In this document: positions 1 to 64,000 of the stretch, in pieces | Layout of the letters: each line of letters starts with the position of its first letter | Numbering within the stretch: the stretch's first letter is position 1 | NCBI RefSeq assembly: GCF_030144855.1 | Contig: NC_082708.1 | Coordinates: forward strand, 147,932,001-147,996,000 | Direction: 5' to 3' | From: Hypanus sabinus | Lineage: Eukaryota | DNA length: 64,000 bases | Made by a program: the position numbers and the translations under genes | Notes under the pieces: model-generated | The model's input: only the letters and a program-made list of their open reading frames with translations | Told to the model about the DNA's origin: nothing | Databases searched by the model: none

Positions 1-25101: not shown

Positions 25102-26789
25102 ATACAGAGCCCCAAGGATGATCAGGAGTCCAAAAGTCAAGGCCCACTGGATAGAGCCTGCTGAGCAAGTCAATGCCCCATGTCTGTGTCTATTGAAGGA
25201 TGGATGCTGGAAGCCTGTCCTGTCCTGGAGTTAAAGGACCATGTATGGGGGAAAGAAGGAATGGGGCTTGTTTTTTCTGTTGTTTGATATTTGTGTCTAT
25301 ATTGTTTTGCTGAGCATTGTGGTCATGCCCACGTGTGGCAAAACTTGTAGGCTGTCCCCTGCCCTTTGTCGTGTGTGTATCAGTTGTTAAAGCAAATAGC
25401 ACATTTCACTGAACATTTCAATGTACACAATGATAAATAAATTTATATCTTAAATTGAGAAAGCCAGAAATCAAGAATCTGGTAGATAAAGTGAGACAGG
25501 ACAAAGTGAACCCATTTCACTTTACATGGCATTCTTGCTACAGTAGTATGGAAACGAACACCAGTGTAAGAAAGCACCATTTCCTCTGAATAGACTCCAA
25601 TCTGAACAATGGTTGGCCATCTCACTGGTATGCACCTGATTCCCAGAATCCATCCCATTCCTAAATGTTGTGTAGTTACTATTTCAGTAATATTGTAAGT
25701 TTATTGTTTGGTTAAGCATTTTTAGTTTAAATAATTAATTATGCGGTATATGTAAAAGTATGTAAATGACATAAGTCATCATGCCTCCACATCATATGTG
25801 TGTAACTAGCGTAAACAAGTTATTCCTGACTCCACGTTTTCTTTCAATTAATTCTATGTTTTGGAGTTACAGAACTTAACAGTGATAATGACAAAGTTTT
25901 AAATGAACCCAAGATGATTACTTACTTGTGGAAGTGAAGTGAGACAATCAAGTTTTAAAAAAGCACAGTGAGAAGCAGTTGAAAGAAAAAAATGAGCACA
26001 GCATGTACTTCATCAAGAGGTGGCTGGGTTAAAAAAAAGACAAATTCATGGGTTCATAAACAGTAAGTACCGGGTGATAATAATCATAAATAATAAAAGA
26101 GCAGAAATGGCTGGCTACACTGGAAAGATTGATGCACTCAAATGCACCACAGATAACTGGATTTTGTATATGGAATGATTTGAGTGGTATTTTGAAGCAA
26201 ATAGAATAGCCAATGAAAAGGATAGCCAATAAAGAGGATTCAAAAGGAAGAAAAGCATACATGGCTGAATTGAAACAATTGTGTGAGCATTTCAGTTCAA
26301 TAATAGGCTTAATGATTCACTGAAATATTGTTCAGTTTGTGGAATCTTGGAAGAAAGCATTAAAAAGTGGCTCCTAATTGAATCACAGCTTACATTTAAA
26401 AGAGGAATTGAAATAGCTGTACAAATGGAAACAGCAACCAAAGTGCAATTGACTTGCAGTCAGGAATGAAAGTGAGCATGGACGAAAGTACAGCATGTAG
26501 ATGAAAGCCTGTCTGGCCAAACAAATTGTGTTACCATTGTGGCAGGGACTCTTATACACTGGACCAATGCAGATTTAAAGGCAAAACTTGCAGAAAATGA
26601 AACAAAGTAGGACAAATACAAAGAGCATGGCAGTCAGATAAAAATAAATGGACTGCACTGGGTAGAGAACAGGACAAAAATTCAAGTTGCAGTTTCATGT
26701 TTTTGAAGAAAAATCTGATAATGATGATAGTGATGCAGGACTACGTAGCCTTGAGATTTACAATGTGAAGACTAACAACAGACAAGCAA

Positions 26790-29700
26790 CTTGGCTTACA
26801 CTAGAATTAGCAATAAAATAATTAAAATGAAATTGGACACTGGCTTGGCTGTTCCAACCATTCCACAAATTGAGTTTGAATGGCATTTCAAAGATACTGA
26901 ACCGAAGTCCGCAGATATCCAAGAAGTTATACTGCAGAAAAGATAATTTCTATGGGGATGACATTTGTAACCAGTAAGATATAACAACCAAAAAGCCATA
27001 TTGGACTTGTATGGTTCAAAAAGAAGAGGACCAGCTTTTGGGGCCGTAATTGGCTGCAACAATTATAACTTGATTGGAGAACTATTCACTATTTGCATGC
27101 CACATCCTCTGCAATAGAGTTAATGAAAAGTGAATTAAGCAAAGTACTTGATGACGCCACAGAAGTGTTCAAGTATGGCATTGGAAACCCCAAACATATC
27201 AAGGGTAATATAATGGTAAGTAAAAATGCCTCACCTATCTCTTGCAAAGCCCATCTGGTTCCTTATACCTTCTGTGATAAAGTAGCCAGTGAGCTAGATC
27301 ACATGGAGACTCAAGGAATTCTTTCCAAGGTTGAGTGGAGTCCATGGGCAGCATCGGTAGTCACAGTAGCTAAGAAGAATGGGTCTGCCAAGATTTGTGG
27401 TGATTTTAAGGTTACCATCAATCAAGTGCTGAAAGTAGATCAATACCCTCTGCTCAGGATAGAAGATATCTTTGCAAACCCTTCTGGAAGGAAACTCTTC
27501 AGCAAAGTGGACTTAGCTGAGACCTACCTACAGATGGAGATGGAAGAAGAGTCCAAAGTGTTTCTCACCATAAACATTCACAAAGGGCTTTATCACTATA
27601 ATAGGCTTATTTTTGGAGTGGCAGCTGCTCTTGCACTCTGACGGAAAGCTATGGACCAGGTGCTGGAAGGCTGTCCAGGCACTCAGTGATACCTTGATGA
27701 CATCATTGTTACCAGTGAGGATGACAAGGAATATCTCCAAAATCTCAGGATGGTGTTAGAAACATTACAAGATTATGGGCTCAGAATACAATGCATCAAG
27801 TGTGATTCTTTAAACAAATCATCACTTCCTGTGGTCACACCATTGATGCACAAGTATTACACAAGTGAGCTGAGAAAATTCAAGCAGTGGTGGATGCCTC
27901 AAGGGCAAAGGATGTGTCACATTTACAATTCTGTTTTAGGATCTGTCAATTAATATAACAAGTTCCTGCCAAACCTGGCTACTGTGCTCCAACCCTTGAA
28001 CTCACTATACAGATCAGGAAGAAATGGCATGGACAAAGCAGTGTGAGGTGCATTTCCAAAAGACAAAGGAAATGGTGATATTAGACATTGTACTCACACA
28101 TTATGATTCACATTGTGCAGTGAAGTTTGCCTATGATGCTTTGCGTTATGGTGTAGGTGCAGTCATGTCACATTTTATGAGTGATGGAAGTGAATGCCTC
28201 TAGCCTTTGCATCACGTTCTCCTTCCACTGTGAGAAAAATTATGCACTGATTGACAGAGAAGCTTTGAGTCTGGGGTTGGGGTGTAAAACTTTATAACCA
28301 GTACTTGCATGGGAGAGAGTTTACCCTCATTCCTGATCATCAACCACCTTTTCCAGCCCACTGAAGGGTATTCCATTAACAGCAGCAGCAAAAATGCAGA
28401 CATGGGCTCTGTTTCTTGGCTGACACAATTATAAGATCAAATTCAAGAGGACCACTAATCAAAGAAATGCTTAGAAACGGAAACACCAAAAAAAATTACA
28501 AAAAGAGGACACTCTACTTGATATATTCTCCCTAATACAAATCAACATTGTTTATTTATTATTAATTTATAGAAATACAGCACAGAATAGGCCCTTCCAG
28601 CCCTTTAAGCCAGACCACCCAGCAACCCCCGAGTTAACTTTAGCTTCATCATGGGACAATTTACAATGACCAATTAACCTTTCAGCCAGTATGTCTTTGG
28701 GCTTTAGAAGGAAAGTGGAGCACCCAGAAACACATGCAGTCCTGGGGAGAATGTACAAACTCCTTACAGACAGAGGCAGGAATTGCACCTGGGTCACTGG
28801 TACCGTAAAGTGTTGTGCTAACCACTATGCTACTGAAAATATCTTTATTATGACAGAGATGATCCAAAGGGAAAGTGGAAAAGACCCCACACTGTCTCAA
28901 ATCTACGTGGCAATTCAAAATGGCTGGAATATGCAGCAGAAACTCTACATCCCTCTTTTTCTCTGGCACCAGGATGAACTTGTTCTTGACAGAGGTTGCT
29001 TATGTCGGGTTTCAGAGTTGTTGCACCATCCAAGCTGAGAGGTAAAATGTTGGAGAAGCTACATTACAGTCATCTAGGTGTGGTCAAAATGAATCTTTGT
29101 CTGTTAGCCTGGGATAGATCAGAATTTCCAATAATTTGCCATGCACTGTTTGGGATGCCAACATGTACAGAAGATGCCAAGAGCAGCACCTCTCCAACCC
29201 TGGGAATATCCTATATTGTCCTGGTGGACGATTCAAGTGAATTTTGCTGGACCATCATGGGCACAAATTTCTTAGTAGTAGTGAATGCAGCTACAAAGCA
29301 TCCTGAGGTGCTCCCAATAACCTCTACTACAGCCTCGCATACTGTTGATATGTTGAGAAGCCTCTTCTCAAGGACTGGTGATCCAGAACGCTTTGTCAGT
29401 GACAATAGACGGCATTTTCTTGTGAAACAGCTTCAGTCATTCCTAAAAGTGAATGGAATAAGATATAATACATCTGCACTGAACCACCCAGCTACACTTA
29501 CATGATGGAAATGTCTGTTCAGAGTCTACAGAACGCATTGCGAGCAACGTCAACAGAACACACTACAATGACACTGAATCAGAAGCTTTCCAATTCTCTC
29601 CTTGCATATCACAATGCAGCACACTCCACAACCATCAACTCACCAGCCATACTGTTCACGCGCTGTCCCTTGTGCTCACATTTGGATCTCCTCAAATCCA

Positions 29701-29790
29701 AACTTAGAAAGGAGTATACAGGACAAACAGCTGAGAGAAATTGAGGGCTCCCCAAACATGGACGTTCGATGATTGGTGCCTGGATAAGCA
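26790..29790 (+). pseudogene. Gypsy pol remnant (PR-RT-RH-IN)
   Basis: MKLDTG; WSPWAASVVTVAKKNGSAKICGDFKVTINQVLKVDQYPL; YLDD; LHYSHLGVVKM; PERFVSDN; many stops. Confidence 0.9.
28548..28832 (-). mobile_element. HE1/V-SINE inserted in Gypsy pol
   Basis: tRNA-like head, V-domain (CTGTCTGTAAGGAGTTTGTACATTCTCCCC...CCAAAGAC), CR1-like tail with TAAA repeats. Confidence 0.85.
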
Positions 29791-29793
29791 GTC

Positions 29794-30160
29794 TCTAATG
29801 TTGAATCAGGTTTGCGGGTCTGGCAAGTGAGACAGAATACACGGACAGTAAATAAGTATAGTACTCATTAGTTACAAACAGTAAAAAATGAGCTAACATT
29901 CATGTTCCTCAAGTTACAAGAACTACAATGCTGAATATTCAACAAACATACTTACGCAGAGCATACCTTTCCAATGGATATGTACACCTCTTAAACAAAG
30001 GAAGAGAGAGCAAGACTCATCCATGTGTTATTTTATACCCAGGATATTTGACACTGGACACCAGGCAGCAAAATAATGGAAAAAGCAGCTTCAGTTTCTT
30101 AACTATCCAATCATGACAGTGGCTTTTGACAATCAGAATAAGCTCTGCACCCCACAGACA
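29794..30160 (-). repeat. ERV 3' LTR
   Basis: Paralogous to 33045-33449; preceded on the minus strand by the purine tract AAGAGGTGAAG. Confidence 0.9.
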
Positions 30161-30234
30161 CTTCACCTCTTGAAAGTTGTGAACATGATGATCCAACCCT
30201 CAGTCTAGTATGACTCTTGGGAACTCTCAACTAA

Positions 30235-30785
30235 ACATCATATCAAATACAAAAGCACAATACCCAGAACTGTAAGCCCAATAGTCACCCCCCCCCCCCC
30301 CCCCGTATACTACTGTAGTCCACCAGTTCCCTATCCCCCACAGAGGCCTGTAGACCCATCCCGGAATGTAATAGCTAATGAGCTGGTCATCCACTTTATC
30401 TTTTGCACTGACGCTTGACCAATAATAGTACTAGTGCCACCTTCCTTTGTGAACAGGTAATCTAAAGTCATTGAAATCAGCTCTTGGGACTGTCTGGCCA
30501 TACTGTGCTGAGAAAGGCCACCATTCAAATCCTCCCTTCCTTTGTAATAGCCCTCTTACCAATGTGCTCATGGACAATGTGCTCATCCAGAGCACTGGGG
30601 TTACATTCGTATGGCACCACTGATCAGCTGCACCACCCTGTGGGAGCCATGGGTAGGCCTAGGAACTGCATATCCAGTAAGTGTCATTCAACATCCAGCA
30701 AGTACCCACCTTCATAGCAGCTTTGGCATAGACACAGCCATCCCACAACACTATTCTTGTTCACATTTACCATCCACTTTGCATT
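30235..30785 (-). pseudogene. env: Retroviral env remnant (SU C-terminus, cleavage site, ISD-like motif, TM anchor)
   Basis: LNDTYWICSS*AYPWLPQG; GKR/AIT; TLDYLFTKEGGTSTIIG; WGIGNWW...VTIGLTVLGIVLLYLI. Confidence 0.8.
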
Positions 30786-32643
30786 AATTGATTGAATTTT
30801 TTGAGGATGTGATTAAACACGTTGATGAAGGTAGAGCGGTCGATGTAGCTTATATGGATTTTAGCAGGGCATTTGATGAGGTACCCCATGCAAGGCTTAT
30901 TGTGAAAGTAAGGAGGCATGGGATCCAATGGGACATTGCTTTGTGGATCTAGAACTGGCTTGCCCACAGAAGGTTGTAGACGGGTCATATTTTGTATGGA
31001 GGCCGGTGACCGGCAATGTGCCTCAGGGATCTGTTCCAGGACCCCTACTTTTTGTGATTTTTTATAAGTGACCTGGATGAGGAAGTGGAGGGATGGGTTA
31101 GCAAATTTGCTGATGACACAAAGGTTGGGGGTGTTGTGGATAGTGTGGAGGGCTGTCAGATGTTACAGTGGGATATTGCTAGGATGCAAAGCTGTGGTGA
31201 GAAGTGGCAGATGGGGTTCAACCCAGGTAAGTGTGAGGTGGCTCATTTTGGTAACTCAAATATGATGGCAGAATATAATATTAATGGTAAGATTCTTGGC
31301 AGTGTGGAGGATCAGAGGGATCTTGGGGTCCGAGTCCATAGGATGCCCAAAGCAACTGTGCAGGTTGACTCTGTGGTTAAGAGAGCATGCAGTGTATTGG
31401 CCTTCATCAACCGTGGAATTGAGCTGTGCGAGGGAGCAGAAGCGAGGCAAGCGGGCAGGAGTCCGTGCCAGGTAAAAAGCAATCCCTAGCCAGCCGACCC
31501 TCCCATCCATTCTGCTCTCCAATGTCTGCTTGCTGAGGGAATCGGGCCTGCAGTCCTCGGAGTCGCCTGATGCCGGTGGCCGGTTGGGGACGTAGTAAGC
31601 GATGTGCGAGGAAGCGGAAGCGAGGCGAGCGGACAGGAGTCCGTACCAGGTAAAAAGCAATCCCGAGCCAGCTGGCTCTCCTGTCCATTCTGCTGTCCAA
31701 TGGACATTAAATTGAACTACATCTGTGGCAACGAAATACTCGGCAGGAGTACAGAAACGGACAGAATCCCGGATGCTGCCATTCAGCTGTTTATTTATGT
31801 AACAGATTTTCCCTCAAGCCATCGGACTACCAACCCTCCAACCTCTGCTGTGCCTATTGTCTTGTTTATTATTTATTGTAATGCCTGCACTGTTCTGTGT
31901 TACCTTATGCAGTCCTGGGTAGGTCTGTAGTCTAGTGTAGTTTTTGTGTTGGTTTACCTAGTTCATTGTAGTTTTTGTATTGTTCATGTAGCACCATGGT
32001 CCTGAAAAACATTGTCTCGTTTTTACTGTGTACTGTACCAGCAGTTATGGTCAAAATGACAATAAAAAGTGACTTGGCTTGAAGAGCCGAGAGGTAATGT
32101 TGCAGCTATATAGGACACTGGTCAGACCCCACTTGGAGTACTGTGCTCAGTTCTGGTCGCCTCACTACAGGAATGACGTGGAAACTATAGAAAGGGTGCA
32201 GAGGAGATTTACAAGGATGTTGTCTTGATTGGGGAGCTTGTATTATGAGAATAGTTTGAGTGAACTCAACAATTTTTCCTTGAAGCGACAAAGGATGAGA
32301 GGTGACCTGTTAGAGGTGTACAAGATGATGGATAGTCAGGGGCTTTTCCCCAGGGCTGAAATGTCTAGCATGAAAGGGCATAATTTTAAGGTGCTTGGAA
32401 GTAGGTACAGAGGAGATGTCAGGGGTAAGTTTTTTACGCATGGAATAGGCTGTCAGTGGTAGTGGTGGAGGCGGAAACTACAGGGTCTTTTAAGAGACTC
32501 CTGGATGGATACATGGAGCTTAGAAAAATAGAAGGCTATGGGTTAGCCTAAGTAGTTCTAAGGTAAGGACATGTTTGACATAGCGTTGTGGGCAAAAGGG
32601 CCTGTATTGTGCTGTAGGTTTTCTATGTTTCTATGTTTTTATG
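30786..32643 (+). mobile_element. CR1 3' half inserted in the ERV
   Basis: YMDFSRAFD, SKFADDTKVGG, LVRPHLEYCAQFW; (TTTCTATG)n tail. Confidence 0.9.
31424..32082 (+). mobile_element. Non-autonomous Rex1/Babar deletion derivative inserted in CR1
   Basis: KRGKRAGVRAR...PSILLSNV head, duplicated with ~178-bp period; tail AATAAAAAGTGACTTGGCTTGA; interrupts the CR1 GIE/KSREV codons. Confidence 0.75.
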
Positions 32644-33023
32644 AGTCTGAACCATCAGCAATGATCCTCTCAGAGTAACACAGTGCTGGCTGAGATTTCT
32701 AATTCGTTCTTAAGACTTGCTATCATTTTATACTGGCATCTTACAATCACTGCAAACAGCTAGAATGCACCCTGCCAGCTATCTTTTAACCTGGGAAATC
32801 CCAACAATTTAAGTTTCGAATCAATATGGCGTTCCATTTCAAACCCAGCGAAATCTAACTCGTTTGACCAATATACCAGCATTCCATAACCCATCAGTAG
32901 GTTAGCAAAACTTCAAAGTCCTCACTATTATCTGTCTACTCTGGGATTCTGCACCTCTCAAAAAGGGGAGTCCTCTCTTTTAAATAACCTTTCAAAGAAA
33001 TGAATGCCTGCTCAAATAGCCAG

Positions 33024-33041
33024 ATCCTACTTGCAACACCA
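33024..33041 (-). promoter_or_regulatory. ERV primer-binding site, best match tRNA-Leu
   Basis: TGGTGTTGCAAGTAGGAT, 3 nt from the LTR; 14/18 to TGGTGTCAGAAGTGGGAT. Confidence 0.55.
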
Positions 33042-33044
33042 AAA

Positions 33045-33449
33045 TATAATGTTGAATCAGGTTTGCAGGTCTGGCAAGTGAGACAGAAAACACTGATTGC
33101 AAATAAATATATTAATCATTTATTTACAAACAGTAAACATTCAACCAAGCATTCACGTTCCCCAAGTTACAGAAACTACAAAGCTGAATATTCAACATAC
33201 ATTGAATGAACATACATAATGAAAAGTGAGTGCAGAGCATACCTTCCCAATGGTCATGTGCACCTCTTGCCTTAAACAAAGGAAGAGAGAACAAACCTCT
33301 ATCATGTGCTATTTTATACCTGGGATATTTGAAACTGGACACCAGGCAGCTAACCAATGGGAAAAGCAGCTGCAGTTTCTAAACTAACCAATCATGACAA
33401 GGCAACTTTCGACAATCAGAATAAGCCATGACCCCAACCCCCACCGACA
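33045..33449 (-). repeat. ERV 5' LTR
   Basis: Paralogous to 29794-30160; minus strand starts TGTC. Confidence 0.9.
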
Positions 33450-34374
33450 CAGTCCTGGCGAGGAACTACAGAGGTGATCAAAAGAGGGCTACTGGATAAG
33501 ATTAAGGACAGAATGGACCACTCTCCTACACAGTGGAGATTATGTCTGATATCAACTGGAGATGACACACCGATCAGTTGGGGAGAGCAGACTCAATTGT
33601 TAGAGAAGAAAATTGTCCAGAACTGTCAGAACCACTTCCTCCAGTCCCAGAGTAAACTCCTACAACCAGAACCTGAGATTTTTTTATAGCCTCACCTGCC
33701 AGGTAAAGTGACCAACCACTCCTTGTAGGAAGAACGTTATCACACAGGAGTAAGAATCCTCCACAGTGATTAGATCTTTGGGCCTAAATGGGACAATTTA
33801 AAATTTATGATGCTGTTGGTACCTATATAAGTGGTTCCATTATATGGTATACAGTAATATTTGAGTAATATTATAATATATTGTTTGATTAAGCATTACT
33901 ATTTGTTTAAATGATGTATTACAGGTTAATATGTAAAAGTATGTGAATAGCATACAAGATCATCTAGCACGTCATATGCGCATTCCTTGCTAAAAGTAAA
34001 AATGAAACTAGAGTAGACACGTTGTTCTAGGCTCCATGTTTTCTTTCAACTAGTTTATGTTTTGGAGTTACAAAACGTAACATTGAAACCACTGAGTTTT
34101 CCTCCACCAGTCAGCATGAAGGAAAGCCTACAGTTCCCTTGGTTGCTTCAAACTTTGCAATGATACACACACGACCAGATAGTCATTGGAATATTGCACA
34201 TAAATCATTTCGCACACAGTTCACAAAGCAAAGGAATTTCTGAACTATTATTGCAACAACTTCACCCTTACTTCAGTTGTTACACAACAGGAGGAAAATG
34301 TATGTATTACAGTACACCAAAATTATAGTTGCAACCCCCACCCCAATTATTTTTCAGAGAGGAATTTATAATGA

Positions 34375-35529
34375 TTGAGAAGTGGCAGAACTTGGGCCTC
34401 TGTCCCTCCCTCTGCAATTGGTTCCTCAACTTCCTAACCGGAAGACCACAATCTGTGCAGATTGATGAGAACATATCCTCCTCACTGACAATCAGCACTG
34501 GCGCATCTCAGGGATGTGTGCTTAGCCCACTGCTCTACTCTCTATATATGCGACTGTGTGACCAGGCACAGCTCAAATACCATCCCTAAATTCGCTGACA
34601 GTACAACCATTGTTGGTAGAATCTCAGGTGGCAACGAGAGGGCACACAGGAGTGAGTTATGCCAACTAATGGAATGGGCTGCAGCAACAACCTGGCACTA
34701 AACGTAAGACGAAAAAGCTGATTGTGGACTTCAGGAAGGGTAAGACAAAGGAACATATACCAATCCTCACAGAAGGATCAGAAGTGGAGAGAGTGAGCAG
34801 CTTCAAGTTCCTGGGTGGCAAGATCTCTGAGGATCTAACCTGGTCCCAACATATAGATGTAATGATAAAGAAAGCAAGACACTGACTTTATTTCATTAGG
34901 AGTTTGAAGAGATTTGGTATGTCAACAAATACACTCAAAAACTTCTATAGATGTACAGTGGAGAGCATTCTTACAGGCTGCATCACTGTGTTATTGTGGG
35001 GGCATGGGGGGGGGGGGGTGTGCTACTGAACAGGACCGAAAGAAGCTTCAGAGGGTTGAAAATCTAGTCAGCTTGATCTTGGGTACTAGCCTACTAAGTA
35101 CCCAGGATATCTTCAAGGAGCAGTGTCTCAGAAAGGCACCGTCTATTATTAAAGATCTCCAGCACCCAGGGGATGCCCTTTTCTCACTGTTACCAACAGG
35201 TAGGAGGTACAGAAGCCTGAAGGCACACACTCAGTGATTCAGGAACAGCTTTTTGTCCTCTGCCATCCAATTCCTAAATGGACATTGAACCCTTGAACAC
35301 TACCTCACTTTTTAAAAAATATACTGTATTTCTGATGTTTGCACGTCTTTTCATCTATTCAAGATCCATATACAGCAATTGATTTACTTATTTATTATTT
35401 TAAAATTTTATTTATTACTTTTTTCTGTCTTCTATATTATGTATTGCATTGAACTGCTGCTGCTAAGTTAACAAATTTCATGTCACATGCCGGTGATAAT
35501 AAACCTGATTCTGATTCTGATTCTGATTG
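34375..35529 (+). mobile_element. Rex1/Babar LINE 3' portion
   Basis: PQSV...[30 protein letters not shown]; (TTCTGA)n tail. Confidence 0.9.
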
Positions 35530-36149
35530 AAAGTACAGAAATAAGGACTGCTTTGTTATTTTATTAGTCCTAATGTCCAGTGCAAACTCTATTTTTTTCC
35601 TAAAAGTAAGCACTGACTTGACAGCCCATGTGTAATTTCATCAGTTACTTTACAGATCATGTCCCTTCAGTCATTTTTTGTTGGTATAATTAGTTACCCA
35701 ATAAAAGATAATTTTTAAATCTATTCATTCTTCGTTGTGAGGTCTCCAGAGGTCATCAGAGTGCAGAAGGCCATACTGACATCAAAAAAGATTAAAAATC
35801 ACTGTGAAGTTACAGTGACTTTACTTTCTCCTGATGAAGCCTAATTTAAAGTAACAGTCTGCTTAAAAAAATGAGCCAAATGTCATTTGCAGTGATTTTC
35901 CACAATCGAATTTAATAAACCATCAGGACTAGCAGTGTGAGAGAGGTCTGTCTGTAAGCACTTTTAGAATCGTGTGAAGACATTAAAATCTGATTCATAA
36001 TTGGATTGATCTCAAGACTGCTGACTCTGTTAAGAAATATCTATTGCACAGCATTCATTCTATAATGCTAAAGAAAAGCCAACAAATCAATGAAGGATAA
36101 GCATTCCAGGGTCTGAAAAACCTTTATCATTGTGGTCACACACAACAGC

Positions 36150-36645
36150 TGTAGGTCTGCATTTCTGGTCTCTTGGTCATTTCTAGGAAGAATGTGATAG
36201 CTCTGGAGAGGGTGCAGAGGAGAGTTACCAGGAAATTGTCTAAGTTGTAACATTTCTGTTATAAGGATATACTTCACTGGGCTTGTTATCTCTGGGCTGA
36301 AGACTGATCTGATAGAGGAATATACAATTGTAAATAAGATAGCTACAGAAGATAGTAAAAATCCTTTTCCTTGGTAGGCCTACCTGAAATAAAATACGGT
36401 AGGTGAGGTGAAAGGTAGGAGGTTTAAAGGAACTACAAGGGGACTGCTTTTAAAATAGGGCGTGGGTGGAGTGTGGAGGTATTAGAGACAGGTACTCTCA
36501 CAACATTCTAGAAGCATCTGAACAGACACTTGAGACATAGAAAACCGCAGACCAAATCTTGGTAAATGGGACTACTATACAATCAATGGCATGGAAACAT
36601 TGGGCCAATGGTCTAGTTTCTGTGCTGTACAACTTTATGACTTTA
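36150..36645 (+). mobile_element. Old CR1 3' fragment
   Basis: ALERVQRR remnant and diverged 3' UTR. Confidence 0.6.
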
Positions 36646-38591
36646 TTCAGAGTATCAATTTTTCATTGATAGTCTTTCATTGATCCTATTGAATTTCTTT
36701 GTTCCATTGTGAATGCCTGCAAAAGAAAGGATCTCAGTATCATATATGGCAACATGTACATAGTTTGATAATAAAATTAATTTGTACTTTGAACTATGGT
36801 AATACTAATCATATGGCCAAAGTATGAAAATAACACAGAAAAGACAATGGCATCAGGGTTAAGAAGTAAATCTGACAGAAATGTGAAATTAAAATTAGTA
36901 TTCCAGTTACTGGTGTTCAGAGGGAAACGTGAAACTAAATTACAGATATCCATGTGCTGTAAGCAAAAAACATTAATGTTTCATTGATGAAGCTTCAGGA
37001 TATTTCAGATGCTGTAATATAGAGCAAAACAAAAAACTACTGGATGAATTTAATGGATCAGGCAGCATCAATATGGGAAAACAGACAGGTTAGCAGTCTA
37101 AAAAATAGGGTGATAGTTTGAGGTTTATCCACTACCCACAGCTCCCAGGTCAGTTTCAGTAGCTTCTGAAACTGGAATCGGGAATCAGATATAGGACTCG
37201 GTAGTCACTACACTGCCCCCTCCCTCAGAAATTTATGGCAAAATTCTTGATTAAAGATCAATACTTAGTTAGATTTAAATATGCTACTCAGCAACTTTAG
37301 CATCCAGCATTAAAGGATTTATGACTCGCACTAAGTGATTCACATTCTTCCAGGCATTCTACACCATTATCTGTAGAAAGTTTCAAAATCTTATTTTCAT
37401 TTTGCTTTTGATTTTGTAACCAGGGTCAATAAAACATCACAAAACCTCAGTAAATTTATTTTTAGTGACATGTACTTTGTCACCACAGGTAGGAAATTAT
37501 AGCCAAGGGCAGTCTGTTGTTAGGACTGATCTGTGATTGGCAAAATATATTGAAAGCTTTACTTCTCTCATGTTTAGATGACAGCTTCAAAGGATTCCCA
37601 GGGAAATCATCTTTACTCCCAACATCTCCAGTGTCAGATTCACCTTATGCTTTTATGTTTGCTGGGAGTTCTCTTGAAATTTAATTACCTGCCACTGCCA
37701 ATTCTGCATAATTCTTGTCTGACGTTGTTCCCTTTTAGCTATCTAAACTCTAAGACTGAAATAAGCATACATAGGGAGGAATAAAAGTTGAATTATAGTT
37801 ATTAAGTCACAGGACTAAAACAGCTCAGAAGGAATCCAATATGCCCAACAAGTCTGAGCTGGCAGTAAGCAGTCACATTCAGCCTCTCTTACTCCATGCT
37901 GCTCTCTCATGTATATACCCAGTATTCATATGATGGTGCTAATCATATCTGTATGTGCTATCCTTCTCTAGAAACATTAATTGGTGCAGAATGAACAATC
38001 CCCACCAAGCGAATATAGACTGGTTCTCATGGGGACGGATAAGTCCCACATCAATGTGACAGAGACAAGAGAGACACATTATTATAGAAAAGTTAAAGGG
38101 AGTTTTGCTTTGCATCATTCTGAGTGGTTGCAGCTGGCAATGGATCAACATTTAATTGTTTATTTTGCCTTAGCGTTTATACTCCTGATAATGTATCAGA
38201 CCACATTCAACATCTAATTGGACCCCACTATACTTTCTCAGTAAGTGACAAGCATGGTTAGTGTTTGATTCTCAGATGAATAATGAGCCAACCAAATGAG
38301 CATGAATGAAATTAAATAGCTTTCCACTGCAGCCTCTTACTTGAAGCTTGAGACATCCAATAACCATCTGCTTATTGGAGTATACTTACATGGACAGATT
38401 ATCACTACATATACTAGAACAGCAGACTGGTTCAGTCAATAAGTATTAATTGGCATTCAAGAAAGCAGGTTAGCTGTGGCATGCTGTCTTTCAGACTTGT
38501 AACAATCAAAATCTACATCTCGTGTCAAACAGAAATAGATTACCCACCAACAATGTGTACACTGGTTTTAATAGGAGCATTCATCATCTTT

Positions 38592-39086
38592 GAGGACTCT
38601 ATAGTTAGGGGGGCAGATAGGAGATTTTGTGGGGCAGATCGGGAGTCTCAGATGGTATGTTGCCTCCCTGGTGCCAGGGTCCGGGACATCTCAGATCAGG
38701 TGCAGGCTATTCTTGAGAGTGAGGGCATGAACCCAGATGTAGTGGTCCATGTAGGGACCAATGATGTAGGTAAGGTGAATGAGGGGGTCCTGCTTAGAGA
38801 GTTCAGGGAGTTAGGAGTGAAGCTGAAAGGCAGGACCTCCGGGGTGACAATCTCGGGATTGCTACCTGTGCCACGTGCGAGTGAGGCAAAGAATAGAATG
38901 ATTATGCACATTAATACGAGGCTGAGAGCATGGTGCAGGAAGGAAGGGTTCAGGTTTTTGGATAATTGGTCTTTGTTCCAGGGACATTGGGATCTGTTTT
39001 GAAGGGATGGTCTACATCTGAACCGGAGGGGTACTAACACTCTTGCAGGAGTATTTGCCAGTGCTGCTCGGGGGGGTTTAAACTAG
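38592..39086 (+). pseudogene. CR1 ORF1 C-terminal SGNH/GDSL esterase domain
   Basis: DSIVRG, PGAR, HVGTND and DGLHLN blocks; one TGA at 39000. Confidence 0.9.
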
Positions 39087-39088
39087 AT

Positions 39089-42079
39089 GTGCAGGGGGCA
39101 GGGATCCAGATCCAGAGAGTTGGTCAGAAGGTGCATGGGGTTAAATGTGTACAAGGTTTGGGTGATCTTGAGAAGGTCATCAAAATTCAGGGTGCAATTT
39201 GCCCGATGGAAGTTCAAGGAGCTGGGTTAGGTACAGTAGACAGTGTTTTAAGCAAAGAGAGGAGGAATGGGCTAAGAATTCTATACTTGAATGCGCGTAG
39301 TGTCAGAAATAAGACAGATGAGCTTGAAGCTCAGATGAAAATGGGGAACTATGATATTGTTGGGATAACGGAGACATGGCTGCAAGGGGATCAGGCCTGG
39401 GAATTGAGTGTACCAGGGTATACGTGCTATCGTAGAGACAGAAATATGGGAAGAGGGGGTGGGGTGGCCTTGTTGGTGAGGAATGAGATTCAGTCATTAG
39501 CAAGAGGTGACTTGGGAACAGGGGAAGTAGAGTCTGTGTGGATTGAGCTGAGGAACAGTAAGGGTAAAAAGACCCTAATGGGTGTTGTGTACAGGCCCCC
39601 AAACAGTAGCGTGGATATTGGGTACAAGTTGATTAGGGAGTTAACATTGGCATGTGCTAAAGGTAATGCAGTCGTTATGGGAGATTTCAACATGCAGGTG
39701 GACTGGGAGAATCAGGTAGGTGCTGGACCCCAGGATAGGGAGTTTGTGGAGTGTCTAAGGGATGTATTTTTGGAACAGCTTGTGCTTGAGCCAACCAGGA
39801 ACGAGGCTATTTTGGACCTGGTGATGTGTAATGAACAGGAATTGATAAGTGATCTTGAAGTAAAGGAGCCATTAGGAAGTAGTGATCATAACATGATAAG
39901 TTTTTATCTACAATTTGAGAGGGATAGGGGCAGATCAGAGGTGTCAGTGTTGCAATTAAATAAAGGAGACTACGGAGCCATGAGGGATGAGCTGGCCAAA
40001 GTTAAGTGGGCAGATGCCCTGGCAGGAAAGACAGTGGATCAGCAGTGGCAGATATTCTTGGGCATAATACAAAAGATGCAAAAGCAGTTCATTCCAATGA
40101 GAAGGAAGGATTCAAAGAGGGGGAAGGGGCCACAGTGGTTGACAAAGGAAGTCAGAGATTGTATAACATTAAAGAAAAAGAAGTATGACAGGGCTAAGAT
40201 GAGTGGGAATACAGATGATTGGGAAAGTTTTAAGGAACAGCAGATCTTAACTAAAAAAGCAATATGGAGAGAAAAAATCAGGTATGAGCTCAGTCTAGCC
40301 AGGAATATAAAAGGGGATAGCAAAAGCTTTTTTAGCTATGTGAAGAGAAAGAAGATAGTTAAGAACAATGTTGGCCCCTTGAAGAATGAATTGGGAGAAA
40401 TTGTTATGGGAAACAGGGAAATGGCAACAGAATTTAATGCATACTTTAGATCTGTCTTCACCAGGGAGGACACAAACAATCTCCCAGATGTATGGATGGG
40501 CCAGGGTCATAAGATATCAGAGGAATTGAGACAGATTGACATTAGGAAAGAAACTGTGATGACTAGACTGGTAGGACTGAAGGCTAATAAATCCCCGGGT
40601 CCAGATGGTCTGCATCCGAGGGTTCTAAAAGAGGTGGCTCAGGAAATTGCGGATGCATTGCTAATCATTTTCCAATGTTCCTTAGATTCAGGATCAGTTC
40701 CTGAAGATTGGAGAGTGGCTAATGTTGTCCCACTTTTCAAGAAGGGAGGGAAGGAGAAAACGGAGAACTATCTCCCTGTTAGCCTAACGTCAGTCGTGGG
40801 GAAGATGCTTGAGTCCATTATTAAGGACGAAATAGTGGCACATCTAGATGGCAGAAATGGGATTAGGCCGAGCCAGCATGGATTTACCAAGGGCAAATCA
40901 TGCTTGACTAATCTGTTGGAGTTTTTTGAGGGTGTAACAAGGATGTTAGATGAGGGTAAGCCAGTAGATGTTGTGTACCTAGATTTTCAGTAGGCATTCG
41001 ATAAGGTGCCACATAGGAGATTGGTGAGTAAAATCAGAGCTCATGGCATTGGGGGCAGGGTTTCAACATGGATAGAAAACTGGTTGGCAGATAGAAAGCA
41101 AAGGGTAGCAGTGAATGGGTGTTTCTCAGACTGGCTGGAGGTGACTAGTGGGGTACCATAGGGCTCTGTATTGGGACCACAGCTCTTTACGATTTATGTC
41201 AATGATTTAGATGAGGGCATTGAAAACTATATCAGCAAGTTTGCTGACGATACTAAACTGGGTGGCAGTGTGACATGCGAAGAGGACGTTAGGAGAATAC
41301 AGGGAGACTTGGATAGGCTGGGTGAGTGGGCAGATACTTGGCAGATGTCATTCAATGTGAATAAATGTGAAGTTATCCACTTTGGAAGCTGGAACAAGAG
41401 GGCAGAGTATTGTCTGAACGGTGTTGAGTTAGGTAAGGGAGAAATGCAAAGAGACCTAGGAGTCCTAGTTCATCAGTCAATGAAGGTGAATGAGCAAGTG
41501 CAACAGGCAGTGAAGAGGGCAAATGGAATGTTGGCCTTTGTTACAAGGGGAATTGAATACAAGAGCAAGGATGTTCTTTTGCATTTGTACAGGGCCCTGG
41601 TGAGACCACACCTGGAATATTGTGTACAGTTTTGGTCTCCAGGTTTAAGGAAGGACGTTCTGGCAATTGAGGAAGTGCAGCGTAGATTCACTAGGTTGAT
41701 TCCTCGGATGGCAGGGCTGTCTTACGCAGAGAGATTGGAGAGATTGGGCTTGTACACACTGGAATTGAGGAGATTGAGAGGGGATCTGATTGAAACGTTT
41801 AAGATAATTAAAGGATTTGATAGGATTGAGGCAGGAAATATGTTCCAGATGTTGGGAGAGTCCAGTACCAGAGGGCATGGATTGAGAATAAGAGAGTTAT
41901 TTAAAACAGAGTTGAGGAAGAGCTTCTTCTCCCAGAGAGTTGTGGAGGTGTGGAATGCACTGCCTCGGAAGACGGTGGAGGCCAATTCTCTGGATGCTTT
42001 CAAGAAGGAGCTGGATAGATATCTGATGGATAGGGGAATCAAGGGATATGGGGACAAGGCAGGGACGGGGTATAGATAG
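39089..42079 (+). pseudogene. CR1 ORF2 (AP endonuclease + reverse transcriptase) with two premature stops
   Basis: Single frame; GITETWL, MGDFN, SDHN, KFADD; TAG at 40991 and 41159. Confidence 0.95.
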
Positions 42080-42504
42080 TGAATGATCAGCCATGATCTC
42101 AGAATGGCGGTGCAGACTCGAGGGGTCGAATGGTCTACTTCTGCACCTATTGTCTATTGTCTTTGTGGTTTAGAATTAAATTATCCTGCTGACATCTTGC
42201 CCTTTTACATCTATCCAACATTTAGGGTACAGAATATTGAGATCACCGGCAATGCCAGCATTTACTGTCAACCCATTAACATCGGGGTTTGCTTGGCTAT
42301 ATCAGAAAACAGGGACATAAAAGATCGTAGATGCTAGACTCAGGAGAAACACTGAAAATGCTGAAGGAATTCAATGGGTCAGGCAGCATTGAGGGAATCA
42401 ACTTGCTGAGTTGAGACAGTTCTGGATGGATCTATTAGAGCTGTAGAGAAATGTGGAATGAAAAGAGGCTTTTTGTCCTACCAAGTCCATAATGACTTCC
42501 AAAA

Positions 42505-42875
42505 GTTCAAAATTAATTTATAATCAAATTGTGTATAATTCACCATTACACCAATTTTTTTTGCAGGCATTCACTGTAGAGCAGAGAAACACAATAAAAT
42601 CAATGAAAGCTACATATAAACAAAGACAGACAACCAACCAATGTGCAAAACAAAACAGCACAAGTAAAAGTGATTAATTAATTCTAAGAACACGAGTTGC
42701 AGAGTCCTTAAAGTAAGTCCATAGGGTGGGAAATCAGTTCAGTTTTGAGGTGAGTGAAGTTATCCATGCTGGTTCAGGAGCCTGTTGGTTGAAGGGTAAT
42801 ACTTGTTCCTGAACCTGAGAGGGTGGGACCTCATATTCCTGTACCTCCTTCCCGATGGCAGCAGTGAGAAGAGAA
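42505..42875 (-). mobile_element. Rex1/Babar 3' fragment
   Basis: LFSLLPSGRRYRNMRSH...RFRNKYYPS. Confidence 0.75.
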
Positions 42876-43084
42876 CATATTTACATTTATTTGACAATGA
42901 GACAAGCACGGCATAACCAGCATTATGCTGTTTTATTGACAGCAGGGGGCAGTCATCACACAGATGCTTCAGAATGCTTCTGGACCAGCTATCATACACT
43001 TTAGCCAACCAGTAGGGTATGAGAACAGAGTCCCGATAGACACCAAGACATACTATGCTGGCATTTCAAAACAACTATCATCTA

Positions 43085-43650
43085 CAACTCAAGAAATTCT
43101 GCAGATGCTGGAAATCCAAAGCAGCATACACAAAATGCTGGAGGAACTCGGCAGGAGAGGTAGCATCCATGGAAATGAAGAAATACTTGACATTTCTTTC
43201 AGCACTGGAGACAAAGGAGAAAATGCCAGAAAAAAAGGTGAGGTGAGGAGAAGACAGTTAGGTAGAAGGTTATAGGTGAAGCCAGGTGGGTGGGAAAGGA
43301 AAAGGGCTAGAGAGGAAGGAATCTGACAGAAGGGGAGAGTAGACCACAGGAGAAAGAGAAGGAGGAGGGGCACCAGGTGGAAGTGACAGGTAGGTAAGAA
43401 AAGGTACGATGCCAGAGTGGGGAATTGAAGAAGAGAGGAGGTGGAGGGATTTTTTTTTAACTCAAGGAGAAATCGATATTCCTGCCATTAGATTAGAGGC
43501 TACCTAGATGGACCATAAGGTGTTGCAACTCCACCTTGAGGGTATCTAGCCTCAAGCCACACAAGGAGGCCAACATGTCGAAATGGGAATCGGAATTAAA
43601 ATGTTGGGCAACCAGGAAGTTCTGCTTTTGGCGAGTGGATCAAAGGTATG
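43085..43650 (-). mobile_element. Neptune-type PLE 3' fragment
   Basis: Reverse-strand similarity to 19550-20190. Confidence 0.75.
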
Positions 43651-43959
43651 AGAGTTTCCAAGAATTCACATGTGGGATATATGCACATGTCCAGACCGAT
43701 CACCGACCCATGAAGTAATTTTGATGAAGAGTCTCCACCAAGTCTGAAAGAGATCACAATTACAGATTCAAGGCATGAGGTATATATTCCAGATCCACTC
43801 AGCTATGTGCATCTTCCTGCAAGGAAGGCAAGTCACAAACATAGGGCTGGAGCAAGCGATTATGCTGAAGAATCCACCTGCAGTGAATCCTTTGAAGGAA
43901 AACCCTATTGTGAGACTGCATGAACTGGAGGTCTTTATGAAAACGGGATTGTCAAGAAA

Positions 43960-44766
43960 CAGCAGGAGCTCCCATGCAGTTGTCTAGTAATTTAGCATTT
44001 GCTTTGCTTGCATCTTTGGAAACAGCTCTATTTCCATCTGTAATATCTCTATTTTTCTGTCCTTTTGAAGACCCTGACCTGGAGTTACACACTAATTTTG
44101 GTTCTTTGCAGGAATGGGACTTGCTCGCAGGGTGTCACGACTGGCCGTTGTCCGACATGTCAAGGGCACGGCCTAAGAAATTGGCTGGCCTTTGGAGGCC
44201 TAGGACCTCAGGGTTCTGGAGATGGGCAGATCGAAGGTGGGTGTCCCAGACTGGTGTGTTGTGGAAGCTGGAAGATCTTTGGCTGTGTGCCCAGAGACCT
44301 GAGACCTTTGGGCACAGAGCTCGGAAAAAGCAACAGAATGGACTTTTAACATTGTAAACCAGTGAGTTGTATGTTATGTCTCCCCTCTCACTGTGAAATG
44401 GAGATTTATATTTTTCTTTTACTAGGGAGAAAGAGAACCTGTGGTATATCAAATACCAGGTGAAACACGTAGTCTTTGGAGTACTGCAGTCTATGTCTTT
44501 GCTGTTGCTTTTGCTGCACGCTTGTGTGCTCGGTGGCAGGTGCTGATGCTTTTTTTTTGCCAGTGGGGAGAGGGGGGAATTGTTGCTTGCTGCTGCTTAC
44601 GCAAGGGAGGGAGGGGAGCTGAGGGGGACTTTGGGGTTCTAACATTTAACTGTCATTCATTCTTCGGGACACTCCTCCATTTTCGTGGATGGTTGCAAAG
44701 AGAAAGCATTTCAGGATGTATATAGTATACGTTTCTCTGACATTAAGTGTGCCTTTGAAACCTTTC
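43960..44766 (+). mobile_element. Non-autonomous Rex1-tailed interspersed repeat
   Basis: 3' end GCATTTCAGGATGTATA...CATTAA...CCTTTGAAACCTTT; no RT motifs. Confidence 0.5.
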
Positions 44767-45274
44767 AGGTTAGCTCAGCAAACTGAAGGATTGCTTGTCA
44801 ATGGTGAAAGAGTGCCGAGCAGGGAAATGCTAGAGGACTGTCATCACATTTGGAAGAGAACAGTATTTAGAGGAGAGGTTGTAAATCACTGTACTGTCCA
44901 AGAATATTCAAAGAAGTGAAAGTCTTCTCAAGACAGCGCGTTGTTTGTGTACGACTTATGCAGACAACTTAACAAAGATGCTAAAAAGACAGTGGGTGAA
45001 GGTAACAATGAATTTCCTTGCAACTAAAAACTACTTAATGGCAATTACATATTTTTCCACCTCTAGAAAACAGACTACAGCACACTGGAAGAACTAAATG
45101 GGTCAAACACTATCTGTATAGATGAAATTTTACCTAGATAATTTGGGTTCAGATGCTAATGCAGGACCTCGACATGAAATTTCAGCTTATTTTCTCTACA
45201 GATGCTGCCTGAGACAATTCTTCCAATGTTTTCTTCACCTTCCAGCTTCTAGCAACTGCAGTTTCTTTTGTCTT

Positions 45275-46615
45275 TTATTTATTGATTCACATACATCACG
45301 TAATCGACTCTACCAGCCCTTCATCCCAGGCCAACCAGAAACCCCCAATTTAACCCGAGCCTAATCACAGGACGATTTACAATGACCAATTAACCTACCA
45401 AACGGTGTGATTTTGGAATGTGGGAGGAAACTGGAGCACCTGGAGGAAATCCACACCATCAGAGGGAGGGCATACAAACTCCTTACAGACAGTGGCGGTC
45501 TTCTTGAAATGGACAAGTTTGATTCAAGCATTGAACTAACATTTGTGATTTGAACACTGTTTACCAGGATGACAAATGGCATAGCTGGTCTTGCTGCTGC
45601 CTCACAGCTCCAGTGGTCTGGGTTCAGTCCTGACCTCTGACACTCTCTCTTTGGAGGTGTGAAGTGCCCACGTTCTCCCTATGACCATGTTATATTTCTT
45701 CCAGTGCTCTAATCTCCTTCCATATCTGGTGATTAGCAGAATCTGGGGGAAGTTACTGGGGATGTAGGGAGAATAAAATGGGATGAGTATAAATGGGTGT
45801 TTGATAATTGGAGTGAGGGACTTGCTTGCTTGCTGTATGACTCTATGACTCCTTATGGTATGCCAAATAGGCAGTACAAACCGTTCACTAAAACTTGCTG
45901 TGGATTGGGTGCCACGGTAGCGTAGAGGTGAGCGCAACACTATTACCATAGTAACATAAGAGATAGAAGCAGAATTAGGCCATTCAGCCCATTGAATCTG
46001 CTCCGCAAACTTGTAGCAGAGGATGATTTTAATCCATCAACCTCTTCTTAAAGTTCTTATCATCTGTAAGGAGCTTGTACATCCTCCCTGTGGAATGTGT
46101 GGGTTTTCTCCAGGCATTCCTGTTTCCTCCCACAGTCCAAAGATGTACAGGGTAGGTTAATTGGTCAATGTAAGTTGCCCCATGATTAGGTTAGGGTTAA
46201 GTTGAGGTTGTTGGGTGTTGCTGGGGTGGCATGGCTTGAAGGGCTGGAAGGGACAATTCTGTGCTGTATTTCTAAATAAAATAAATAATAAATATAATTG
46301 GTAATTAGTTTATCATTGTCATGTACTGAGATACAGAGATAGCTTTTCTTTGCCTGGCACCTGGACAGATTAGGCCTGACATACGAACAGCAAGATTGTA
46401 CAAATGGAAAACAATATCAGATTGCAGAACATAGTGCAGTCTAATATTGCTGAAAGGAAAAGCAAGTTAAAGAGAAAATGTAGTGCAGGTAGACAGATGA
46501 AGTGCAAGAGCTATGACAACATAAACTGAGAGATCAAGAGTTGCTGGACCACAGTAGCATAGCGGTTAGCACAATGCTACTACAGCTTCTGGTGTCAGTG
46601 TTCAGAGTTCAATCG
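45275..46615. mobile_element. Cluster of HE1/V-SINEs (~45275-45500 -, ~45580-45850 +, ~45908-46290 +, head at ~46548-46613 +) with small LINE tails
   Basis: Repeated tRNA-like heads and V-domain TTTCCTCCCACA.TCCAAAGA. Confidence 0.8.
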
Positions 46616-49600
46616 ATGTTCCACTCATTGATATTTTACCCCCTTAGCCCTGGTGCATCTCACAGTGGCAATGCAATGGCAGGGCTTCTAATTGGGGGTT
46701 AGTTGGTCCCCAATTTCTGTCCTTTCTCCTCAGCCACAGCCAAAAGCTGCCCTTTTCTAGTTCTTCAGCCAATGCTGTTGTGGACCTCCTGAGCCTCGCT
46801 CCAGTCACTGCCATATCATATTGTTGTTCATGCGCTGACGAAACCCAAGCACCCTACCTCCACAGTGTAGATTGTGGTCCTCCAGCCAGCTTCCTTACAC
46901 TCAGCTGCCAGGTCTGAGTACTTCAGCCTCTTCTGCTAATGGGCACTCTCTACTCCTCCCTCCCATGGAATGGTCAACTCAATGAAGTCTTGGCGGCTGT
47001 GGACCACAGTTCTATGTCTGGGCGCAGAGATGTGGTGGTGATTTTTGTGGCAAACTGTAGCTGTCAGCCAAGATCTGCCCTTATGTTCCACTCATTGCCT
47101 GTGGAGAGGAGTCATGAAGGAGCTCTTGAGTGGGTGCATTCAGCACCCTAATCAGCCTTAACAAACAGGATGAGTTGTCATCCTGCTGGGGAAAGGCTGC
47201 ATTGTGCATCCCACCTGCACATCTCTAGATCTCTGCCAGCTTCTTTAGGACTTGGTCATGCTGCCATCTGTCGTACCCTTGGGACAACACTGTCTTGTAT
47301 CCTGCCAGGGCATGTTGGAGGTTGGCATTGGTGGTGTCACCCAAGGGACAGCTATCCTCACTGCTGAACCACTGGTGAAGATTTCGGGGGCAGAGCGAGG
47401 TGTCAGAGATTGCCCTGACTCATATCTGGCTTGTGGGATCTTTTGACCTGTTGAAGGTGCCCTCCCATGTTGTCTAGCTTCCCTGGTGGCCCAGTGCCAT
47501 TGCCTTCACCCTGCAGTGCTCTTGCTCTGTTCTTGTCACCTCCTCCACTACCATAGCTTTCCTCTCTTCTTTGAGGCCCTGGACCTTCTCCCAGTCAAGA
47601 CCTCAGCTCAATGGCCATGTGATGTTGTCGCTTCTGATCCATTTTCGGATTGATAGACTCTGCGACTTGGAGGGTTGATCTTCATCTTTGCCCATGCCAC
47701 AATCTCATTCAGCCTCTTCAGCAGACTTCTTTTGCAATGGAGCCATTCATCCAGGTGACTTCTCAGTGGAGGAAGCCTCTGTCCTGACTACCTTTATCCC
47801 TCCAATCACCTGCCTTGCTCTAATAAGGCTGATCTCAAAGGCTGCCACAAATAGAATGGGAGACATGGAACATGCCATTGCAATACCTACTTCTGCCACC
47901 CTGTTGTAAAGTATCGAAAAGGGAAGCCCATGTGGAGGTCACTGAAGTAATTGGAAACCAGGCCTCCTAATGTGGGAATGTAAAAGAACTCGATTGTAAA
48001 ATTGATGAGTTGGTGAGGCACAAATCCAATGGCATTTGCACGATCTAGCCACACAACATGCTTGGCTTGTTGCACTGGTCCCATATCAATGATGTGCTGG
48101 TCATGCACATCCACACATCCTGGAAAGCCTGAAACTCCTGCCTTCTGGCAGCTGGAGTCAATGTATCCATTGCCCATGAGGCAGGAGGCCATCCTCCTAG
48201 CCACGACAGAGAAGAAGGTTTTCCCATTGACGTTCAGCACTGCACTGCTCCTGAACTGACTGGTGGAACTGGAGCTCTTCTCTTTGGGGATGAGCGCTGC
48301 CGCAGCTCTTTGCCACTGTAATGGGATGCGCTGGTTTTTCCAGGCATTTCTCATTCGGTTCCACAAGATCTTTAGCACAAGGGCAGTTTTTATGGAGCTT
48401 GTAAGGAATTCCATTCGGACCCGGCACTGATACTGCCTTTGCCTTTTTGATGACCTCTCTGACTTCTTTCTCCTGTGCTTACTCTGCCCTTCATAGCCTG
48501 GCCTGTTTTTGCTTCACTTCATTCCACAACAGCTTCAAGCCCGCATTCTCCTCTTGTGTTGCTTTCTTTCAGTTCTTCCGCAGCTGGTGTCACCTTTGTA
48601 CTAGCTGCTCTATACCCTTCTTCACGGTTTCACTTGGAGCAGTGACTCGCTTGATGATAACCTTGATGTCTCCAAATGAGTTAACCTTGTCTTCTACTTG
48701 GCCATGTAGCGCATGCTATAGGATCGTATAGAGGTCCATATCCAGCCTCTGCCATTCGGCCAGTTCGTTCACCTTTGGCCACTTGATCTCATGCCTCCTT
48801 ATAAACATATAACAATTACAGCACGGAAACAGGCCATCTCGGCCCTTCTAGTCCATGTTGAACGCTTACTCTTACCTAGTCCAACCGACCTGCACTCAGC
48901 CCATAACCCTCCATTCCTTTCCTGTCCATATACCTATCCAATTTTTTTTTTAATGACAATATCGAACCTGCCTCTACCACTTCTACTGGAAGCTTGTTCC
49001 ACACAACTACCATTCTCTGAATAAAGAAGTTCCCCCTCATGTTACCCCTAAACTTTTGTCCCTTAACTCTCAACTCATGTCCTCTTGTTTGAATCTCCCC
49101 TACACTCAATGGAAAAAGCCTATCCACATCAACTCTATCTATCCCCCTCATAATTTTAAATACCTCTATCAAGTCCCCTCTCCACCTTCTACGCTCCAAA
49201 GAATAAAGACCTAACTTGTTCAACCTTTCTCTGTAACTTAGGTGCTGAAACCCAGGTAACATTCTAGTAAATCTCCTCTGTACTCTCTCCTTATTGAATT
49301 CTTCCTCTTAACTTTGCGGCTTGGCTCCACAGATGGGGGTTATCAGATGTGTTTGAAAGTTCACTACAGGGGGAGGGGGGAGCGGTTTATGTATCATTGA
49401 TGAGCTTTCTTCTCCTACCAACAAATCACCTCCAGCAATCTTGGGTCCTTCAGCTCTGTGATCTTCTACCTGGCTTTGGATCCCTCTTGTCTGATCTGTC
49501 ACAACAGTGCAAGGTTGCTATTGGCCTTTCTTGCTACACTTCATTCTCCCCTGATGAATTCGTAGCCCCCTATGTGTTGGAACATACTCCCATCCATTCC

Positions 49601-49720
49601 TGTACTTCCAAAAGATCTTTATTTCATTGTCTATATTTGTTCTGGTCATTGCCATGTAATCCATCCTTTTGGGCCCAACTTTCATACCGCCTCTCGGGTG
49701 TCTTCTTTTATTCATCTTTT
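46615..49720 (-). mobile_element. HERO-clade RLE non-LTR retrotransposon, degenerate, near full span
   Basis: N-terminal GLRIHQGRMKC; RT PGPNGIPYKL.KNCP, IPKEK.S, YIDSSCQKAG..GFPGC, VVWLD.ANA...VPH; RLE TSLRPDI.LWS...KYSDLAAECKEAGW...VEVG. Confidence 0.8.
48802..49290 (-). mobile_element. CR1 3' end inserted in the HERO element
   Basis: ORF 48876..49262: LSYRERLNKLGLYSLERRR. Confidence 0.9.
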
Positions 49721-49734
49721 AACTACTTCCATGA

Positions 49735-49815
49735 AACTTCGGCTAATCGGAGTAGCCGCTTAATTGAGCCAAATATACTGGTCATGATATGTCCCAATTA
49801 ACCAGGATCCACTAT
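49735..49815. mobile_element. Tigger/pogo-type MITE fragment
   Basis: TIR-like TGTCCCAATTAACCAGGATCCAC followed by TA. Confidence 0.45.
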
Positions 49816-51427
49816 ACCTCTTATTGTAATTTACAGTTTTAAAAATTATTGTGCGATGCAAAACAACTTTTACAACATATGCCAATGATACAAATTTGAT
49901 TCTGATTCTGAAACTCTCAATTCCAAATAAAGGAGACCTATCTTTGGTATGAACAACATTAAAAAGATCATGACTACAAGCCAAGACTTTGTGCACAATT
50001 ACCTAATTTAAAGCAGACATGTGAAACATGCTGGAGAAAAGCCCAGCATCCCTTTGTTTCCTCTAACTCTATAGAAGCTGTCAAACTAGATGTCCAGGAA
50101 ACATCATCTCATTGTGCATTTGGTGGTAATGGTGGGTATTGGTAACAAGACAAAGAACTTAGAAATTTAGAAAAATTTAATTCCAATCTCACTCTTGTGA
50201 ATTTAAATTAACAGCACAACCCAGAAATTTAAAGTTGCTTTCAACAAAGCTGACTCTGTGGTTGCTACATTATTGTCTTTTCAGAAATCAAAACTATTTT
50301 ATTACATTTATTCAAGTTGTAATGAAATGCTTGGCCAAAATTTAGTGCTGAGTTCATCTGAATGGGGTCAACCAGCTGGTCTAGTACATACAGTACTTGA
50401 CTTGAGTCCCACGCCAGCACAATTAACTTTAATGTACCTTTAAAGAGGTCCAGCAAAGCATGGGAAATGGAGCTGGCCCACTATTGCCTATTCTGGCAGT
50501 GACAGTATACCCTGCGAATTAATTTGAAATAAATGTGGATATGAGGTTATTAGCATGCTGTATTTAAGTTCTGATAAACTGCTCCCATATTTCTAAAGAA
50601 AGGAAAATTTAAACACATTTTTTGTAATTATGTTTCTCATGAACAGATGGTAATGTGAAAACTTTTCATCATAGTGTGTAGCGCTTAACTTTGAATTTCT
50701 TCACAAAGGACTGTCATCAATCTGGAGGAAGAAATTGATTACAAATATCAACGTGATTTGATAAATGGGACTAAGGATAGTCATTAGGTGTTTTTCTTTC
50801 TCCCACTATCTGCAGCAAAGACATAAATAATTAGTGTGAAAAGGTCAGGTCTGAAGCTGGGAAATGCTGAGACATAGAATCAATATCTTTCCACATCAGA
50901 AAAAATTGTTCTTATTCAACAGGACATTCATTAAATTATCTGATAAAATGTTTAACTTTCCAGAGCAAATTGTAAATTTAAATACCCATTCATTTCAGGT
51001 GGCTGTGTATGAGCTGATGTCACACAGAATAATCAAATGCAGAATTAGTTCTGAGGTTGGTGCTGAAAGAAAGTGACAGTCATGTAGCTGAATGCCACTA
51101 TTATTAATGTTACATGACAAGGGATTTAAATTGAATTAATATTTGCTCAGCTAAAAACAATAGCATTTTCTGATTTAGAAACCAACAATGGTGTTGCCTG
51201 TGATGAGATTAGTTCTCTGATTCTTTTTCAGTCAAGGAGAATAGAACGGAACCAATGCCCACAACAACTTGCATTTTATAACGCAGGTGGTAATTCAACA
51301 AAACTTGAGAGTAATATTAGGGCATAGAGGCAGAGAAACTTAAAGCATGGTACATGCTGGCCAAGATTCTCATCAAAGCTAGTCCTGTTTCCCTCTGTTT
51401 GGTCCATATCCCAGTAAACCTCTAAAC

Positions 51428-52806
51428 CAGGGGTCAGCAACCTTTACCACTGAAAGAGCCACTTGGACCCGTTTCCCACAGAAAAGAAAACACTGGGAGC
51501 CGCAACACCCGTTTGACATTTAAAATGAAATAACACTGCATACAACATTTTGTTTTGCCTTTATGCTGTGTATAAACAAACTATAATGTGTAGCATTTAT
51601 GAAATTGATGAACTCCTGCAGAGAAAACGAAATTACATTTCTGCATGCAACAAAAACATTTTGAACTCCAAAAAAAAGACGTTGGGTTGAAGGTTACTTT
51701 TAAGTAAAATACTCAACGTCCATTTGAGTCCTTCTTGTATTTATGAAAAACGCCAAACTTAAATTTGCCGCCAGCAGCAAACCAAAAGTAACGTCAGCCA
51801 GCTGTCAACCTGAAAAATAAAAGGACTATTTCACTGAACAATGAAAACATATGAATATACGTAAAATAATAGGCAATTAAAATATTTATCATACTTGGTC
51901 AGGTTGACTCACACCTGACAATGCAGTGGTATTCAGTAGGGATGGATCGATGCTTAGGGGAGTGACTGGGAAGGATAATGTGTTTTTTTCCTCTCTGAAC
52001 TCACAGAAGCGTTTCCCAAACGATGTTTGCATTGCGATGATTGCAGAATGTAAATACTCCGAATTTATCATGTTGTGACCTTGTTTGAACTCTCTCAAAT
52101 TGGGGAAGTGAGACAATGTGCCTTTCTGTAAATCTCTGGCAAGCACTGTCAACTTGCGCTTGAATGCCAAAACATCCTCCAACATGTGCAGGGCTGTACG
52201 TCCTTACCCCTGAAGAGCTGTGTTCAGCGTGTTCAGGTGCGCTGTCATATCTACCATGAAGTGTAGCTTTTCCAGCCACTCTGGCTGTTCCAGCTGAGGA
52301 AAGGTGAGCCCTTTGCTGCCCAGGAAAGTTTTCACTTCTTCCAGACACGCGGCAAAGTGTTTCAGCACCTCCCCTCTGGACAGCCAGCGATAAAAACACG
52401 TTGTAGCGGTGTGCTACACGCAGTCAGTAAACTGCAGTCAAAGATAGCTTTATTTGAACTAAACAGCCTTGCTTTTAAGCCTCCCTCAACCCGCCCCCCC
52501 ATGGGCGCGGATGCTGCAAAAGACACGTACTCACAAACCCCCGTAGGCTATCTCCCTTAGCCTGAGCGCTGGCTAATTGTGTGCCGGTTCGGATGTGTCA
52601 GGAAATGGGTCGCCACAACGTCTTATTTAGATTGTACAAGATCACCATAATCTTCAAATTTAGAATTACATTTCAAAAACTAACAAACTAACATAAAATA
52701 CATTTTAATTAAATACTGACCAATTATTTCCCAAAGCAACAGGGAGCCACAGCACAGACGTAAAAGAGCCACATGTGGCTCCGGAGCCGTGGGTTGCCGA
52801 CCCCCG
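51428..52806 (-). mobile_element. hAT (Charlie/Buster, GTF2IRD2-like) non-autonomous DNA transposon
   Basis: TIRs CAGGGGTCAGCAACC / GGTTGCCGACCCCCG; perfect 8-bp TSD CTCTAAAC; transposase fragment RWLSRGEVL...HLNTLNTALQG...FKRKL. Confidence 0.92.
52402..52617 (-). mobile_element. 216-bp solo LTR inside the hAT element
   Basis: TGTAGCG...CGCCACA; perfect 4-bp TSD ACGT; AATAAA on the minus strand. Confidence 0.8.
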
Positions 52807-53749
52807 CTCTAAACCTTTTACATCCATAAAGGAAACTAGAAATACAGCATTTAGTGATATTGGAAGGCCATTATATCCCAAATACTGAAACTGTGCAAAT
52901 TCCCTGTGCCTTGGAACCAACACAGGAGCAAGAACTGAAGACAAGGAATATTGCCATAACTACCTCTAATGCCTCCAATTATTAAATGGTTTTCATGTTA
53001 GGACAAGTGACCTAATGCTACAGATCAAAGCAGAAAGTGATAGAAAGTCTTAACATCTGTGGCAAGAGAAGCATTTTATGCTTTAGAAAATAAAAGACCA
53101 ACTTTAATCTAGAGTGATTGGTGGAGAGATGAACGGGGCAAAGTGAATATTCCTGATAATGTGAGCTCAGGGTTGTCTGTGATTGAACTTTGCTCATCAC
53201 CTTATTCATGGCAAGGAGAAAAATAGAAACTACTCAGGCTGAGCAAAGATTAAGAGACAGATGGTAGTCCCATTGAAGAGAGAAGTGGTTCAAGGTTTGC
53301 ATTTCTAGAAATGGTAGTGTGGATGTTTTAACAGAGAGATGTAGAAATGTGGAGCCATGTAGGGAGGTTATTCTAATGTTTAAGGTAATGCCTCAGCAGC
53401 TGCCTATAGATAACCCTTAAATAGTGCTTATAATGACACAAAAAGCCATTTGGCCATTCAGATCCATGCTGCTTCCCTGCGGAACGATTCCTTAATACTT
53501 ATTTCCCTTTTCTTATTTTCCTTTTATCGGCAACTCATTCTCTCTCACATTCACCCACCAACTCCATTTCAGTTATTTTTGCTATTACTAATACTATAGG
53601 GCAACTTACAGTGGCCAGTTAATCTACCAGTACATTTTTTTGGGATCTGAGAGGAAAGTGGAATAAGCAGAGTCTTTGGAACTACTAAATGTTTAAATCT
53701 GCTAATGATATCTTTGTCATTGGCTGAATCAAAGATGAGCATATCTACA

Positions 53750-54192
53750 CAGAGCACTGTTGCAGGGGAACAATATCCATCAGCAAGGACCTCCACCATT
53801 TTAACTATGCTCTCTTCTCACTGCTGCCATCAAGAAAAGGGTACAGGAGGCCCAGGAAGAGTTACTATCCTTCAATCATCAGGCTCTTGAACCAGAGGGG
53901 TAATTTCTCCCAGCCCACCACTAAACTGTTCCAACAACATATGGACTCACTTTCAATGACTTTTCATCTCATGTTCTTGATATTTATTTATTTATTCTTA
54001 TTCTTAATTTTTTTTTGTATTTACACAGTTTGTTGTCTTTTGCTTATTGATTGTTCTGCTGGGGGCTGTTTTTCACTGCTTCTATTTTGTTTCATGTATT
54101 TACTGTGAATGCCTGCAAGAAAATGAATCTCAGGGTTGTATCTGGTGAACACATATATACTTTGATAATAAGTTTACTTTGAAGTTTTGAAC
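53750..54192 (+). mobile_element. Rex1/Babar 3' fragment
   Basis: SISKDLHH remnant; tail TTTACTTTGAAG. Confidence 0.65.
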
Positions 54193-54319
54193 TCGGGGCT
54201 AAATCTTCAGTAGATGAAATGTTACATTTAAGGAAGAGGAGTAAATAAACAGAGCTAAGGTCACACTTTCACAATTGCAATGTATGTCCGGAGGTCATGT
54301 ATTTGTGATCCAATATTTT

Positions 54320-54620
54320 ATTTTATTTGAAGATACAGTGTGGAACAGGAACAGGCCCTACTGATCCTTCAAGCTGGCTGTCCCAGTAACCCATTAATTT
54401 AACCCACACCTAATCAGGGATAATTTGCGATGACTAATTAATCTACTAATGGTGTACCTTTGGATTGTGGGACAAAGACAGAGTGCCCAGAGGAAGCCCC
54501 CACACACACTCAAGAAGGTACTTACAAACACAGCATACAGAAGATGCTGGAAATGAATTCTGAACTCCAACGCCCCAAGCTGCAATAGCGCTGTGCTACT
54601 TCTGCATTCACATGGTGCCC
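54320..54620 (-). mobile_element. HE1/V-SINE (another copy at ~55985-56340 +)
   Basis: tRNA-like head and V-domain. Confidence 0.7.
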
Positions 54621-55152
54621 CCCCCCCCCATTATTCCTACAAGAAAAGGCTGCTAACACAACAGATTTAAATATAATTACTTCTTTGTACCTTATGACTT
54701 CCATTTTCATTCTGAGCCGGTCCTTGTACCTAGATGAGAGAAGCAATTCAAAACAATTATTACTATCTAATACAGCAACTTACATGAAATGCCATCATCA
54801 TAGCACATAGAACAGTATAGCATAGGAATAAGCTCTTCAGCCCATGCTGTTGTGCCAAATTAATTAAAACAATGATACCTTGTTATGCTAATCCCTTCTG
54901 CTTGCACATGGCCATATCTCTACATTCTCTGCATATTCAAGTGCCCGTCTATGAGCCTCTTAAATGAATGCCTCTACCATATCTGTCTTCACCACTGCCC
55001 CTGGCAGTGCATTCCAGGCACACAACTCTCTGCATCCTTAGAAGTTTGTGAAGATTCAGCATGACATCTAAAACTTTGACGAACTTCAATAGATGTGTAG
55101 TGGAGGGTATATTAACTGGCTGCATCACAGCCTGGTATGGAAACACCAATCA

Positions 55153-55826
55153 TAAACACAAGAAGGTCTGTAGATGCTGGAAATGCAAAACAACACACAC
55201 AAAATGCGGGAGGAACTCAGCAGGTCAGGCAGTATCTATGGAAATGAATAAACAGGCGGTTTCAGGCCAAGACACTTCTTCAGGACTGAAAAGGAAAGGA
55301 GAAGATGCCAGAATAAAAAGGTAGGAGAGGGGAAGGAGGCTAGCTAGAAGCCAGGTGGGTGGGAAAGGTTGAATGCTGGAGAAGAAGTAATCTGATAGGA
55401 GAGGAGAGTGAGCCATAGCAGAAAGGGAAGGAGGAGGGGTCCTCTCTCATCTTATCCCCTTACCTGCTCATTGCCTCCCTCTGGCGCACCTTCCCATTAC
55501 CTTTCTTCCATGGTCTTCTGTCCTCTTCTATCAGATTCCCTCTTCTCCAGCCCTTTATCTCTTTCACTAATCAACTTCCCAGCTCTTTACTTCATTCCTC
55601 CCCTCTTCTGGTTCCACCATCACTTACTACCTTGTACTTGTTCCCCTTCTCCCCCTCACCTTCCTACCCTGACTTGTCATCTCCTCTTTCCAGTGTTGAT
55701 GAAGGGTTTTGCCATGAAACGTCGACTATTTATTCTTGACCATAGGTGCTGCCTGGCCTGCTGAGTTCCTCCGGTATTTTGAGTGTATTACTTTGAATTC
55801 TGAAATCTGCAGATTTTCTCTTGTTT
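55153..55826. mobile_element. Inverted pair of Neptune-type PLE pLTRs
   Basis: Minus copy ~55153-55440 abuts plus copy ~55441-55826; hammerhead-like motifs at ~55255-55289 (-) and 55691-55728 (+). Confidence 0.8.
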
Positions 55827-57515
55827 TTAAGTTCTCTGTTTCTGATTTGTAGAGTTTCAGCTGATCTCGTTCAGGATCAAAAGGTTATGCGGGCCATTCA
55901 GCCTCCTTTATGACCAGTTAAGCAATGGGAAAAGCCAGGAATCCTGCCGCTGGTTGTTCATCAACTACTCATTACTTGAGGGCACAGAATGACACAGTAG
56001 AACAACTAGAAAAAGTTGCTATGTCATAGCTCTAGTGACCTGGATTTATTCCTGACCTCTGCTGTTGTCTGTGTGGAGATTATACACTCTCTCCATGATT
56101 GTGTACGTTCCCTTTGGATGCTGTTCATCCCACTACCCAAAGAGGTAGGTTGATAAGGTAATAGCCCACTTGTAAATTGCCCTTACTCCATAGGAGAGTG
56201 GTAGATATGGGGAGAAGTGTAATAGAAAGAAAAGTATGGAGAATAAAACAGGATTACTTCAGGATTAGTGTATATGGATGCTTAACAGTTGTAGACTCAA
56301 GTGTTCTGAAATGCTAGTCTTTGGTTGTAAAAATCTATGATAGCTTGTGAGCTGGGGAGACAGCATGAACTGTCTGGAGCAATATATAAAGATTAAAGCT
56401 AAATAATGTGTTAAAGGGGCTGGAAGGTTCTGTTGACTGGAAACTTAGAAACTTTAAGAGAAAAGTCAACATGACACAGTAGAGTGGGAAATGAGTAATA
56501 GCAGATTTTGTCAGGGATGGATAGATCATACAAACATAGGAGTATGCTTCCAATTAGAGTCAGAGCAGGGGAAAATGGTAAAAGGACTAAAAGCTCGTTA
56601 TCTGAATGTATGCAATATTCACAGCAGATTTACTGCCACAAATAGGAGTAAGTGTACATAATCAAATATACATTACATGATGACTAAGATACATCATTTT
56701 TAGAAGAGACCGCTGAAAACAAAGTGAGGCAGTAGGTAGTTTGGTAGAAGAACTCAACAGGTCAAGTGGTACCTGTGGGAGGAATGGAAGTATCAACATT
56801 TCAGGTAGAAAAGCAGGATCAGGACTCATTTCAGATTTCAAACTGAAATGTCAACAGCTCCTTTCATCCCACAGATGCTGCTTGACCAGTTGAGTTCTTC
56901 CCGCAGATTGATAATTGCTCCAGATTCCGGCGTCTGCAGTCTTTTGTGTCTCAAAATTAAAGAAGAGGCTCTGAGGTTAAGGATTGAAAAAAATGGTAGT
57001 CAAGAGGAAGAAAAATCATGTAGAATAAATTTGATTCATTTAGAGCAAGTGGCAGGAAGCATTAACTACATGGAAATACAGGGCATAGTATAACTCAGGA
57101 AATTAGATGAACTGTACATTACAAGAGTAATAGAATAATTGTTGATGACTTTAATTTACATATGAATTAACCAAAACAAATTAACTATAGTGTGGAGATA
57201 AAATATGCTGAATATATAAGAGATTTTATTTAATGAGTACATTGAGAAGCCAGTAAAGGAATAAGCTATTTTATATCTTGCATCTTGAAATGTGAAAGGC
57301 TGAACTGATGATCTGGTGGATAAGAGATCTTTAGGGAATAGTGTTCATATGACAGGATTTTATATAAAAATTAGAAGTAATTTAATTCTTTCCAAATGCA
57401 GGGCCTTAAATTTGAAGGAAGCCAACTCTGTAGGATAGAGAAACACTATAGAAGGTAAACTATGTAAACAGGTATAATTGCAAGTGAGCAATGGCTAACA
57501 TTTCAATAGTTAATA

Positions 57516-59914
57516 TACACTTCTCAACTTTATTGGGTACACCTGTATACCTACTCATTAATGCAAATATATAATCAGTTAATCGTGTCGCAGCATTTCT
57601 GTGCATAATAGCACGCAGACTTGGTTCAAAGCAAACATCAGAAAAGGGGAGAAATGTGATCTTAGTGACTTTGACTGGAATTATTGTTGGTGCCAGACAG
57701 GGTATGCGCATCTCAGAAATTACTTACCTGGTATTTTAATGCATAACAGTCTATAGAGTTTCCAGGGAATGGTATGAAAAACCAGATAAAAATATCCAAT
57801 GAGCAGCAGTTCTGTGGTGTTGCCTTGTTAATGAGAGAGGTCAGTGAAACATGACCAGACTGGTTCAAGCTGACCGGAAGATGACTGCAACTGAAATTAC
57901 CATGCTTTACAACAGTAGCTTGCAGAAGAGCAAATCTGAACACACAACATATTGTGCATCAGAGCCATACAAGTCTGGAGACCAAGAGGTGTAGGTGTGA
58001 TCTCCAGAGAGCCACCTCTTAGGCAAAGTGGAAATTTTGGACTAGATGAGAATCAATGAGGGATGCTTGACAGCTGTGGGAAGGTTTGAATGCCATAACT
58101 TCCTACAAAGTTAAATCTCGAGACATAGGAGACAGCAAAGCCTCGCTTCCAGTTGAGCTCAATACCTTCCATGCTCACTTTGATCACCAGAATGGAGGAA
58201 CCACCATGCACTTCCATGTCTCCCAATGATCCTTTGGTGTCTGTTTCTGAAGATGATGTGCAGGCTGCCTTCAAGAGAGTGAATCCAAGGAATGCATCCA
58301 GTCCGGACTGAGCACCTAGACAAGTACTGAAAAGCTGGGCCAACCAGCTGGCTGGTGTTATTCACAAATATTTTCAAACTCTCGCTCCAGCAGTGGGCTT
58401 CAAGCAGGCTTCAATAATACTGGTGCCTAAGAAGAGCGTGGTAACTGTGTAAACGACTATTGTCCAGTGGCACTTACATCCACAGTGATGAAGTGTTTTG
58501 AGAGGCTGGTGTTGAAACTTCTCAGCTCCTGTCTGTGGCAACTTGGATCCGCCCCCATTCGCCTCCAAAGCAACAGGTCTACAGTGGATGCTATCTTGTT
58601 GGCTCCTCACACAACCCTGGAACATCTGGATAGCAAAGATGCACACATCAGAATGTTCTTTGTTAATTACAGCTTGAACTTTAACACCATCATACCCTCA
58701 AAACTAATCAGTAAACTCCAAGACCAGGGCCTCAATACCCCCTGGTGCAATTGGATCCTGGATTTACGCACTTGTAGACCCCAGTCAGTTTGGATTATCA
58801 AAATCCTCTCCTCTGCAATCTCCATCAGCACAGAGCTCTGCAGAGATGTGTCCTTAGCTCCCTGCTCTACTCACTTTACACCTATGACTGTGTGGCTAAT
58901 TTCAGCTCCAACACCATATACAAGTTTGCTGATGACACCACTGTTGTGAATCAGCATCCAGGAGGGAGATTGAAAAGTTGTCTGATCGGTGTAATAACAA
59001 CAACCTCTCACTAAATGTCAATAAGACCAAAGATCTGATAGAAGTCTTTAGAAGAGGGAAACCAGAGGTCCATGAGCCAGTATTCATCAGAGGATTAGAG
59101 GTGGAGAGGGTCCGTAACTTTAAATTCCTAGGTCTCACTATCTCAGAAGACTTGTCCTGGACCCATCAGTTAAATATTATTGTGAAGAAAGCATGACAGT
59201 GTCTCCACTTCCTCAGGATTCTGTGGAGGTTTGGCAATAGCATCAGAGACCTTGGCAAACTTCTATAGATGTGTGGGGGAAAGTGTGCTGACTGGCTGCA
59301 TTATAGCCTGGTATGGGAACACCAATGCCTGTGAGCAGAAAAGGTAGTGGATTCGGCCCAGTACATCACAGGTAAATCTTTGAATACATCTATATGAAAC
59401 ATTGCTGTAGAAAAGCAGCATCCATCATCAAAAATCACCACCTCCCAGGCCATGCTCTTTTCTGGCTGCTGCCATCCGGTAGAAGGTGCAAGAGCCTCAG
59501 GACTCACATCACCAGGTTCAAGAACATTTACTACCCCTCAACCATCGGGCTCTTGAACAAAAGGGGACAACTATACCCATTTAAGGACTCTTTCACCTTG
59601 TTTTTACATGCCTGTTATTTATTGCTATTTATTTGTTAACTGCACTTGCACAGTTGGTTTACAGTTTATAATTCCTGATGTTTACAGATCCTGTTTAGAG
59701 TTACTGTTCTATAGATTTGCTAAGCAGAAGAAGAATCTGTGTTGTACGTGGTGACATGTATGTGCTCTGATACTAAATTTTACTTTGAACTTTTTGAATT
59801 TTACTTTTGAACATATTGAAACTTGAATGCATGGGCTACAGCAGCAGAAGACCATAAACATAAAGAAATACATTCCACGGCCACTGTACCCAATAAAGTG
59901 GGCACCTAATGTCT
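57516..59914 (+). mobile_element. Non-autonomous Tc1 element split by a Rex1 LINE
   Basis: TIR-like ACTTTATTGGGTACA / TGTACCCAATAAAGT; decayed paired-domain N-terminus. Confidence 0.75.
57955..59809 (+). mobile_element. Rex1/Babar LINE
   Basis: ALTSTVMKCFERLV, YKFADDTT; 9-bp TSD AACATATTG (57946-57954 / 59810-59818). Confidence 0.9.
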
Positions 59915-60214
59915 ATTAAGTTAATAATATAAATTAAAATTAGTTAATATATAACACATTATAAATATTCCTTAAAGCAAAAGTGGATGAGAAGTGGTCC
60001 AGTCATGGTTATCAAGAGAAGTTAAAGATAGCATCACATTACAGGAAGCTTAGGCTGCTGAGGTTTGGGAAATGAATCAAATTCAATGTAAGAGGATCAA
60101 GGAATTGGGTTGAAGAAAGAGAAAATAGAATGCAATACAGTCAAGCAGGAAACATGAAAAAAATAGTAAATAGTCTTGCGGATAAGTAAAAGAAAAAAAG
60201 ATTAGAGGAAGTTA

Positions 60215-60676
60215 TAACATATGAGGAACGTTTCACCGCTCTTGGACTGTACTCCTTGGAGTTTAGAAGAATGAGGGGGGGCCTCATAGAAACATTTCAA
60301 ATGTTGAAAGGCATGGACAGAGTGGATGTGGCAAAGTTGTTTCCCATGGTGGGGGAGTCTAGTACGAGAGGACTTGACTTGGGGATTGCAGGGCGGCCAT
60401 TCAGAACAGAGATGTGAAAAAAATTTTTTAGCTAAACGGTGGTGAATCTATGGAATTTGTTGCCACAGGTGGCAGTGGAGGCCAAGTCATTGGGTGTACT
60501 TAAGGCAGAGATTGATAGGTATCTGAGTAGTCAGGGCATCAAAGGTTATGGTGAGAAGGCGGGGGAATGGGACTAAAGGGGAGATTGGATCAGCTTATGA
60601 TGAAATGGCAGAGCATACTTGATGGGCCAAATGGCCAACTTCTGCTCCTTTGTCTTATGGTTTTATGGTCTATGTT
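60215..60676 (+). mobile_element. Younger CR1 3' end nested in old CR1
   Basis: TYEERF...LGLYSLEFRRMRG; (TTATGGT)n tail. Confidence 0.8.
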
Positions 60677-61808
60677 CACATGGAATCTTTCAGACGGGAA
60701 AAAGTATGTTGGGAAATAAGGAAATGAAAGAAAGTGTAAAGAAATGTGTGACATTAGTATTCAAAAGGCAGCAAGAATCCTCTGAGAAACAGAGGATAAT
60801 TACCAATTTTTTGAGAAGGAATAAGTCAAAGAAATTATTAATAATAAATTGTTACCGTTGAAGAAATTAATAGGGTTAAAAGGTACTAAGTAACTGAACA
60901 GGGTAATCTTCCTATCTGGACTTTTAAAGGAATTGATTGTGAATATAGAGGATGCAATGGTAATAGGCTTCCAAAATTCCCTATTTTTATAATGGTTCCC
61001 ATAGTTGTTAGTTAACAAGTGTAGTTCCACTATTTGAGAAAGGAGGGAGAGAGAAAAAAAGCTATAGACCATTTCACCTGACATTGGTAGCAGAGAAATG
61101 CTAGAATCTATATTAATGGAGTACTAAGAGTTTCATAAAAATACTGTAGACGATGGAATTTTAACATAAAAATTAACACACTAGAAACACCCAGGAAGTG
61201 AGGCAGCATCTCTGGAAAGAGAAATATAGTTGATAGTGATCCTCTAATCTGAATCACTGATCTTGAACCCAAAGTGTTAATTCTCTTTGTCTTCACACAG
61301 AATCTTCTAGACCTATTGAGTGTTTCCAACATTTTATGATTTTATGTAGAAAGCAACAATAGGAAGGGAGCAGGATTAATGTGAACATATAAATGGTAAA
61401 TTATGTTTGATAAATCTGCTCATGCTTTTGAATAGATGAGAGCAAGTAATTGATATATATTCAAGTATATTCAAGGTCGTTGATTTGTTACCACCCAATT
61501 GATTATTCAATAAATTTAGAGTCCGTAGAGTTGGAGTTAATATACTGGGGTAAACTGAGGAATAGTTAATGAACAAAAAACAGATGATAGGTATAAAGTG
61601 GACCAATTTTGGGTTGAGAGGCTTTCACTAGTAGTTTGCTACCTGTGTACATGCTGGGTAATCAGCTATTTGCAATCTTTATCAGTGATTGGGATAAAGG
61701 GATCAAGTACAATATATATCCAAGTTTGCTGAGGATAAATAGCTACATGATAGAATGGGGTGTGTGAGGGTTGGAGAGAGGATGCAAGAGGATATAGACA
61801 GGATAAGA

Positions 61809-62371
61809 AAATAGAAACATAGAAAATAGGTGCAGGAGTAGACCATTCGGCCCTTCGAGCCTGCACCGCCATTCAGTATGATCATGGCTGATCATTCAAC
61901 TCAGAACTCTGTACCTGCTTTCTCTCCATACCCCCTGATCCTTTTAGCCACAAGGGCCATATCTAACTCCCTCTTAAATATAGCCAACGAACTGGCCTCA
62001 ACTGTTTCCTGTGGCAGAGAATTCCACAGATTCACCACTCTGTGTGTGGAGAAGTTTTTCCTCATCTCGGTCCTAAAAGGCTTCCCCTTTATCCTTAAGC
62101 TGTGACCCCTCGTTCTGGACTTCTCCAACATCAGGAACAATCTTCCTGCATCTAGCCTGTCCAAACCATTTAGAATTTTATACATTTCAATAAGATCCCC
62201 CCTCAATCTTCTAAATTCCAGCGAGTATAAGCCTAGTCGATTCAGTCTTTCTTCATATGGAAGTCCTGCCATCCCGGGAATCAATCTGGTGAACCTTCTT
62301 TGTACTCCCTCTATGGCAAGAATGTCTTTCCTCAGATTAGGGGACTAAAACTGCACACAATACTCCAGGTG
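61809..62371 (-). mobile_element. CR1 3' end
   Basis: ORF 61901..62284; TTCTATGT-type tail. Confidence 0.9.
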
Positions 62372-62487
62372 ATAGACCAGGGCATGCCATATGAAACATA
62401 TTGTGGAATGATCTGAGATCACCTGATGTGGTTGACAAATGGAAAGACAGAGTGTATTTCTATCCAACTTTGAAGAGTGTTTTGATG

Positions 62488-63355
62488 TGTTACGAATGAG
62501 GAGCAACCCTACTGGTGCAAAGTTGACCACCCCCCCTTTTGGAGAATCGCAAATCGCTACTATTCTGATGCTGTTATCAAAGGAAATGAGAGAGATAAAC
62601 AGCTCATACAAATTTATGAGAGAGAGACAATGCAGGCACAGCACAGGTTGGAATGTCTCCTATTGACAAAGAGAGAGATTACTGCCATTGTCTCTTGGAG
62701 AAGGAATCATGTATTGAGTACTGTTCTATTCATTGAAACCCCTCAGGGGGCAACCAGAATGGTCTGGTTGAGGATTGCATCATCCCAACCTGATTGACAT
62801 CTGAGACCCCATGAGTGGGGATAAAAGTAGGGTCTGGGGAACACCCCTCAGACGCACCAGGAGAGACGCTACGAGACCGGTGGGGCTTGTGTGTGTGTCC
62901 ACCCTTGCCTGGGTGACGAGTCCTCCACAGAACGGTCTAGCTAAAGGACGGAGTGGTCATACGTGAATGGCCACAATAACAACGCATTGACGGGTCCAGA
63001 TTGTAAAAGGAAAGTCGGCAAGTTAAATAGCTGTTATCCTCTCTCTCTTTCTCTCTCTCCAACAATTGCAACACTGTGAACAACAACTACTGCAGCTTGC
63101 ATGAACTGAACTGAACTTTATACTTCCATCAGACAATTCATTATCCCCCAGACAATTATAGAGCTTATTTCTTACTGATTATTATTATACCCGCACTTTT
63201 AGGTTTAGTATTGATGACGTATATTATCTGTATATTTGCATTGATATTATTTTTGTGTATTTTTACTAATCAATACTGTTAAAAATAGTATCATCAGACT
63301 TCAACGGATACTCCTATCTTTGCTGGTAAGACACCCAGTTACGGGGTTCGTAACA
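62488..63355 (+). mobile_element. Solo LTR (868 bp)
   Basis: 9-bp inverted termini TGTTACGAA / TTCGTAACA; perfect 4-bp TSD GATG. Confidence 0.9.
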
Positions 63356-63614
63356 GATGCACAAAGTATTAACACAAAAAGGAAATGGAATGGTTCGTCT
63401 TGATTGCTGGTTTCACCAGTTGAAGAGATTGGATATCGATTGTCATGCGAGTAGCCAGGTGTCGGTTAATCTTCACCGACTTACAAGGAGAATTAGTGTT
63501 CTTTTGAAGTTGATATTTGAATTTGTTCAGAGTTTCCCAGTAGGGTTGTATTAGAGTTGAATAAAATGTTTCTTTTGGTGGTATTTCTGAAAAAAAGCCA
63601 CAGAGGGAATGTTT

Positions 63615-63912
63615 AGAATCATAATCAGATTTAATACTGTGTTTACTGTACATACTTTATGCTGTGAAATACCTTTTTCGCAGCAGCAGTACACTGCAAT
63701 ACATAATAATAAAAATATGAAATACAATAGGAGGTAAATATAAAATGAATAAGTAGTGCAAAAAGAGAGAAACAGAAGAAATACAGAGGTAGTGGTATGG
63801 GTTCATTGTCCATTCAGAAGAAGCTGTTCCTGAAATGTTGAGTGTATGTCTTCAGGCCCCCATACCACCTCCTTGATGGTAGCAATGTGGGAAGAAGGCA
63901 TGTCCTGGATGA
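63615..63912 (-). mobile_element. Rex1/Babar 3' fragment
   Basis: HPGHAFFPHCYHQGGG remnant; AATCTG-type tail. Confidence 0.6.
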
Positions 63913-64000
63913 ATGTCTATATTTGGTGAAAGCCAACTTTTAATGAGTAGCATGAATTCCAGAGTAAATGAAATTCAGACAAAAACTGGAGATGCTGAAA

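What the first reader, a model, noticed from the sequence alone, without database searches (positions are those of the whole stretch)
29794..33449. Pol-less endogenous retrovirus with gamma-type env, Leu-like PBS and 5-bp TSD
Seen: paired LTRs, TSD CAGTC, PBS and PPT. After removing the CR1, only ~1 kb of internal sequence remains: a possible gag start (32644-33020) and env motifs TYWIC...AYPWLP, KR/AIT, LDYLFTKEGG..IIG and a Trp-rich plus hydrophobic anchor. Known: LDYL..EGG is the distal half of the gamma-type immunosuppressive domain; Leu priming with 5-bp TSDs typifies class III/ERV-L elements, while gamma-like ERVs usually make 4-bp TSDs. Inference: a mosaic, possibly undescribed chondrichthyan retroviral lineage, or an env-bearing LTR retrotransposon.
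Basis: partly seen in the sequence, partly recalled or inferred. Interest (0 to 1): 0.75.

Follow-up and report, generated by a model that had tools for sequence, protein, structure and literature searches.

The report
Decayed fish-type retrovirus fossil, envelope remnant
This is an old, broken retrovirus-like insertion with paired end repeats, a 5-base target duplication and a decayed gamma-type envelope gene but no polymerase; it likely belongs to the already described class III-type retroviruses that carry such envelopes, so it is a new copy of a known kind rather than a new kind.

Summary
The anatomy is real. On the minus strand lie two LTRs 13.9% apart, an exact 5-bp duplication (CAGTC), a PBS and a PPT. 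The element sits inside a Gypsy integrase and is split by a CR1-type LINE that holds a 660-bp insert. Pfam finds no env in any single frame. A block test against natural fish-type env proteins does find the SU-end, furin, fusion/heptad-start and distal ISD blocks in order (score 103, next best in the window 43; 0 of 500 shuffles). The env is frameshifted, lacks about 45 residues and has no CX6CC. The 'gag start' got no support from any search. The PBS fits Leu-CAA at 14/18 and Ser-CGA at 13/18, so Leu is not settled. Related species hold matching pieces 2-4% apart and many more LTR than internal copies. The combination called a mosaic (TGT..ACA ends, 5-bp TSD, Leu or Ser primer, gamma-type TM) is published for class III-type ERVs: XtERV-S, a bullfrog ERV, ERV3/ERV4, and SnRV-related ERVs in fish. 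With no pol, the class cannot be proven here. Verdict: new member of a known kind; interest 0.25.

The parts
29789..29793 (.). Target site duplication CAGTC, left copy
29794..30160 (-). 3' LTR, 367 nt, TATA box at 30037
30161..30171 (-). Polypurine tract, 10 of 11 purines, directly before the 3' LTR
30172..30788 (-). Decayed env remnant (end of SU and TM), spread over all three frames with stops, frameshifts and internal deletions
30229..30285 (-). Hydrophobic membrane-anchor-like stretch (mean Kyte-Doolittle 2.28 over 19 codons, one stop inside), after a Trp-rich stretch and a G run
30415..30471 (-). Distal immunosuppressive-domain block; the CX6CC motif that should follow is absent
   Evidence: rank 1 of 128,000 positions
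30466..30507 (-). Weak fusion-peptide-end / heptad-start block; most of heptad repeat 1 and the proximal ISD are missing
   Evidence: rank 88 of 128,000; weak on its own
30543..30566 (-). Furin-site-like SU/TM junction block
   Evidence: rank 2 of 128,000
30641..30685 (-). SU C-terminal Cys/aromatic block shared with fish-type gamma env, one stop inside
   Evidence: rank 1 of 128,000
30789..31422 (+).
31423..32082 (.). 660-bp insert nested in the LINE: a 100-nt direct repeat (178 nt apart) plus a high-copy 3' part
32083..32643 (+). LINE second part with a short tandem tail
32644..33023 (-). 5' internal remnant: leader or decayed gag start, not resolved
   Evidence: no hit; related copies cover it
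33024..33041 (-). Primer binding site, 14/18 to Leu-CAA, 13/18 to Leu-CAG and to Ser-CGA (human tRNA ends)
33045..33449 (-). 5' LTR, 405 nt, TATA at 33318, AATAAA at 33124
33450..33454 (.). Target site duplication CAGTC, right copy
25990..29788 (+). Host element, upstream part: decayed Gypsy-type retrotransposon (gag-like start, RT, integrase); start approximate
   Evidence: (rve E 4.6e-9)
33455..33700 (+). Host element, downstream part: continuation of the same integrase end; end approximate

Best explanation
This is a decayed, pol-less LTR element with a gamma-type env remnant and a 5-bp target duplication, likely the provirus of a class III-type (non-class I) retrovirus that was likely fixed in the germ line and has likely decayed neutrally since. 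Shown: paired LTRs, TSD, PBS, PPT, ordered env blocks, nesting inside a Gypsy integrase, later LINE and 660-bp insertions, related copies in other species. Inferred steps: (1) a tRNA-primed retrovirus with a gamma-type envelope was reverse transcribed, and its integrase made a 5-bp staggered cut in an older Gypsy copy; (2) several kb holding most of gag, all of pol and the first part of env were lost, most likely after insertion, at the spot where the LINE now sits; (3) stops, frameshifts and deletions removed about 45 residues between the SU block and the ISD, and also the CX6CC motif. The remnant would make no working protein. The family spread to hundreds of LTR places, mostly solo LTRs, as ERV families usually do. 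Within class III in the broad sense (clade Huo: ERV-L/ERV-S, ERV4, SnRV-like) I cannot choose.
For: Env: four blocks from 4 natural fish-type env proteins fall in order, chain score 103.2 against 43.2 for the next place in the window and 0 of 500 shuffles; without the ISD block, which was the fetch pattern, 56.0 against 31.2 and 0 of 500. A frameshift-aware profile of 7 fish-type envs puts its best window score on the ISD block (29.8 bits, next 26.3; 0 of 200 shuffles). On the two strongest blocks the top 5 of 24 envs are fish-type, all above the 15 exogenous-type ones. Class: in crocodilians 15 of 15 ERV1 groups have 4-bp TSDs, against 5-bp in 22 of 22 ERV4, 2 of 3 ERV3 and 3 of 5 unplaced groups (PMC4299795 Table S2). 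TGT..ACA ends and 5-bp TSDs are described for class III, and the bullfrog class III ERV has a Leu PBS with a gamma-type TM (PMC8278194). Both candidate primers, Leu and Ser, are the class III ones; the elephant shark SnRV-like ERV has a PBS matching the Ser-AGA end (read by eye). The PPT is broken by a T, like those of the shark and bullfrog elements and unlike the G-run PPTs of the fetched gammaretrovirus-type genomes; weak. The best ISD match (L025/L027, 11 of 19 identical) rides on an RT that groups outside class I (95/91, long branch). Age and family: matching pieces in organisms A, B and C differ by 9/392, 23/622, 10/366 and 10/278 bases; summed depth over the 5' LTR is about 8-25 times that over the adjacent 5' internal remnant in run X1.
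Against: No pol is present and no pol-bearing relative was retrieved, so the defining RT test is missing. The class rests on one TSD, the termini and a degraded PBS. Pfam gives 0 families for 6 of 6 frames of the remnant. Protein database searches found no true relative. This env type also rides on class I pol (L028 falls among class I; epsilon-related ERVs with gamma-type env). The PBS needs 4-5 changes from any tested tRNA, more than the LTR divergence predicts (P = 0.03 for 4 or more). The block anchors were chosen after I had seen the sequence. The profile of mammalian gamma envs does not single the locus out (18.1 bits, 4 of 200 shuffles, not top in the window).
Confidence: 0.7

Rival explanations
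1. A class I (epsilon-related) ERV with a gamma-type env, whose TSD is atypically 5 bp at this locus or in this family; the 5' remnant would then be a long non-coding leader.
For: Epsilon-related ERVs with gamma-type env are described in anamniotes; two of three elephant shark lineages are epsilon-like; L028 has this env type with a class I RT; the 5' remnant shows no open frame.
Against: Exact 5-bp TSD, not 4, against 15 of 15 ERV1 groups with 4 bp. L028 and the similar envs L026, L030 and L032 match the SU block poorly. The PPT is unlike the class I G-run type.
Confidence: 0.18
2. On how pol was lost (compatible with either class): the element was already deleted when it inserted, as one of a non-autonomous subfamily copied in trans by an intact helper, like the deleted XtERV-S copies.
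For: It keeps exactly the cis parts (LTRs, PBS, 5' end, PPT), as do the 19 deleted XtERV-S copies. The 5' internal and env parts have similar summed depth in other species.
Against: The junction between the two remnants is occupied by a 5'-truncated LINE, as expected if the deletion came with or after that insertion. No joint linking the two remnants directly was among the 15 joints shown; 2,239 were not shown.
Confidence: 0.3
3. A Gypsy-type (non-retroviral) LTR retrotransposon, or a non-autonomous derivative of one, that captured a gamma-type env.
For: TG..CA ends, 5-bp TSDs and Leu-CAA-type primers also occur in fish Gypsy elements (recalled, not from a call). No retroviral gag or pol is shown here.
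Against: The env lies in the retroviral position, directly before the PPT. The 5' remnant shows no likeness to the Gypsy gag or to anything else in the window. All these features are already explained by class III ERVs.
Confidence: 0.05
4. The env motifs are chance, and the element is an LTR pair around non-coding DNA.
For: No Pfam, PDB or protein-database hit.
Against: Ordered block chain far above every other place in the window and above all 500 shuffles, with SU-to-furin spacing (about 40 codons) inside the 40-50 residue range of intact envs.
Confidence: 0.02

Closest known systems
XtERV-S and the African bullfrog ERV (class III gag-pol, gamma-type TM; PMC8278194)
   Same: TGT..ACA ends, 5-bp TSD (XtERV-S), Ser or Leu PBS, gamma-type TM with the non-mammalian ISD/chain-reversal pattern, internally deleted copies and many solo LTRs.
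   Different: Those have pol with dUTPase to prove ERV-L kinship; here pol is gone. No sequence likeness of LTR or gag was scored. The host here appears not to be a frog (not shown).
ERV3 and ERV4 of crocodilians and turtles (PMC4299795)
   Same: Mostly 5-bp TSD with a recognisable env.
   Different: Defined by RT phylogeny, not testable here. ERV4 was reported only from crocodilians and turtles.
SnRV-related ERVs: CmiERV lineage I of the elephant shark (PMC4422223); class III SnRV-related ERVs with gamma-type env, e.g. ERV-SA.a-Ppe (bioRxiv 10.1101/2021.11.23.469661); clade Huo (PMC6001957)
   Same: Env-bearing, non-class I, TGT..ACA ends and a T-interrupted PPT in CmiERV lineage I; present in cartilaginous fish.
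   Different: CmiERV lineage I has a longer LTR that shows no likeness by eye, and a clean Ser-type PBS. The host of ERV-SA.a-Ppe is not named in the text I saw; that 'Ppe' is a sawfish is my guess.
Fish-type gamma env in fetched loci L025/L027, L029, L031, L033
   Same: SU-end block, furin site and ISD block in the same order; best scores of 24 envs compared.
   Different: Those envs are open frames with full heptad repeat and CX6CC. SU block to ISD is 113-118 residues there and about 71 here. No DNA likeness to any of 61 loci.

Membership tests
Endogenous retrovirus (provirus) | Paired LTRs with TSD, PBS and PPT | tested here: met
Endogenous retrovirus (provirus) | env in the 3' position | tested here: met
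Endogenous retrovirus (provirus) | Retroviral RT/integrase (not Gypsy) | not testable with these tools
   No pol in the element; no genome held; no pol-bearing relative found
Gamma-type Env | Immunosuppressive domain | tested here: met
   Distal half only, rank 1 of 128,000 positions; proximal half deleted
Gamma-type Env | CX6CC motif | tested here: not met
   Absent after the ISD block. Read as decay, so the claim is 'remnant of', not 'intact member'
Gamma-type Env | Furin site, fusion peptide, heptad repeat, membrane anchor in order | tested here: inconclusive
   Furin block rank 2 and anchor present; fusion/heptad block only rank 88 and mostly deleted
Gamma-type Env | Pfam TLV_coat or other env HMM hit | tested here: not met
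   0 families for 3 of 3 env frames read with X at stops; no single frame carries more than one or two blocks
Gamma-type Env, heptad-stutter subgroup | N-glycosylation site in heptad repeat 1 | not testable with these tools
   That stretch is deleted here
Class III in the broad sense (ERV3/ERV-L/ERV-S, ERV4, SnRV-like) | RT groups with class III / clade Huo | not testable with these tools
   No pol
Class III in the broad sense (ERV3/ERV-L/ERV-S, ERV4, SnRV-like) | 5-bp TSD | tested here: met
   one locus only
Class III in the broad sense (ERV3/ERV-L/ERV-S, ERV4, SnRV-like) | TGT..ACA termini | tested here: inconclusive
   Both LTRs begin TGT; neither ends in a clean ACA in the window; related contigs in three other organisms show the canonical end
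ERV-L / ERV3 in the strict sense | tRNA-Leu PBS | tested here: inconclusive
   14/18 Leu-CAA against 13/18 Ser-CGA, human tRNA ends, 8 of 13 table entries tested
ERV-L / ERV3 in the strict sense | ERV-L-type gag without zinc knuckle; dUTPase after integrase | not testable with these tools
   Region deleted; the 5' remnant has no scored hit
Class I (gamma/epsilon, ERV1) | 4-bp TSD | tested here: not met
Gypsy/Metaviridae with captured env | Gypsy-type gag and RT | not testable with these tools
   No pol; no likeness of the 5' remnant to the Gypsy in the window

The most novel reading that the evidence does not exclude
The family is a non-retroviral Gypsy-type LTR element that captured a gamma-type retroviral envelope in a cartilaginous fish, a route to infectivity I did not find described in my searches (none aimed at it alone). 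A milder and likelier novelty (about 0.2, interest about 0.5): it is a strict ERV-L/ERV-S-type, env-bearing lineage in sharks or rays, which would carry that lineage deeper than the frog, reptile and mammal examples I read.
Probability: 0.05. Interest if true: 0.75.

Novelty: new member of a known kind. Interest (0 to 1): 0.25.

Why it matters
As it stands it is one dead copy of an LTR family in several related species, useful as an orthologous marker and as one more sign that gamma-type envelopes travel with non-class I backbones in anamniotes. It would matter more if pol-bearing copies showed a strict ERV-L/ERV-S RT in a cartilaginous fish, which would strengthen the view that env-less ERV-L is the derived state. 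It would matter most if they showed a Gypsy RT.

Tried and rejected
No whole genome is held, so no in-genome census, TSD table or tRNA set. Pfam on 6 frames of the remnant: nothing. PDB sequence search on two env frames and one 5' frame: only chance hits or none. Word-indexed protein search for longer relatives of one env frame (73 candidates) and one 5' frame (54 candidates): none. Full scan of 1.84 billion representatives with one env frame: 1 hit, E 4e-4, a bacterial repeat protein, rejected as chance; the search I then ran with it was wasted. Protein atlas on the longest stop-free 5' frame: three hits under 0.9, no lead; the env was not searched in the atlas. LTR patterns: 0 metagenome matches; 1 viral match, L001, with no wider likeness. 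A narrower env pattern: 0. A looser one: 7 of 7 matches were chance. tblastn of 15 exogenous-type envs against the window gave only the short ISD match at E about 3 (output cut, seen for 4 of the queries). 254 ORFs from the fetched loci against the 5' remnant: no credible match. Search for relatives of the L027 pol in viral contigs: none. Rfam and ARAGORN on the window: nothing. Earlier findings of this scan: none. No RNA holder listed among 21 runs, which says nothing on expression. Absolute dating rejected as uninformative: 35 My at 2.2e-9 or 350 My at 2.2e-10 per site per year (rates from PMC4422223). By eye the 5' remnant has a short aromatic and basic stretch recalling the gag start of the bullfrog ERV (supplement 5); not scored, so not counted.
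Full report
Observation. The element lies on the minus strand. The 5' LTR is 33449-33045 and the 3' LTR 30160-29794; they differ at 51 of 367 aligned sites (p 0.139, K2P 0.154) plus several indels. The flanks carry an exact 5-bp duplication, CAGTC; 4, 6 and 7 bp do not fit. The PBS starts three bases after the 5' LTR and the PPT abuts the 3' LTR. The flanks are two parts of one Gypsy integrase: Pfam rve E 4.6e-9 upstream, collinear across the duplication, and read depth in other species steps down at both LTR edges. Between the LTRs are 401 nt of 5' remnant, a 1,855-nt insert and 628 nt of 3' remnant. The insert is a 5'-truncated high-copy LINE with a further 660-bp insert at 31423-32082, shown by thousands of reads that skip it.

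Env. Pfam gave no family for any of the three env frames. PDB and protein-database searches found no true relative. The motifs are spread over all three frames, so I fetched natural env proteins with generic motif patterns: 16 viral loci, 15 with an env frame, and 9 of 9 metagenome loci with fish-type env. A frameshift-aware profile of 7 of the 9 put its best score in the whole window, both strands, on the distal ISD block (29.8 bits, next 26.3; 0 of 200 shuffles). A profile of 7 of the 15 exogenous-type envs did not (18.1 bits; 4 of 200). For a block test I used 4 of the 9 (L025, L029, L031, L033), leaving out L027 as a duplicate and L026, L028, L030 and L032, which lack the SU motif. The SU-end block ranked 1, the furin block 2, the fusion/heptad-start block 88 and the ISD block 1 among 128,000 positions. 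In order they scored 103.2 against 43.2 for the next place in the window and 0 of 500 shuffles; without the ISD, 56.0 against 31.2 and 0 of 500. I chose the anchors after seeing the sequence, which flatters these ranks somewhat. SU block to furin site is about 40 codons (40-50 in intact envs). Furin site to ISD is about 29 (63-75). So most of heptad repeat 1 and the proximal ISD are gone, and CX6CC is missing. A hydrophobic anchor follows at 30285-30229. This is a gamma-type env remnant of the non-mammalian kind, and it is not intact.

Gag and PBS. The 5' remnant has 9 stops in each minus frame and no hit in Pfam, PDB, the protein database, the atlas, 254 ORFs from fetched loci, or the window itself. 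Leader or gag start cannot be told. Against human tRNA ends from a paper's table (PMC10359600, one passage; 8 of 13 entries tested), the PBS matches Leu-CAA 14/18, Leu-CAG 13/18, Ser-CGA 13/18 (five transitions, no transversion), Ser-AGA and His 12/18. Leu is the best guess, Ser a close second.

Family and age. 11 of 21 listed runs, from 8 organisms, hold part of 29600-30800, none as much as half of its words. I laid 4 of the 21 on 29500-33750 at 80% likeness. Pieces 96-98% alike occur in organisms A, B and C. One in A crosses the LINE-tail/5'-remnant junction by 35 bases, which marks it as the same locus. Two in B and C cross the env/LINE junction by 28 bases, just under the tool's 31-base bar. 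None reaches the Gypsy flank. Other pieces, about 83-85% alike, span the 5' remnant into the LTR and are paralogs. Summed depth in run X1 is 674-729 over the 5' remnant, 313-1,472 over env and 5,700-17,900 over the 5' LTR, with single contigs at about 11-23. The tool warns that this is no copy number, but it fits tens of internal copies and hundreds of LTRs. LTR-LTR distance is about 4-6 times the distance to the matching pieces, so the insertion likely predates those species splits. Published rates give 35 to 350 My, too wide to use. The host was not identified by any search. The window is almost all CR1-like and other LINEs plus the Gypsy copy; a cartilaginous fish is plausible from recalled repeat motifs only.

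How it most likely came about. A tRNA-primed retrovirus with a gamma-type envelope likely integrated by a 5-bp staggered cut into an older Gypsy copy in the germ line. It likely lost most of gag, all of pol and the front of env, took up a LINE at that spot and a second insert inside the LINE, and decayed. Whether the large deletion came before insertion (non-autonomous subfamily, 0.3) or after is open. No function is implied.

Class. With no RT, class rests on indirect signs. The TSD is the strongest: in crocodilians 15 of 15 ERV1 groups have 4 bp, while 22 of 22 ERV4, 2 of 3 ERV3 and 3 of 5 unplaced groups have 5 bp (PMC4299795, passages and supplement 1). Env does not decide. In an RT tree of 19 fetched loci, L027, the best ISD match, groups with the long foamy-type genomes outside class I (95/91, flagged as a long-branch join), while L028, with a similar TM, sits among class I (the labels gamma, foamy and so on for the unnamed viral contigs are my reading from length and motifs). 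I put class III in the broad sense at 0.7, class I at 0.18 and a Gypsy with captured env at 0.05.

Comparison with what is known. PMC8278194 (text parts 1-3 of 8, passages, supplement 7, part 1 of 2 of supplement 5) describes XtERV-S: class III gag-pol, gamma-type TM, TGT..ACA, Ser PBS, 5-bp TSDs, 19 internally deleted copies and over 140 solo LTRs. It also describes a bullfrog ERV with a Leu PBS and gamma-type TM. bioRxiv 10.1101/2024.07.05.601823 (passages) adds further ERV-L-like frog families with env. PMC4422223 (part 1 of 2, supplement passages) reports SnRV-like and epsilon-like env-bearing ERVs in the elephant shark. PMC6001957 (passages, section 7) places class III ERVs in clade Huo, found in all major vertebrate lineages. 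bioRxiv 10.1101/2021.11.23.469661 (part 1 of 6, passages, sections 7-8) finds gamma-type env ERVs in 6 cartilaginous fish, and class III SnRV-related pol with gamma-type env among anamniote ERVs; its supplements are closed and may list this family. PMC5210030 (passages) shows fish foamy-like ERVs have 4-bp TSDs and mostly Lys primers, so they are not the match. PMC9967133 and PMC10536682 (passages) review the env type; the second calls XtERV-S an unusual example, so the pairing is published but not counted as common. I found no paper on this specific family in nine literature searches, which is weak evidence since repeat libraries were not available.

Verdict. A real, old, defective ERV-like element. 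Its env is confirmed as a gamma-type remnant, its gag is unconfirmed, its primer is Leu or Ser, and its feature set matches a published kind. New member of a known kind; interest 0.25.

Noticed in passing
window 31423-32082: 660-bp insert inside the LINE, made of a lower-copy part with a 100-nt direct repeat (depth about 160-210 in run X12) and a high-copy 3' part (about 2,400-3,800) ending in an A-run and short repeats; looks like a composite of two mobile elements.
   Followed up: partly
window about 25990-29788 and 33455-33700: Decayed Gypsy retrotransposon hosting the insertion: gag-like start with a zinc-knuckle-like motif, RT, integrase; several hundred-fold depth in related species.
   Followed up: partly
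window 39038-42079 (+): A young-looking CR1-type LINE with long open frames (651 and 305 aa, endonuclease and RT), preceded by an esterase-like ORF1 piece at 38418-39002 (labels from recalled motifs).
   Followed up: no
window 22111-22530 (-): 139-aa acidic frame recalling the C-terminus of a Tigger/pogo transposase (recalled, not tested).
   Followed up: no
L025 and L027 (metagenome contigs, whole): Near-identical retrovirus-like contigs with open gag (one zinc knuckle), pol with an unusual YCDD active-site motif and a gamma-type env; the RT groups outside class I on a long branch. No relative in viral contigs.
   Followed up: partly
L028 (metagenome contig, 12,410 nt): Retrovirus-like contig with very long open gag (1,013 aa), pol (1,642 aa) and env (752 aa), class I-like RT.
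   Followed up: partly
window 30288-30304: A run of about 17 C (G on the element strand) between the Trp-rich stretch and the anchor, coinciding with a frame change in the env remnant.
   Followed up: no
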